64,000 bases of DNA, from positions 1,024,001 to 1,088,000 of the forward strand of contig CBDBKE010000004.1 of NCBI GenBank assembly GCA_965206645.1, given 5' to 3'. The position numbers were made by a program, and so were the translations under genes. The stretch is from Terriglobia bacterium. GTDB lineage: Bacteria; Acidobacteriota; Terriglobia; JAJPHL01; JAPKYU01. Below, piece by piece: positions 1 to 64,000 of this stretch. The notes under the pieces are model-generated. The model was not told the DNA's origin and did no database searches. It saw only the letters and a list, made by a program, of their open reading frames with translations. Position 1 is the stretch's first letter. Each line of letters opens with the position of its first letter.

Positions 1-845
1 AGGCACCAAAACCACGGCCAGGACCGGGCCGGGAAAGTCACCGGAAAGCTGCGTGACCAGGACCGCTTCCAAAAACGAGCCTTCATGGATGCGCTCCCAA
101 CCGGGGGGATCATCCGGCCCGTCAAGGCGGGCCGGAGAAGAGTAATCCCGCGCCGGTGGGGGGCCCGCTGACGCCGTGGGAACGGCGGGCGTGGCCGCAG
201 CGGTTGGTGTCCCTCTGAGTGCTTCGATAAACGCTCGGTCCGCCTGGGCCTCCGCCGCTACTTCATCTTCGAGGCCGGTCGTGACCGTCCCAATCGTGTC
301 GAGGGCCTGTTCGAGCGCCGCCGCCCCTTCCGCTCTCATGGTGTCCGCCATGCTAGGTTCGGGGCGCATGGAAGCGCCCTCGCCGGTCGCTGCTGCGCCG
401 CTCGAGGGCTTCCAGCCGCAAGCGTTCCCGGAGTTTCCATTCTTCCTCGCTATAGGGTTGCCCGGTGTCGGGACTCGGCCCGGCCAGGAGCATCGCTTCA
501 TCGACACTCACCCGGCCCGCGCCGATCCCGCCTCCGCTGGCCCCCTGTTGTCGTTGCTGCCGTCCCTGCTGCTGCAAAGCCCGCTCCGCCGCTTGTCGGC
601 GCGTCTCCGCTCGAAGCGACTCCGCTTCGACCTGCGCGGCCATCTGATTGGCGAAGCTCCGGGGCGCGGTCTGCTCTGCAGCCCGGATCGGGCGAAAGTT
701 CCGCTTCCTCGCCGCCTCCGAAATAAATCCAGTACGTCAGGAACACGAGGACCAGAAGGGTGATGATCCCGACGCCCCATTGAGTGACGATGCCGCCCGG
801 CAGCGATCCCGCCGGTTTGGGGTACAGCCGCCGCCAGCCGATCAC
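1..845 (-). pseudogene. virB10: VirB10/TrbI-like T4SS core protein, two frameshifts, runs off the window
   Basis: GTG at 845 overlaps the virB9 stop (GTGA). N-terminal TM segment (WGVGIITLLVLVFLTYWIYF), coiled-coil part (353-643) and the motif IHEGSFLEAVLVTQLSGDFPGPVLAVV (bases 1-90) lie in three different frames. Confidence 0.75.
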
Positions 846-1681
846 GGCCCGATCTCCGGCGCGGTGAAGCGCCATCGGACTTTTTGTTTGCCGATCTGCA
901 ACCACCCGTCACCCAAAACGTGGCGGGCGATATACAGCCCGTCCTCGCCCAGATCGTAGGCCACCAGCGCCGGTTTCCCGTCCTTCTCTTCGTACAGTGC
1001 GGGCGACTCCTGGGGGTTGGCGCGAAGGTAGGTAAACCGCCCGTCGTGCCACATCCCTTCGACCAGGAACGGCCATTTCTTCGCCTTGTCCTCCAATCGG
1101 TAGGGGAACTTGAGGCGCGTGGGATACTCCGCCCGGAACGCCTCGGTTTTCTGTGCCTCCACGCGCGCCGCGTCCGCGATCCGGGTATCCGCGTCTACCT
1201 GTGCGGCCTTGGCCGTCTCGATGGCTGTTTTCGCCATTTGCTGATAGGCCGCAACCTGGGAGCGAGCGACAAAGGCCGGTTCGTGCCCGACCGGTGAAAT
1301 GCGCGGGTCGGCTTCTCCCTGCGCCTCGATGCGAACCACCAGGTGCGGATCTCCCGCGCTCCGCTCGGTGACGAGGAATGAATAGATGCGCCCCGACTCG
1401 CAAACCAGCGCGACGTTGGTAGTCACGCCCTCGGCGATAGGTTTGAGGAAGGCCAGATTTGCGGCCCCGGTCAGGTGCCAGTACTCGGAATCTCCGACGA
1501 CAAAATCCAGCACGTTTTCCGTCGCGGGAAGCACGATGACGGTGGTGTGTCGGGTCTTGGCCCGAATCCGGATGATTTGATCCTGGGTCTCGATGACGCG
1601 GAGCACCGGCCCGCCGTCCTGAGCGATCAGCGGGCCGGTAAGAGCAAGTAGCGTGGCCGTGATAAGTGAAACGATTTTCAA
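842..1681 (-). CDS. virB9: VirB9/TrbG-like T4SS protein
   Basis: Signal peptide; TTVIVLP..E, VGDSEYW, FLKP and WHDGRFTYL motifs; lies between virB4 and virB10. Confidence 0.8.
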   Translation of the reverse strand: MKIVSLITATLLALTGPLIAQDGGPVLRVIETQDQIIRIRAKTRHTTVIVLPATENVLDFVVGDSEYWHLTGAANLAFLKPIAEGVTTNVALVCESGRIYSFLVTERSAGDPHLVVRIEAQGEADPRISPVGHEPAFVARSQVAAYQQMAKTAIETAKAAQVDADTRIADAARVEAQKTEAFRAEYPTRLKFPYRLEDKAKKWPFLVEGMWHDGRFTYLRANPQESPALYEEKDGKPALVAYDLGEDGLYIARHVLGDGWLQIGKQKVRWRFTAPEIGP

Positions 1682-1687
1682 CGTGAG

Positions 1688-4111
1688 CTACCTCCTGGAC
1701 AGGTGTTCAATGGCCTCGGTGAGGCCATACTGTTTGACGGCTTCCGCCCGCTTCTGAGCATCGACCGGCGACGAGGTATAGAGCCAATAGCTGGCCGGAT
1801 CGACTTCGAGCCGCAAGATGCCCGCCGCGTCGGTGCGCCGTAGATAAAGCTCCCGTTTGGGGATCAAGCCGCGAATGGTGTTCATTTCCGAAGGGTTGAG
1901 CCGGAAGGTGTCTGCGGCTTTCTCCGGCAAATCGGGATTGGCGAGAAATAGCTTGGTCGGCATGGATTCGAGCAACGCTTCCGCCCCTGCGGTTCCGGTT
2001 ACGTCCACGGCGCTCTGCGTGGCGACGACGAGCGCCGCATTCTTCTTGCGCCAGGTCTTCGCGGCTTCGGCCAGGTAGCCGAGAATGGCCGGGTCTTGGA
2101 GGTAGCGCCAGGCTTCATCGACCACCATGAGTTTTACCCTTGCGGTCTCATCCGGGTTCTCCAAAGCTAGCCGCAACCGTTCGAGAAGGTAGAACAGCGC
2201 TGCTTCGCACAAGTCTTCGTGCTCCGCCGCGCCCGCCATGTCGATCACCTGCCAGTCCTGGAAGTTGAGATCGTCTCCGTCTGCCGGGTTGTCAAAGTAC
2301 CTGGCCCACGCTCCGGCTCCGTGCCAACGGCCCAAAGCGGGCCACATCTTTGCGGGAAGAGAACGGACCAGCACCCCAAGGGTCCGCCGCTGGGGTGCAA
2401 AGGCATAGAGGTCTTCGACGCGGGCGCGAATCTCGCTGGGGTCTTCGCCACTGAGTTTCCACCCGCCGATCCTCAACAGACGCGATATCCAGCCGGTTAG
2501 GAACCCGAAGGTGCGCTCCCCGACCGGGAGCGAGAAGGGGCGCAACCGGAAACCGGCGCTCCCGCTCCCGTCGGGGGATAGCTCCATATAGCCGCCGCCT
2601 AGAAACTGCGTGAGCCAGCGATAGGAGCCGCCGAGATCGAGAATGAGAACACGCGGATCGTATTGGAGCGCCTGAACCAGCAGGAAATTGAGCAAGAAAC
2701 TTTTACCCGCGCCGGTCGCGCCGAGAACCAGCGTGTGCCCCACGTCGCCTTGAAACAAATCGTAGTGGTAGGGAGTCCGCCATTGGGTCTCAAGGATCGC
2801 CAGTGCCGGCTTCCGCAAGTGGCCGCTCCGGGGTGTCCCCACCGGCGGCCCGAAGATCGGGGCCATCGAAGCAACCGCGCCCGCCGATACAAACACGGAT
2901 CGAACCTGCCGCCGTCGCGGTTGCGCGGGCATCCGCGAGAACCAGGCCGGAAGCTGCCCGTAACCCTCCCGGATCACCTTGGCGTCGTGGCTGTTAAAGA
3001 TGCGCCGAATATCTCCGTCCAGGCTCTCGGTCTCCGATAGCGGGCCGTGGATCGCCACGGTCAGGGCCAGGTCGCCATAGGCGATTCCGTCCGTCTCCAA
3101 CTCGACCAGGGCATCGCCCAGCCGGTCGGATTCAGCCGCCGCTGCGGTGTCCACCATCGCCGCCGTCGTCCCTTCGGTTTCCTGAACGTGCGCGGACATC
3201 GAGTAGCGCTTCGAGAAGTAATGCCGCTGCGCCCCACGGATTTTGCGCCGGGCGGCATCGAGGCGCTGCGGCCGCCATTCGAGCGTCACCGTCATCGTTG
3301 CATCGAGCCGGTAAAGACCCTGCAGAAGGTTGGCGCGGGCCGCTCCCGGTGGCGAAAGCAGCGAGTAGAGAATGACGGGTTCCCCGTCCAGGCGCAGATT
3401 GCGCCGCTCCGCTTCGAGCTCTGAGATGGCCAGCCGCCAATTCATGCCGCTGCCCCTCGCGCCGTCCCAAAAAGTTCCGGGCCGGTTCGTGAGTTCATTC
3501 AAGACGAGAGACGATTCCCGCGCTTCGAGCATCCGCACCGGCGTAAGGTCATCGACCAGCGCCCGGCTTGCCTCGACCAGCTGCCGAAAGCCCGCCGCCG
3601 CCGATTCGATAGAGGAATGGAGGTAAACGGATTCATGCCGGTTCCGCCGCCGGGCCATCCAGTTCTTGGCATAGGCCATCCACCACGGCCCGCCCGTCCT
3701 CTCGGTGGTGACGGCGGACAGGTGCGGATCGTGAACCCATGCAACGTAGGCGCTCACGTCCTGCACTCGTTCTTCCAGGAACGCCCGGCGCTTGCGCCGT
3801 CCGAGCGTGGCCACGCTCGACGCCGCGCCGTCGGTATCGTCCGCAAAGTGGATCGGGCGGCGCAACAGATAGAAGTAAAGACGCGTCCGGGAATCGAGCC
3901 CCGACAACATCCGCTGCCAGCGGTCGATCACTCGATCCAGTTGTTCGGGCGTCTGGCCGTCCAGAACGCTGGGCGTCACCCGCCCGATGCTCAGAAGTTC
4001 TCCCGCCCGCGTCAGGCACGTTCGCCCATCTCCCAGCCAGCCCCACCAGGGCAGTTCCTCGGCCAGCGATCCCGCCGCTTCGTAGTCCATGAGTTCGTTG
4101 TCCACATTCAC
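1688..4111 (-). CDS. virB4: VirB4/TrbE family T4SS ATPase
   Basis: 807 aa; GHTLVLGATGAGKS Walker A, LDLGGSY, VVDEAWRYL Walker B, RKKNAALVVATQS. Confidence 0.92.
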   Translation of the reverse strand: MNVDNELMDYEAAGSLAEELPWWGWLGDGRTCLTRAGELLSIGRVTPSVLDGQTPEQLDRVIDRWQRMLSGLDSRTRLYFYLLRRPIHFADDTDGAASSVATLGRRKRRAFLEERVQDVSAYVAWVHDPHLSAVTTERTGGPWWMAYAKNWMARRRNRHESVYLHSSIESAAAGFRQLVEASRALVDDLTPVRMLEARESSLVLNELTNRPGTFWDGARGSGMNWRLAISELEAERRNLRLDGEPVILYSLLSPPGAARANLLQGLYRLDATMTVTLEWRPQRLDAARRKIRGAQRHYFSKRYSMSAHVQETEGTTAAMVDTAAAAESDRLGDALVELETDGIAYGDLALTVAIHGPLSETESLDGDIRRIFNSHDAKVIREGYGQLPAWFSRMPAQPRRRQVRSVFVSAGAVASMAPIFGPPVGTPRSGHLRKPALAILETQWRTPYHYDLFQGDVGHTLVLGATGAGKSFLLNFLLVQALQYDPRVLILDLGGSYRWLTQFLGGGYMELSPDGSGSAGFRLRPFSLPVGERTFGFLTGWISRLLRIGGWKLSGEDPSEIRARVEDLYAFAPQRRTLGVLVRSLPAKMWPALGRWHGAGAWARYFDNPADGDDLNFQDWQVIDMAGAAEHEDLCEAALFYLLERLRLALENPDETARVKLMVVDEAWRYLQDPAILGYLAEAAKTWRKKNAALVVATQSAVDVTGTAGAEALLESMPTKLFLANPDLPEKAADTFRLNPSEMNTIRGLIPKRELYLRRTDAAGILRLEVDPASYWLYTSSPVDAQKRAEAVKQYGLTEAIEHLSRR

Positions 4112-4114
4112 GCG

Positions 4115-4411
4115 CTATCTCCGAATCAGGATCGTCCAGGGAGAAGCCGCCCATTTACCGGGATCGTAGCGGGCGCGAAACTTTGCGGACGCTCGCAGGA
4201 TTTCAAGCATGTTGGGGTCTTGTTTCCAGGCCCAAAATCCCACGCCGTAGAGCACTCCGAAAATGACTCCCCCGGTCACAATGGAGTTGATGGCGTTCCA
4301 CATGGCAAGGCCCAACGTGGCGCTCAACAGGAACCAGCGCCGTTCCACGCCCATGATCGTGAGGGGCTTGCTGAGCGCCGGGTATCCGCGCCATGTCTTG
4401 CCGCGCTCCAT
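4115..4411 (-). CDS. virB3: VirB3/TrbD-like T4SS membrane protein
   Basis: ATG at 4411 overlaps the virB2 stop (TGATG); ALSKPLTIMGVER motif, two TM segments, KQDP. Confidence 0.8.
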   Translation of the reverse strand: MERGKTWRGYPALSKPLTIMGVERRWFLLSATLGLAMWNAINSIVTGGVIFGVLYGVGFWAWKQDPNMLEILRASAKFRARYDPGKWAASPWTILIRR

Positions 4412-4704
4412 CAGAAGAGCCACGCCAGAAAGTTGGCCGCGCCCATGGCCATGCCAAGACCGAAGACGATCCCGGCCAGGGCCTTTTTGCTGCCGCCCTC
4501 GCCAAAGGCGAACATGAGCCCGCCCACCACGATGGCAATCAAGCTCAGTCCTCGCGCAATGGGTCCGGTGAACGCCGCCTGCAGCACGTCTATGGCTTGC
4601 AGCCAGGGGCTTGTTCCCTGCGCCATGAGTTCTCCCGCCGATAGTGCAAGGGCGCTCACCAGCAGCGCTCCCCGCTTCCAGGTGATTGAGTTGTTGTTCT
4701 TCAT
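4411..4704 (-). CDS. virB2: VirB2/TrbC pilin
   Basis: Signal peptide followed by SPW...FTGPIARGLSLIAIVVGGLMFAFGE hydrophobic hairpin. Confidence 0.85.
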   Translation of the reverse strand: MKNNNSITWKRGALLVSALALSAGELMAQGTSPWLQAIDVLQAAFTGPIARGLSLIAIVVGGLMFAFGEGGSKKALAGIVFGLGMAMGAANFLAWLF

Positions 4705-4736
4705 GCTTCCCTCCGTGTCTGTTGGGTCGCTGTGCA

Positions 4737-5060
4737 TCAGGCTCCGGGAAACTGCCCCCGGTCCTCTTGTTCCAGTTTCTCGGCAAGCTCGATTTGCCCG
4801 CCCTCGCCGCGCCGGATGGACCGCTCCATCAGATCGACCTTGCGGCCCATGTCGGCCAGCCCCAAGGCACGGGCGGCGGAGTAGATCACGACCATAAGCG
4901 TCACCACGGCCAGACCGCCATGCCACGCGACGGGTAGCCAGTAGTCGGTTGCGATGATTCCTAAGTACGGCTTGAGATAAGCGAAGCTCTCGCCGGCGAG
5001 CATCAAGGCCACGGCCAGGATGATGGCCGTCAGTCCAATGCTGATCTTCCACGGTTGCAT
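4737..5060 (-). CDS. small membrane protein of the conjugation operon
   Basis: 107 aa, two TM segments, co-oriented between relaxase-like gene and virB2. Confidence 0.6.
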   Translation of the reverse strand: MQPWKISIGLTAIILAVALMLAGESFAYLKPYLGIIATDYWLPVAWHGGLAVVTLMVVIYSAARALGLADMGRKVDLMERSIRRGEGGQIELAEKLEQEDRGQFPGA

Positions 5061-5070
5061 CGCTTCTCCC

Positions 5071-5970
5071 TCAGAGTTCGATAGAGCCCTTGTCTCGTCT
5101 GCCGCCGCTTCCCCCTCCGCCTCCGGTGCTGTGGTCCTGGCCGAGCGCCCGCGCTACTCGCGCCGCCGCCCGCCCATTGCTTCCATGCACGGCGAATCCA
5201 GCGGCGGCTTTTGCGCCGATACTCTTGGCGCTGTAGTGCTCGGTCGCAATCTCGACGTTCACGCGCCCGCTGCGGCCTTCGATGTCGCTGTATTCCAGCT
5301 GCGCGTCCGGGTACTCCACCCGTCCATCCTTGACGGGGAGCCCCAACTCTTCCGCCGCCTCAAACCGTGCAGCGTCCGCCGCCTCCTTTCCGCCTCGCGC
5401 TCTCGCGCTTTCCGTGGCGCGGGCGATCTCGCCTTTAAGCTCGGCGTCAATACGGACCCGCTTGAGGACGGCTCCTTGTTCGAGCAACCGCACTTGCTCA
5501 ATCCTTGCGGCCCGAAACACCGCAACATCGTGTTGCAGTTCATTGGGCTTCACGAGGCCGCTCCATGCCTCCTGCTCTTTGTCGAGTCCTTGTTCGCGGG
5601 CTACCCGCTCGGCCCGCTCTACTCCGCGCTCGGTGAGCGTGAGCACCTTGTAGGTGCCGCCTTGCGGCCCCTCGGCGCTGTGCTCCCGGACGTGCCCGGC
5701 CCGAATCATGCGATCCACGGCCCGACGCGCCGCGTAAGGGTGTCCATCGAAGTGAGCTTTGGCCAGGTCGCGGTAGGCGACACTCCGATACATCCCCAGG
5801 TCGGCCACCGCCCGATCCGCCCGCTCCTGGAAGTTCTTGCGCTTGGTGCGGGGATCGTATTCGCGCCGGTGGCCGTCGCGCTCCCGCCGTTCCCGTTCTT
5901 TGGTGTGGTCGCGCCTGGGGCGAGTTACGGTCCTGCGGGGATCGGTAGCTAGGTCTCGCGGATCGAACAC
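5071..5970 (-). CDS. Replication-relaxation (Replic_Relax-like) putative relaxase
   Basis: wHTH-like region (LTLTERG), LQHDVAV motif and PD-(D/E)xK-like YPDAQLEY...VNVEIATEHY; heads the T4SS operon. Confidence 0.6.
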   Translation of the reverse strand: MFDPRDLATDPRRTVTRPRRDHTKERERRERDGHRREYDPRTKRKNFQERADRAVADLGMYRSVAYRDLAKAHFDGHPYAARRAVDRMIRAGHVREHSAEGPQGGTYKVLTLTERGVERAERVAREQGLDKEQEAWSGLVKPNELQHDVAVFRAARIEQVRLLEQGAVLKRVRIDAELKGEIARATESARARGGKEAADAARFEAAEELGLPVKDGRVEYPDAQLEYSDIEGRSGRVNVEIATEHYSAKSIGAKAAAGFAVHGSNGRAAARVARALGQDHSTGGGGGSGGRRDKGSIEL

Positions 5971-5979
5971 GACGGCTCC

Positions 5980-7065
5980 TTACCGGCTCAACCCAACCTC
6001 GCGTTGGAGCTTCTGCGCGTGTTGTTCCGTGGATTGCTTCGGCGTCTGGCTGATCTGAGGCCCGCGAGCATGAGAATATTGGTGGCTCAACTCCGCCGCC
6101 GTCTTCTCCTTGACCGGCGCTTCGCGCTCGTGCTCGACCGCACGATCCATCAGGTAATCGGTCATTCGCTGCGCGTCCCGCGCCGCTCTATGAATCTCGT
6201 GCGGGTCTTTTTCGAGCACCGCAACCCAATTCTCGATATAGGCCGCGCCGCGCTGCGGGTCATGCCCCACGCCCACGCGCTCCCCCGTCATCATGGCGCT
6301 GATCTCGGCCCGCAATTCCTCGCGGGCGTACTCCGGTGATCCAAAGCCCTTATCCAGCCCGTCCTTGAGCGTGTCGCGGTTCATGCGATCCGGGTGGCCG
6401 GTCGAGTGGCCGCATTCATGCAGCGCCGTCTGGTAGTAGCCGTTGCGCGTCGGGAATTGGGACGGCTCCGGGAGCACCACCTTGTCCTCGGCGATCCGAT
6501 AGTAGGCCCGATCTCCGGGGACGTGCTCGACCCTCGGCCCGCTGGCCTCAATCACCTTCTCCGCATCGCGGTGGGCGTCCCATTCAGGCCGCGCCTGTGC
6601 CGAGCGCGGCTTCAACTCCAATCCATCGGCCTGCTCGACGTTGAACACGGTGTACTGCTTACAAATCGGCTTTCCACGCTGCTCTTCTTCGTAGATCGTC
6701 TTCCCGTCCTTGTCCTTGAGCACCTTGCCCTGCTCGTCCTTTGCGGTTCGTGCCGTCCGATCCGTGAAAAACAAGACCTGCGTCCCTTTCTCGCCTTTGC
6801 GAACCTGCCCGCCCGCTTCTTGGATCTGGGTGTAGGTACCCCAACGGTTGTCGCCCCGTCCATCGCGGATACCCCGGCTCATCAGGTAGAGGCTGTTGCC
6901 GCCCGTGTAGGATTTGCCGGTCGAGAAGTTTTCCGGGCTGCTCTGCTCCCCCGGCTTCCACGGCTTCTGCCATGGCGCCACTCCCGCCTTGATTTGTTCG
7001 ATGAGTTCCTCGCTGACTTTCTCGGCGTAGTCTTCCCCGCGCTGCCAAAAGGATTTTTTAGCCAT
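5980..7065 (-). CDS. ardC: ArdC-like ssDNA-binding antirestriction protein with zincin metallopeptidase domain
   Basis: PWQKPW, YTGGN, WGTYTQ..GGQVRKGEKG, VFNVEQ, HECGHSTGH, YAREELRAE. Confidence 0.9.
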   Translation of the reverse strand: MAKKSFWQRGEDYAEKVSEELIEQIKAGVAPWQKPWKPGEQSSPENFSTGKSYTGGNSLYLMSRGIRDGRGDNRWGTYTQIQEAGGQVRKGEKGTQVLFFTDRTARTAKDEQGKVLKDKDGKTIYEEEQRGKPICKQYTVFNVEQADGLELKPRSAQARPEWDAHRDAEKVIEASGPRVEHVPGDRAYYRIAEDKVVLPEPSQFPTRNGYYQTALHECGHSTGHPDRMNRDTLKDGLDKGFGSPEYAREELRAEISAMMTGERVGVGHDPQRGAAYIENWVAVLEKDPHEIHRAARDAQRMTDYLMDRAVEHEREAPVKEKTAAELSHQYSHARGPQISQTPKQSTEQHAQKLQREVGLSR

Positions 7066-7255
7066 CGGGTGCCCCCGTTTCAATTCGCTCTTCAAACTTC
7101 GCCCGATGCTCGATCATCCGCCCAAAACCTCCGTCCCTCGGTTTCCACGGCTTCTGCCAGGGCGCATCGCCACGCTTGATCTGCTCCATGGCTTCCGCCG
7201 CAACTTTCTTCGCAGGGCCTCTCCCAGGCTGACCGGCGCTAGTCATGGGGATCAC
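7058..7255 (-). CDS. short ORF duplicating the ArdC N-terminus
   Basis: EAMEQIKRGDAPWQKPWKP parallels ELIEQIKAGVAPWQKPWKP in ardC. Confidence 0.45.
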   Translation of the reverse strand: MIPMTSAGQPGRGPAKKVAAEAMEQIKRGDAPWQKPWKPRDGGFGRMIEHRAKFEERIETGAPDG

Positions 7256-7433
7256 TCCGCGCCGCGTCGATCTCTTCCACGGTGCCCACGTCCTCGTTCA
7301 TAGGCACTCCGATCTGCTCCGCCAGTTCCCGCGTCAGTTCAACCGCGAGCCCTCGATTCAGCGCCTCGTGAAATTCAGCCTCGGTTGTGGCCGTGGCGTA
7401 CTTCTCGCCGTTCTCGTCCTTTTTGGGAATCAT
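7239..7433 (-). CDS. small acidic hypothetical protein
   Basis: 64 aa, GAGAGGGAG RBS-like sequence upstream, co-oriented with ardC. Confidence 0.5.
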   Translation of the reverse strand: MIPKKDENGEKYATATTEAEFHEALNRGLAVELTRELAEQIGVPMNEDVGTVEEIDAARSDPHD

Positions 7434-7454
7434 GGTTTCTCCCTCTCTTGGTTG

Positions 7455-7922
7455 CTAACGCCCATCAAGAAGTGAAGGCCGCTTGAGGGGCGCAGACCCC
7501 CAGGTGCGGCCGCAGATGATGCAGGCGGGTTCAAATTTGGCGCTCTCGGCATATCGAGCCTCCCCGGAGACGCTTCCCGATCCGTTTTCGGACCGGGAAG
7601 GCTCCGCTGCCACGATGCTGTCCGAATCGAAGTTCGCGGGGGAAGTATGATCCGTCACGCGGCGGCGCCAGCGTTCCCGGTAGGCCCGTTGCCGGTCGCG
7701 GTGATCGAGCCGTCCCTCCCGGCTTTGCTGGTGCCGCCGGTTGGCGGCTCTCAGTTGTTGCCGCCGTGCTTTCCGCCGGCATCGGTCGCTGCAGTATCGG
7801 TGGCCCCGGTCACAATGACGGCAGATCCAGAACACCGCGCCACAGCCGACACTCCGGCAAAACCGTTGGCGCAGGGGCTCTTCGCGGGTCCCCATCGCCG
7901 CCCTTCCGGCGGGACTGGCCAA
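7455..7922 (-). CDS. Cys-rich putative zinc-binding hypothetical protein
   Basis: CRSVGC..CRHCDRGHRYCSDRC, Arg-rich helix, CIICG. Confidence 0.55.
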   Translation of the reverse strand: MASPAGRAAMGTREEPLRQRFCRSVGCGAVFWICRHCDRGHRYCSDRCRRKARRQQLRAANRRHQQSREGRLDHRDRQRAYRERWRRRVTDHTSPANFDSDSIVAAEPSRSENGSGSVSGEARYAESAKFEPACIICGRTWGSAPLKRPSLLDGR

Positions 7923-8109
7923 CCGCGACTCGGCTTGGCAGGCGGGATCTTATCTACGGAGGACGTTCGGTTGTTTTTCGGGTCGGCACAAAAAACCCGA
8001 TCGCTGCTAACGGTCGGGGTTTTCCCTTTCCGCCTTCGGCCAAATCACGCGCCAGACCGCGTATCCCTCGCCTAGCGGCGGCTGTCACTCGCTTTGCCTT
8101 AGCTGGTCC

Positions 8110-8394
8110 TTGCCAGGCATCGCGAACGGGACGCACGACGCGATCTTAGGCGTGGCTATCTCAGCGACCCCGATCCTCCTGGTGCTCTGGATCATCAATC
8201 GGATGCGTCACCGGGAGCGGAGCTTCCAGAGCGCGGTCGGGGTCTCCCTCTTGGAATTCGTCCTTGTGCCTTCCGTATCGGCGGGCGCTGCTTTTCTTGG
8301 GGTTCGATCCGGCGGGGAATTCAATCAGGCGCTCGGTGTGGGTGTCGTTCTCTACATCCTCGGTTCTTGGATGTTTCGCCGGTGGATCATGTAG
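8110..8394 (+). CDS. small membrane protein
   Basis: three hydrophobic segments; start uncertain. Confidence 0.4.
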   Translation: MPGIANGTHDAILGVAISATPILLVLWIINRMRHRERSFQSAVGVSLLEFVLVPSVSAGAAFLGVRSGGEFNQALGVGVVLYILGSWMFRRWIM

Positions 8395-8678
8395 AGCGTA
8401 TAGGGGCCGTTGACGCGCTTGTACTCTTTCCGGTGGCCGGGGTTGGTGCGGGGCAGGCTGCACAGCGCCATCATTCGCGCCATGAAGCCTGGATCGGGGT
8501 CCGCTTCGCCGGCGCTGACAAGCTGGTTTACTTGATCGGCCACGGTGAAAGAGTGCCGCGCCTGGGGCGTGGCTTCGCGGATCGCCTTCACCGGCCCGTC
8601 AGGCCGGAGAGAACTTCGGCGGCGAGAAGCAATCCTTGTTTGCTCTGCATGCCCTATTCTCCCATGCCCCTCAGACAA
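8385..8678 (-). pseudogene. repA: N-terminal remnant of plasmid RepA (pSa/IncW-like RepA family)
   Basis: ADQVNQLV..EADPDPGFMARMMALCSLPRTNPG..YKRVNGPYTLYM, closely matching the 27796 copy, then truncated. Confidence 0.75.
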
Positions 8679-8698
8679 GACAGGGACACTACCGGCGT

Positions 8699-11600
8699 CT
8701 ATTCCTGATCCGGCATCTCCGGGACCGGCACCACCGGAAGCGTCGTGAAGATGCGCGTGCCGGGGTCCATTTCCAGGGCCACGGCGGTAAACAGATCCCC
8801 CCCTGGAGCACTGCAGCGCACCGACCCTGCGAAGTCGGACGTATCGGCGCCGGGGAACGCCTGGTCGATGAGCCAGGCCGTCTGCCCGTTGGCCTCCAGA
8901 GGGATGCTCGCGCCGTCGAGCAGCACACCCTCTCGCATCAAATCGCAGTGCACCAACCCCGCACTCGATTCCAGGTTGTGGAGCGCGACCCCCGTCGTGA
9001 TTCCTCCCTCCTGGCGGCGCACCGGGAAGAGGACGTCGCTGACGGGCGGGCTGGCTCCCACCCCGGCCACCCCGATCTCTGGGACGCCATAGCGCACGCC
9101 GCCGCCGATGGGACCGTCCGAGAGGACCTTCACCGATCCCGACACCAGCTCGCCTTGCCCGTGGGTTGAAATCGTGAGTTCCCCCAGCGGCTCCATCTCC
9201 GTCCGGACGGTCAGGCCTCCGTCCTCGGTGACCTCCAGATCGACCGTCACGTCCACCACCGATGCGGGGTCAATGAGACGGCCCCCTCGATCGTAAAAGT
9301 AGATTGCGGGCCGGATCGGATGGGAGGACACATTCACGAGCACCATCTCGGAGGTGATGCCGGTCCCATTGGCGAAATGCGCGAAGTCCAGGGCAAACAC
9401 TTCCGGCGCTTCCGGCGTGGCCTCGGCTTGGTTGGAAGCCCGGCCCCTGCCGATCCGGTTCACCGCCCGCACCTCGAAGACGTAGGCCGTGCCGTTGACG
9501 AGACCGGTGACCGTATCGGTGGTGTCGGTGGAGCCGATGGATATCCAGCGTCCCTTCCCGTCGATGCGGTACTCGTAATCCCTGATCTCAGAGCCGCCGT
9601 CGTCTTCGGGCGGGTCCCAGGACAGCTTCACCTGCCCGTCTCCACCCTCCGCCAGCAGATTCCTGGGCGCGGACGGCACCGTTTGGCGTGGGCCACCGCC
9701 GCCACCTCCGCCGGTTGACGGAGATGGCGTGGCTTCGAGCGTCACCACAGCACCACTGCCCAGGGCGTTGACCGCCCGCACCCGGAACATGTAGGTCTGG
9801 CCGTTGTTCAGGCCGGTCACCGTGTGGCTGGTGGCCGTCCCGCCCGTGGAGATCCAGATCTCGGACCCGTCCAGCTCGTATTCGTAGTGCGTGACCTCCG
9901 CGCCGCCGGATGGCTGGACCCAACTGAGCATCACCTGCCGGTTGCCGGGCGTGGCGTCGAGGCTGTGCGGCACGTCTGGCGCCCCCAGCGCGCCGGTCTG
10001 CCCCGAACCGGGCAGCGACCAGGGGCTGTCGCCTTCGGCGTTGGTCGCCAGCACCTGCACCTGGTAGGAGGTGCTCTCGGTCAGGCCCGAGATCGTCGCG
10101 CTGGTGCCGCTCACGTTCTGGGGGCCGTTGGTCCAGCTCCCGCTGGTGCCTTCCCGGTACTGCAGGTCGTAGTTGTCGATGGCGGGACCGGTGTTCGACG
10201 GTGTCGTCCAGTTCACCGACAGGCTGGTGGTGTTGCCGTCGACCGACGACACCGAGGGGGCCGCAGGCCGGCCCGGCGGCTCCTCCACGTCGGTGACCGT
10301 GATGGTCACCGCGAGGGTGTCGCTGCCGCCGTTGTCGTCCTCGGCCTTCAGCGTCACCGAGTAGCTCGGTTTCGTCTCGTGGTCGTAGGTGACGCCGGAC
10401 TCCGTCGAGAGCTGCCGGGTCGCCGGGTCGAAGCCGAACGATGCCGCGTCTGCGTCCTCCAGGGTGTAGGTCAGCGGGTCGTTGTCCGCATCCGTCGCCG
10501 CCGGCAGCGCCGTGCCGATGTTCGTGTTCGCCGCCGTGTTCTCGGGCACCTCGCGCGTGGCCGTGGGCGAGGAGAATTCCGGCGGCTCGTTGGCGGTGAT
10601 CGCGTTGGTGACTGGCTGAAGGACGACGGCATTGTTGGTGTTGCCGGCGAGGTCTGCCACAGCCAGCTGCGTTAAGGTGATGGTCAAGGTGCTGGTGAGG
10701 CTCACCACTCCGCTGTGGTCGACGGTGACCCGGCTCCCGCTGATGGTCGCCGCTGTGACTGCGCTGGTCACGTCCGATCCCGATGTGGTGACGGTGACGA
10801 GGAACTTGCTTGAATCCGCGCTTGCCAGTGCCTCGCTGAACGTCAGGATCACCTTCGTGCCGTCGGTCGACGTCGTCGGCGCATCGCTGCCCGTGGTGAC
10901 GAGCGTCGGGCGGATGCCGTCGACCTTGTGCCCGGCGTCGATCATGACCGCGATGTGGGTGAGGTCGGCGGTGGTGGTCGTGCTGCCGGTGGCGTAGATC
11001 GTGCCGCCGGTGAGCTTGTTCGCCGCGATCGCGACGCCGTTCGGGGCCGAGTCTCCCACCACCACCGTGTAGCTGCACGCCATCGTGGTCGTGTTCGTGC
11101 CGGTCGCGCAGGCGGCCGCTTTCGCGGTGCCGTTAAAGTCCAGCTCCAGCTGCGGCGTGCCGGTGATGTCGACCGCCTCGCTGAAGGTCACCGTCGCCTC
11201 GACCGCGTCGCCGATGCCGTAGGTGTTGAGGAGTCCGGGGTCGGAGGTCAGCGCGACCGACGTGACGGCCGGGGGGACCGGGGGGACCGGGGTGGAGTCG
11301 TCCGTGATCCTCAGCGCAATAGAGTCGCTCACGGACCAGCTGGGGACGTTGCTGTACCAAGAATAGGAATAGGTGCCCGCGCCATACGTTGCCTCACTGA
11401 AAGGGAATTGCTGGGTGCCAACAAGCAGCAATAGATTTGCAGCATCATCCCCGATCCCAACACCGTCGAGACTAAAAACCAGCACAGCTCCCGCGACAAC
11501 GGTTACGTTGTCAATTGTGTAGTTGGTTCCTTCATAGGTGAACGTCGTATCGGAAAGAGTGCCAAAACTACCTATGAATCCAACAGCACTCCCAGTAGCA

Positions 11601-12862
11601 GTCGCCACCGTCAGGGTGGCCGACCAGATCTCGGTGCCGGAGCCGGGCGTGGTGAAGCGAACGATGTCGACTGTGTAGGTTTTCGTGGTCGTTGTGTCGG
11701 GCGCGGTCACCTTCACCTTGACGATGTTGGTGCCCACGCTGAGGTTGACCTGGAGGCCGGCGGTCATGGTGTCGGCGTCCGTCAGGGTGTTGTCCGACCC
11801 GTCGAGATACTCAACCGTCGCCGTCGACTCGCTTTTCGTCTCGGTGATCGTGACCTGGCTCACCGCATTCGCCACCACCACCCCGTAATCTGTCGTGGCC
11901 GCGTCGAACGCCGGGCTGAGCGTCGCGCCGCTCACCGACAGGGCGCTCAACGTCGCGTCGGTGGTGTCGACCGTGACCGCATAGCCATTGACGATGATGC
12001 GGAGCGCCTCGTTGGCCCCGGACTTAACCGTCCAGGTGCCGCTGTTGTTCCAGTAGAACGTGTCTTTGATGCTCCAGTCCGAGAGGCCGAGCGCCGCATC
12101 TTCTCCGCTGGAGGTGGTGGAGTTGAGCTCCACGCTCCCGGTGCCGCGCTGCTTGATCACCACCACATAGTTGGTGTTCGCCGAGAGGGCGAGGCCGGTG
12201 TGGTCGAAAAACAGGAGCCCGGCCGCGAAGCTGGCCGGCGCCGTCAGGGCCGTGCAGTCGGAGGCGGTGGTGGAGGGAAACTCGTTCGCGGTGCCATCCT
12301 CCTCGCAGATCTCGACGTCGAAGTCGTCGCCCTCGGCGTCCTCGGAGCTGACGTGCATGCTGGTGAGGATGTAGCCGGCCGTGTTGCCACCCGTGTGGAA
12401 CAGCTGCGCATGGTCGTTGCCACTGGTGCTGGCGCTGTCATCGGCCATTTGCGCTTGGTTGCTCACGAGGACGCGCGGCGTCTGCGCCTCCGCCGGGGCC
12501 GCCCCGAGGAGCGCCAGACCCAAGACGAGGACGGTGGCGGCGGCGCGGCCTGGACGGGCGGGCCGACGGGACCGGTCTCGATCCCGCGCCCCGGCGGGCG
12601 CGGCGGAACAGTCAGACGGGAGGCTGGACCCCCCTCCGCTCATCCAGCGCATGGACCGCCCCGACGGCCCTGATGAGGGCGCGCGGCGCGCGCGGCGTTC
12701 CAGCGCGCCCGGGAGGCATGCCCCGACCACGCGCACGCGCCGGCGCGGCCACGCCCATGCCCGACGACACCACGCCGGGACCGCACCAACTCCCAGCCAC
12801 CGCGCGAGCACCGCCGTCAGCCAGCGACCGCCTCTCCTGCGACCGTTCCTGGGAAAACGCAC
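8699..12862 (-). CDS. giant multidomain surface protein/adhesin (cadherin-like beta-sandwich, Ig-like, cadherin, 3x FN3)
   Basis: Open frame of 1388 codons from GTG 12862, with GAGGAGG RBS 5 nt upstream; signal-like LVLGLALLGAAPAEAQ; DATLSALSVS..LSPAF; NEPPEF..VPEN..DADNDPLTY cadherin; three FN3 repeats; poly-Gly linker. Confidence 0.85.
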   Translation of the reverse strand: MRFPRNGRRRGGRWLTAVLARWLGVGAVPAWCRRAWAWPRRRVRVVGACLPGALERRARRAPSSGPSGRSMRWMSGGGSSLPSDCSAAPAGARDRDRSRRPARPGRAAATVLVLGLALLGAAPAEAQTPRVLVSNQAQMADDSASTSGNDHAQLFHTGGNTAGYILTSMHVSSEDAEGDDFDVEICEEDGTANEFPSTTASDCTALTAPASFAAGLLFFDHTGLALSANTNYVVVIKQRGTGSVELNSTTSSGEDAALGLSDWSIKDTFYWNNSGTWTVKSGANEALRIIVNGYAVTVDTTDATLSALSVSGATLSPAFDAATTDYGVVVANAVSQVTITETKSESTATVEYLDGSDNTLTDADTMTAGLQVNLSVGTNIVKVKVTAPDTTTTKTYTVDIVRFTTPGSGTEIWSATLTVATATGSAVGFIGSFGTLSDTTFTYEGTNYTIDNVTVVAGAVLVFSLDGVGIGDDAANLLLLVGTQQFPFSEATYGAGTYSYSWYSNVPSWSVSDSIALRITDDSTPVPPVPPAVTSVALTSDPGLLNTYGIGDAVEATVTFSEAVDITGTPQLELDFNGTAKAAACATGTNTTTMACSYTVVVGDSAPNGVAIAANKLTGGTIYATGSTTTTADLTHIAVMIDAGHKVDGIRPTLVTTGSDAPTTSTDGTKVILTFSEALASADSSKFLVTVTTSGSDVTSAVTAATISGSRVTVDHSGVVSLTSTLTITLTQLAVADLAGNTNNAVVLQPVTNAITANEPPEFSSPTATREVPENTAANTNIGTALPAATDADNDPLTYTLEDADAASFGFDPATRQLSTESGVTYDHETKPSYSVTLKAEDDNGGSDTLAVTITVTDVEEPPGRPAAPSVSSVDGNTTSLSVNWTTPSNTGPAIDNYDLQYREGTSGSWTNGPQNVSGTSATISGLTESTSYQVQVLATNAEGDSPWSLPGSGQTGALGAPDVPHSLDATPGNRQVMLSWVQPSGGAEVTHYEYELDGSEIWISTGGTATSHTVTGLNNGQTYMFRVRAVNALGSGAVVTLEATPSPSTGGGGGGGPRQTVPSAPRNLLAEGGDGQVKLSWDPPEDDGGSEIRDYEYRIDGKGRWISIGSTDTTDTVTGLVNGTAYVFEVRAVNRIGRGRASNQAEATPEAPEVFALDFAHFANGTGITSEMVLVNVSSHPIRPAIYFYDRGGRLIDPASVVDVTVDLEVTEDGGLTVRTEMEPLGELTISTHGQGELVSGSVKVLSDGPIGGGVRYGVPEIGVAGVGASPPVSDVLFPVRRQEGGITTGVALHNLESSAGLVHCDLMREGVLLDGASIPLEANGQTAWLIDQAFPGADTSDFAGSVRCSAPGGDLFTAVALEMDPGTRIFTTLPVVPVPEMPDQE

Positions 12863-12875
12863 CGTCACCTCCTCG

Positions 12876-12911
12876 TTTTGCTCGCGATAACTGGAATTAT
12901 CGCGAGTAAAA
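12876..12911 (+). other. loxP-like recombination site A
   Basis: TTTTGCTCGCGATAA-ctggaa-TTATCGCGAGTAAAA: 15-bp inverted arms (1 mismatch) around an asymmetric spacer. Confidence 0.85.
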
Positions 12912-12948
12912 ATGAGCGGTCTTTTTCGACGGAACGGGAGGCCGCCCG

Positions 12949-13932
12949 ATGCTGATTGCCGAGACGCCATGCGATGTCGAGCGTGTGACCGGCGTGGCAC
13001 ACGCCGCGGAGGTGGGGGACTCCCTGGCCGCTTACTTCGACGCGGCCCGGGGGGCGTTCAGCCACAACACCGAACGCGCGCTGAGAGCCGACGTGGAGAT
13101 ATTCGCAGCCTGGTGCCGACAACATCTCCGGGCGGCGTTGCCCGCCAGCGTCCCTACCGTGGTCGCGTTCATCGACGACATGGCGCGCGTCAAGACTCCG
13201 GCGACGGTGCGCCGCTACGTGTCCAGCATCGCCACCGTGCACAAGGCGCTACGGCAAACGAGTCCCCTGGAGAGCGCCCCCGCGCGGTTCGCCCTGCAAC
13301 GGATGCACCGGCGCCGGGGGCGTCGGCAGGCGCAAGTCCAGGGGCTGACCTGGCCGATGCGAAACCGACTGCTGGAGGCGGCCGGAGACCGGTTGATCGA
13401 CGCCCGGAACCGCGCGCTCCTGGCGATGGGCTACGACACGCTGCTGCGGCGCTCCGAGCTGGTTTCGCTGGACGTGTCTGATGTACTGGAGGAAATCGAC
13501 GGAACGGCGACGCTGCTCGTGCGCTCAGGCAAGACCGACGCGGAGGGGCGAGGCGCGACGCTCTACCTGGCGCGCGACACCGTGCAGCTCGTCAAGACGT
13601 GGCTCGAACGGGGCGGCGTCGACGGAGGGCGGGTGTTCCGCTCCGTGCGCAAGGATCGCACGGTCGGCGAGCAGCTCGACGCGAGCCAGGTGCCGCGCAT
13701 CTACAAGCGGATGGCGCGACACGCCGGGCTTCCCGACGACATCGTCGACGCGCTGGCCGGGCACAGCACGCGCGTCGGGCCGGTGCAGGACATGATCGCC
13801 TGTGGCATCGAGTTGCCGGCCATCCTGCAGTCGGGTCGGTGGAAGACGACGCGCATGGTCCACCGCTACGGGGAACGGTTGCTGGCGCGGCGCAGCGGCG
13901 CCGCCCAGCTGGCCGAGCGGCAGCAGCGCTGA
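12949..13932 (+). CDS. Cre-like tyrosine recombinase
   Basis: N-terminal SAM-like domain; LLRRSEL (R), RSGKTD (K), GHSTRVG (HxxR), SGRW (W as in Cre), HRY (Y); GGGAGG RBS. Confidence 0.9.
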   Translation: MLIAETPCDVERVTGVAHAAEVGDSLAAYFDAARGAFSHNTERALRADVEIFAAWCRQHLRAALPASVPTVVAFIDDMARVKTPATVRRYVSSIATVHKALRQTSPLESAPARFALQRMHRRRGRRQAQVQGLTWPMRNRLLEAAGDRLIDARNRALLAMGYDTLLRRSELVSLDVSDVLEEIDGTATLLVRSGKTDAEGRGATLYLARDTVQLVKTWLERGGVDGGRVFRSVRKDRTVGEQLDASQVPRIYKRMARHAGLPDDIVDALAGHSTRVGPVQDMIACGIELPAILQSGRWKTTRMVHRYGERLLARRSGAAQLAERQQR

Positions 13933-14035
13933 ACAGGCCCCACTCTGGAGGCGACGGGTCGTGACGCTGGCGCGCACGTCAGGGGTAGAGGTTCGCCCGC
14001 GCCGTCCCCAGCGGCGCCCTCACATCTCTGGGACG

Positions 14036-14050
14036 TTATCGCGAGCAAAA
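14036..14050 (+). promoter_or_regulatory. isolated recombinase-binding half site
   Basis: TTATCGCGAGCAAAA is the exact reverse complement of the left arm of site A. Confidence 0.7.
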
Positions 14051-14173
14051 ACTCGACATTGTTGCTACATGTCCCGCGATGGGCGCGGCGCACTCCGCCG
14101 GTTGTTCCGTCGGCAGACGCAACCCTGTTCCGACAGAACCGCCGTGATTTCAGCGGTTTATTACTGAAAGTGA

Positions 14174-14203
14174 TGGCGAATGCGGGTCACGGTGTGATAT
14201 GCT
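14174..14203 (+). promoter_or_regulatory. candidate sigma70 promoter (extended -10) pointing at site B
   Basis: TGGCGA, 18 nt, TATGCT, with TG one base upstream of the -10 (14195-14203). Confidence 0.4.
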
Positions 14204-14233
14204 CGCGCCGTACCGACCTGGCGCGGAACCGAT

Positions 14234-14269
14234 TTTTGTGCGCGATAATTCCAGTTATCGCGAGTAAAA
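14234..14269 (-). other. loxP-like recombination site B, inverted relative to site A
   Basis: TTTTGTGCGCGATAA-ttccag-TTATCGCGAGTAAAA; spacer is the reverse complement of site A spacer ctggaa. Confidence 0.85.
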
Positions 14270-14716
14270 TGCCTTGATGTGATCGCGTTTCCCGACGCTT
14301 CAGGTCACAGCATGTCAGCGCCAACCGGTGCTCCCTATTTCCCCGTCGTGGCGGCCTCCCGTCGTTGATCACGATGGTGGCCTCGCCGCCATCGGTGAGG
14401 CGCCCGTCGCCGCCGGTGACTCGCCCCACCCGTCGACCATCGAGATCCCTCGTGACGTCGCGCCCGTGGCGCGCATCGCGCGACCGGCCTCTGCGCTGAC
14501 CCAGCAGGCACGCCGTCGCAGCGCCCTCCGCGGGTGGGCGGCAGATGCCATCCCTGCCGTTCATCACGTGGAGGCCATGCTACCGACGCGCCGGGAGGAT
14601 GGGTATACGAGAACATCGCGGGTGGTTATGAGGGGGAACACCCCATGGTGTTGGCCGTTCCGTTCGCCGGTCCTGTGCCCGGTCTCGGGAGCCCGCCGCG
14701 GCGCCGGCGCCCCCGC

Positions 14717-15750
14717 TCAGCGGATCGACAGCAGGTGCGCGCGCAGGGTCACGCGCCGCTCCACGCCGAGCTTGGCGCGGATGTTGTGGCGGTGAAAGTC
14801 GATCGTGCTCGGCGCCCGCGACAGCGTGGCGGCGATGTCCTTCGTGGTCAGGCCGCGCATCACCAGATGCGCGACGTCGGCTTCGGTCGCGGTCAAGGCC
14901 TGGAACACGCGCGCCATCCTCGATGACAGCGACGAGGTGAGGGTCGTGAGGTTGGTCTCGATCAGGCTCACGTACTCCACGGCCGCGCTGTCGCGCTCCA
15001 CGAGCCGCGCGAGCTTCGCCACATGCGGCATCACCAGCGTATGGATCTGTTGCAGCAGCTGCTCGTTGCGCGCCTCGTGGGACTTCTCGACATTGCCGAG
15101 CAGCACGCGCAGCGCCGTGTTGGCGTCCTGCAGTTCGCTGGTGCGTTCGACCACCTGCCGTGCGGTCTGGTCGAGCGAGTGCTGCAGGGCGGTTTCGAGC
15201 CGGCGGCGTTCGGCGATCTCGACCAGCGACCGCAGGTTCGCCTCGACCACGCCGGCGAACGCCTGCAGCCCCTCGCGGAACAGCAGCGCGTGGTCGTTGC
15301 GCTCGCGGTCGAGCACGCAGATCGTGCCGAACACCTCGCCGCTGGGCCATTTCAGGGGATAGCCGATGTAGAAGCGCATCCCGTCGGCCAGATCCTCGTT
15401 GGCCGCCCAGACCGGGTCGCGGGTCGCGTCCTCGACCACCAGCTCGCCGTCGTTGTCGAACACGCCCTGGCAATAGAGCAATGCGTTCAGATCGTACTCG
15501 CGCCCGACATCGTAGGGGTTGCCCTCGGTGCGGCTACTCACCAGGACCGTGTGCTTCGGACGCTCGGTGCGCATGATCAGGCTCGCCGGCACCCGGGCGA
15601 GCCGTGCCGTCAGGTCGACCACGCGCTGCCACTCGGCCAGCGTCTCGGACGGGATCGCGGGCAGCACGGTCGTCACGGCCGCAGTTCCGATGACCACCGC
15701 CGCCGGGCCGGACCCGATCGGGGACGGGGACTCCTCGCTAACGGCATACG
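14717..15750 (-). CDS. GAF-domain / LuxR-HTH transcriptional regulator (start uncertain)
   Basis: GAF (LVVEDATRDP..FYIGYPL..GEVFGTICVLD), coiled coil, C-terminal LTATEADVAHLV.RGLTTKDIA..TIDFHRHNIRAKLG. Confidence 0.8.
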
Positions 15751-15909
15751 CACTCGTGCCTCGGCCTGGACAACGGGGGATGCCATGCCGTCGCACGATC
15801 GAGGGGCATCCGGGAAGAATACCTGAATCGATATGGGGCACTGCCCCATATTGTTCGGGACGTGGCGGCGGCCTTTCGCGGGGGCCGGGCACCGCTCGGC
15901 CGGGGCCCA

Positions 15910-16187
15910 CGGGTCGGGCAGTTGCTGCAGGCGCGGCACACGTTCGTCGATGGGATGGTAGACCTCGAGGTACTCTCGTTCCAGGTTTCGCGGCGCTGTC
16001 CCCGGTAGTAGAGCCCGGCGAAGAGCACCCGGAGGTCGTCCTTCGGGCCTTCGCCGACCAGGAGTGCATTGCTCGTCAGGCCGCAGGCCTCGTCAATCAG
16101 GGCCGTGGTGGTCGGCCAGTGAACATCGTCGAGCATGGCTTCGTGCAACGATGTCAGGATGCGCTTGAATGCGTCGTGGCCACTCAT
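15910..16187 (-). pseudogene. N-terminal remnant of LuxR-family HTH regulator
   Basis: AFKRILTSLHEAMLDDVHWP..LIDEACG, then frameshift and truncation. Confidence 0.55.
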
Positions 16188-16352
16188 GGCGATGTCTTCC
16201 TTCAGTCATAAGAATGTCAACTGACCGCCGCGGAGCCGAGCCGACATCGATCTGGAGTCCAGAGAGTGGAGCGTTGCGGTGGAATGGATGGAGCACACGC
16301 GGGAGTACCGGGTGCCGGGACTGATCAACTCCAAGCCAGAGGAGAAGGCCGA

Positions 16353-17060
16353 ATGATCAATCAGCCGGAGGAACGCCCGCTATCTATCGGGTCTGCCGTA
16401 CAGTTCACTCACAAGGGGAAAACAATCCACGGACATCTCTTCCAAAGGCAGGGCCGACGCCGCTTCGCGAAGGTCGTCGACACCGCAGAGCGGACCTGGA
16501 ACGTCCCCGAGTCAATGTTAAAGCCCTCGGGAGGAGCGCGACGAGCCACGATCATCACGCGGCACGACAACGCACGCGCTGACTACCGCGTGGGGGACAA
16601 GGTGACGTTCACAAGTCCCGACGGACCAAGGCGTGGCGAGATCGTGAAGTTCAACCCGAAGAGCGCCAAGGTACGCTGCGAAGAGACAGGCTGGAACGTC
16701 TCCTATGGCTTACTCCACAGGGCGGGAAAGGAAAGCGCGAGGAACGGTGCGGAGAGGCTGAACGGCGTCGCGGGAATGGCGAGGCGGTTGATGGACGAGC
16801 AGGGGCTCACGGGCTGGACGCTCGCGTTCGGCGAGGCCAGGAAACGCCTTGGCGCCTGTCATTTCCGACACCACGTGATCTGGATCAGCCGCACCCATGC
16901 CCTGGAGGGAAGCGAGGAGCAGATCCGGGACACCGTGCTACACGAGATCGCACACGCGATCGCGGGACACGAGGCTGGCCATGGACCGCTGTGGAAGGCA
17001 ACAGCACGGCGAATCGGGGCAACACCGAGGGCGAAGACCTATGAGAGCCAAACGAGCTAA
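16353..17060 (+). CDS. SprT-like zinc metalloprotease with two N-terminal SH3/KOW-like repeats
   Basis: RLGAC, DTVLHEIAHA, GHGPLWK..ARRIG. Confidence 0.8.
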   Translation: MINQPEERPLSIGSAVQFTHKGKTIHGHLFQRQGRRRFAKVVDTAERTWNVPESMLKPSGGARRATIITRHDNARADYRVGDKVTFTSPDGPRRGEIVKFNPKSAKVRCEETGWNVSYGLLHRAGKESARNGAERLNGVAGMARRLMDEQGLTGWTLAFGEARKRLGACHFRHHVIWISRTHALEGSEEQIRDTVLHEIAHAIAGHEAGHGPLWKATARRIGATPRAKTYESQTS

Positions 17061-17414
17061 GGCGAGATGATGTCTCTCCCGGCGATGACGAACCAATCAG
17101 CGTCGCATAGAGGCATCGCCAATCAAATCGATACTACAACACGGTTTTGCAACGCCCAAGTCATCAAAACATGTCGGGAGCCGGACCGTTTCGTAACCGG
17201 CTGTTTCGGACATACAGGCGAGGGCGCCGTTCGGCCAGCCCCGCCGTGTGTCGTATCTCGTGTCTGATTCTATGTCTTGCAGACGTCGAGCGCGTGTGCC
17301 CGTGCCGTGCGCCGAACGCGCCCGGCGGTGTGCACGGACGGATGGCCTCGGTGATCGCTTCACGGTTCAGCCGTTCACGCCCACCGCCCCCCGCAAGAAG
17401 CCAATCTCACTCGG

Positions 17415-17699
17415 TTAGGGACACTCCGGCAGAGCGAGGAGATTATTGTTCCAGTCTCCATCTGCGTAGGTTCGCAGGTACTTCCGGCGACCATTGCCGG
17501 GATCCACGACACCGACGTTGGACCGGTGTCCAGCCGCATCGATGACGAAGAAGGTGTCCGTCCTGTTTTCGATGCTGGCAACTACATCCTCGGCGGGCCA
17601 CTTCCAACCGCCTCCGCCGGGTCCGCCAACATGGGTAATCCGGTCGTGGGTACTATTCCGGTCTGGCTTCGTTACGCAGGTGATCTGAACGTCTGCCAT
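17415..17699 (-). CDS. DUF3892 family protein
   Basis: ITHVGG, KYLRTYADG..NNLLALPEC. Confidence 0.8.
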   Translation of the reverse strand: MADVQITCVTKPDRNSTHDRITHVGGPGGGGWKWPAEDVVASIENRTDTFFVIDAAGHRSNVGVVDPGNGRRKYLRTYADGDWNNNLLALPECP

Positions 17700-17759
17700 G
17701 TCGTTCTCCAAGAAGGTAGTCCGAATTCGGGTTTCCGTATCAGGCGGGGCGCTGTGACT

Positions 17760-17972
17760 TCAACTGCAGCTAGCGCAGTACCGCCGTGCTCTGCCCGCGA
17801 TCCTGAAGGCTTCCGTGCATGTCTCCAGCACGACGCGCCCTGGCGCTCGTTTCCCCAAATATCGTCCGAGCTGGTCAGTGCGGCAGCGCTTTTCCTCGAC
17901 AATCACGCCGGCGCCGTTGCGAACACACACCTGGCTTACCTTGCTACCGAGATCGATGCCGATATTCTCCAT
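17760..17972 (-). pseudogene. IS110-family transposase N-terminal fragment
   Basis: IGIDLGSKVSQVCV..VVLET DEDD-type start, truncated at 70 aa. Confidence 0.75.
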
Positions 17973-18108
17973 GGCGGTCTCCTTCGGTCCCCAGTATCGA
18001 GGACCTCACCGGAGGCCGGCCACTTCATCCTTTCTGATCAAGCCCACTGGAGGCTGGGTCAACGCGCACTTTGCCGGCAAGGTGGCGTAGCTGGGCAGAA
18101 CACCGGCG

Positions 18109-19188
18109 TCAGCCCCTATCCGCAAACTTCACGGGCCAGTTTGCCTTCTTGGCGGGAGTCGCGCGGCCATCGGCTCGAAGGAGGTTCACGGCGGACTTGT
18201 AAAGGTAGAATGGCGTCTTAGTTACGACGAACTCCCGCACTTCCTCCTCCTTCATAATTCTGCTGGCTAGTTGGGCTACGAGCTCGTCCGCAAGCCACGC
18301 CGGCTTGAGATTCGAAAAGAAGCTCTGTTGGCCAGATTCGTCCACCCGGTCCGAAAACCGGTAGTCGCCGGTCTGGTCCGCTTTCCACATCGCCGACTTC
18401 ATCACCTCAAGGCCGCGAAGGTGGTTCGTTCCAAAAATCAGCCAGTTTATAAGGTGCTCGCTGGAATCGAACATCGCAAACGACCAGACGTAGACCACGC
18501 CCGCGTTGGCGCGAATGGCGTCCATGTAGGCGCGGATCAAATACTGTTGGCGGGCATCGCCATTCATCGTAAGCGCGGCCTTCCACGACTCGTCACCGTA
18601 GGCCGCTGTGATGCCAGGCCATTTCGTCCTGTCCGACAAGAAGTGGTTCATCCGCTGGCAGTTCAGATACGAAAAGACCTCGCAGCACTGGTGCGCCATG
18701 ATGTGTTGCACTAGGGACATCGGCACCTGGGAGTAGCCAAATTGGTCGAGGAAGAACAACGCCGGCCCGAGCATTTGTCCCTGCCGCCTACGTTCTGCGA
18801 TTAGCTTGCGGATTTCAGCGTCACAATCGCCGAGGATAGGAGGCTCAACAATCACCGTTTGACTCGCCACGATTTGATCTTGCTCTTGGGCCAGACGACT
18901 CACGAGATGGGCATGCCGTTCTCTATCTTTTTCGATGAAGCGGAGCCGAATCTTCTTTAGTAAGGTCCGGTCATGGTTGAGAATTGAGTTCAGGGCAACA
19001 ATCGGGCTCCCAGGCTCACCAAGCAGGTATTCACCTGGCCCCGCAAAACCATCAACGAACAGCAGTTCGGTGCCAAATCGAGCGTTGCTGAGGATGGCGG
19101 CCCACGCTTCCAGGTAGGTCCTCAGAATGCCGTGCTTCGCAAGGGTATGTGGTTCTGCTTCCCAGACGGTGGGAAGATTGTCGGTCAT
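18109..19188 (-). CDS. tcmP: three-Cys-motif partner protein (TcmP-like, methyltransferase fold)
   Basis: [34 protein letters not shown]; translationally coupled to DUF5131. Confidence 0.8.
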
Positions 19189-19916
19189 GCGGTGATTCTA
19201 TTCTGCGGGCGTGGCGGGAGTTCATTCCAAGTGCGGCCATCTAACGTTCGACCTGACTTCTTCTTGTTCACGCCTCCCCATTGCTTGAAGAAGAACGGCA
19301 CGCCACGTTCCAAGCAGCGGTTGCGAATTGTTCTCACCCAGTCGGGTTCCATCGGGCGGCACTCCGGTCCTGACTCGCCGCCGACGATGATCCAATGAAT
19401 GCCGGTCAGTGGTAGGCGCGGAATCGGTCCAAGTAGAGGCTCGACCGAGAGGAACCTTATGGCTGCGGGAATGTTCCGAAGATGTCGAATGCGCGAAACG
19501 ACCTTCGCGTTCTCGACGCTGGTTCCAAGCCACACGTTCCTCGGCCAGTTGAGTTGACTGACATGCTCGGCCGCAATCTCGGGGCGCTTCGTCAGGATTT
19601 GGAATGTGTGATGCGGGCAGGCCGTCATCACCTTGAAGACTTGCTGGATGAACGAGAGCGGCACGTCCTTTTGGAACAGGTCGCTCATCGAGTTGACGAA
19701 GATCAGGCGAGGTGAGCGCCAGCCGAACGGGATGGTCAACGCGTCCTCGTGCAGCGCAAGGCGAAAACCGTTCTTGTAGTGCTCCTTGCCCATCGCTCGC
19801 AGGCGGTTGGACATCCGCTCCGCGTAGCAGTGCTTGCACCCAGCGCTGACCTTCGTGCAGCCAGTCACCGGATTCCAGGTAGCCTCCGTCCACTCAATGC
19901 TCGAGCCATCTGCCAT
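19185..19916 (-). CDS. DUF5131 / phage Gp37-Gp68 radical-SAM-like protein
   Basis: [58 protein letters not shown]. Confidence 0.92.
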
Positions 19917-19942
19917 TTTTCAAGAGCCTACACACGTTCGTC

Positions 19943-20100
19943 TTACATTCGCCACATAAACTTCGATGCTGGCTGGCGGCCGAGGGCGGCCTCACTCCCC
20001 TGCTCGGCTCCGGGCGCGAAGACCATCGCCCATGATGGACTTGTAGCGGAAGAACGCGTTCTCCACGCGCCGCCCCGCGCCACCCCGCGGGGATCGTCTG
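19943..20100 (-). pseudogene. IS5-family transposase C-terminal fragment
   Basis: VENAFFRYKSIMGDGLRARS resembles VENGFFRYKSVLGGSLKARN of the IS5 at 57.5 kb. Confidence 0.6.
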
Positions 20101-20463
20101 CGCGGGCATGACGCGGGCAGGTCATGCCCTTCAGCGACCTTGAGGCCCAAGTCCGCGCCGAGATGGCGGCCGCGGGCCTGGGGGCGGCGGTGGCCGGACA
20201 TCTCTACTGGGCCGCGCCGCGTGCTCTAATACTCGTTTCTTCCGCCGAATGTCCCGCTGAGCCTTGTTCATGAACGACCTCCCGTTCTGGACACTTTACG
20301 GTTGCACAAGGTGTCCAGCGAGGTCTGAAATTCCTACACTGTGCTACTTCATTGCCGCCCCTACACCAACTCGACGTTCACGCGACGCCCAACCATGGCG
20401 GCAGCCTCACTGTGTGGTCCAAGCTGAATGCTAGTTCCCTGGATCTGTGATTTCTAGAATAAG

Positions 20464-20883
20464 TCACCGACGGTCGACTCGGCGGTGCGCGCCGACTGGG
20501 GGCGGGGCGATAGTTCCGTCTGTGGCAATCAGGTTCGCCTGTCTGACCCGGATGACCTCGTACTCCGTGTGCGCCTCATAGACAAATCCTGCGAGTTCGA
20601 TTCGATCTTTCTCGGGCACCATCAGGAAACACGGTCCCCCGCTAGCACCGCTGAGTTCCGGATTGGGGGGCAGTTCCTCGCCCTGAGGCCAGTACCAGCT
20701 GTTCGAGTCGAAGCAGAACGCCATGTGGTTCTCCGACCAGTTGTCCGCTCGGGCGATGAACGACACGAAGTCGCTAGTCATCGTTGCGGGCCTCTTTCCA
20801 GAAGCTTGAGTCCGACGGTTCGTCGGATACCCGCCAAGAATGACTGGATCGTCCTTCTTGATAGCAGGCGGTGGCCATGCCTC
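20464..20883 (-). pseudogene. C-terminal part of a trypsin-like protease-fold protein truncated by IS3
   Basis: VILGGYP..LSGASGGPCF motif; 5' part replaced by IS3. Confidence 0.5.
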
Positions 20884-22133
20884 TGACCTGACCGGCACTT
20901 TTTGTACCAAGTGGAAAGAGAGAGAATCCACTTGAGAAGGAAGTGAGGTCATGCCGACAAGGAGTTACAAGCCGGAGCAGATTGTAGCGGTGCTACGGCA
21001 GATAGAAGTGCAGATGGGGAACGGGAAGACTGCGCCCCAAGCCTGCAAAGAAGCTGGAATCCACACCCAAACCTACTACCGGTGGCGGAAGGAATACGGC
21101 GGGCTGAAGGTGGTGCAGGCAAAACGGCTAAAGGAGTTGGAGAAGGAAAACACGCGGCTGAAGCGGTTGGTAGCGGAGCTTTCTCTGGAGAAGCAGGTGC
21201 TGCGGGATGTGGCACAGGGAAACTTCTGAGCCCTGAGCGGCGGCGTTGTGCGGTGGAGCGTGCGTGGGAGCAACACGGGTTGTCGGAACGGCATGCCTGC
21301 CGGCTGCTGGGGCAATGGCGAGGGACACAACGATACGAGCCGATTCATCGGGTGGACGAGGATGCTCTGACCCGAGCGATCATTGCCCTGGGAGCGAACT
21401 ACGGGCGATATGGCTACCGGAGGATCACAGCGTTGCTGCGGAGTGCGGGCTGGGAAGTGGGCAAGGACCGGGTGCAGCGGATTTGGCGGCGGGAAGGGCT
21501 GAAAGTGCCGCAAAAACAAAGGCCGCGAGGACGGCTGTGGCTGAACGACGGTTCCTGTGTACGACTGAGGCCGGAGCGACCGAACCACGTGTGGAGCTAC
21601 GACTTCATGAGTGCCAGAACGCACGAGGGGAGAACGCTGCGGCTGCTGACCTTGCTGGATGAGTACACGCGGGAATGCCTGGCGATCCGGGTGGAGCGGA
21701 GGATGGGCAGCCAACAAATCATTGAGGCGTTGTCGGACGTGATGTTGTGGCGAGGGATACCGGAACAGATTCGATCCGACAATGGTCCCGAGTTCATCGC
21801 CAAACAACTGCGCCAGTGGTTGGCAAATCTAGGGACCGGGACACTGTACATCGAACCGGGCAGTCCCTGGGAGAACGGGTACTGCGAGAGTTTCAATGGG
21901 AAGCTGCGGGACGAATGCCTGAATGGAGAGATCTTCTACTCGTTGAAGGAGGCACAGGTGCTGATTGAACAGTGGAGGGTGCAATACAACACGGTGCGGC
22001 CGCACTCGGCGCTCGGCTATAGGCCCCCGGCGCCGGGGGCCTATAGCCCTCCCCTGCCACTGAAACCAGTTTCACAGCCCCAGGCTGCGATGTAAACTCT
22101 CACTACGGTTGGTACAAAAAATCGGTCTGGTCA
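20884..22133 (+). mobile_element. IS3-family IS, copy 1 (1250 bp)
   Basis: IRs TGACCTGACCGGCACTTTTTGTACCA / TGGTACAAAAAATCGGTCTGGTCA; orfA 20951-21229, orfB to 22095 via -1 frameshift at GGGAAAC. Confidence 0.95.
20951..22095 (+). CDS. IS3 transposase OrfAB (programmed frameshift)
   Basis: HTH OrfA; WSYDF, RSDNGPEF, ENGYCESFNGKLRDE. Confidence 0.93.
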
Positions 22134-22574
22134 CGACCGCCACGAGGCGTTTCAGGCGCTGGTTGATGTTCTCGATGGGGGGTCTGGAAACTGAGGCGCT
22201 ACCCGCGGGCATCGCAGCCAGTTGGCCGCCCAGAGAACGGGTATGGTGGACAGATGACAAAGAGCAGACAGACTAGGCAATTGAGCCCGTTTTGGAGTTG
22301 GGTCTGCGCGCGGCGCGCCCATGACAATTTTCGCGGCGACTTTATTCGGGATACGCGGGATCTTGTAGCGATGGGCGTCAACCCGGGAGAGCGCATTCTG
22401 GCGGCGTGCCCCGAGGCCATGCAGGAGTCCGAGCGGCTGCGCGCGACATTCTCGCATCTTCAGTAGTGGTACTGGCGCGGGACGCCGTACCACCATGACT
22501 GCTGGGAGGCCGCAAGACCTCCTGCAACGGGAGGGAGGAGTCTAGTTTGATTTCTCCCCTCCCGATTCCTGGAA

Positions 22575-23459
22575 GTGGCCAAAGCCGAAATGGAGAGACC
22601 CAGTATAGCTGGCACTTACATCATCGGGCTGTTCGATATACTCGGGCAGACGCACAAGCTCCGCGACCTACCAAGTTTTCTCGCCCCACCCGGAACCCCC
22701 GCACGCGCCGAGGCGACCTCCGCCTTAAGCGAAGTGACTCGTGAGGTAGCTGACTTACGGTGGCTGTTCCGGCAGCAGTTCGAGGCGTTCGGCGCATCTG
22801 TTGCTCAGATGGCCGCCACGTGCGGCCTGGAGGGTAATGAGATCGCACTGTTGGAGCCGAGTTTCAGGCAGTGGGGTATGTCCGACTCGTACGTCGTAGC
22901 CATTCCGCCGCCGCGCCACGACGACGAACGAGTCTCTCGGCTAGCCGATGTGTACCGCCTGCTGTCCGCAGCAGCGTGTACGTGGCTGCACGCAATGAGA
23001 GTGAACCTGCCCATCCGAGGCGGGATAGCGTTGGGCCTCGCCGTGGCCTTAGAGGAGAACGAGGTCTACGGCCGCCCGCTGGCTGAGGCTCACAGGCTGG
23101 AGAGCAAGGTCGCAAAGTACCCCAGGATAGTAGTCGGGTCGGGGCTCGTGACCTTGCTAAACAGCACCTTGAGGATCGAGACCGAAGATGCAGGGCACTC
23201 GGCGTTGGCCCGCCGGTTAGCACAGGCGTCCCTGGCCCTCATTCAAAGGGACGAGGATGAGCGGCTGGTGGTGGATGTCACCAGCCCAGTTGTCATTGAG
23301 CGCCTACGGGAAGCTATGCCCGATCTGCCGGCGGCCGTGATGCGGAATGTTGAGCAGCAGCTCAGGTGCTACGAGGAAGCGGGATGCAAAAAACTAGAGG
23401 GACGCTACCAGTGGCTTCATCGCCGCCTCGCCGGGCTCCGTGATCGATATGGCCCTTGA
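22575..23459 (+). CDS. class III nucleotidyl-cyclase-like protein
   Basis: FDILG, MSDSYVV, IRGGIALG, YGRPLAEAHRLESKVAKYPRIVV. Confidence 0.6.
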   Translation: MAKAEMERPSIAGTYIIGLFDILGQTHKLRDLPSFLAPPGTPARAEATSALSEVTREVADLRWLFRQQFEAFGASVAQMAATCGLEGNEIALLEPSFRQWGMSDSYVVAIPPPRHDDERVSRLADVYRLLSAAACTWLHAMRVNLPIRGGIALGLAVALEENEVYGRPLAEAHRLESKVAKYPRIVVGSGLVTLLNSTLRIETEDAGHSALARRLAQASLALIQRDEDERLVVDVTSPVVIERLREAMPDLPAAVMRNVEQQLRCYEEAGCKKLEGRYQWLHRRLAGLRDRYGP

Positions 23460-23619
23460 GGCATTCTCTATCCGTCAGTTGATCCGCCCGCTCTCCTTGA
23501 GCCTACACATGATGAGAGTGTGCTTTTCTTTCCTTCCGCTCCTGGACCTTGGCACGGATCTGGCGGGTGTCAGGCCTCTAACCGTCGTTTACTGGTCGTG
23601 GGTGTCGTCGAGGAGGGCG

Positions 23620-23662
23620 TCATTCTCCAGTAATCAGTGGTCCGAAGAAACCGGGCAGGTCA
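23620..23662 (+). mobile_element. IS3-family right-end remnant
   Basis: CTCCAGTAATCAGTGGTCCGAAGAAACCGGGCAGGTCA resembles the reverse complement of the IS end at 34344. Confidence 0.55.
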
Positions 23663-23734
23663 GCGGGACTGGGATTGTCCCGCCCGCTGTTGATCTTCGC
23701 GAGCGGCGGCTTGTGCTGTGATTCTATGCGACCT

Positions 23735-25102
23735 TGTCCATTGCGAATTGATATGTTGAGCGATTCTACCCGTGGCCGCTGCCCCAGTGAGGCGAGTGCA
23801 CACTGGCGGAGTACCCTCGGTAGCAGCGAAACAATCAGATCAGACAACCGCTCCGCGTTGACAAGCTCAAACAGCGAATGGTTTCGTAGGAAGTGCCCGC
23901 CTGCCGATGTCCGCCGGTTACACAGGGAGCACCAGTCTTTGGAGAATCAGGCAGTCATTGGGGTGTGATAGAGGCCTCTGCAGTGGCGTTGCCATCCATA
24001 GGAATGGAGCCTGGCGACTGGTCGTGGTATAGGCGTGACTGGATCAGGCGTTCTCCCCTCCAGTCCAGTGTGCGAGCGATACGCATTGAAATATGTCCTG
24101 AAATCGAGCAGCTTGTTCTCCAGGTCCGCCGGCGTCCAGAACAACGTGCGGTCCAAATACTCGCGTCGAATCGTGCCGATCAACCGTTCCACAAAGGGAT
24201 GGGACAGGGGAACATAGGGGACGGTTTTGATTTCGATTACCTCCAGGATCCGCAGATTGGCTTGCCACTGCCCAAACCGATACAGGGGATCATGGTCGGA
24301 GCTGAGGTAGTTGGGCATACAGGGTTGCCATCGAATGGCGCAGTTGAACATGCGGCAAAGTGCCACGCCATTGACGGTTCCGGCGTGGACGCCGAACCCA
24401 ATGATCCGGCGGGTGTATTGATCCATGACGACCAAGACCCAGCGGGTCCGCAACGTGGCCGATTCGCACCGGAACAGATCTATACTCCAGAGGCTGTCCT
24501 TCATGTGGCCAATGAAGGTCAGCCAGGATGGACCACCGGAGTCCTTTTTCGGCCGATAGTGGCTGGCGAGAATCCTTCGAACAACGTCTTTGTCGATGGG
24601 GATGTCGAAAGCCAAGGCAATCTGCTGAGCGATTCGCGGGCAGCCGCAGGTGGGATTGCGCTGCTTCATCTGGACAACAGCGTCGATGAGTTCTTTGTTG
24701 GGTCCGTTTGGTCCGGGCTTACGCCGGTGCTTGGATGAAAAGAGCAGGCAATATTTTCGGTTCCTCAGAGCCCGGTGAAGGCCCAAAAGAGTCGAAGGCT
24801 TCAGCACGATTGCTGAACGGATCAGGCGGGCGGGGCGGATGAGGAGAGCACACAGGCCGGCGGCGAGGCGATCTGAAGTGCGTAGATTGGGAGATCGCTG
24901 TCGCGAACGATTGAGGATCAGGAGTTGTTGCTTGGCGAGAACGGACTCGGCGATCACAGAGCGAATGCCACCCGGACCCAAGAACCGGGTAAGAGTAGCC
25001 ATGACATGGACTGAAAGGATAACGAGATTGCGCATCTCAGCATCTTAGCAAGAACCGCTAAACCCAGGAATTAGGCCGTAAACTAGCAATTCGCCAGGGA
25101 CA
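23735..25102 (-). mobile_element. IS481-like element
   Basis: TGT..ACA ends, TGTCCATTGCGAATTG vs TGTCCCTGGCGAATTG (14/16); one rve transposase. Confidence 0.7.
23947..25035 (-). CDS. integrase-core (rve) transposase
   Basis: WSIDLF, LSSDHD, FVERLIGTIRREYLD. Confidence 0.85.
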   Translation of the reverse strand: MRNLVILSVHVMATLTRFLGPGGIRSVIAESVLAKQQLLILNRSRQRSPNLRTSDRLAAGLCALLIRPARLIRSAIVLKPSTLLGLHRALRNRKYCLLFSSKHRRKPGPNGPNKELIDAVVQMKQRNPTCGCPRIAQQIALAFDIPIDKDVVRRILASHYRPKKDSGGPSWLTFIGHMKDSLWSIDLFRCESATLRTRWVLVVMDQYTRRIIGFGVHAGTVNGVALCRMFNCAIRWQPCMPNYLSSDHDPLYRFGQWQANLRILEVIEIKTVPYVPLSHPFVERLIGTIRREYLDRTLFWTPADLENKLLDFRTYFNAYRSHTGLEGRTPDPVTPIPRPVARLHSYGWQRHCRGLYHTPMTA

Positions 25103-26033
25103 GGCTGGCGTCGAGAAAAACATCCGGTTCCTTGACCAAGCGAAAGACTATTTCGTGCCGGTCTTCATTTTCACCAACGATAGCCCCGAGGACGTTAAAA
25201 GCAAGTTGCCTCAAGCCGTTTATCGGGAGGAGTCGTCGGAGAAAAGTTTCGTGTTCATTCAGCAGAAGTCCAGCCTGTTGTCCGGCGATTCGCTGGATTT
25301 CAGCGCCATCAAAGACTGGATAAGGCAAAGTGCGTCGGTGTATACCCTGAAAACCTGGGAACAGGCGTTCCATTTCGCCAAGAAAGAACTGTTCGGTTCG
25401 ATGTACGCAAGAAGCCCGGACTGGCCCAGGGTGTTCTGGAAAGCGTACAAAGATGACGGTGCGGACCCGAGCTCGTCCCTTACGCATCTGATCAACGACA
25501 GTCTACGGGGGCGCATGCGGACGAGCGCGTTTGAGGCGGAAATTCTCGATGCTCCCTATGCTGAGGTTCCCAGGGATGATTTGCTTGCGCTGATCGGCGA
25601 AACCAGTTTCCGTGCACAGAATAAATTGCCGGAAGACGAGATCAGGTGCGGCGACTTGTTCCAGCAACCCCAGAACAACTTCCTGCTCAATCTCCGGCCG
25701 GACTGCGACTGTGTTCCCAGAGACGGAAATGCGGACGAGGTGGAGCTGTACTGCATCGAGGGGAAAAAGATGAGCGACCAGAAACTCGCCAAGCAATTTA
25801 AAGAAGGACATTTTGATGAGAGGGTATGGCAGAGTATCGCTTTCTCCATTCACGAAGGGAAAAGCATGCAGTTTGACTTCAGAAAACTTCGCGTAGAGAA
25901 GTTTTCGGAGCTAAAAGATAAGCGCATCGGTCGTCTGCTGCACCCCTATGTGACCAGAATCCAACAACGTTACGCCCTGTATCTGCAACGACAGGGGCTA
26001 CCCCGCATACCTGAAGGAGCCGTCCAGGGGTAG
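25103..26033 (+). pseudogene. 5'-truncated hypothetical protein (receiver-like remnant plus conserved C-terminal domain)
   Basis: PVFIFTN, CGDLF..FLLNLRPDCDC, YLQRQGLP; frame begins at the IS end. Confidence 0.5.
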
Positions 26034-26200
26034 CATTCTGGTTGGCTGGCCAACTCCATCCAGCACTTAGCGCCGTTCGGCTGTCCAGTGTAAGGGCTTC
26101 AAGAAAACGATGAGTCCAATCCCCAATCTGTCGCGGTCAAGAACTGCTCTCGCGCACGCGCTCCGTCTGGACCGGCCCGAGCGCGAGGCGTGGGTCGAGT

Positions 26201-26350
26201 CATGAGAGCCTTGCTCTTCGTGCTGATAATGCCGGTGGGGACCGGCGTCGCGCGCGCGCAGTCGCCGGACATGGTGACTGATCGTCCGGATCAGACCGAG
26301 TCGGCTGCGGTTGTGCCGCGGGGCCTGCTGCAGGTAGAGACGGGATGGGG
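26201..26350 (+). pseudogene. fragment of a secreted MetA-pathway/transporter-like protein
   Basis: signal peptide plus TDRPDQTESAAVVPRGLLQVETG, then truncated. Confidence 0.45.
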
Positions 26351-26621
26351 GAAGCACATGCGGCGGAGGATCAGACACCACAGAATCATGACTTCACGGC
26401 TTGGTGACTGCGGCAGACCAGTCGAGCTCTAATAGGTGGTGACCCGATGGGCTCAACCCAAGTGCGGCGTAGGCTCGCTGGGCGCGACTGTTCTCACCCT
26501 CGACGTAGAGCCGTAGGCCCCGCACGTCGGATTGTGACTCGGCCCGGCTCTTGATGTGGGCAAAGAGCGCTCGGAAGACTCCCCGCTGGCGGAAATCAAC
26601 GGAGACGTAGACACTCTGGAA

Positions 26622-26752
26622 GGTACTGTCAAGTTGAGCAGAATCTGCCCGTTTTGCGGAAGGATTCTGCTGGATCAGAGACTGAGAATCAATGACTTAG
26701 CGGTGGCGGCGGGCGGCGAGAATGCCGCCAAACTGCTTAACTTGACAGTACC
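26622..26752 (+). mobile_element. MITE family A, copy 1 (131 bp)
   Basis: 14-bp TIR GGTACTGTCAAGTT; four near-identical copies in the window. Confidence 0.9.
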
Positions 26753-26829
26753 TATCTGGGAATTGGAGAATCGTCTTTCGCTTCGCTGATGGCGAGGCGG
26801 TAGACGTGGACCTGATCGACTACCACTAA
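26753..26829 (+). pseudogene. higB: HigB toxin C-terminal remnant truncated by MITE
   Basis: SGNWRIVFRFADGEAVDVDLIDYH* directly upstream of higA. Confidence 0.75.
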
Positions 26830-26841
26830 AGGAGGTCTGAA

Positions 26842-27102
26842 ATGTCCATGCGCAACCCGTCGCACCCTGGAGAACTGATCCGCGAGAGCATCCAGGCGAA
26901 AAGCTGGACGGTGGCCCAGTGCGCCGAACGCCTTGGTGTGACCCGAAATACACTGTCGCAACTGCTAAACGGACACGCCGGAGTTTCGCCCACGATGGCG
27001 CTGGCGTTGGAACGTATCGGATGGAGTGACGCTGAACATTGGGTACGGATGCAAGGGAGCTTCGAACTAGCGCAAGCCCGGCTGAGAGAAACGGCGGCGT
27101 GA
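26842..27102 (+). CDS. higA: HigA family antitoxin
   Basis: PSHPGELIRE, HTH, SPTMALAL, WVRMQ; AAGGAGG RBS. Confidence 0.88.
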   Translation: MSMRNPSHPGELIRESIQAKSWTVAQCAERLGVTRNTLSQLLNGHAGVSPTMALALERIGWSDAEHWVRMQGSFELAQARLRETAA

Positions 27103-27795
27103 GTCTCACCCAGGTGGGGGGTCATGCCGGAGCTTTGGTTTTCATGATCGGCACCCTGGCCGGGATGGCTGGCGGTTTTCTCGCGCTGCTGGCGATTCCC
27201 GGTGGCGCAGCGGCGCGGGCGGCTGAAGAGGAAGAAATTGGATGAGTGAGGAAGAAAAAACGCTCAGAGGAACCATCGAAGAGGCTTGGGACGAGGCCTA
27301 CAACTTCTACCAGTTGTTTGACGGAGAGAGCGACAGAGGTGCCGCTGTTCTTGCCGCAGCGCTTTTCAAGGACCGGCTAAAAAAAGCTATAGAGGGAAAG
27401 GAAGTTCCATAACGTTGACAACAAAGTATGCAAGCGTCTGTCCTTCTGGGGCACGATAGAACTTGGTTATGCCCTCGGACTTTATGATCGGAAAACCCTA
27501 AATGGCTTACATGTTGTCGGAGAGATCCGTAACAAATTTGCCCACTCATCCGACCCGCTGGAATTCGACCACGAGAAGGTAGCGGCTAAGTGCCGGGAAC
27601 TCGATGCGGCCGTCCAAGATCCTGACAACTTACGCGAAAGGTATCTGACCTACTTGCGGGACGTTGAACTCAGCGTGAGGCGTTCGTAGCTCCCGGGATC
27701 GGCCCAGGGAGCTTAAGCGACCAGTCGCGGCGGCAGACCTGGTACCGGGGCAGCGCCCGGATCGCGCGACCCCCTTCTGTCTGAGGAGATAAGCC

Positions 27796-28763
27796 ATGCA
27801 GCGAAAACGCGACGGGTTGGTTCCCATTGCTGAAGCCTTCTCTGATCTGAGCGGGCCGGTGGCGGCGCTCCGCGAAACCCCACCACCGGCGCGGCGGGAC
27901 TTCACCCTCGCCGATCAGGTAAACCAGTTGGTCGGGGCCAGCGAAGCGGACCCCGACCGGAGTTTTATGGCGCGAACGATGGCGCTCTGCTCGTTGCCCC
28001 GGAGCAACCCCGGCAACCGGCTTCAATACAAACGCGTCAACGGGCCATTCACCCTCTACATGACGGTGACGGGCGGCAACAAGCTCCCCTTCGGCAACCT
28101 GCCGCGTTTGATCCTGGCCTGGCTTTGCACCGAAGCGGTACGAACCCAAAACCGCGAGCTGGTCCTGGGGAAATCGCTGGCGGACTTCATGCGAGCGCTC
28201 GGTGTTTACAGCACCAGCGGCGGAAAGTACACCCGCCTCCGCAACCAAATGAAGCGGCCGTTTGGTTGCAGCGTCTCGCTGGTCTATGGGGATGCGCGGC
28301 GCGAAACGACCGCCACCGCTCTGATTGCCGACCTTACTGATTTTTGGTGGAACGAGCGTAAGCCTGACGAGCCGATGCTGTGGGACAGCAAGATTTATTT
28401 AGGTGAGGCGTTCTTCAACGAGATCATCCGCCACCCTGTACCGCTCGATATGAACACCCTCACGGCGCTCAAGCGTTCTTCGCTGGGCCTCGACTTGTAC
28501 CTCTGGCTGGTGTACCGGACCTTTCCGCTTCGCGCTCCGCTGCGGATCACCTGGAGGCAGGTGTACCGTCAGTTTGGAGTGCACCCCTCCAAGGCCAGCG
28601 CAAGCGCACCGTTGATGCCTTTCGCACAAAGGTTCTCCGCGAGTTGAAGAAGATCAAGCTGGCCTGGCCGGAGCTGAAGTACTCGACGGCCAAGGGTGTC
28701 CTGATCCTGCATCCTTCAACCCCCGTCATCGCCCCAGTGGATCAGCGTCAACTAGCAAGCTAG
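27796..28763 (+). pseudogene. repA: plasmid replication protein RepA (pSa-type), frameshift near 28600
   Basis: LCSLPRSNPG, LPFGNLPRLILAWLCTEA, HPVPLD, SLGLDLYLWLVYR; C-terminus RELKKIKLAWPEL in another frame. Confidence 0.8.
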
Positions 28764-28882
28764 AACCGCAAAGCTCGCCCCTGACGGCCCCGCGAGTCGC
28801 GGGCGTCCCCTAAGGTCTCCGCACCGCTGAAAGTCATTCCTGGGGCTTCTTACGGTGTCCTGGTCGCCCGCCGCCGCGAGGT

Positions 28883-28891
28883 TTATCCACA
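28883..28891 (+). promoter_or_regulatory. DnaA box
   Basis: perfect TTATCCACA downstream of repA, repeated at 30208-30216. Confidence 0.45.
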
Positions 28892-28929
28892 GGTGCCAGT
28901 GATGCGGGGAACTCAGAAATAGCGGCTCT

Positions 28930-29847
28930 TCAAATTGCTTTCAGGAGTTGCTCGAATTCGTCTCTCTGGTATGCGTAGGCATACTCGTGTGCATGGTTGG
29001 CGAGCACCTTGTTGAACATGAGAACCCCTTTTTCGTTGGCAGTGTGATACGACACGCGGTCAACTGGCTGTCGTTCAGGGTTCATGCTGTCAGGGCGTCC
29101 GGCCTCAATGAGGATATTGGGCGTGAGGGAAAGAAGGTACCTCCGATCCATGAAGGTCACGGGAATGGGTCCTGTTCTAGGCGGAATCCACTCCGCAACT
29201 GGATTGTCAGACGTGATGAAGCGGTACGGTCCATCCGAGAGGATGATTCGCCACTTCTTCACCAGCAGGAGGTTGCGAAATCCATTGATTTCCTCCTCGC
29301 CGATGAAGTTGAGGTGTTGGGCGTTGTTGGTGGGAATGTCGTACTCATCTGACTCGATCAATCGTTCCACCTCCTCTATCTGTTCGTCCGGGATCTGGCG
29401 CCCCTCGGCCATGCTACGGATGTGGTCTTGAAATCCTGGGAGGCTAGCTAGCTGCTTGAGCATCCACTTCATTAATTCCGACTGCATCTTCTGCAACCGC
29501 GCCCGGAAGAAGCGCGTTCGAAGCCACTGAACGCTCATGAAATACGCGAGCTCATCCAAGTCACCGTTGGTTAGATGCTGGGCGACACCACGTTCGATGA
29601 CTCCTCGTAGAGCCTTCGCAGACACATCCTCGATCCGGCAGAACACATCTTCGAATGCTTGGCTGATTTCATCCTGAACGCCGTTCTCGGCGGCGTAGAA
29701 GAACTTCTCGTAGCACTCCTTCTTGCAGGAGCTGGGCCTTCCGATGCGCTTAGCCCGCACATCGAAGACCTGAATCTGCCCCTTTTTTGAAAACCGCTTG
29801 AGATAGAACTGTGGAACGAAGTGTTGGTTCTCAGTGATCTGTGTCAT
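28930..29847 (-). CDS. DUF4238 domain protein
   Basis: QHFVPQFYLKRF and FITSDNPV motifs. Confidence 0.85.
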   Translation of the reverse strand: MTQITENQHFVPQFYLKRFSKKGQIQVFDVRAKRIGRPSSCKKECYEKFFYAAENGVQDEISQAFEDVFCRIEDVSAKALRGVIERGVAQHLTNGDLDELAYFMSVQWLRTRFFRARLQKMQSELMKWMLKQLASLPGFQDHIRSMAEGRQIPDEQIEEVERLIESDEYDIPTNNAQHLNFIGEEEINGFRNLLLVKKWRIILSDGPYRFITSDNPVAEWIPPRTGPIPVTFMDRRYLLSLTPNILIEAGRPDSMNPERQPVDRVSYHTANEKGVLMFNKVLANHAHEYAYAYQRDEFEQLLKAI

Positions 29848-29897
29848 GCCGAGACTCCCTCCGCTTACGAGATATCAAGACTTGCAGGATGAGCATC

Positions 29898-30236
29898 GCA
29901 CCTTCGCGCTCCGTGCTCCGCAGCGGCTCTCGTGGAAGCAGTTGTACCGCCAGTTCGGCGCACACCCGGCCAAAGCCAGCCACCACCGCACCGTCCAAAA
30001 CTTCCGCAGCGAGGTGCTGCGCGAGTTGAAGAAGATCAAGCTGGCCTGGCCGGGCCTGAACTACGCCACGGCTCCGGGTGTCCTGATCCTGCATCCTTCA
30101 ACCCCCGTCATCGCCCCAGTGGATCAGCGTCAACTAGCAAGCTAGAACCGCAAAGCTCGCCCCTGACGGCCCCGCGAGTCGCGGGCGTTCGCCCGCCGCC
30201 GCGAGGTTTATCCACAGGTGCCAGTGATGCGGGGGA
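29898..30236 (+). repeat. direct repeat of the repA 3' end and downstream region
   Basis: near-identical to ~28520-28912, encodes LRELKKIKLAWPGL..PVDQRQLAS*. Confidence 0.85.
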
Positions 30237-30258
30237 GTTTTCCACGACCATTCGGATA

Positions 30259-30389
30259 GGTACTGTCAAGTTGAGCAGAATCTGCCCGTTTTGCGGAAGG
30301 ATTCTGCTGGATCAGAGACTGAGAATCAATGACTTAGCGGTGGCGGCGGGCGGCGAGAATGCCGCCAAACTGCTTAACTTGACAGTACC
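30259..30389 (+). mobile_element. MITE family A, copy 2
   Basis: matches 26622-26752; truncates a RelB/DinJ-like ORF (MAANQLVEARIDGAVK, 30438-30390 minus). Confidence 0.9.
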
Positions 30390-30578
30390 CTTGACAGCCC
30401 CGTCGATGCGGGCCTCGACGAGTTGATTTGCAGCCATGGTCGATTCTCCTTTGGTTGCATGAATGACATTATCATGCAAGATAGAAGGGAAGGCAAGGTG
30501 CCCGAGGCCGGTGAGGGAGTGTACGCTATTGGGGGTCACTCTTCCATCGGCCTCGAAAGGATTGCAGTCGGCCGGGGC

Positions 30579-31289
30579 TCACTTCTTGCGTCCTACCAGA
30601 AGGGTGTTTGGGCAATCCCGCCAGATACATTCAGCATGAAATTTGGCTTTGCGCATGGCAGCGAGTTCGTCGTCGAGTGGAAAGTAGGTGTCCTCCGCCG
30701 ACCACTCGGCGAAGTGCTCATAGGCGCGCTGTTCGTCGATGCCGCACGAAACCAGGTGGGCGGCCCATAGACGGTAGGACCGCGCGCGCGCCACCGGGTG
30801 TGCGCTGATGATCACGTCGGCGTTCACGAATACGCCGCCGGGGCGGAGCGCCCGGTAAATGCGTTCATATAGAGTGAGTTTGCGTTCCATGGTGGGGACG
30901 TGGTGCAGGGCCAGGGAAGTGGCCACGGCATCACATTCGGGGAGCAGAGCATCGAACGAACGGCGGCGGCAACGCGCGCGGGTTCCAAATCGCTTGAGCC
31001 GGATGCGCGCCTGGGCCAGCATCTCCGGATCTATGTCCACAGCTTCAACGGAACCGACGCATTCATGTTCCAGCACCGCTTCGGCCAAGGCACCCGTTCC
31101 CGCGCCGAGGTCAAGCACCAGGGTTGGGTGGGCACCGGCGATTTCGTTTGCGGCCCTGGTCAATCCTTCTTCGTAGCCTGGGATGAACTTGCGGATGGTA
31201 TCGTCGTAGGCATCAATCTCAAGGCGAAGATGACTGCGGACGGAGTGGCTCATAATTTGATCGTAGGCCGATGGTTCATAAACGCTCAC
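30579..31289 (-). CDS. class I SAM-dependent methyltransferase
   Basis: VLDLGAGTG, VDIDPEML, SLALHH, LRPGGVFVNAD. Confidence 0.9.
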   Translation of the reverse strand: MSVYEPSAYDQIMSHSVRSHLRLEIDAYDDTIRKFIPGYEEGLTRAANEIAGAHPTLVLDLGAGTGALAEAVLEHECVGSVEAVDIDPEMLAQARIRLKRFGTRARCRRRSFDALLPECDAVATSLALHHVPTMERKLTLYERIYRALRPGGVFVNADVIISAHPVARARSYRLWAAHLVSCGIDEQRAYEHFAEWSAEDTYFPLDDELAAMRKAKFHAECIWRDCPNTLLVGRKK

Positions 31290-31563
31290 GTGCAGAACTT
31301 CTTTGCATCATCAAGTGGCATTGGTGCATGAATCGGCATAAGCAAGCACGCTGGAAACGCTTGTGAAACTGCAGGTTGGCTTATTCCAGGCTTGTTCTGG
31401 CTTAACCTGGCCTATTCATAAACGCAGACTGAGCCGCCCGCAATTCATATTCAGCGTAATGTAAAGCAGGCTCTGTTCAACCATCAAAACGTGTCAGGCT
31501 CACTTGTGAAGGTTCGGAGAGCGGCGGGTACCGGCCCCGCCGCTCTCCGATGCCTGCCGCACA

Positions 31564-31812
31564 CTAGGACTCCGCCTCCGGCTGTTCTTCCTGCCGAAGC
31601 TCGAAGATGCGCGAGCGGGCCTGATCGGCCACTTTCGCCAGCACCAACAGGTCGTTGCGACCGAAGCTCTGCGTCCTCTTCCATGCATCGCCGTCCTTGT
31701 AGAGACGGGAGAATGTGACATTGTGCCTCGTTCGGCCTCCGGTTTCGTTCAACCAAACGGTAGCCTTGACGCGACCGATACGGACTTCAGCAACGGGTTT
31801 GGAGTTAGCCAT
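31564..31812 (-). CDS. small mobile-element hypothetical protein
   Basis: KPVAEVRIGRVKATVW..VTFSRLYKDG..SFGRNDLL; AGGAGG RBS. Confidence 0.7.
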   Translation of the reverse strand: MANSKPVAEVRIGRVKATVWLNETGGRTRHNVTFSRLYKDGDAWKRTQSFGRNDLLVLAKVADQARSRIFELRQEEQPEAES

Positions 31813-32422
31813 GATCTGTTTCCTCCTGTGAAGTTAAGGGTTTGTGAGCGTTTCCGCTCACCCCCGAATGGCGGAAACGGCCAAACCCTGACACGGGAGG
31901 AACAGCGCCACCGAAGCCGGTGACGGGCAGAGCCGACAAGGGCAACGGCGAGTGCCAGACGCCGGAAGGCGAGGGGACCCGTTCTGGCGCAAGCCGTGCG
32001 TCGGAACCAACCGGAACCGGTGAAGGCCAGCGGCAAATGGCGCAACCCCATACCCGTCTTCCGGTCGGAGGCGGCGAGCCCGATTGGGGAATTGCAACCG
32101 GGACGGGGCACCTGGAACCGGACGCGCCATGCTCCGGCGAATGGAACGCAGAGCGATGGGAATGGCAGGATAGATTCTTGCCAAACTGAACGGTGTGGGG
32201 CCACAAGCTTCATTTCAGCAGGAAGCCTCGCCAGGATAACACGCGCATCAGCGAGGGTCATCCTGCCCGCCGCTTGGGGAAGTAGGCCTCCCGAACAAGG
32301 CCGATAGTCCCCACACGGGGCCTAGTGTTTACCTATGGTCCAGCCTGGATGGCGTCGGGTGTCCCTTGATTCGGTCAGCGGCCTCGGACGACGGTCCAGG
32401 TAACACGGTCCAGGTAACGTAG

Positions 32423-32449
32423 AAAAGCGGCGGTCACAGACCGCCGTTT
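32423..32449 (-). terminator. intrinsic terminator after the rhodanese gene
   Basis: stem CGGCGGTC/GACCGCCG, 3-nt loop, followed by TTTT on the minus strand. Confidence 0.6.
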
Positions 32450-32474
32450 GTGACATGTCCCGACTGGGAATCTA

Positions 32475-32930
32475 CTACGGCTTCGGCCGGATCGATCCTT
32501 CCGCCGGCCGATCTACCTTCTCAACGACCTTCTGACCTTCTTTCTTCCAATCCCGAATGCCGCAAAACTGACCTGCTTTGTAGCCCGCTCTGACGAATTT
32601 CTCGGCAGCACGCGACGCGCGCCCCCCACCCTGTCAGTAGAAGACAAGCCGGATATTCTTGGGGATGTCCTTCATCCGCTTGTCCAGCTCGGCCACCGGG
32701 ATGTGGATGGCACCGGGGATCGCACCGTCCCTTTTCATTTCCCAGTCCTCGCGGACATCGATCAAGAGGAACTTCTCGCCGCTGTCGAGCTTCTTCTTCA
32801 GCTCCGAAATGGCAATGCGTTCCGTCTTCTTTTCCTGGGTCAATGCCACACGTGGTGCGAATGTCAGAGCTATAATAACCGTCGCGACCACAATGGCCAC
32901 CATTCTTCTGGCCATCTGCACCTCCCACAC
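32475..32930 (-). CDS. secreted rhodanese-domain protein with in-frame UGA at the catalytic position (candidate selenoprotein)
   Basis: LIDVRE..GAIPGAIHIP..LVFY-TGA-QGGGRASRAAEKFVRAGY..GIRDW; frame stays open to TAG at 32475. Confidence 0.75.
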
Positions 32931-33179
32931 GATTCTACACGATTCAGGATCATTCGCGTTCAGACGATCGAGGCCTCCTCACGGTAGACCACAATGCCAG
33001 CGCAGCCTACCACCGAGTCCCGCCCTGCCCCAGCGTCGGCGCTGGTCGCGTAACGTCGGTCTGGTTATCCAGGTCCACCGCCTGTCGGCCTTGTGGACAC
33101 TTGCACTGAATAGCGCAGCCTTAGCGCTTCTCGGCGACCAGATCTATACCGGCATCAGCACCATCGAATCCAGGTTTCA

Positions 33180-33373
33180 GGGCCGCCGGCATCCAGACCC
33201 GCATCGGCAACCACACCTTCCGCGCCACCGGCATCACCGCCTACCTCAAGAACCACGGCACCCTGGAAACGGCGCAGCACATCGCCAACCACGAGTTCCC
33301 CCGCACCACCATGCTCTACGACCGCCGCCAGGAGGAGATCTGGCTGGACGAAGTAGAGAGAATCGCCATTTAA
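33180..33373 (+). pseudogene. tyrosine recombinase C-terminal fragment
   Basis: GNHTFRATGITAYL..AQHIANHE..TTMLYDRR. Confidence 0.8.
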
Positions 33374-33604
33374 CCCTTTAGCCCGCATTCCCAATTTGAT
33401 TCAGACGTTCCGACCTTCCAGCGGCCTTCAGCACCAGAATAAACAGGAACCACAGAGAACTAAGCCGCCACAAAAGGAGATGGCTGCGCCCCCTCGTGCG
33501 GCGTTGCAGGGCCTGCCAAGTTGGGTATGCTAGTCTCTTTGATGCTTAAAGGATCCGGCCTGACCAGCCACTATTGACGCTCACTACCTACGGGACTCTT
33601 TTTC

Positions 33605-34343
33605 ATGTTTGAACAAGCCTTCAAAAATATCGATGATGTCCTGAGAAAAGAGGCCGGTTGCACCACGGAACTCGACTATACCGAGCAAACCTCCTGGCTA
33701 CTGTTCCTGAAGTATCTGGACGCGCTGGAACAGGACAAGGCGGATGAAGCCGCGCTGGAGGCCAAGAAGTACGCCTTTATCCTCGACAAGCGCTTTCGGT
33801 GGGAAAAGTGGGCCGCTCCCAAGGGCAAGGACGGCAAAATCAACCACAACAAGGTGATGGTGGGCGATGACCTCCGGGACTTCGTCAACGACAAGCTCTT
33901 TCCCTATCTGCACGGCTTCAAGCAGAAGGCCAGCGGGCCGAACACCATCGAATACAAGATTGGCGAGATTTTCGGAGAGATCAAGAACAAGGTTCAGAGC
34001 GGCTACAACCTCCGCGAGATTATCGAGCACATCGACGACCTGCACTTCCGCTCGCAGACCGAGAAGCACGAGCTAAGCCACCTCTACGAAGCCAAGATCA
34101 GGAACATGGGCAACGCCGGGCGGAACGGGGGAGAGTATTACACGCCGCGACCGCTGATTCGCGCCATCGTGCAGGTTGTGAAACCCAAGATCGGCAACCG
34201 CATTTATGACGGGGCGTGCGGTTCGGCGGGCTTCCTGTGCGAGTCGTTCAATTTCCTGAAATCAAAGGGCAATCTGACCACGAAGGACCTGACCACTCTT
34301 CAAAACCGCACATTCCACGGGAAGGAGAAGAAGTCGCTGGCCT
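33605..34343 (+). pseudogene. hsdM: type I RM methyltransferase, 3'-truncated by IS3
   Basis: LLFLKYLD, GEYYTPRPLI, IYDGACGSAGFL; stops before the NPPF motif at the IS end. Confidence 0.9.
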
Positions 34344-35623
34344 TGACCTGCCGGCTTTCTTCGGACCACCGATTACTGGAGAACAGCGCCAGTCGGCATG
34401 GTTAAGTCGCTCTCGTGTTCTTCTTGGTCAGCGTGAGCCGGCATCGCCGGCGAGCGCCCACCGTCATCCGAGCCAGCACGGAGCTGCGCTTTGAACTCGG
34501 CTGGCGTCAGATAGCCAAGGCTCGAGTGCGGTCGCACGTCGTTGTAGTGCCGTCGCCATTGCTCGATCCCCACCTTCGCGTCCACGCGGTTCCGAAACCA
34601 CTGCAGGCTCAGATACTCGTCGCGGAACTTCCCGTTGAACGATTCGTCGGTCGCATTCTGCCACGGCTTGCCCGGCTCGATGAGCGCGGTTTCGATCTGC
34701 GCCTGGAGCAGCCACCGGAGAATCGCACCCGCGACAAACTCGGGGCCGTTGTCGGACCGGAGGTAACGTGGGGCTCCGTGGACGCTCACGAGCTGCGTGA
34801 GCACCTCGATAACGCGCCCGGACCGAATGCCGCCGGCCACGTCGATCGCGAGTGACTCGCGGGTCCATTCGTCGACGACGGTGAGGCACTTGAGCGTCTG
34901 CCCATTCGCGCAGGTGTCGAACACGAAGTCGTACGCCCAGACGTGATTGACCGCAGTGGCGGGCACCGGGCGGGGCCGGCTCAGGGCGACCCGGCGCCGC
35001 GGCCGCCGCCGAGGCACCTGCAACCCCGCCTGGCGCCAGAGGCGATGGGTCCGGTCCGTGCTCATCGTGTGCCCTTCGCGTTTTAGGAAAATCCGAATCC
35101 GGCGATAGCCGTACCGCGGATACTGCGCCGCCAGACGACGCATCGCGGCCAGCGCCGGGGCATCCCGGTCGACCAGCCGCGACTGGTAGCCCAGCGTGGA
35201 CCGTGCGACGGAGAGCAAGGCGCACGCGCGGCGACCCGACAGACCGCGTGCACGTGCATACGCGACCTGCGGCCGGCGCACGCGTGCGCCTACCATTTTT
35301 TTCGGGTGATCTCCTTGAGCACGTCGATCTCCAGATCTCGATCGGCCACCATCTTTTTCAGCCGGCCGTTCTCCTGCTCGAGCTGCCGCAGCCGCTTCAC
35401 ATCGGCGGGCTCCAACGTGCCGAAGTGTTTCCGCCAGGCGTAGAGCGTCTGGGCGCTGACGCCGTTCTTTTTGGCCACCTCCGGAACGGGCCGCTGATCG
35501 GCCTCGCGGAGGATCGTCACCATCTGCTCTTCGGTAAACCGGGTCTTCTTCATGGCTCCCTCGTTTCTCCGAGGGCGCCATTCTCTCAGGCTTCAGCTGG
35601 TCCGGAAATCGCCAGGCAGGTCA
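34344..35623 (-). mobile_element. second IS3-family element
   Basis: TGACCTGCC..GGCAGGTCA IRs; orfA 35290-35553, orfB to 34373; A7 slippery site; no TSD. Confidence 0.92.
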
Positions 35624-36518
35624 AATCGACCTGAAGAATCTTTCGGTGCGTTTCCTTTTCTGGTGGCTCATAAGTATTAAGGACTCAATTGTGGCCGAAG
35701 GCACAGGAGCGACGGTTCAGGGAGTAAAACTTCCCTTCGTAAGGTCTCGCCAAACACCTGTCCCCCCGCTCCCCGAACAGAAGCGGATTGTCGGCATTCT
35801 GCACGAGGCGTTTGAGGCTATCGCCACCGCCAAAGCCAACGCTGAAAAGAACCTCCAAAACGCCCGCGCCGTCTTCGAGAGCTACCTGAATGCCGTCTTC
35901 ACCCAGCGCGGTGAGGGTTGGGTGGAGAAGCGACTGGGAGAACTTGCAGACTTCCGAAACGGAATCAATTACACCAAAGACAGTAAAGGTGAGCGTGTGA
36001 ACATCGTCGGCGTAAAGGATTTTCAGAAAAGCTACTGGGTGCCGTGGCAAAACCTTGATTCGGTCAGGATTGACGGCACACTCTGCGACATAGATTTCCT
36101 GAGGCGTGGCGACATTCTAGCGGTCCGCTCAAACGGGAACCTCGAACTCATCGGTAGATGCATTCTGGCAGGGGAAGTCCCTGAGAAACTTTCCCACTCT
36201 GGTTTCACAATTCGCATCAGACTTTCAACCGGCGAAGTGCTGCCTGAATACTTGTGCCATTTTATGAAGTCCACCAATTCGAGAAAGCGACTCATCGATG
36301 GTGGTACCGGTACGAACATCAAGAGTTTGAATCAGCAGACACTTTCCGCATTGCGCGTTCCGTTCCCCATAGCGACAGAGCAGGAGACTCTAGTTGCCAG
36401 ACTCAAATCCATTTCTGAAGAAACCCAGCGCCTCGAATCCATCTACCAGCAAAAGCTCAGCACGCTGGAGGAGTTGAAAAAGTCGCTGCTGCACCAAGCA
36501 TTCGCCGAGGAACTGTAG
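35624..36518 (+). pseudogene. hsdS: type I RM specificity subunit, 5'-truncated
   Basis: PPLPEQKRIV, SYLNAVF, WVEKRLGEL, KSLLHQAF. Confidence 0.88.
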
Positions 36519-36527
36519 AGCCATCGC

Positions 36528-38923
36528 ATGAACGAAGCCGAAACCAGAGCCGAGCATATCGATCCTGCCCTCAAGGCGGCGGGCTGGGGTGTGGATGAGG
36601 GCAGCCGCATCCTGCGCGAGTATCACATCACGCTGGGCCGCATCGAAGGCCACGGGAAGCGGGCCAAGCCGGACATAGCCGACTACGTCCTGGTGTACCG
36701 CAACCACAAGCTGGCAGTGGTGGAGGCCAAGGCATGGGACAAACCTTTGACCGAAGGGGTTGGGCAGGCGAAGAGCTACGCCGGGAAGCTCGCCATCCGC
36801 AATACCTATTCACCAACGGCCAGGTCATCTACGGCATCGACATGAAGGAGGGGACGGAGGGCGAAGTTGCTCAATTCCCTTCCCCCGAAGAACTGTGGAA
36901 GCTGACCTTCGCCGAAGCAAACGCCTGGCGGGACCGCTTCGCCACGGTCCCTTTTGAGGACAGGGGCGGATTCTTCCAGGCACGCTATTATCAGGACCTG
37001 GCAATCGAACGGGCGATGGAGGCAATCGCCGCCGAGAAAGATCGCATCCTGCTCACACTGGCGACGGGCACGGGCAAGACGTTCATCGCCTTTCAGATCG
37101 CCTGGAAGCTCTTTTACAGCCGCTGGAATCTGACCCGAGAGGGATTGCGCCGTCCGCGCATACTGTTCCTGGCGGACCGCAATATCCTGGCCGACCAAGC
37201 CTACAACGCCTTCTCCGCATTTCCCGAAGACGCGATGGCCCGAATGTCGCCGGGAGAAATCCGCAAGAAAGGCAAGGTCCCGAAGAACGCCAGCCTATTC
37301 TTCACCATCTTCCAGACGTTCATGAGCGGCCCGCCCAAGGACGGCCAGCCCTCGCCCTATTTCGGCGATTATCCCCCGGACTTCTTCGACTTCATCGTGA
37401 TCGACGAGTGCCATCGCGGCGGAGCGAATGACGAGAGCAACTGGCGCGGCATCCTGAAATACTTCAGCCCCGCCGTGCAGCTCGGCCTGACCGCCACGCC
37501 GAAGCGCCAGGACAACGTGGATACCTACGCCTACTTCGGCGGGCCGGTGTATGTCTATTCGCTGAAGGACGGCATCAACGATGGCTTCCTGACGCCCTTC
37601 AAGGTCAAGCAGATTTCCACCACGCTGGATGATTATGTCTATACGCCCGATGACGAGTTGATCGAGGGCGAGATTGAAGCCGGGAAACGCTACACGGAAG
37701 ACGACTTCAACAAGATCATCGAGATCAGGGAACGTGAAAAGCTTCGGGTAAAGTTGTTCATGGAGCAGATCAACCAGAGCGAGAAGACGCTGGTCTTCTG
37801 CGCCACGCAGAACCACGCGCTGGCCGTGCGCGACCTCGTCAACCAGATGAAGGCCAGCAACGACCCCAATTACTGCCAGAGAGTGACGGCCAACGACGGC
37901 AGCTTGGGCGAACTGCACCTGCGGTCCTTTCAGGACAACGAGAAGAGCATTCCCACCATCCTGACCACTTCACAAAAACTTTCGACCGGCGTGGATGCGC
38001 GAAATATCCGCAACATCGTGCTGATGCGCCCGATCAACTCGATGATCGAGTTCAAACAAATTATTGGGCGCGGCACGCGGCTGTATGACGGGAAGGATTA
38101 CTTCACGATCTACGATTTTGTGAAGGCGCACCACCACTTCAACGATCCCGAATGGGATGGCGAGCCGCTGGAACCGGAACCGTGTCCGAAGTGCAATTGC
38201 CAGCCTTGCCAGTGCGAAAAACCACCGCAAGAGCCTTGTCCTGATTGCGGCAAGCGGCCCTGCGAATGCGAACGGGAGCCTTGCCCCAAATGCGGCCAGC
38301 GTCCTTGCGTCTGCAAGAAAAAAGCCAAGGTGAAACTGGCGGACGGCAAAGAGCGCACCATTCAGCACATGATGGCAACCAGCTTCTGGCATCCCGACGG
38401 AACGCCCATGCACGCGCAACAGTTCCTGGAGGCACTGTTCGGCAAGCTGCCGGAGTTCTTCAAAAATGAGGCCGAACTGCGCGCCCTCTGGAGCGCTCCC
38501 GATACGAGAGCCAAGCTGTTAGAGGGGCTGGCTGAGAAAGGCTTCGGCAGGGAGCAGATGGCCGAGATGCAACGGATTATCGACGCCGAGAAGAGCGATC
38601 TTTTCGACGTTCTGGCGAATGTCGCCTACGCCCTGCCACCGCTCACTCGCGAGGAGCGGGCCACCCGAGCTAAAGTAGCGATTCATGCCCACTTCAACAG
38701 CAAGCAGCAAGCGTTCCTGGAGTTTGTACTCGCTCAGTACGTGAAAGTTGGCGTGCAGGAATTGGATCAGCAGAAGTTGTCACCCTTGCTGAAGCTCAGA
38801 TACAACAACGCCATCGCCGACGCGGTGGCAGACTTGGGCAGGCCGGAAGAGATCGGACAGGTTTTCTCCGGGTTCCAGAAATACCTTTACCAGCCAAGCG
38901 TGATAAATCAACCCTATGCTTAG
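36528..38923 (+). pseudogene. hsdR: type I RM restriction subunit (EcoEI/EcoAI-like), frameshift near 36810
   Basis: NEAETR..IDP, ADYVL..VEAK in one frame; RYYQ, LATGTGKT, DECHRG, GLTATP, KQIIGRGTR in another. Confidence 0.9.
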
Positions 38924-39339
38924 AACTAAAGCCGAGCAAGCCGCCATCTGCCGCCCCATCCGGGGCTTTTGTTTGACCTGCCCCCGTTTGTTAGATGGAT
39001 AACAGCCTTGCAGGAGCACGGTTAACCGCTCGACAAACAGGAGAAGGCGAGGCAGACGGTGCTCGAACCAACGGAGGTGCTGTCTGCCGGTTGGGTGACT
39101 TGACCCCGGATCAATGGACGCAGTCGGCGCGTATTGGAATGGCTTGATGCTTACCCGCCGACGCTCAATCGGCAACACGACACCAGCCGTTGTAAAGAGG
39201 CTGACCTTACGGGACGGAGCAACGGCCTGGATACCTCCCGTCATTCACCGATCTGACTGTAGCCGAAATTGTATATGTGTGAAGTTGGTCACTTTTCAAG
39301 TTGCTTTATTTCAATAACTTAACTTGCCATTCGATATAC

Positions 39340-39695
39340 GGAGCTATGACTTCCTCAGCGCCCGGACTCATGATGGAAGGCTGCTGCGGATACTCCCGCT
39401 GATCGACGAGTATACGCGGGAATGCCTGGCACTACGGGTAGCACGGAGGCTGAACTCGCAGGATATGATCGAGACGCTGTCGGATGTGATGCTGTGGCGG
39501 GGGATTCCGGAGCATATCCGTTCCGACAATGGACCGGAGTTTGTTGCCCGGCAGTTGAGGGAGTGGCTCCGGGGACTGGGAACCAGGCCGCTGTATATCG
39601 AGCCTGGCAGTCCGTGGGAGAACGGGTACTGCGAGAGCTGTAATGGGAAGTTGAGGTAGGAATGCCTGAATGGGGAGATCTTCTACTCGTTGCAG
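39340..39695 (+). pseudogene. IS3 orfB fragment
   Basis: SYDF..RSDNGPEF..WENGYCES, followed by a premature stop. Confidence 0.8.
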
Positions 39696-40106
39696 GGCTG
39701 CCTACCACATCGGTGTTCCCCTGTCGCTCTGGGATGGCTTGCTTGAGGTGTGCGAGTGGGCATTACTGCAGGACGACTGGAAAGACCTCTCCGCCGGTGC
39801 CTGCTCTTGCCTGCCGTCCCTCGATGTTGGCGCCGTGGACGTGTCCTTATCAGTTGCTTGCCAGGACGCGTCCCACCGCTTTTTTTACCGCTTCGCCATC
39901 TCGTCTCGACAACGACTGTCAAGGGCGGAGTAAAACTAGACCACTCCGGCGGAGAGAAAGCAGACCAGTTCAGGGGTGGTGGAAGCTTTGATTTGAGAGG
40001 GAGTTGCGGGGGCGGTTGGAGCGGAGGCCTGCGACGCCCGCAGGGCGGCGCGGTTAGGCCGGAGTGGAAGCCGCCCTCGCAACTCGTCGCCCAGTATTGG
40101 GTGAGA

Positions 40107-40871
40107 TCAGGCGCGAGGCTTTCCGGAACGCCTTCGTTTGCTGTCCTTGAGCCGGTAACTTTCCCCGTTCATCTCCAGGATGTGGACATGGTGGGTGAGA
40201 CGATCCAGCAGGGCTCCGGTCAGCCGCTCCGATCCGAAGGCCTCCGTCCATTCGTTGAACGGCAGGTTGCTGGTCACCACGGTGGCGCTGCGTTCGTAGC
40301 GCCGGCTGAAGACCTCAAACAGCAACTCCGCCCCAGTCTTGGATAGCGGCACGAAACCCAGCTCGTCAATGATCAACAGCTCGAAACTGGAGAGCATCTT
40401 CTGGAACCGCATCAGGCGCCGCTCGTCCTTGGCCTCGATCAGCTCATGCGCCAGGGAGGCCGCCGTAGTGAACCGGACCCGGAACCCTTTCTGACAGGCG
40501 GCCAGTCCCAGCGCCAACGCAATGTGGGTTTTTCCCGTGCCCGAGTTCCCTAAAGCCAGGATGTTCTCCTTGCGTTCGATGAACTCGCCTCGGGCCAGCT
40601 CGAGCACCAAGGCCTTATTCAGCGACGGAAGGGCCAGGAAATCGAAACTGTCGAGGCTCTTCACCACGTCGAACCTGGCTTGGTGAATGCGCCGCTCGGT
40701 GGCGCGCCGTTCCCGGTCCAGCAGCTCCAGCTCCGTCAACCGCAGCAGGTAGCGCGGGAAGTCCACGCCCTCGGCAGCGCACTGCTGCGCCACCTTGTCG
40801 TACTCACGCAAAAAGGTGGGTAATTGCAGGGCCTTCAGATGGTGTTCCAGCAACACCTGGGGCGTGTCCAT
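40107..40871 (-). CDS. istB: IS21 helper ATPase
   Basis: GNSGTGKT, LLIIDELG, TSNLPF, LLDRLTHH. Confidence 0.95.
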   Translation of the reverse strand: MDTPQVLLEHHLKALQLPTFLREYDKVAQQCAAEGVDFPRYLLRLTELELLDRERRATERRIHQARFDVVKSLDSFDFLALPSLNKALVLELARGEFIERKENILALGNSGTGKTHIALALGLAACQKGFRVRFTTAASLAHELIEAKDERRLMRFQKMLSSFELLIIDELGFVPLSKTGAELLFEVFSRRYERSATVVTSNLPFNEWTEAFGSERLTGALLDRLTHHVHILEMNGESYRLKDSKRRRSGKPRA

Positions 40872-42370
40872 CAGCAGACTCCTTCCCGGAGCAGGGTCAG
40901 ATAGTCGGCGGCGGCTGTGGTGGCCACCTGCGTCGCCGGCAGGTGCGGATAGTGCTCCAGGTCCAGCCGCGCCGGCCGCTGCTCGATCCGGCCCAGCAGC
41001 AGATGCTTGACCGCGTCAGACCAGATCGCCCCCAGCCGCAAGGCGTCCTCGACGGCCAGCGACACTTCCGTCCAACGGAACGTCTCCAGCCGTCGCAGGA
41101 CCTGCACATACTCCCGCTTGCCCTTCTTGCCTAACCGCGCCTCCATCAGCCGCCGCAGTTGCGCGAAGCCTTCCGGCAACTCCCAGCCGGCCAGGGGGGC
41201 GGCCTGGTTCAACGCGTTCGGCTTCTGCTCCAGCAGCGCCAGATAGTGCAACGGATCGAAGATCATCTCTTCCCGTTCCTAGCTCCGGACATGGCGTGCG
41301 ATCACTTCGCTCGCTGCACAGATCACCACTTCCTCGACGAATCCCTTCACCAGCACCTCCCGGTGCCCCCAAGCCACCGGCACCGAATAGTCGTTGGATC
41401 GATACCGCACCAGCGACAGTGACGTCACCCGTGTGGTCCGTTTGTCGCAGGCCTCATAGGGCGTCGCCGGCAGGGGCAGCAGCCTCTGTTGATCCTTCGC
41501 GAACCGCTCGCCGATCGTCTCTTGATGTCCTCGCAGACGCCGCTCTCGCCGCCGGGTGCACTGTTCCCGCAGCTTCGCGTGCAACTCCTCCCAGCTGGCA
41601 CACCGCGGCACCGGCACCAGGAAGTTCCGCCGCACGTAACCCACTAGTCCTTCCACTTTCCCTTTGTCATTGCCCTTGCCCGGTCGTCCGAACTTCTCCG
41701 CAAACAGGTAGTGACTCTGCAGTTCGGAGAACGCCCGCGTCTTGTTCCGTGTTCCGTCACCCAGGATCTGCCTCACCGCCAGCTTGGTGTTGTCGTACAG
41801 GATCGTGCGAGGCACTCCGCCGAAGTAGCCGAACGCCTGGTTGTGCCCTTCTAAGAACGCTTCGGTCGTCTCAGCCGGAAACGCCATCACGAAGCAGTCG
41901 TCCGATTGCGGCAGCTCCATCACGAAATAGTGCGCCTTGCGCTCCACCCCGCCGATCACCACTTGCGCTTCGCCAAAGTCGGCCTGGGCCTCCCCCGGTG
42001 GATGCTCCAGCGGCACGAACATCTCCCGCTGGCTCAGCTTCCGCAGCCGCACGTAGTCCTTCACGATGGTGTAGCCGCCCGGGAATCCGTGCTCCTCCCG
42101 CAGCCGCTCAAAAACCCGCTTGGCCGTGTGGCGTTGCTTCTTGCTCTGGGCCTTATCTTGCTCCAGGATCTGGTCGATGATCCCCACCCAGGCATCCAGC
42201 TTCGGCCGCCGCGCCGGCTGCTGCCGCCGATAGCCCGGAGGGATCGAGTACCGCAGCATCTTGCGGACCGTCTCGCGGGCTAGCCCGAACTGCCGCGCCG
42301 CCTCCCGTTCACTGATCCCCTCAACCTGAACTGCTCGTCGAACACGCGCATAGAGTTCCACTGTGTGCAC
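40871..42370 (-). pseudogene. istA: IS21 transposase with premature TAG at 41279
   Basis: AQADFG, YDNTK, KGKVEG; frame continues into DPLHYLALLEQKP after the stop. Confidence 0.9.
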
Positions 42371-42503
42371 ACCTCCGGTGTTTCACGAAACACATCAGAA
42401 TCACAATGTTTGATGGAATCGAACTGCGCTGGTCTAATTTTGCACCGCCAGAAACCGCCGCTTACGCGGCGCTCCCTGGTCTATTATTGCTCCGGCGTTC
42501 ATA

Positions 42504-43333
42504 CCCGTGTCTCGGCTGACCCGACTTTTCGTCTGATCGGCTCGAAGAAGAACTGGGATCGCGGCGGGGCGCTCACCTCACGGCGGCAAAGCTTTGAGGC
42601 AGAGCTGCTGGCCAGTGAAGAGAACCTGCTGGGGCTGATGGCGGTGAACCGCGAGTTGGTCGCGCAGGCCGATTCCGAGCGCGTCGTGCTCGACATGGAC
42701 TCCACGGAAAGCCCGGTACACGGGCCACAGGAAGGCAGCGACTACAACGGCCACTTCCAGTCGGTTTGTTATCACCCTCTGTTGCTGTTCAACCAGGACG
42801 ACGACTGTCTGGCAGCGAAGCTGCGACCGGGCAACGTGCACAGCGCCGAGGACTGGGATGAGCTGCTGCTGCCCGAGATCGAGCGCCAACAGGCCGAAGG
42901 GAAACACGTGACGTTCCGGGCCGACGCAGCCTTCGCCAAGCCGGAGATTTACGAAGCGTTGGAGCAGCGTGGCGTCGACTACGTGCTTCGCATTCCGGCC
43001 AACAAGAACCTGGAGTTAGAGATCGAAGATATGCTGTTCCGTCCGCCGGGCAGGCCCTCCCGGAAACCCTTGGTGCGCTATAAGAGCTTTCAGTATCCGG
43101 CCGCGAGCTGGTCCCAGCCACGACGGATTGTTGCGAAAGCCGAGCAGCATCAGGGGGAGTTATTCCCGCGACCCGGCTTCATCGTCACCAACATGACCCT
43201 GCCGAGCCGCTCGCTGGTGCGCTTCTACAACAAGCGCGGGACGGCCGAGCAATGGATTAAAGAAGGCAAGCAGGCGACGCACTGGACGCGGCTGTCGTGT
43301 CATCGCTTCCGGGCGAACGAAGTGCGACTGTAG
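42504..43333 (+). pseudogene. IS1380-family transposase fragment
   Basis: LDMDST..HG.QEG, LRPGNVHSA, RADAAF, FYNKRGTAEQWIKEGK. Confidence 0.85.
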
Positions 43334-43528
43334 CTCAGCGTGCTGGGGGTGTGGCCGCCGTCCCCCTCGGCAATCCCCAGCAGATCGCCAAGCTCCCGCG
43401 TCACTTCAACCGGCTTGCCGCTATTAAGCGCCTGCCAGAATTCTTCCTCGGTGTCCACCGCGAGCACCGTCCGTGGCTTTCTCTTTCGATAATCATGTGT
43501 TCCCCTTTCCGCCCCGAAAGATCCTTTC

Positions 43529-43864
43529 CTAACCAGGGGTGGTAGTAAGAACCCTGTAAAGCAGACCGAAGACGGGGACGGCCAGCAGAACGATCAGCGG
43601 CCAGATCACGCGCCAGACCACTTGTCGCAGGTCGTCAATGCGGGCTCCTTGCGCTTTGATTTCGGCCTTAACTTCGTTGATCTGGGCCTCAAGACGGGCC
43701 CCTTGGGAGTCGATCTTGGCTCCGAGGACAGTAATGACATTCTGGCTGGCTATTTGGCGGATTTCCTCAATAGCAGTATGAACTACCTGGGGATCCGGTT
43801 CGGGGCTGCTCAGGGCTTTATAGAGCGCGTCGGTAGGGGGTTCAGCTGGGGTTGCCATTCTCAT
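43529..43864 (-). CDS. coiled-coil protein with C-terminal TM helix
   Basis: AAGGAG RBS, heptad-like region, hydrophobic C-terminus. Confidence 0.6.
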   Translation of the reverse strand: MRMATPAEPPTDALYKALSSPEPDPQVVHTAIEEIRQIASQNVITVLGAKIDSQGARLEAQINEVKAEIKAQGARIDDLRQVVWRVIWPLIVLLAVPVFGLLYRVLTTTPG

Positions 43865-44053
43865 TCTCCTTGATTGGGCAGATCAAAGAGTGCTCGATCT
43901 TGATCCCGTTCCAAGAATACCTCAAGCCCCTTTATGAGGCAATCTCTGCTTGTCGGGCTCACCCTAGGTGACGTGCTCCAGGTAGCTACCGCTGACGGCC
44001 TTCGGCGGGGAATCGTCCTCAGATCCCCTTTCTCCTCTTACCAGCCAGGAGCC

Positions 44054-44230
44054 TCAGATCGGCCCGGAGCGGTCAAGGGCGCGTCGGAGGCGCGGCGGCT
44101 GAGATGGCGCGGGCACGCCGTTGAGCACGACGGCGACGGGCTTATCACCGGCGAATCGAACGAGTTCAACGGTTGTGGAGACCGTCTCGATAGCATAGAT
44201 TGCGGGGCGGCATGGGATGAGAATGGGGTA
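44054..44230 (-). pseudogene. ParA-family fragment
   Basis: ILIPCRPAIYAIETV..VAVVLNGVP. Confidence 0.45.
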
Positions 44231-44384
44231 GAGCAATGGCCGTGGCAGCAACCACCGTCAAGAAACCGTCAAAAAACTCGCCCATCAAGCGGGCTAGCCG
44301 TAGGCGTTGCGAGCGAAAGCAGACGCCCCGAAGTTGTGTAAGAGCAACGAGAGGAAAGAGTTGGTAGAAAACCGTGGAAGACGC

Positions 44385-44804
44385 CATCCTGCCTGTATTC
44401 AATCTGGTCATCAGGTACGATTCGATATCTTCCGGTGTGATGTCCGATAGTCTGTTCTTGCCGAACCGGGGCCTCAGGAACTTCAACGCGCCGAGGTTTT
44501 GCAGGTGGGTCTTCTCGCTCCGGAAGGGTGGTTTGGAGCGGTTCTCAAGGAACCAGTCCGCCCACTCGTTGAACCTGATCTCCCCGCTCGGCGCGGCGCT
44601 CGGCAGCAGCCCCTCGTCGCGAGCCACCAACCGTTTGCGCATCACCTTCTCGGCCTCCCCTTTTTCTCTCTGCCCTGTCGAGGTCTGTCTCCACCTCCCG
44701 TTCTGCTCTCGATAGCTCATCCACCAGACGCGTGAATTGCGCCGCAGGTACAGGCTACCAGCGGTATTTCTCGGTCTACCTGTCTTGTTCATCGATTCCT
44801 CCAT
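44385..44804 (-). pseudogene. integrase N-terminal half
   Basis: GSLYLR..WWMSY, RFNEWADWFLE..RSEKTH, homologous to the integrase at 49547-50622; no catalytic domain. Confidence 0.8.
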
Positions 44805-45015
44805 TCACATGAAATTGCTGACGCCACTCGGCCAGCTCCGACCGTCGGAAGCGGATCGAGCGGCCCATCATGCGGAAATGGGGAATCTGCTTTCGCTCGA
44901 CGTAAGCATACACCAGCGAGGGGCTGACACCCAAGAAGTGGGCGGCGGCCTTCACCGTGATCGGGGCAGCTGTCGCTTCTCCGTTAAGGCTCATCTTTCC
45001 CTCCCTACTCTCCAT
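44776..45015 (-). CDS. excisionase-like HTH protein
   Basis: ITVKAAAHFLGVS..VY..IPHFRM..IRFRRSEL..W; overlaps the integrase start. Confidence 0.85.
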   Translation of the reverse strand: MESREGKMSLNGEATAAPITVKAAAHFLGVSPSLVYAYVERKQIPHFRMMGRSIRFRRSELAEWRQQFHVNGGIDEQDR

Positions 45016-45159
45016 ACGAAACTACAAGGGGGAACTCCGCGCGGAGAGTCCGTTGCGATTCCTCGGAGAAGAAGCCGTATTGCTCGGCGATCCAGGCCGG
45101 GACTTCCCGCGTCTCCTCACCGTCCCGGCCGAGCTCCCGGTCGAAGTCCTCGATAGTCT

Positions 45160-46125
45160 TCATCCGTCATCGTGTTCCCTCCGGATCGGCTCGATGAGCC
45201 AGCGGTTCTGTGGCGCGTCGTAACCCTGGACGCGCAGTGCCTCTTCTACGAACCGCCGCCCCTCGCGGCGCGTCATGTGAATCACCATAGCGATACCGTC
45301 CACCACCCCTCGACAGGTGACTTCCCAGGGAAGCTCCCCGCCGCCCTGCATGGCGCAACTGGCGATTCGTGATAAGGCGCTCTCGGCGTTGTTGGCGTGT
45401 ACGGTGGTGAGGGAGCCGCCGTGTCCGGTATTGAGGGCTTGCAATAGATCAGCGGCCTTGCCGCCCCGGACCTCGCCCACCACGATGTGATCCGGGCGGT
45501 GACGCAAGGCGTGGCGCACCAGGTCGCGGATCGTCACCGAGCCGCTGTCGATCCCCCGAGCCTCGAAGCGGACGCAATTAGAGCGATCAATGCGAAGATC
45601 CAGGGTGTCCTCGATGGCGACGATGCGCTCGTCATCTGGTAGTAGTTCGATCAGCGCATTGAGCAGGGTGGTCTTGCCCGATCCGGTTCCGCCGGAAACC
45701 AGGATGTTGCGCCGGGAGCGCAACACCCGCTCGGCTTCCGCCCGCACGTCTTCGGGGAGTGCGCCTTGCTTCACGAGATCATCCGCCGAAAAAGACCGCT
45801 TCCCGAAACGGCGCACGGTGATCGCCACCGTGGGGCTCGCGGGCGGAACACAGATGGCAACCCGCGAGCCGTCGTCCAGGCGCGCATCGACAATCGGCGA
45901 GCTCGCCGGATCCAAGCCCAAAGGCCGGACGATGTGGATGGCCGCCCGTAGGAGGGCCGATTCGTCCAGGCCCGGCGCGTCATGTGCCGTCAACCTTCCG
46001 GCCCGCTCGACCCAGACATTGAACGGCCCGTTAATCATGATCTCGCTGACTTCGGAATCGTCCAGGGCGCTTTCCAATCCCGGTAGAAACGGTTTCAGGT
46101 GTTCCAGTCCGCTCGCGGCGCTCAT
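45160..46125 (-). CDS. virB11: VirB11/TrbB/CpaF-family secretion ATPase
   Basis: VSEIMING, VDARL.DGSR, GGTGSGKTT, RHRPDHIVVGEVRG, NTGHGG. Confidence 0.85.
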   Translation of the reverse strand: MSAASGLEHLKPFLPGLESALDDSEVSEIMINGPFNVWVERAGRLTAHDAPGLDESALLRAAIHIVRPLGLDPASSPIVDARLDDGSRVAICVPPASPTVAITVRRFGKRSFSADDLVKQGALPEDVRAEAERVLRSRRNILVSGGTGSGKTTLLNALIELLPDDERIVAIEDTLDLRIDRSNCVRFEARGIDSGSVTIRDLVRHALRHRPDHIVVGEVRGGKAADLLQALNTGHGGSLTTVHANNAESALSRIASCAMQGGGELPWEVTCRGVVDGIAMVIHMTRREGRRFVEEALRVQGYDAPQNRWLIEPIRREHDDG

Positions 46126-46191
46126 AATTGACCCGCCGCTTTCGCTCTCCAATAGGAGTGTTCTAAGGGCAGATAGTGAGGCTTGAGGTAG

Positions 46192-47441
46192 TGACCAGAC
46201 CGATTTTTTGTACCAACCGTAGTGAGAGTTCACATCGCAGCCTGGGGCTGTGAAACTGGTTTCAGTGGCAGGGGAGGGCTATAGGCCCCCGGCGCCGGGG
46301 GCCTATAGCCGAGCGCCGAGTGCGGCCGCACCGTGTTGTATTGCACCCTCCACTGTTCAATCACCACCTGTGCCTCCTTCAACGAGTAGAAGATCTCTCC
46401 ATTCAGGCATTCGTCCCGCAGCTTCCCATTGAAACTCTCGCAGTACCCGTTCTCCCAGGGACTGCCCGGTTCGATGTACAGTGTCCCGGTCCCTAGATTT
46501 GCCAACCACTGGCGCAGTTGTTTGGCGATGAACTCGGGACCATTGTCGGATCGAATCTGTTCCGGTATCCCTCGCCACAACATCACGTCCGACAACGCCT
46601 CAATGATTTGTTGGCTGCCCATCCTCCGCTCCACCCGGATCGCCAGGCATTCCCGCGTGTACTCATCCAGCAAGGTCAGCAGCCGCAGCGTTCTCCCCTC
46701 GTGCGTTCTGGCACTCATGAAGTCGTAGCTCCACACGTGGTTCGGTCGCTCCGGCCTCAGTCGTACACAGGAACCGTCGTTCAGCCACAGCCGTCCTCGC
46801 GGCCTTTGTTTTTGCGGCACTTTTAGCCCTTCCCGCCGCCAAATCCGCTGCACCCGGTCCTTGCCCACTTCCCAGCCCGCACTCCGCAGCAACGCTGTGA
46901 TCCTCCGGTAGCCATATCGCCCGTACTTCGCTCCCAGGGCAATGATCGCTCGGGTCAGAGCATCCTCGTCCACCCGATGAATCGGCTCGTATCGTTGTGT
47001 CCCTCGCCATTGCCCCAGCAGCCGGCAGGCATGCCGTTCCGACAACCCGTGTTGCTCCCACGCACGCTCCACCGCACAACGCCGCCGCTCAGGGCTCAGA
47101 AGTTTCCCTGTGCCACATCCCGCAGCACCTGCTTCTCCAGAGAAAGCTCCGCTACCAACCGCTTCAGCCGCGTGTTTTCCTTCTCCAACTCCTTTAGCCG
47201 TTTTGCCTGCACCACCTTCAGCCCGCCGTATTCCTTCCGCCACCGGTAGTAGGTTTGGGTGTGGATTCCAGCTTCTTTGCAGGCTTGGGGCGCAGTCTTC
47301 CCGTTCCCCATCTGCACTTCTATCTGCCGTAGCACCGCTACAATCTGCTCCGGCTTGTAACTCCTTGTCGGCATGACCTCACTTCCTCCTCAAGTGGATT
47401 CTCTCTCTTTCCACTTGGTACAAAAAGTGCCGGTCAGGTCA
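46192..47441 (-). mobile_element. IS3-family IS, copy 2
   Basis: reverse complement of 20884-22133 with a few SNPs. Confidence 0.95.
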
Positions 47442-47600
47442 CCCCCACCTGGGTGAGACTCACGCCGCCGTTTCTCTCAGCCGGGCTTGCGCTAGTTCGA
47501 AGCTCCCTTGCATCCGTACCCAATGTTCAGCGTCACTCCATCCGATACGTTCCAACGCCAGCGCCATCGTGGGCGAAACTCCGGCGTGTCCGTTTAGCAG
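47442..47600 (-). repeat. inverted duplicate of the higA 3' end
   Basis: reverse complement of ~26961-27120. Confidence 0.85.
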
Positions 47601-47607
47601 TCGCGAC

Positions 47608-47726
47608 GGTATTGTCAAGTTGAGGCTGACGGCTGTTTTTGATGCTCAGCATGGTGGGTTCGAGACGGGCTGGAGCCCACTATCTTGGGGGTCGATCGAC
47701 GAGCTTTTCGTCAACTTGACAATGCC
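47608..47726 (+). mobile_element. MITE family B, copy 1 (119 bp)
   Basis: TIRs GGTATTGTCAAGTTGA / TCAACTTGACAATGCC. Confidence 0.88.
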
Positions 47727-48122
47727 CCAAATATCGGCCTCGTCACCCCCTCTTGCCGTGAAGACCCCCGCAGGGACGTTCGATTCAGAGCCTGCCCGTT
47801 CAGGAAAGCAAGCCACCTGTATAACGTCGGCTAGGACCACAAGCGGGGAGAATACCCTGTCGGTGCGGAAATAGCGCGTCAGGATGCCATAGGATCCATG
47901 ATCGTGGGGCAGGATAACCCCTGGGCAAGGAGGGATCTCCGGAAAACGAGGACTCAACCCCAAAACCTTCCTTGTGAGGGAAAATCAGAGGAAAGACCAT
48001 GTTGGGGCCTTTTCATGGCCTTGCAAGGGCCGATCGCGGCGGGTCCCCGTGCTTTCCTTAACATTTGACCGGCAATTGCGGTTGATCTACAATACGGTAA
48101 CGTTTCCGGGAGCGAGTGTGAA

Positions 48123-48443
48123 ATGACCAGGCAATCGACAAACGAAGGATCGAAGACGCGTGTCACCCGGCACCGCGCCAAAACGGCCGCTCAGGGATCA
48201 CGACGCGTCGAGGTCACCGTGGCTGCGCGCGATGCGGTACTGATAAAGGCCGTCGGCGGTGCTCTTCGAGCGGGAGGCAAGGACGCTAAAAGGGTGCGTG
48301 AGGCCTTGGCATCAATGACGTCCATTGAACCGGTGCGGACCGGTGCGGAGTTGGTAGCCTTCTTTCGTGCCTCTCCACTCGTCGGCGAAGAACTGATGAT
48401 CGAGCGCGATCAATCCACGGGCCGCTGTGTCGATCTCGAATAA
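48123..48443 (+). CDS. antitoxin partner of VapC
   Basis: TAATG coupling to a PIN toxin; LVAFFRASPL..IERD C-terminus. Confidence 0.7.
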   Translation: MTRQSTNEGSKTRVTRHRAKTAAQGSRRVEVTVAARDAVLIKAVGGALRAGGKDAKRVREALASMTSIEPVRTGAELVAFFRASPLVGEELMIERDQSTGRCVDLE

Positions 48444-48880
48444 TGGCATTCCTAATCGATACAAACGTGATCAGCGAAACGCTCAAACCGCGCCCCGCCG
48501 CCAGGGTGATCGCTTGGTTTGGCGACCAGAGGTCCAATGACCTCTTCCTTGCATCGATGAGCCTCGGAGAACTGGTGCGCGGCGCCCACCGTGTGAAGGA
48601 CAAGGTGAAGAGGGAGCGTTTCAAGAGATGGATCTATCATGATCTGGCCGCCCAATTCCAGGGACGCATCCTTCCTTTCGATCAAGAGGCGGCGGTGATC
48701 TGGGGCGAGATCATGGGCAATGGCGACAGAACCGGCCACCCAAAACCAATGGGCGATGCGCAGATCGCTGCCGTGGCGCGACGGCACGATCTGACGTTGG
48801 TCACACGCAACACCAGGGATTTTACGGATATGGATGTGGCTCTTATCGATCCATGGAAACCCGGCGCATCTTTGGGGTGA
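48443..48880 (+). CDS. vapC: VapC PIN-domain toxin
   Basis: FLIDTNVISE, ILPFD, DAQIAA, LVTRNTRDF. Confidence 0.92.
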   Translation: MAFLIDTNVISETLKPRPAARVIAWFGDQRSNDLFLASMSLGELVRGAHRVKDKVKRERFKRWIYHDLAAQFQGRILPFDQEAAVIWGEIMGNGDRTGHPKPMGDAQIAAVARRHDLTLVTRNTRDFTDMDVALIDPWKPGASLG

Positions 48881-49006
48881 GGGCAACCATTGACCCTCAA
48901 GCGCTCCCTCCCGTGGTTTGTTTAAGGCGCGTGGGAGAATGGGCCGACTGATTGGGAGGAAGCATGAGCATCGAGTTAATCGGCGTCTTTATTGCGGTGC
49001 TGACGA

Positions 49007-49125
49007 GGCATTGTCAAGTTGACGAAAAGCTCGTCGATCGACCCCCAAGATAGTGGGCTCCAGCCCGTCTCGAACCCACCATGCTGAGCATCAAAAACAG
49101 CCGTCAGCCTCAACTTGACAATACC
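49007..49125 (-). mobile_element. MITE family B, copy 2 (inverted)
   Basis: reverse complement of 47608-47726. Confidence 0.88.
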
Positions 49126-49426
49126 ATATTTGGTACCAGTCGTAGTGAGAGACATTACATCACAACCTGGGGCTGTGAAATCAGGTTCCAGACAGGGGTA
49201 TAGGCCCTTGAGTGGGAATAGCAATCTCCCTCGGAGGCGATCTTCAAACAGAGCATCTGCCCACGGCAGACGCTCCCATAAACTTCCTGCTGTGCCAAAA
49301 ATGTGTCAGAAATGCAGGTCAAACAGCCAAAAAGGGTTATGTGCTGAGCGAAAGCAGAGTCCCTGAATGGGTGTAACGCTATGGGAAATAAGGGAGAGAG
49401 TGAAAGGAGAAGAGGAGAGGTAGCCA

Positions 49427-49466
49427 CTTGTAAGGCAGGCGCTCTGACCAACTGAGCTAACCGCCC
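49427..49466 (-). tRNA. 5' half of tRNA-Val(TAC), att-site remnant rather than a functional tRNA
   Basis: GGGCGGTTAGCTCAGTTGGTCAGAGCGCCTGCCTTACAAG, then non-tRNA sequence; no T-arm or 3' acceptor strand. Confidence 0.85.
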
Positions 49467-49542
49467 CTTGGAGTTACTTCCTTTCTTCCCAACCACTTGC
49501 AGATTCTGTTTCATCGGCGAAATCGCTTAAACCGGCCCCAAT

Positions 49543-49596
49543 TGTATCAAAACTGTATCAAAACCCCAGTTTTTTGGGCCCGGAGTGTATCAGAAC
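49543..49596. repeat. putative integrase arm-type repeats
   Basis: TGTATCAAAAC x2 in tandem plus TGTATCAGAAC; related TGTGCCAAAAA-TGTGTCAGAAA at 49291-49312. Confidence 0.6.
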
Positions 49597-50622
49597 CCTG
49601 CTCCTCACCCGCCTGACGGTTTAGACGCCGCAGCGCTTCCCGTTTCATCCCTAGTTTCATCTGCGAGTACTTCTTGAACACCTTCGCATCACTTTGCCGC
49701 AGGAGCTGGGTCACCCACTCGTCTGCCACGCCTCCCGCGCTTAAACGGGTTGCATATGTCGAGCGCAGATCGTAGATCCGGAAGTACGGAACGCCCGCGC
49801 GTTCCAACGTTGTGCGCCAGATCTTCTTGAAGCTCGCCTGGTAGCCGCGCTGATTCCGACCGCTCGGAAACAACCACGGCCCTGGTCCAGCAAGCCAGAG
49901 CTGGTCGCGGAAGGCCTCTACCGCCAAGTCCGTTAGCGGCACCTCCCCCACGCCGGTGGGGGTTTTCGAGTCAGGTATCCAGACCACTGCGTTTGCCAGG
50001 TCGACCTGGTCTTTCCGCATCGGTGCAAGCTCCTTGTAGACCCGTAATCCGGTTTCGGTGATGATCCGGACCAGGTTCCGCAAGTACGGGGGTGCGTGCA
50101 ACTCGATCCGCTGCTGTTCCGACCACGGCATGTAGTGCGGCCGAAACAACCCCTTGACCGTGACCGGGAACTCCGCTGAGTTGCACGGGTTGGCCGCGAT
50201 GAACTTCTTCTTCACCGCGACATTCAACACCCGGCGCAACACGCGAAACTCCTGGTGCACGGTCGCCGGCTTCAGCAGCCCGAGCTCCCGATACCCCAGC
50301 CGTGTCCTGACTCGCTTCTGTTGCCGAAGCCGCCAGCGCAAGTACCCTTCAACGTCCTCTGCGCCGATGGCGGACAACATTTGCGGTCCGAACACGGGCT
50401 TGAGTTGCTTCACCGCGTTTTGGTTGGCTGCGTGCGTCTTCCTACTCCGCAAGGGCGGCTGGGAATAGTGCTCCAGGAAAAAGTCCGCCCACTCGTGAAA
50501 CCTGAGTTGTTGGCCGCGCCGAACGAGCGCGAGCACGTTCTCATCGCGTGCCTGCAATCGTTCACGTAGCCGTGTTTGGGCTTCCTGCCAGTCACTTGTC
50601 TCTGTGGATTCGAGGCGCCGGG
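49547..50622 (-). pseudogene. int: phage-type tyrosine integrase, N-terminus removed by IS3
   Basis: ETGLR, DSKT, YDLRSTYA, LRQ..KKY; 5' end cut at IS copy 3. Confidence 0.85.
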
Positions 50623-51784
50623 TGACCTGACCGGCACTTTTTGTACCAAGTGGAAAGAGAGAGAATCCACTTGAGGAGGAAGTGAGGTCATGCCGACAAG
50701 GAGTTACAAGCCGGAGCAGATTGTAGCGGTGCTACGGCAGATAGAAGTACAGATGGGGAACGGGAAGACTGCGCCCCAAGCCTGCAAAGAAGCTGGAATC
50801 CACACCCAAACCTACTACCGGTGGCGGAAGGAATACGGCGGGCTGAAGGTGGTGCAGGCAAAACGGCTGAAGGAGTTGGAGAAGGAAAACACGCGGCTGA
50901 AGCGGTTGGTAGCGGAGCTTTCTCTGGAGAAGCAGGTGCTGCGGGATGTGGCACAGGGAAACTTCTGAGCCCTGAGCGGCGGCGTTGTGCGGTGGAGCGT
51001 GCGTGGGAGCAACACGGGTTGTCGGAACGGCATGCCTGCCGGCTGCTGGGGCAATGGCGAGGGACACAACGATACGAGCCGATTCATCGGGTGGACGAGG
51101 ATGCTCTGACCCGAGCGATCATTGCCCTGGGAGCGAAGTACGGGCGATATGGCTACCGGAGGATCACAGCGTTGCTGCGGAGTGCGGGCTGGGAAGTGGG
51201 CAAGGACCGGGTGCAGCGGATTTGGCGGCGGGAAGGGCTGAAAGTGCCGCAAAAACAAAGGCCGCGAGGACGGCTGTGGCTGAACGACGGTTCCTGTGTA
51301 CGACTGAGGCCGGAGCGACCGAACCACGTGTGGAGCTACGACTTCATGAGTGCCAGAACGCACGAGGGGAGAACGCTGCGGCTGCTGACCTTGCTGGATG
51401 AGTACACGCGGGAATGCCTGGCGATCCGGGTGGAGCGGAGAATGGGCAGCCAACAAATCATTGAGGCGTTGTCGGACGTGATGTTGTGGCGAGGGATACC
51501 GGAACAGATTCGATCCGACAATGGTCCCGAGTTCATCGCCAAACAACTGCGCCAGTGGTTGGCAAATCTAGGGACCGGGACACTGTACATCGAACCGGGC
51601 AGTCCCTGGGAGAACGGGTACTGCGAGAGTTTCAATGGGAAGCTGCGGGACGAATGCCTGAATGGAGAGATCTTCTACTCGTTGAAGGAGGCACAGGTGG
51701 TGATTGAACAGTGGAGGGTGCAATACAACACGGTGCGGCCGCACTCGGCGCTCGGCTATAGGCCCCCGGCGCCGGGGGCCTATA
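50623..51784 (+). mobile_element. IS3-family IS, copy 3, right end lost at the IS1182 insertion
   Basis: near-identical to copy 1 up to GGGGGCCTATA. Confidence 0.92.
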
Positions 51785-53178
51785 GAGTCTGTGTGAAAAC
51801 CGCTCTTGCGAGTCACGTATAATGCGCCTTAAGGGGGCGCGATGAAATTCTTGACCTACAACCCGGAGCAAGCGTATCTGCTACCGCCCAGCGTGCGGGA
51901 GGTGCTGGGAGAAGATCACATCTGTTTTTTTGTGCACCAAGTCGTGGAGCGGCTGGAACTGAGTGCGTTTGAGCAGGGCTACGTGGAAGAAGGCCGCCCG
52001 GCCTATCATCCGGCGCTGTTGCTGAAGGTGTGGCTGTATGCCTACGCGCTGGGCGTGACCTCGGCCCGCCGTCTGGAACAGCGGGTGCGGGAGGACCTGG
52101 CGTTCCGTTATCTGGCGGCCGGAGCGGGGCCGGACTTTTGGACGCTGAACCAGTTTCGGACGCGGCACGCCCGTGCCCTGAACGATCTGTTCACACAGGT
52201 GGTGGAGTTGGCGCGGTCGCTGGGGATGGGGCGGCTGGGACACGTGGCCATGGACTCGACGCGGGTGGCGGCCAACGCCTCGCAGGACCGGGTGGAGACG
52301 GTGGCCAAGTTGAGGGCAGAGCGAGCCAAAATTCGGCGGCAGATTCGTCGCTGGCAGAAACAATGTGACACGCAGTCCTGCGAGGAAGCGGCTGGCCAGC
52401 AACTGAGCGGCAAGCAGATGGCAGCGCTGGAGAAGCGGCTGGAAGAAATCCCGCGATGCCTGGAGCGGTTGCGCAAAAGCGGGCTGAAGCGGCGTTCGGA
52501 AACCGATCCCGACAGCCGGTTTTTGCGCGACCGCAAGGGATTCACGCTGGGTTACACGGCGGAGGTGGCGGTCAGCGAAGATCATCTGATTGTCGAGCAG
52601 CGCGTGGGGCAAAACGCCACCGACAACGCGACGCTGGTCCCTCTGGTGGAGACGGTCGAGCGACGCTGCCGGGAACGCCCGCAGAAGGTCAGCGCCGACA
52701 GCGGCTTCTTTTGCTTGGAGACCATCGTGGAACTGGCCCAGCGTGGCCTGGACGTCTATGTGCCCGACTCGAACTTGGCGCGGGAACTGAACCGAGGCCA
52801 ACGCGCGCCCGGAGCACCTGCTGTACGGCATCCGGAACACCGGCGAATGCGACGCAAGCTGCGCGACCCGGCCGGCCGGGCGGTTTATCAGCGGCGCAAG
52901 GCGATCGTGGAACCAGGGATCGGGGTTTTGAAAGAACAGCGTGGAATGCGGCAGTTCCGGCGGCGGGGCCTGGGGAAGGTCGCGGTGGAGTTCGCGCTGG
53001 CCGCAACGGCCTTCAACCTCACCCGCCTGTGGCGCAACAAACCGAAGCTAGATCAGGAAGGCTAGTTCGGCAGACTCCCGGACCGGCGACTCGGCGAAGA
53101 TCGAAACACCAGAATTCTGGAGCGGATCATGATCTCTTTTGATTTCCAGCCAGCTAAACCGAGTTTCCACACAGGCTC
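51785..53178 (+). mobile_element. IS1182-family element
   Basis: IRs GAGTCTGTGTGAAAAC / GTTTCCACACAGGCTC, flanked by TATA on both sides. Confidence 0.9.
51842..53065 (+). CDS. IS1182-family transposase
   Basis: GRPAYHPALLLKVWLYAY, AMDST, SADSGF, YQRRKAIVEP. Confidence 0.92.
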   Translation: MKFLTYNPEQAYLLPPSVREVLGEDHICFFVHQVVERLELSAFEQGYVEEGRPAYHPALLLKVWLYAYALGVTSARRLEQRVREDLAFRYLAAGAGPDFWTLNQFRTRHARALNDLFTQVVELARSLGMGRLGHVAMDSTRVAANASQDRVETVAKLRAERAKIRRQIRRWQKQCDTQSCEEAAGQQLSGKQMAALEKRLEEIPRCLERLRKSGLKRRSETDPDSRFLRDRKGFTLGYTAEVAVSEDHLIVEQRVGQNATDNATLVPLVETVERRCRERPQKVSADSGFFCLETIVELAQRGLDVYVPDSNLARELNRGQRAPGAPAVRHPEHRRMRRKLRDPAGRAVYQRRKAIVEPGIGVLKEQRGMRQFRRRGLGKVAVEFALAATAFNLTRLWRNKPKLDQEG

Positions 53179-53281
53179 TATAGCCCCTCCCGAAAAGGCA
53201 AAACCAAAACCTTCCTTATAGGTAGATAACTGACAACAAAATGCTTATGCCATGCCGCGGCGGAAGCAGAGGGGAACCATA

Positions 53282-53817
53282 GTGAAGGTCTTTGCCTTTA
53301 TCGATACGAATGTGCTGCTGCACTACCGCTTCTTCCGCGAGGTTGACTGGGCGGCAGCGCTCGATGAGCCAGTGGTTGTTCTCGTACTCGCGCCGGTGGT
53401 GCTGAGTGAGCTTGATGATCACAAATGGTCGGGATCGCGGCGAGAGAAAGCGCGCGCGAAGGGCGTGCTCAAGGCCATCGACGAAATCGAGCTGGCCGCC
53501 GAAGCTGTCGGTATCCGAAAGGGCGTGAGCGTTATGGGCATAGGACACGAGCCGGCCGAGGCAGTGTTCGCCCGTTACCGCCTCCAAGGCGGCGTCAAGG
53601 ACGACCGGCTTCTCGCCTCCCTACTGGCGTTTTGCGAAGAGCGCGGCTCTAATCACCGCGTGCTGCTGGTAACAGCGGACGCAGGGCTACGGGTTAAGGC
53701 GCGGGTTCAGCGGATCGAGGTGATCGTGCCCGCCGACGATCTTGCAATCGACGACGAACCCGATGAGACGGAGCGGCGGCTCTCGGCCGCCAACCGTGAG
53801 CTGGCGGCGTACAAGAG
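53282..53817 (+). pseudogene. PIN-domain protein truncated by MITE
   Basis: FIDTNVLLH, VVLSELDDHK, DDRLL, LVTADAGLRVKA. Confidence 0.75.
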
Positions 53818-53948
53818 GGTACTGTCAAGTTGAGCAGAATCCGCCCGTTTTGCGGAAGGATTCTGCTGGATCAGAGACTGAGAATCAATGACTTAGCGGT
53901 GGCGGCGGGCGGCGAGAATGCCGCCAAACTGCTTAACTTGACAGTACC
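53818..53948 (+). mobile_element. MITE family A, copy 3
   Basis: 131 bp, same TIRs. Confidence 0.9.
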
Positions 53949-54291
53949 CTCATGATGGCGCTCCGGCTCGGCTCACGGCTCTTACGATTTGTCATGGCCA
54001 CAACATCTCCATTTGTCAAAAGATTTCCATGTTTCTTTAGATTTATTCAGCGTTCGCTTCAGGGCGCAATGTCGTCATGCGCGGCTTCCATGCTCCAGCC
54101 GTAGGCGCGGATGACCGGTCCGGGTCAGGGGGGCGCTCTGGAGGCTTTTTGCCGTCAACCCGGTATAGGCAAGGTATTTAGTACTGCAAATGCGCCGCCC
54201 AGTCCCTACCAAACCGGCAGGTTAGATTTGGAAGAAAAAGAAAGCGGCCGGGAACCGGGCCGCCCCACTGAGAACGCTGGCAGCGCTGCGG

Positions 54292-54987
54292 TTATCCGAA
54301 TTCGGCGATTGACAGCACTAATCGCACCAGATCCGCCTGGCGGGAGACCGGCTGTTTCTGGTAGATCTGCTTCAGGTGCCAATAGATGGAGCCTTGGGTG
54401 CGCCCCGTGGCCTCGGCCATGTCGCGGACGCTCTTGCCTTCGGCCAACCAAACCGCTACCTGGCTCTCCATCGGCGTCAGCCCCAGGGTCCTGGTCACCA
54501 AGCCGGGGTCGATCCGATGCTGGCTCCCCGGCTCGACAATCAGGGCCAGCGCGGCGATATGCCGCGCTCCGTAGTCCGGTTGGTGAACCCCGACGGGTTT
54601 GACGTGCACCACCAACGGCGGCAAGCCAGACGGGCGGGCCAGCAGCATCGACCCGCTGACCGTGACGGCGGCGGTCGGCAGCGCGCCGGCCACCAACCCC
54701 TCGAGGTGGAGCTGATCGTCCGGATTGAGGGCACCCAGCACCCCATCTCGGTCTGACAAGCCATCACCGTGCCGCAGGATGCTACGGGCGCGGTCATTGA
54801 CCTCAATGATCTTCCCACGCCGGTCCAGGTGGAGAACACCGATCCGAGGGTTATCGAGCAGGGCGGTCACGGTCGTCCTGTGTGCCTCGGCACGGACCAG
54901 CGCCTGCCGGACCCGGATGAATTGCCGAATATGGGGCAGTAGCGCCTGAACCATCGCGATCTCGGAAGACCCCCAGCCATCTGAGGC
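54292..54987 (-). pseudogene. PAS/LuxR-HTH regulator, 5'-truncated by MITE
   Basis: GVLHLDRRG..VNDRA; LGLTPMESQVA..LAEGKS..HLKQIYQK. Confidence 0.8.
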
Positions 54988-55118
54988 GGTACTGTCAAGT
55001 TAAGCAGTTTGGCGGCATTCTCGCCGCTCGCCGCCACCGCTAAGTCATTGATTCTCAGTCTCTGATCCAGCAGAATCCTTCCGCAAAACGGGCGGATTCT
55101 GCTCAACTTGACAGTACC
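54988..55118 (-). mobile_element. MITE family A, copy 4 (inverted)
   Basis: reverse complement of copy 3 with one apparent SNP. Confidence 0.9.
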
Positions 55119-55165
55119 TCACCGGAGCTTCTGCATCCCCTTACTTCTCGGCTGTAATGGAAACG

Positions 55166-55525
55166 TCAGGCGACGCGCGGCTCGACCTCCTGTTCGATTT
55201 TGGCGCGCAGGGTGCGTTCGGCGACATCGAGATCGTAACGGGTCTGGAGATTGATCCAGAATTCAGGCGTCGTCCCAAAATAGCGCCCCAGGCGCAGTGC
55301 AGTGTCGGTCGTGACACCGCGGCGTCCGAGCACGATATCGTTCAACCGTGGGCGAGAAACCTTGATTGCCTGGGCAAGCCGGTACACGCTGAGTTCCATT
55401 GGCGTTAGGAATTCATCGCGCAGTATCTCGCCTGGATGCACCAGCGATAGCTGCCGCCCCGAAGCCACATCCGAGAAGTCAACCCCCTCCCGGTCCATGT
55501 CCTCACGTTTGATGATCGTGTTCAT
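55166..55525 (-). CDS. higA: HigA antitoxin
   Basis: VHPGEILRDEFL, DTALRLGRYFGTTPEFWINLQ. Confidence 0.92.
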   Translation of the reverse strand: MNTIIKREDMDREGVDFSDVASGRQLSLVHPGEILRDEFLTPMELSVYRLAQAIKVSRPRLNDIVLGRRGVTTDTALRLGRYFGTTPEFWINLQTRYDLDVAERTLRAKIEQEVEPRVA

Positions 55526-55534
55526 TCCACCTCC

Positions 55535-55816
55535 TTAATGGTAGTCGACGATCTCGACCTCCCATGCTTCGCCATCGCGCCAGACGAAACAGATACGCCA
55601 TTGTTCGTTGACGCGAATGCTGTATTGCCCTCGGCGGGCGCCCCGCAAAGCCCCTAGTCGGTTGCCGGGCGGCACTCTCAGATCGTCGAGTTGGCCTGCG
55701 GCCTCAATAGCCAGGAGTTTTGCTCTCGCCCGCTGCTGGATCTGTATTGGCAGGCCGCGAACGGCATGGCCCGCAAAGATGGCCGCGCTACGCTTGTTGG
55801 CGAAACTCTTGATCAC
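55535..55816 (-). CDS. higB: HigB (RelE/ParE) toxin
   Basis: DLRVPPGNRL..GQYSIRVNEQWRICF..EIVDYH. Confidence 0.92.
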   Translation of the reverse strand: MIKSFANKRSAAIFAGHAVRGLPIQIQQRARAKLLAIEAAGQLDDLRVPPGNRLGALRGARRGQYSIRVNEQWRICFVWRDGEAWEVEIVDYH

Positions 55817-55971
55817 GAGCCAACGTAACGAATATCGGTACGTCTTGTCAAGGGTATCCATCGCCCGGCATCGATTGAATTGACCGTTATTGTGAAATCA
55901 CTCAGATAAAGTGAATGCTGGAAAATTTACACAGAACCATTCGTCAATATAGAATCGGCCTTCGTCGTGGG

Positions 55972-56487
55972 CTAAAGGGGCTGTTGGAGTCGCTGCCATC
56001 CCTCAGCTTTGGCAGCAAGTACGATTCGCGCACCTGCTTCCGCATCGGACCCTGAATCATGGTGGCATAGTGGGATACCAAGTCGGCGGCATACATCGGG
56101 CAACCGTGTCGGGTAGATGCCCCACTGCGAGCGCGCCAGATCGACCGTACAGATGAACGGCAATCCTGGTACACGAATACCGTACATGGCGCAACACGCT
56201 TGGAGTACGCTCCTGTCGAACGGCGCGTTGTGAGTCGCGATGAATTCCGCGTCGTCGAACCAAGGGAGCAGGGTCGGCCAGAGTTCGCCAAAGGTGGGCG
56301 CGGCGCGGACATCTTCCCAACGGAGGCCATGTACTTCGGTGAACTCAAACCGCGATGTAGGCGGCCGTATCAGGAACGACTGCACAACCTCAATTTTCCC
56401 CTTGCCCTCCCTGGCAAGGCCCACCGCGCACGCACTGACCCTCTGACGATTGGCGGTCTCGAAATCGATCGCGACAAAGGAATTCAT
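55972..56487 (-). CDS. DEDDh 3'-5' exonuclease (DnaQ-like)
   Basis: AIDFETAN, HNAPFD, CTV, HHDSGSDAEA. Confidence 0.9.
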   Translation of the reverse strand: MNSFVAIDFETANRQRVSACAVGLAREGKGKIEVVQSFLIRPPTSRFEFTEVHGLRWEDVRAAPTFGELWPTLLPWFDDAEFIATHNAPFDRSVLQACCAMYGIRVPGLPFICTVDLARSQWGIYPTRLPDVCRRLGIPLCHHDSGSDAEAGARIVLAAKAEGWQRLQQPL

Positions 56488-56584
56488 GGCAACAAGCGGC
56501 ATCATACGGCATTGTGCAAGGTCCGAGCGCGGCGGTGAGCAAGGGTCACTTCAATCATGGGTGCCTATAGACTGCTTCAGAAAA

Positions 56585-57410
56585 ATGACATCGGAACAAA
56601 TCAGCGCGTGGCCCGGCAAATCGATCGACGGACGCCTGCATTCCGCCCTCTGGCACATGTTAGACGTCGGAGCGGTTGCGGCCTGCCTGACCGCCCGGCA
56701 GCCGCTGACCGGATCCTGCGAGGCCGATCGCGCAGCATCGTTTCTTGTCGCTTTACACGATCTCGGCAAGTTCAGTTCTTCCTTTCGTGCAATGCTGCGT
56801 GGCCAGCCCTATACAGGCTTCCGGCACTGGCAGCACAGCTATCGGCTGCTGCGCGATCATGACGACCTGCTTTCCGACAGGCTCGGGGCGACAAAAGGCG
56901 TCCGGCGAATACTCTATGCGGCTGTCGCCGGGCATCACGGAGGCCCGCCGGAACATCTGGACCACCGAAAGTATAAAGATCAGGCCAGCCAGATTGGAGC
57001 CGAGGCCTCCCAGATTGCAGGAGAGGCGATCCAGGCCGTCGCTTCACTGTTTCCCGGAGCGTCACTGGAGGAAATGACGGAATCTGAAGCCCGACGATTG
57101 TCGTGGGCATTGTCCGGGCTGACCGTTCAGGCGGACTGGATCGGCTCGAACCCGGAGTGGTTCGGTCCGCAGGACGCGGGAACGCCGATTGACGTTTATT
57201 GGAATCAGGCCCTCGCCCGGGCGGAAACCGCAATCTCCAAAGCCGGGTTGCATCGTGCACAGCCTTTGCCTGAGGGAGCCGTAAAGGTTCTCCCTGTAAC
57301 AGCCGCGCTTCGTCCGATGCAGACGGCAGTAGCGGAGATCGACTTGCCGGACGGTCCCGTATTGGCCCTCATCGAAGATGCGACAGGTGCCGGCAAGACC
57401 GAGGCAGCGC
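56585..57410 (+). pseudogene. cas3: Cas3 (type I-E-like): HD nuclease and start of helicase, truncated by IS5
   Basis: WPGKS, WHMLDV, LHDLGK, AGHHG, ADWIGSN, LRPMQ, IEDATGAGKTEAA. Confidence 0.9.
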
Positions 57411-58526
57411 GGCGCTGTTGCACGATTCAACCTTGGCGCGAGTCAGGCCGTTTTCCCAACCCCTCGTTCATGACACCACGGCGTAGGACTTCGGCCTGCC
57501 GAGCTCGGCCATCCGGTTGAGGATGTGACACCCGATCGTGGTCTCTTTCCTTTGCGCGTTGCTGTTCCTCGCCTTCAGGCTTCCTCCGAGCACTGACTTG
57601 TATCGGAAGAACCCGTTCTCAACGCGCGCCTGCTGTCGGTAGCCCAACTCCTTCTGCCACTCTCGTCGTCCGATCTTACGAACTCTCTGAAGAGCCGCTT
57701 CTCGTTGCGCCCACGGGCCGTCCGTGGGCCCCGCGGACACCGCACAGCGACGAGGGGGGATCACGATCACGACGTCCTCTGTACCGGCCGCGCCGACCCG
57801 ATCGTAGATCGCCCTGTTGTCGTAGGCCCCGTCCGCCGTGAAACGCCGGATGGGAGCCTCGATCTGGTCGAGCAGATCCGGCAGGGCGGAGGCGTCGTCC
57901 CCGCTGCTCGTCGTGAGTTCGGCCGCCACAATGAACCCCTCGTCATCCACTCCGATGTGCAGCTTTCGCCAGTCCCGGCGTTTCTTGGATGCCTTGTACT
58001 TGTGCGAATTCCATTCGCCGCAACCCAGGATCTTGAGCCCCGTGGAATCGACGATCAAGTGGATCGGGCCGTCGTGGGCTCGGGTTAGAGGCGGCACCTC
58101 AACGATTTGGTTCCGGCGCGAGAGTGTGGTGTGGTCCGGGGCCTTGAGGTCGAGGCCCATCAAGCTGAGCAGCGAGTCCAGGAAACCCTCGGTCTGGCGA
58201 AGCGGCAGGTGGAAGACGACCCGCAGCGTCAACGCGGTCAAGATCGCGAGGTTCGAGTACCGCCGCTGGCCTCCGCGGAGACCGTTCTTCGCCGGTGTCC
58301 ACGCGGCGATCGCCTCCTCGCTCAGCCAGATCGTGACGTCGCCGCGGCTCCTGAGGCCCCGCTCGTACTCCCTCCAGTTCCAGATTCTGCATTTCGTCTT
58401 GTACTTGCGGTTGACTCGGCTCGACTTCCCTGCGGCCATGACGTTGCCCCCCTTGATCTCCATGATGGATCGGGACACCGAGCCAATGCTAGCGGGGGAG
58501 CCGAGGACGATTCATGCACCAACGCC
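57411..58526 (-). mobile_element. IS5-family (IS903-like) element
   Basis: IRs GGCGCTGTTGCACGATTC / GATTCATGCACCAACGCC; transposase 57468-58478 (VDSTG, TADGAYD). Confidence 0.9.
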
Positions 58527-58782
58527 TCCTTGAAAGGCAACCCGCAAAAACCGGTTGAATGACAGTTGAAATGCCTGTTTTTGGCTCTCACCCATTAGGT
58601 ATACACCTCCGGAATGCAATGTTGATGCTGGAACCCGCATCAATATTGATGTTGGAGGTTAGTCGAGGGTTGCTTCTACGATTTCAAACGGGAAATGCGG
58701 GTCAAGAAGTCATGAAGCTCCTCGAACGTTTCTGCCCGCTCAAAGAAAGGTTCGCTGGCATTGGGTTAGCTGCTATCCGCAG

Positions 58783-59073
58783 CTACCAGTTGTCCAATCC
58801 AGAATTGTGGATCGCTATTCCTCGCAATGACAACTCCTCGAGTAACCGGGCCACAGCACGGCTTACGTCTCCATCTCCTGGCACAACCACCGCCCATGTA
58901 AGGTTCTCTCGGAACTCCCGTGTACTGATGCGCCATTGCTCAAGAGCGGCCGGCGTAGTTGCTCCGATTTGAATGACAGACCAATGTCGAACTAGTGCCA
59001 GTGCCGTTGCTCGATCCGGCAGTGGCCCGCGGACGATAAAATGATTATCTCCGTGTACCAGAACGCCCAGCAT
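58783..59073 (-). CDS. hypothetical protein
   Basis: compact protein-like ORF, MLGVLVHGDNHFIVRGP. Confidence 0.55.
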   Translation of the reverse strand: MLGVLVHGDNHFIVRGPLPDRATALALVRHWSVIQIGATTPAALEQWRISTREFRENLTWAVVVPGDGDVSRAVARLLEELSLRGIAIHNSGLDNW

Positions 59074-59166
59074 AGAATTTAATGATCCAAGGGGTGAACC
59101 GAACCTCAAACCGTGTAGTCTACGGTCCGTCTCAAATCTCTCCCATTTCTGCTGAAATCAAACACA

Positions 59167-60030
59167 CTACGGCATCGTCAGCAGCGGCTTCTGACCGGGC
59201 GGTAAATGCTGATCGAAAACCGTCAGAATCAGAGCATCTCCTGCTTGAACCGCCATCAGACCCGCCAGGTCAACTACATTCCTCTCGCCAAAAAGTTTCA
59301 CCACATTCGCGTAGGTTTCCGGAGCCACTAAATGCTTCCCAGAAACCTCGCGACCCAACTGAATAATCGCCGCTTCTTTTTCACCCAAGCCTGTCAGAGG
59401 CTTGCGGTCCCTTACAACGTCTATTATGTAATGCTCCAGGCCTAGCTTGGCGGCTTCCAATTCGTGCATCGTCCACAAGTATTGTTGGTTCAATTCGCGG
59501 GCTGTTATGAGGATCGCTAGTTCCATCAGCCTTCGTCCAAGGTCTGCTTCGATAAGTTCAAGGAACTTGGCACCACCGCTGTGGAGGGATATTTGGTTCG
59601 GACCCGTACCCCAAGGGGCCAGCCTGGGACGATCAGGATTGGATGGCGGCTGCGGGACTTTGATCAAAGGCAGACGGCTCCTAGACTCCGGATGAATATC
59701 AGGAGGAGACGCGTCTTCCCATCTGTAAGGAAGCTGAAGAGGAACGATGTGCTTCCAGTCCAGAGGCAAATGTTGATTCACTACGGTGAGTCTCACTGAG
59801 GTCCCTGAGTATCGGGCCATTAATGTAACTATATCCACTAGGTTGGCCTTTCCCAAAGCTTTCAAGGCACGCGCATAGGTTTCCGGGGTCACTTTATGTC
59901 TTGTAACCGCTTCGCGGCCTAGTTGGATAATGGCAGCTTCCGTTTCGCCTAGTCCCTTGACCTGTCCTATAAGAGGCTCCTTGAATCTCAGGACGTCGAC
60001 GATTTCCTTTTCCAGACCTTGCCGAAGCCC
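59167..60030 (-). pseudogene. carboxymuconolactone-decarboxylase/AhpD-like repeat protein, 5'-truncated by IS3
   Basis: repeated EAAIIQLGRE..H.V.PETYA, ELAILITARE..WTMH. Confidence 0.7.
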
Positions 60031-61280
60031 TGACCTGACCGGCACTTTTTGTACCAAGTGGAAAGAGAGAGAATCCACTTGAGGAGGAAGTGAGGTCATG
60101 CCGACAAGGAGTTACAAGCCGGAGCAGATTGTAGCGGTGCTACGGCAGATAGAAGTGCAGATGGGGAACGGGAAGACTGCGCCCCAAGCCTGCAAAGAAG
60201 CTGGAATCCACACCCAAACCTACTACCGGTGGCGGAAGGAATACGGCGGGCTGAAGGTGGTGCAGGCAAAACGGCTAAAGGAGTTGGAGAAGGAAAACAC
60301 GCGGCTGAAGCGGTTGGTAGCGGAGCTTTCTCTGGAGAAGCAGGTGCTGCGGGATGTGGCGCAGGGAAACTTCTGAGCCCTGAGCGGCGGCGTTGTGCGG
60401 TGGAGCGTGCGTGGGAGCAACACGGGTTGTCGGAACGGCATGCCTGCCGGCTGCTGGGGCAATGGCGAGGGACACAACGATACGAGCCGATTCATCGGGT
60501 GGACGAGGATGCTCTGGCCCGAGCGATCATTGCCCTGGGAGCGAAGTACGGGCGATATGGCTACCGGAGGATCACAGCGTTGCTGCGGAGTGCGGGCTGG
60601 GAAGTGGGCAAGGACCGGGTGCAGCGGATTTGGCGGCGGGAAGGGCTGAAAGTGCCGCAAAAACAAAGGCCGCGAGGACGGCTGTGGCTGAACGACGGTT
60701 CCTGTGTACGACTGAGGCCGGAGCGACCGAACCACGTGTGGAGCTACGACTTCATGAGTGCCAGAACGCACGAGGGGAAAACGCTGCGGCTGCTGACCTT
60801 GCTGGATGAGTACACGCGGGAATGCCTGGCGATCCGGGTGGAGCGGAGGATGGGCAGCCAACAAATCATTGAGGCGTTGTCGGACGTGATGTTGTGGCGA
60901 GGGATACCGGAACAGATTCGATCCGACAATGGTCCCGAGTTCATCGCCAAACAACTGCGCCAGTGGTTGGCAAATCTAGGGACCGGGACACTGTACATCG
61001 AACCGGGCAGTCCCTGGGAGAACGGGTACTGCGAGAGTTTCAATGGGAAGCTGCGGGACGAATGCCTGAATGGAGAGATCTTCTACTCGTTGAAGGAGGC
61101 ACAGGTGGTGATTGAACAGTGGAGGGTGCAATACAACACGGTGCGGCCGCACTCGGCGCTCGGCTATAGGCCCCCGGCGCCGGGGGCCTATAGCCCTCCC
61201 CTGCCACTGAAACCAGTTTCACAGCCCCAGGCTGCGATGTAAACTCTCACTACGGTTGGTACAAAAAATCGGTCTGGTCA
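60031..61280 (+). mobile_element. IS3-family IS, copy 4
   Basis: near-identical to copy 1. Confidence 0.95.
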
Positions 61281-61300
61281 GTGCACCAGAAACGGAGGTC

Positions 61301-63016
61301 ATGCAGATGTGGCTCCGTGAACTACAGATCCGCAGTTTCCGAAAGATCGACGCGCTCACAGTGAGTTTTCCGCGCGGTCTGACGGTGTTGGTTGGGGAGA
61401 ATAACTCGGGTAAAACGACGATCATCGATGCACTGCGCCTCATGTTGTTCTCAAGCCGGGATCTTGATTCCCTCTGGCTTACGGAGGATGACTTCCGAGC
61501 CGGAACCGAACACGCACCGATCGAGATTTCCTGCCGATTCACCGGACTTGAGGATGAGGACGAAGTCCACTTTCAAGAGTGCCTCGTCGATATCGGTGAT
61601 GGCAAGTTCGAGATGCAGGTCAATGCCCGCGTTGAATTCAACGAGACGACGAATCGGTGCAACGTGAAGATGTGGGGCGGCGAGACGGAAGGCGGCTCAC
61701 TTCCGTCGAACCATTACGATCGACTTGCGACGATCTACTTGCAGCCGCTGCGTGATCCCGAACGCGGCCTGCGGCCTGGCCAGCATTCCCAGGTGTCCCG
61801 CCTTATCGACTGCCTGACTAAGGAAGATCAGCGCGCAGACTTTGAAGCCATCGCCAAGGATGCAAATGAGAAGATCCGAGTTCTGAAGCCAGTCGAAGAC
61901 GCAAGGGGCGACATCAATGCGCAGATGGCAGCCATTGCAGGTAGTCAGCTGGCACAGAAGACGGAGTTGATTTTCACTGACCCAACTTTCCGTCGTATCA
62001 TTGCAGGACTGCAGCCGGAGATTGAAGGACTTCCGTTTACCCTCAATGGGCTCGGCTACAACAACTTGATCTTCACATCCGCGACTTTGGGCACACTCCG
62101 GCGGAGTCCACAGTTCTCATTCCGTTCAATCCTGGTCGAGGAACCCGAAGCGCACCTGCACCCACAATTACAGATGCTCCTTCTCCAGCATTTGGCTGAT
62201 GTCGCCAGCAATCACGAAGGCAACGAAGTGCAGGTCATCGCGAGCAGCCACTCTCCTATCCTGGCGAGTCAGGCCCCGATCGACTCGGTCGTATCCGTTC
62301 ATGAGGTTGATGGCAAGGTCAGCGCAGTCTCGGTCTGTTCCATCACGATTGACGATAAGACCAAGAAGAAGCTCCAGCGGTATCTCGATGCGACCCGCGG
62401 GGAGTTGTTTTTCGCCCGACGCATCTTGATGGTGGAGGGGATCGCGGAGGCGCTGCTGCTCCCTGTGCTGGCCAAGATTTCAGGTGGCAACCTGAAGGGG
62501 TCGTCCGTGACCGTTCTGAACGCGGATGGGATCAACTTCAACGCGTTCATTCCATTGTTTGGAGTGGAACGGCTTGGTGTGCCGGTCGTCATACTCACAG
62601 ACGGTGACGCACAGGAGATCGGTGGAGAGATGTCGGAGACTGCGTCAGACTTGAGAGAGCAGGCAGCCGGTATTCCGAATCTGAATGTCGAGATGTCGGA
62701 GATAACCTTCGAGCACGAGCTTGCTCGATCGGAAATGCTGCTTCCGCACATGGTGTCTGCGCTCAAAGAGCTACATCCCATCATTGGAGCAACACTCGAA
62801 ACCGAGCTCGCGGCGCTTGCGACTGTGGAGGAGAAGGCCACGAAGTTCTTGGATGTGTTCATTGAGAAGTCGGTCTCGAAAGGCCGGTTTGCGCAGGAAC
62901 TCGCCGGGATCTTGGCGGAATGTAATCTCGGGGCCAACGCTGTACCCGATTACATCCGCAACGCGCTCAGGCATCTGGGAGTTCTCAGTGAGGCGGCAAA
63001 CGATGGCCACGGCTGA
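61301..63016 (+). CDS. gajA: OLD-family ATP-dependent endonuclease (Gabija GajA-like)
   Basis: VGENNSGKT, GLGYNN, EEPEAHLHP, TOPRIM VEGIAE..LTDGD, SKGRFAQ; GGAGG RBS. Confidence 0.85.
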   Translation: MQMWLRELQIRSFRKIDALTVSFPRGLTVLVGENNSGKTTIIDALRLMLFSSRDLDSLWLTEDDFRAGTEHAPIEISCRFTGLEDEDEVHFQECLVDIGDGKFEMQVNARVEFNETTNRCNVKMWGGETEGGSLPSNHYDRLATIYLQPLRDPERGLRPGQHSQVSRLIDCLTKEDQRADFEAIAKDANEKIRVLKPVEDARGDINAQMAAIAGSQLAQKTELIFTDPTFRRIIAGLQPEIEGLPFTLNGLGYNNLIFTSATLGTLRRSPQFSFRSILVEEPEAHLHPQLQMLLLQHLADVASNHEGNEVQVIASSHSPILASQAPIDSVVSVHEVDGKVSAVSVCSITIDDKTKKKLQRYLDATRGELFFARRILMVEGIAEALLLPVLAKISGGNLKGSSVTVLNADGINFNAFIPLFGVERLGVPVVILTDGDAQEIGGEMSETASDLREQAAGIPNLNVEMSEITFEHELARSEMLLPHMVSALKELHPIIGATLETELAALATVEEKATKFLDVFIEKSVSKGRFAQELAGILAECNLGANAVPDYIRNALRHLGVLSEAANDGHG

Positions 63017-64000
63017 CCAACTCCGGGAGGCGATCCTTGCGCAGAACCCGACAGACCAGCAGAGGGAGGCCATCTTTTCTGAGGAGTTGGAGTTTCTCTT
63101 GCGCGCAGCTCCAGGAAGCGGAAAAACCTGGACATCATGTCGACGCTTTATCTGGAGAGCAGCCAACTGGCCTCATCCTGTCGGCGGACTGGCCCTCCTA
63201 TCGTTCACAAACGCTGCCATCCGCGAGTTCAAGACCGCCACGACCAACGTAGGGCGAAGAGACCTCCTCTCCGATCCGAACTACGTCGGTACGTTTGACT
63301 CATTCGTTGAACGTTACATTCTCGCACCGTTTGGCCATCTGCTCACCGGCGCAGACAAGCGGCCAAAGCTATTTCCAGGCCCACGTCCGGGCGACTGGAA
63401 CAATACGCAACTGAAGGTGTGGAGGGACGGCAAGGGCGGTCAGAAGATCCCCGTTCCGGCATGGGAAGTCATACCCTGTCCGGATGGCACCAAGCTCCGC
63501 TTCAAGGTGTCACCCACCTTCGGGAATCAGCCCATTGCCGCCGCCACTGAGCCTGTCTACAAACTGCTGTCTCTGGGCTTTTACACCCATGCGCAACGCA
63601 TTTTTTGGGCATGCAAACTCCTAATCAAGAGGCCTCACATCGCGGAGCTGCTGGCCAGGCGCTTCCGAGAGATCATCGTCGATGAAGCACAGGATACGAA
63701 TGCCTGGCTTTTAATTCTCTTGAACCTCCTGCGTGACAAGGGCGCAAAGATCACTCTCATCGGTGACCCGGACCAGTGCATCTTCGAGTTCAGTATGGCG
63801 GATGCGACTTCGTTGCCCAATCTGAAGACGAAGTGGTCAATTCCAGAGAAGCCCCTGAGTCAGTCGTTTCGTTGCAACAACCAGATTGCCGCAGCCGTCC
63901 GTAACGTGGGCGGGAACGCATATTTCACCGGAGCTGGTGATGGAGCGAGCGAGTGGCACCGGGGGTTTGTGGTTGAAGAGTCATCGAAGACATTTTCCGA
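63003..64000 (+). CDS. gajB: UvrD-like helicase (Gabija GajB-like), runs off the window
   Basis: Hand translation from ATG 63003: AAPGSGKT, LSFTNAA, GTFDSF, IIVDEAQDT, IGDPDQCIF; overlaps the gajA stop. Confidence 0.85.
   Translation, partial: MATADQLREAILAQNPTDQQREAIFSEELEFLLRAAPGSGKTWTSCRRFIWRAANWPHPVGGLALLSFTNAAIREFKTATTNVGRRDLLSDPNYVGTFDSFVERYILAPFGHLLTGADKRPKLFPGPRPGDWNNTQLKVWRDGKGGQKIPVPAWEVIPCPDGTKLRFKVSPTFGNQPIAAATEPVYKLLSLGFYTHAQRIFWACKLLIKRPHIAELLARRFREIIVDEAQDTNAWLLILLNLLRDKGAKITLIGDPDQCIFEFSMADATSLPNLKTKWSIPEKPLSQSFRCNNQIAAAVRNVGGNAYFTGAGDGASEWHRGFVVEESSKTFS

Follow-up and report, generated by a model that had tools for sequence, protein, structure and literature searches.

The closest described systems to the locus analysed here are Cre/loxP of phage P1, the fim invertons, the DNA invertases of Salmonella and phages, and a few plasmid-borne tyrosine recombinases. 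When acting on an inverted pair of asymmetric sites, tyrosine recombinases bring about inversion, not excision, and the role of Cre itself is plasmid or phage dimer resolution. The fim switch displays a strong orientation bias, and both Hin/hix of Salmonella and the phage invertases Gin and Cin are of the serine recombinase type, with a requirement for Fis and an enhancer. The size of the fim switch is given as 314 bp in the abstract of 10.1101/2022.09.20.508701. For Cre-type enzymes, passages of PMC10250229 quote the residue list R-K-H-R-W-Y and refer to a Cre-type set for which the target site was sought within 1 kb of the recombinase gene.

In this work we analysed a window of 64,000 nucleotides from a Terriglobia bacterium (the whole stretch of DNA, to which all coordinates refer), where a recombinase gene flanked by two lox-like sites adjoins the 5' end of a large surface-protein gene with fn3/cadherin-like domains. 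On balance, we lean towards the view that the cassette at 12876-14269 is a self-contained Cre-type invertible switch that phase-varies this surface protein.

The recombinase gene and its sites

The features that make up the cassette are the following.

12876..12911, no strand: site A, lox-like 15-6-15, spacer CTGGAA, on the recombinase-start side
12936..12941, plus strand: Shine-Dalgarno motif GGGAGG of the recombinase gene, 7 nt before the ATG
12949..13932, plus strand: Cre-type tyrosine recombinase gene, 327 aa, stop codon included in the coordinates (PF00589, E 1e-15)
14036..14050, plus strand: internal half-site of one arm, TTATCGCGAGCAAAA, fifth copy of the arm motif and candidate accessory binding site
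14234..14269, no strand: site B, lox-like 15-6-15, spacer TTCCAG, the reverse complement of the site A spacer

The segment measures 1,394 bp and consists of the recombinase gene and about 300 nt of non-coding DNA (13933-14233), the plus-strand ORF 12949-13932 being the only one inside it with a Pfam family match. Thus, the description in the initial annotation of two mutually inverted 36-bp sites with only a recombinase and some 300 bp of non-coding sequence between them was borne out, the sites being 15-6-15 palindromes whose spacers are exact reverse complements. Site A reads TTTTGCTCGCGATAA-CTGGAA-TTATCGCGAGTAAAA and site B reads TTTTGTGCGCGATAA-TTCCAG-TTATCGCGAGTAAAA; taken as an inverted pair, their arms extend over 38 nt with 89% complementarity. 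Both are simple targets, inverted arms around an asymmetric spacer, and lie close to the recombinase gene. The arm motif occurs five times in the window vs. 0.16 expected, a count that none of 100 shuffles reached. The copy at 14036-14050, missing from the initial annotation, aligns in 22 of 26 cassettes; it is a variant in L022 and is absent from L019-L021, whose non-coding regions are short. The conservation of this third half-site hints that it may serve as an accessory site.

The best PDB match of the recombinase was Cre (E 1.2e-22, query residues 21-316), with XerC-like (E 4.6e-3) and XerD (E 5.7e-3) proteins far behind, and its scores with the NCBIfam XerC/XerD models fell far under their cut-offs. 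The similarity to Cre is close to full-length and takes in the N-terminal helical domain, and in the alignment R167, K195, H272, R275, W298 and Y307 correspond to R173, K201, H289, R292, W315 and Y324 of Cre, so that all six residues of the catalytic set named in the initial annotation are accounted for. No serine recombinase (resolvase/invertase) domain was detected, the Pfam matches being PF00589 and PF02899 only. As judged from the catalytic set, the full-length similarity and the simple lox-like target, the protein belongs to the Cre-type tyrosine recombinases. Nearly all of the homologues listed (at least 120) have exactly 327 aa, with two others of 326 and 335 aa, and identities are 80-99%; by these comparisons the protein is under strong conservation of length and sequence. 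Some of the protein clusters listed have members on up to 18 contigs. The GGGAGG motif is likewise kept across related loci in the left-end alignment.

Neighbouring genes and promoter candidates

On both sides of site B and outside site A, the following features were considered.

8699..12652, minus strand: large adhesin-type surface-protein gene with fn3, cadherin and cadherin-like domains, from the probable ATG
12860..12874, minus strand: GAGGAGG and in-frame GTG by site A, probably part of the 5' leader
14174..14203, plus strand: candidate outward promoter, TGGCGA-18 nt-TATGCT, with TG one base before the second hexamer; transcription from it would cross site B
14270..14345, no strand: about 75 nt outside site B, conserved in loci with a LuxR-type regulator (nine right flanks aligned)
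14717..16069, minus strand: gene for a LuxR-family (GerE HTH) regulator, reading toward the cassette (PF00196, E 6.8e-12)

The switch had initially been placed on the ribosome-binding site of the adhesin gene, with a GTG start so close to site A that no outside promoter would fit. The GAGGAGG (12868-12874, minus strand) and the in-frame GTG (12862, 14 nt from site A) are indeed present, but the GTG is doubtful as the start. GC contents at codon positions 1/2/3 in the first 120 nt after it are 0.70/0.75/0.70, vs. approximately 0.52-0.64/0.47-0.54/0.85-0.91 deeper in the gene; counted from the GTG, the end of the sole signal-peptide-like stretch (...LVLGLALLGAAPAEA) is about 135 residues away, compared with about 56 residues from the ATG at 12652; and homology with an adhesin paralogue elsewhere in the genome is lost just downstream of that ATG. 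Therefore, the adhesin probably starts at ATG 12652, upstream of which lies a purine-rich stretch, and not at GTG 12862. The leader at 12672-12875 is identical in G007, a genome of the same genus. Since this start would leave about 220 nt between site A and the gene, an independent promoter outside the cassette is possible, and the lack of room for one probably does not hold at this locus. In four related loci (L019, L021, L025 and L026) a start codon, Shine-Dalgarno motif and signal peptide lie 23-73 nt from the site. The placement on the ribosome-binding site, with no room for an outside promoter, does apply to L019 and L021, where the start codon, Shine-Dalgarno motif and a normal signal peptide are found 23-27 nt from the site.

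At the other end of the cassette, the candidate promoter at 14174-14203 matched 7 of 12 consensus positions and passed neither promoter scan, the automated scan of 12500-14800 returning no sites. Stronger matches at the same position and in the same direction occur in relatives (TTGACG-17-TACAAT in L021, TTGCCT-17-TAGAAT in L027). Among 26 cassettes, the last 110 nt before site B contain an outward sigma-70-like match in 12 and an inward one in 2; shuffled windows averaged 3.2, with 8 as the highest value. Little space for a promoter is left in L043 and L044, where only 63 nt separate the stop codon from site B. Two further promoter-like matches were noted at the recombinase end, a weak one reading toward the adhesin in 8 of 26 loci, including this one, and, in 10 of 26 loci, GCGATA-17-TAAAAT within site A, directed into the recombinase gene.

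ORFs similar in size to the regulator gene occupy its position in L005, L007, L016, L017, L018 and L027, and the one in L041 was identified as GerE. An RNA element in the conserved stretch of 90 nt outside site B was discarded as an explanation, with no consensus structure on the plus strand and 13 weak pairs, two with compensatory changes, on the minus strand; Rfam gave no match in 12400-15000. A small minus-strand ORF across site B (TTG near 14327) was also rejected, its start not being conserved in L005 or L016.

Spacer covariation, orientation and competing explanations

Related loci speak strongly for recombination between the two sites. Exactly reverse-complementary spacers were found at both sites in 36 of 42 of them, and one more pair differs by a single mismatch. 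Ten spacers occur (CTGGAA, CTGGAT, CGGGAT, CTGCCT, CTGGCT, CTGTAA, CTGTAG, CTAGAG, TTGTAG and TTGCAG), all of them asymmetric, and the site pair is always inverted. Matched change in both spacers would not be expected unless sites A and B were partners in recombination, and we take this covariation as a sign of selection for A x B exchange. The equivalent of site A lies 61-139 nt upstream of the matched recombinase start, that is, the start of the tblastn or HMMER match, which at some loci lies further in than residue 1. The DNA outside site A varies by locus and nearly always holds a large outward-reading gene, which had adhesin-type repeats in all 11 cases tested with Pfam (fn3, cadherin, Calx-beta, LRR, Big_12, LapA). 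Both expectations raised at the outset for homologues can be answered from these loci: the flanking palindromes are kept in 36 of 42, and the neighbour is consistently a surface-protein gene, contrary to the idea of mobile-element ends unrelated to the adjacent gene.

The orientation data point in another direction. The recombinase start faces the surface-protein gene in all loci where orientation could be judged, except in the second copy of this genome; none of the 42 related loci displays a simple flip of the cassette; and a metagenome scan yielded only six loci, one a fragment that was left out, all in the usual orientation. This counts against an unbiased Cre-like switch, which should give mixed orientations among assemblies. 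Of the self-inverting cassette proposed initially, the Cre-like enzyme, the lox-like sites and the surface gene stand, and the simple flip was seen at none of these loci. No flipped junction (12891-12896/14249-14254) appeared among the joints listed for Logan contigs of four public runs, assembled data that drop rare variants; these contigs neither show nor exclude inversion. The contigs of the four runs break inside both sites (12883-12903 and 14241-14256), as would also be expected from two cassette copies with different flanks. One joint on opposite strands (12913/13947, in a single run with 36 nt on one side) was rejected as a flip because it fits a variant cassette with a near-palindromic site after the stop codon.

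Taken together, we hypothesize that the recombinase would bind the arms of both sites, probably along with the internal half-site, and that strand exchange in the 6-bp spacers would invert the whole cassette, including the recombinase gene. Each flip could then connect an outward promoter at the non-coding end with either the surface-protein gene or the regulator side, at opposite ends of the cassette, which would make surface-protein expression phase-variable. Present-day inversion, a real cassette promoter and any assignment of the ON orientation are the parts that we infer. Given the same orientation in every assembly, such a switch would have to be strongly biased, for instance through orientation-dependent expression of the recombinase or through the accessory half-site. 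More tentatively, and with somewhat less than even confidence, we suggest that the family is a horizontally shared, self-contained Cre/lox-type flip cassette of an undescribed phase-variation class, one that carries its recombinase, its promoter and the half-site, in which the half-site would give directionality, which could stand before any surface-protein gene, and whose spacers, at least ten and exclusive, would have matched enzymes.

Other explanations must be weighed against the switch. It is unlikely, in our view, that the cassette is mainly a selfish mobile element whose ends are the sites and which settled by surface-protein genes without regulating them. Its spread is patchy, with 2 of the order's 11 genomes and 4 of 401 genomes sampled across the phylum carrying it, MAGs labelled as Gemmatimonadetes, Bryobacterales, Terriglobia and Gammaproteobacteria also have it, with 64-88% protein identity, several copies are present per genome (98-99% identical within this one), and a paralogous adhesin locus in this genome has no cassette, all of which would suit such an element. 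However, target-site duplications were not found, with a flanking direct repeat of at least 3 nt in only 2 of 26 loci; sites with inverted spacers cannot excise by simple site-specific recombination; placement and polarity toward the surface-protein gene are constant; and in subfamilies the right flank is conserved past site B, which makes the conserved unit larger than the supposed element. A role of the palindromes as operators, for a regulator derived from a recombinase that no longer recombines and that acts on itself or its neighbours, is very unlikely, even though only a single orientation has ever been seen and binding at the promoter-like match in site A could repress the recombinase gene. 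Neither the retention of all six catalytic residues nor the strong conservation of the protein would be in line with it, and an operator does not need exact reverse-complementary spacers across ten variants.

The second cassette of this genome bears on the switch and also on a further possibility, namely that the sites mainly recombine cassettes of different loci, producing large inversions that re-pair surface genes with regulator flanks. This copy lacks an adhesin and is bordered on each side by a regulator flank. In it, a regulator flank with the B-type outer arm and spacer is joined to an A-type inner arm, and the end of the inverted duplication coincides exactly with the crossover region, which is what an A x B exchange would leave and speaks for the switch. 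A degraded regulator flank stands opposite an inverted copy of the intact one. In G007, whose adhesin is 93% identical over 10831-12875 of the window, the cassette joins the adhesin to the degraded flank, and in the present genome the same adhesin is joined through the cassette to the intact flank. There are three copies of the regulator flank here and two in G007; the second-copy structure could not be derived from the G007 arrangement in one step, and a duplication would also be needed. At its outer end, the extra flank copy borders on a small inverted-repeat element, within an insertion-sequence-rich region. These flank exchanges and the junction exactly at a site speak for recombination between cassettes, but homologous recombination between 98-99% identical 1.4-kb repeats would give the same swaps, and rearrangements are common anyway in a genome with well over 100 copies of one insertion sequence. 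A comparison of SNPs among the four cassettes of G000 and G007 for crossover points gave an uninformative mosaic. Moreover, matched A and B spacers in genomes where the searches recovered one copy are left unexplained by this possibility, which we regard as quite unlikely. An invertible switch acting within its own cassette remains our preferred reading.

Comparison with described systems and significance

As in invertons, inverted repeats bound a short segment adjoining a candidate regulated gene. The fimS switch with FimB and FimE is likewise a short segment bounded by inverted repeats beside a surface-structure gene, the internal promoter being a proposed one at this locus, but its repeats are short and its recombinase genes lie outside, whereas the 1.4-kb segment described here includes its recombinase gene, has full lox-like sites as repeats and encodes a Cre-type enzyme instead of a Fim/Xer-type one, and only one orientation was seen (42 loci and the contigs of four runs). 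In Hin/hix and Gin/Cin, as proposed here, the recombinase gene rides in the inverted segment with an outward surface-protein promoter; unlike those serine recombinases, the protein of this locus matches PF00589 and Cre. The closest cultured relatives are plasmid-borne proteins of Methylobacterium and Lichenicola annotated as tyrosine-type recombinase/integrase (45-49% identical, with more than 90% of the length aligned), which differ in having ParB-like, RHE_PE00001 family, IS66 and toxin-antitoxin genes as neighbours, and one candidate palindromic site or none, with no inverted pair. In the literature covered by our full-text search, Cre-type enzymes appear as phage or plasmid tools only, and no description was found of such a recombinase lying between two copies of its target in inverted orientation.

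Should the cassette flip, a portable Cre/lox-like switch would govern large adhesin-type proteins with eukaryote-like repeats (fn3, cadherin, LRR, Calx-beta) in environmental bacteria, uncultured Acidobacteriota-like ones among them. An enzyme inside its own substrate, with an extra half-site and an apparently one-sided orientation, raises the question of how a Cre-like reaction that is inherently symmetric becomes directional. The family also represents many natural enzyme/site pairs with differing spacers and arms, which may be of practical use; if the proposal is true, genome engineering would gain a natural series of ten or more spacer variants that exclude one another, together with matched enzymes.

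Cre/loxP of phage P1 is the system that this locus most resembles in its enzyme and sites. Cre is the best solved match, near full-length and with the same catalytic residues, including the tryptophan, and Cre-type sites likewise consist of an asymmetric centre of 6-8 bp between inverted arms, each 13-15 bp long. Nevertheless, the recombinase described here is only about 26% identical to P1/P7 Cre and is chromosomal instead of phage-borne, its gene is enclosed by two inverted sites accompanied by a conserved extra half-site, and its putative role is gene switching and not dimer resolution.

The recombinase and its paired sites

The cassette (window segment 12876-14269) and its neighbours comprise the following features.

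Ends 8699, minus strand: large adhesin gene left of the cassette and directed away from it, with fn3, cadherin and cadherin-like domains
12876-12911: site A, lox-like, 36 bp (15-nt arm, 6-nt spacer CTGGAA, inverted arm)
12949-13932, plus strand: recombinase gene, 327 aa, with a PF00589 match; the sole gene between A and B
14174-14179 and 14198-14203: outward promoter candidate, TGGCGA and TATGCT, with TG one base upstream; 7 of 12 positions match
14234-14269: site B, lox-like, 36 bp (15-nt arm, 6-nt spacer TTCCAG, inverted arm)
14717-16069: LuxR-family regulator gene, 450 aa, right of the cassette and reading towards it

A GGGAGG motif lies 7 nt ahead of the recombinase ATG, and the stretch after the gene, about 300 nt, is non-coding. 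Among solved structures the best match to the recombinase was Cre (E 1.2e-22, recombinase residues 21-316), with XerC-like and XerD proteins trailing far behind (E about 5e-3), and the protein shares about 26% identity with P1/P7 Cre. Residues R167, K195, H272, R275, W298 and Y307 align with the Cre catalytic residues, which bears out the R-K-H-R-W-Y set proposed in the initial annotation; judged by sequence, the enzyme and its sites are of Cre type. Since the two spacers are reverse complements, A and B are mutually inverted. The 64-kb window holds five copies of the arm motif where 0.16 would be expected, and none of 100 shuffles reached five; the inverted pair around the recombinase is real and far from chance. 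The fifth copy, absent from the earlier list, is a lone arm at 14036-14050, within the A-B segment; this internal half-site was present in 22 of 26 aligned cassettes.

Close homologues of the recombinase are very many and nearly all exactly 327 aa long. We compared 42 loci: 2 from the same genome, 27 from species-representative genomes, 2 from G007 (a genome of the same genus), 6 from three other genomes of the phylum and 5 from metagenome contigs, a sixth metagenome locus being a fragment and excluded. Both sites, with spacers that are exact reverse complements, were present in 36 of the 42, the first lying 61-139 nt upstream of the matched recombinase start and the second 63-336 nt past the gene end. 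As for the others, L016 has both sites with a single spacer mismatch, the L023 sequence ends 148 nt after the recombinase gene, L024 has a variant left site and, at the thresholds used, only the left site was found in L029 and L040 and neither in L045 (54% identity). None of the ten spacer variants is symmetric, and each has its match in the partner site; the arms co-vary too, CGCGAG being replaced by CGGGAG in the two gammaproteobacterial loci. Coordinated changes of this kind would be expected if A and B must recombine together, or if recombination homogenises both, and they suggest that the two sites recombine with each other.

The family is rare and patchy: of 11 genomes of the order two carry it, and of 401 genomes sampled in the phylum four do. 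It also occurs in MAGs labelled as other phyla, and this distribution points to horizontal spread of the module. Target-site duplications were not found, with a direct repeat of at least 3 nt at just 2 of 26 loci.

Neighbouring genes and candidate promoters

No conservation between loci was found in the DNA outside site A. At least 33 of the 42 loci have a large gene there, reading away from the cassette, and all 11 of the outside-A genes scanned encode adhesin-type repeats (fn3, cadherin, cadherin-like, Calx-beta, LRR, Big_12, SWM, LapA); beyond these 11, the gene in L025 and L026 encodes a lipoprotein with a classic signal peptide. The homologous loci, to which the initial annotation had pointed as a check, thus mostly carry flanking palindromes and, where scanned, adjacent surface genes. 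A plausible start codon lies as close as 23-27 nt to the site in L019 and L021, and as far as several hundred nt away in other loci. Outside site B, the DNA is conserved within subfamilies and often encodes regulators: LuxR-type genes reading inward at this locus, L041 and probably six others, an OmpR-type response regulator at L008 and a hybrid kinase-regulator, reading outward, at L043. Non-regulators also occur there, namely a type I restriction-modification methylase (HsdM, L022:7426-9090) and a subtilase (L025:7978-10704).

The adhesin RBS had been described as abutting site A. Both the RBS-like GAGGAGG and the in-frame GTG (12862) are present; third-position GC is 0.70 in the first 120 nt past this GTG vs 0.85-0.91 in the adhesin gene, the sole signal-peptide-like stretch ends about 135 residues past the GTG and about 56 past the ATG at 12652, and similarity to a paralogous adhesin elsewhere in the genome is lost just downstream of this ATG, which has a purine-rich stretch upstream. 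The weak GC bias, the signal-peptide position and the limit of paralogue similarity suggest that GTG 12862 is probably not the adhesin start, and the proposed abutment is probably wrong at this locus. The roughly 200 nt next to site A (12672-12875) are 100% identical in G007 beside a coding part that is about 7% diverged, which gives this stretch the look of a conserved leader; a portion of the stretch (TTTTCCAGGAACGGTC) is found again in L011 and L017 beside another adhesin. It is possible that a promoter lies here outside the cassette, between site A and the adhesin start.

In the alignment of 26 cassettes, a promoter-like hexamer pair lies about 20-30 nt short of site B and points outward through it (TTGACG-17-TACAAT in L021, TTGACG-17-TAGGAT in L020, TTGCGG-18-TAGAAT in L008; TTGCCT-17-TAGAAT in L027 is further upstream). 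A fixed rule applied to the last 110 nt (at least 8 of 12 matches, second hexamer with A at position 2 and T at position 6) matched outward in 12 of 26 cassettes and inward in 2 of 26, whereas 200 rounds of shuffled windows averaged 3.2 and never exceeded 8. The window's own outward candidate was missed by this rule and by a separate promoter scan. Two weak candidates were also seen: GCGATA-17-TAAAAT within site A, directed into the recombinase gene (in 10 of 26), and AAGACC-16-GATAAT, at the recombinase end and directed towards the adhesin (in 8 of 26, this locus among them, and with the CTGGAA spacer only).

Orientation and exchange of flanks

A second cassette, 98.8% identical, lies at C4:1172937-1174333 on another stretch of the same genome, with the regulator region in mirror orientation on both sides; its recombinase-side regulator copy is intact (99.3% identical to window 14511-17004) and the other is degraded. 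The region as a whole (C4:1170140-1176228) has mirror LuxR regulator flanks without an attached adhesin gene. From the recombinase-side flank through a B-type outer arm and the spacer, the sequence is nearly identical to the reverse-complemented far side, with one difference, in the flank. This mirror identity stops at the inner arm, so the duplication ends exactly where strand exchange would occur, and the junction is what an A x B exchange would leave. In G007 both cassettes have the usual layout, and the adhesin, joined here to the intact regulator flank, is joined there to the degraded one; the cassettes have thus traded flanks. Homologous recombination across the 1.4-kb cassette repeats could also have exchanged them, and the SNP pattern of the cassettes favours neither site-specific nor homologous exchange.

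The genome is full of insertion sequences. One of 1.25 kb (window 20884-22133) has well over 100 copies at 98-100% on all four contigs, and a second short repeat (window 23735-24000) has many. The extra regulator-flank copy ends at a ~130-bp element (C4 ~1169980-1170140) in an insertion-sequence-dense region, which has 20-nt terminal inverted repeats beginning GGTACTGTCAAGTT and looks like a miniature transposable element. Window 6000-9274, the adhesin 3' part and downstream genes, has paralogues of 91-95% identity in at least three further regions of the genome (C4:515355-519791, C4:57969-59959 and C3:24038-27871), one of them interrupted at C4:520901 by an insertion sequence. A run of about nine GGCTCTC heptamers (C4:55991-56054) lies just upstream of a paralogous adhesin gene without a cassette, where slipped-strand phase variation may have the same role as that proposed for the cassette.

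The sites, enzyme and placement favour the earlier proposal of a self-inverting switch; its flipped form did not appear. The recombinase start faces the surface-protein gene in every locus where orientation can be judged, no simple-flip pattern was seen in the 42 loci, and no flipped junction at the predicted positions was found among the joints listed for the assembled contigs of four public runs. Short contigs of these runs end within both A and B, as two cassette copies that differ in their flanks would likewise produce. Inversion may still occur, but the constant majority orientation requires that the switch, if real, be strongly biased. A self-flipping switch in its full form is our best reading, held at slightly better than even confidence; we are more confident that A and B recombine with each other.

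Comparison with known systems

In the literature searched, no Cre-type enzyme was described as lying between inverted copies of its own site. A study of Cre-type systems looked for target sites up to 1 kb from the gene, in phage-like contexts (PMC10250229). Plasmid relatives from cultured Methylobacterium and Lichenicola share at most 49% identity with the recombinase, have one candidate site or none, and differ from the cassette in their neighbours. In its logic, the cassette would resemble promoter inversion switches such as fimS. In the Hin system, a serine recombinase rides inside its own invertible segment beside an outward promoter; the cassette would likewise hold its recombinase within the invertible segment, next to an outward promoter, although here the enzyme is of Cre type.
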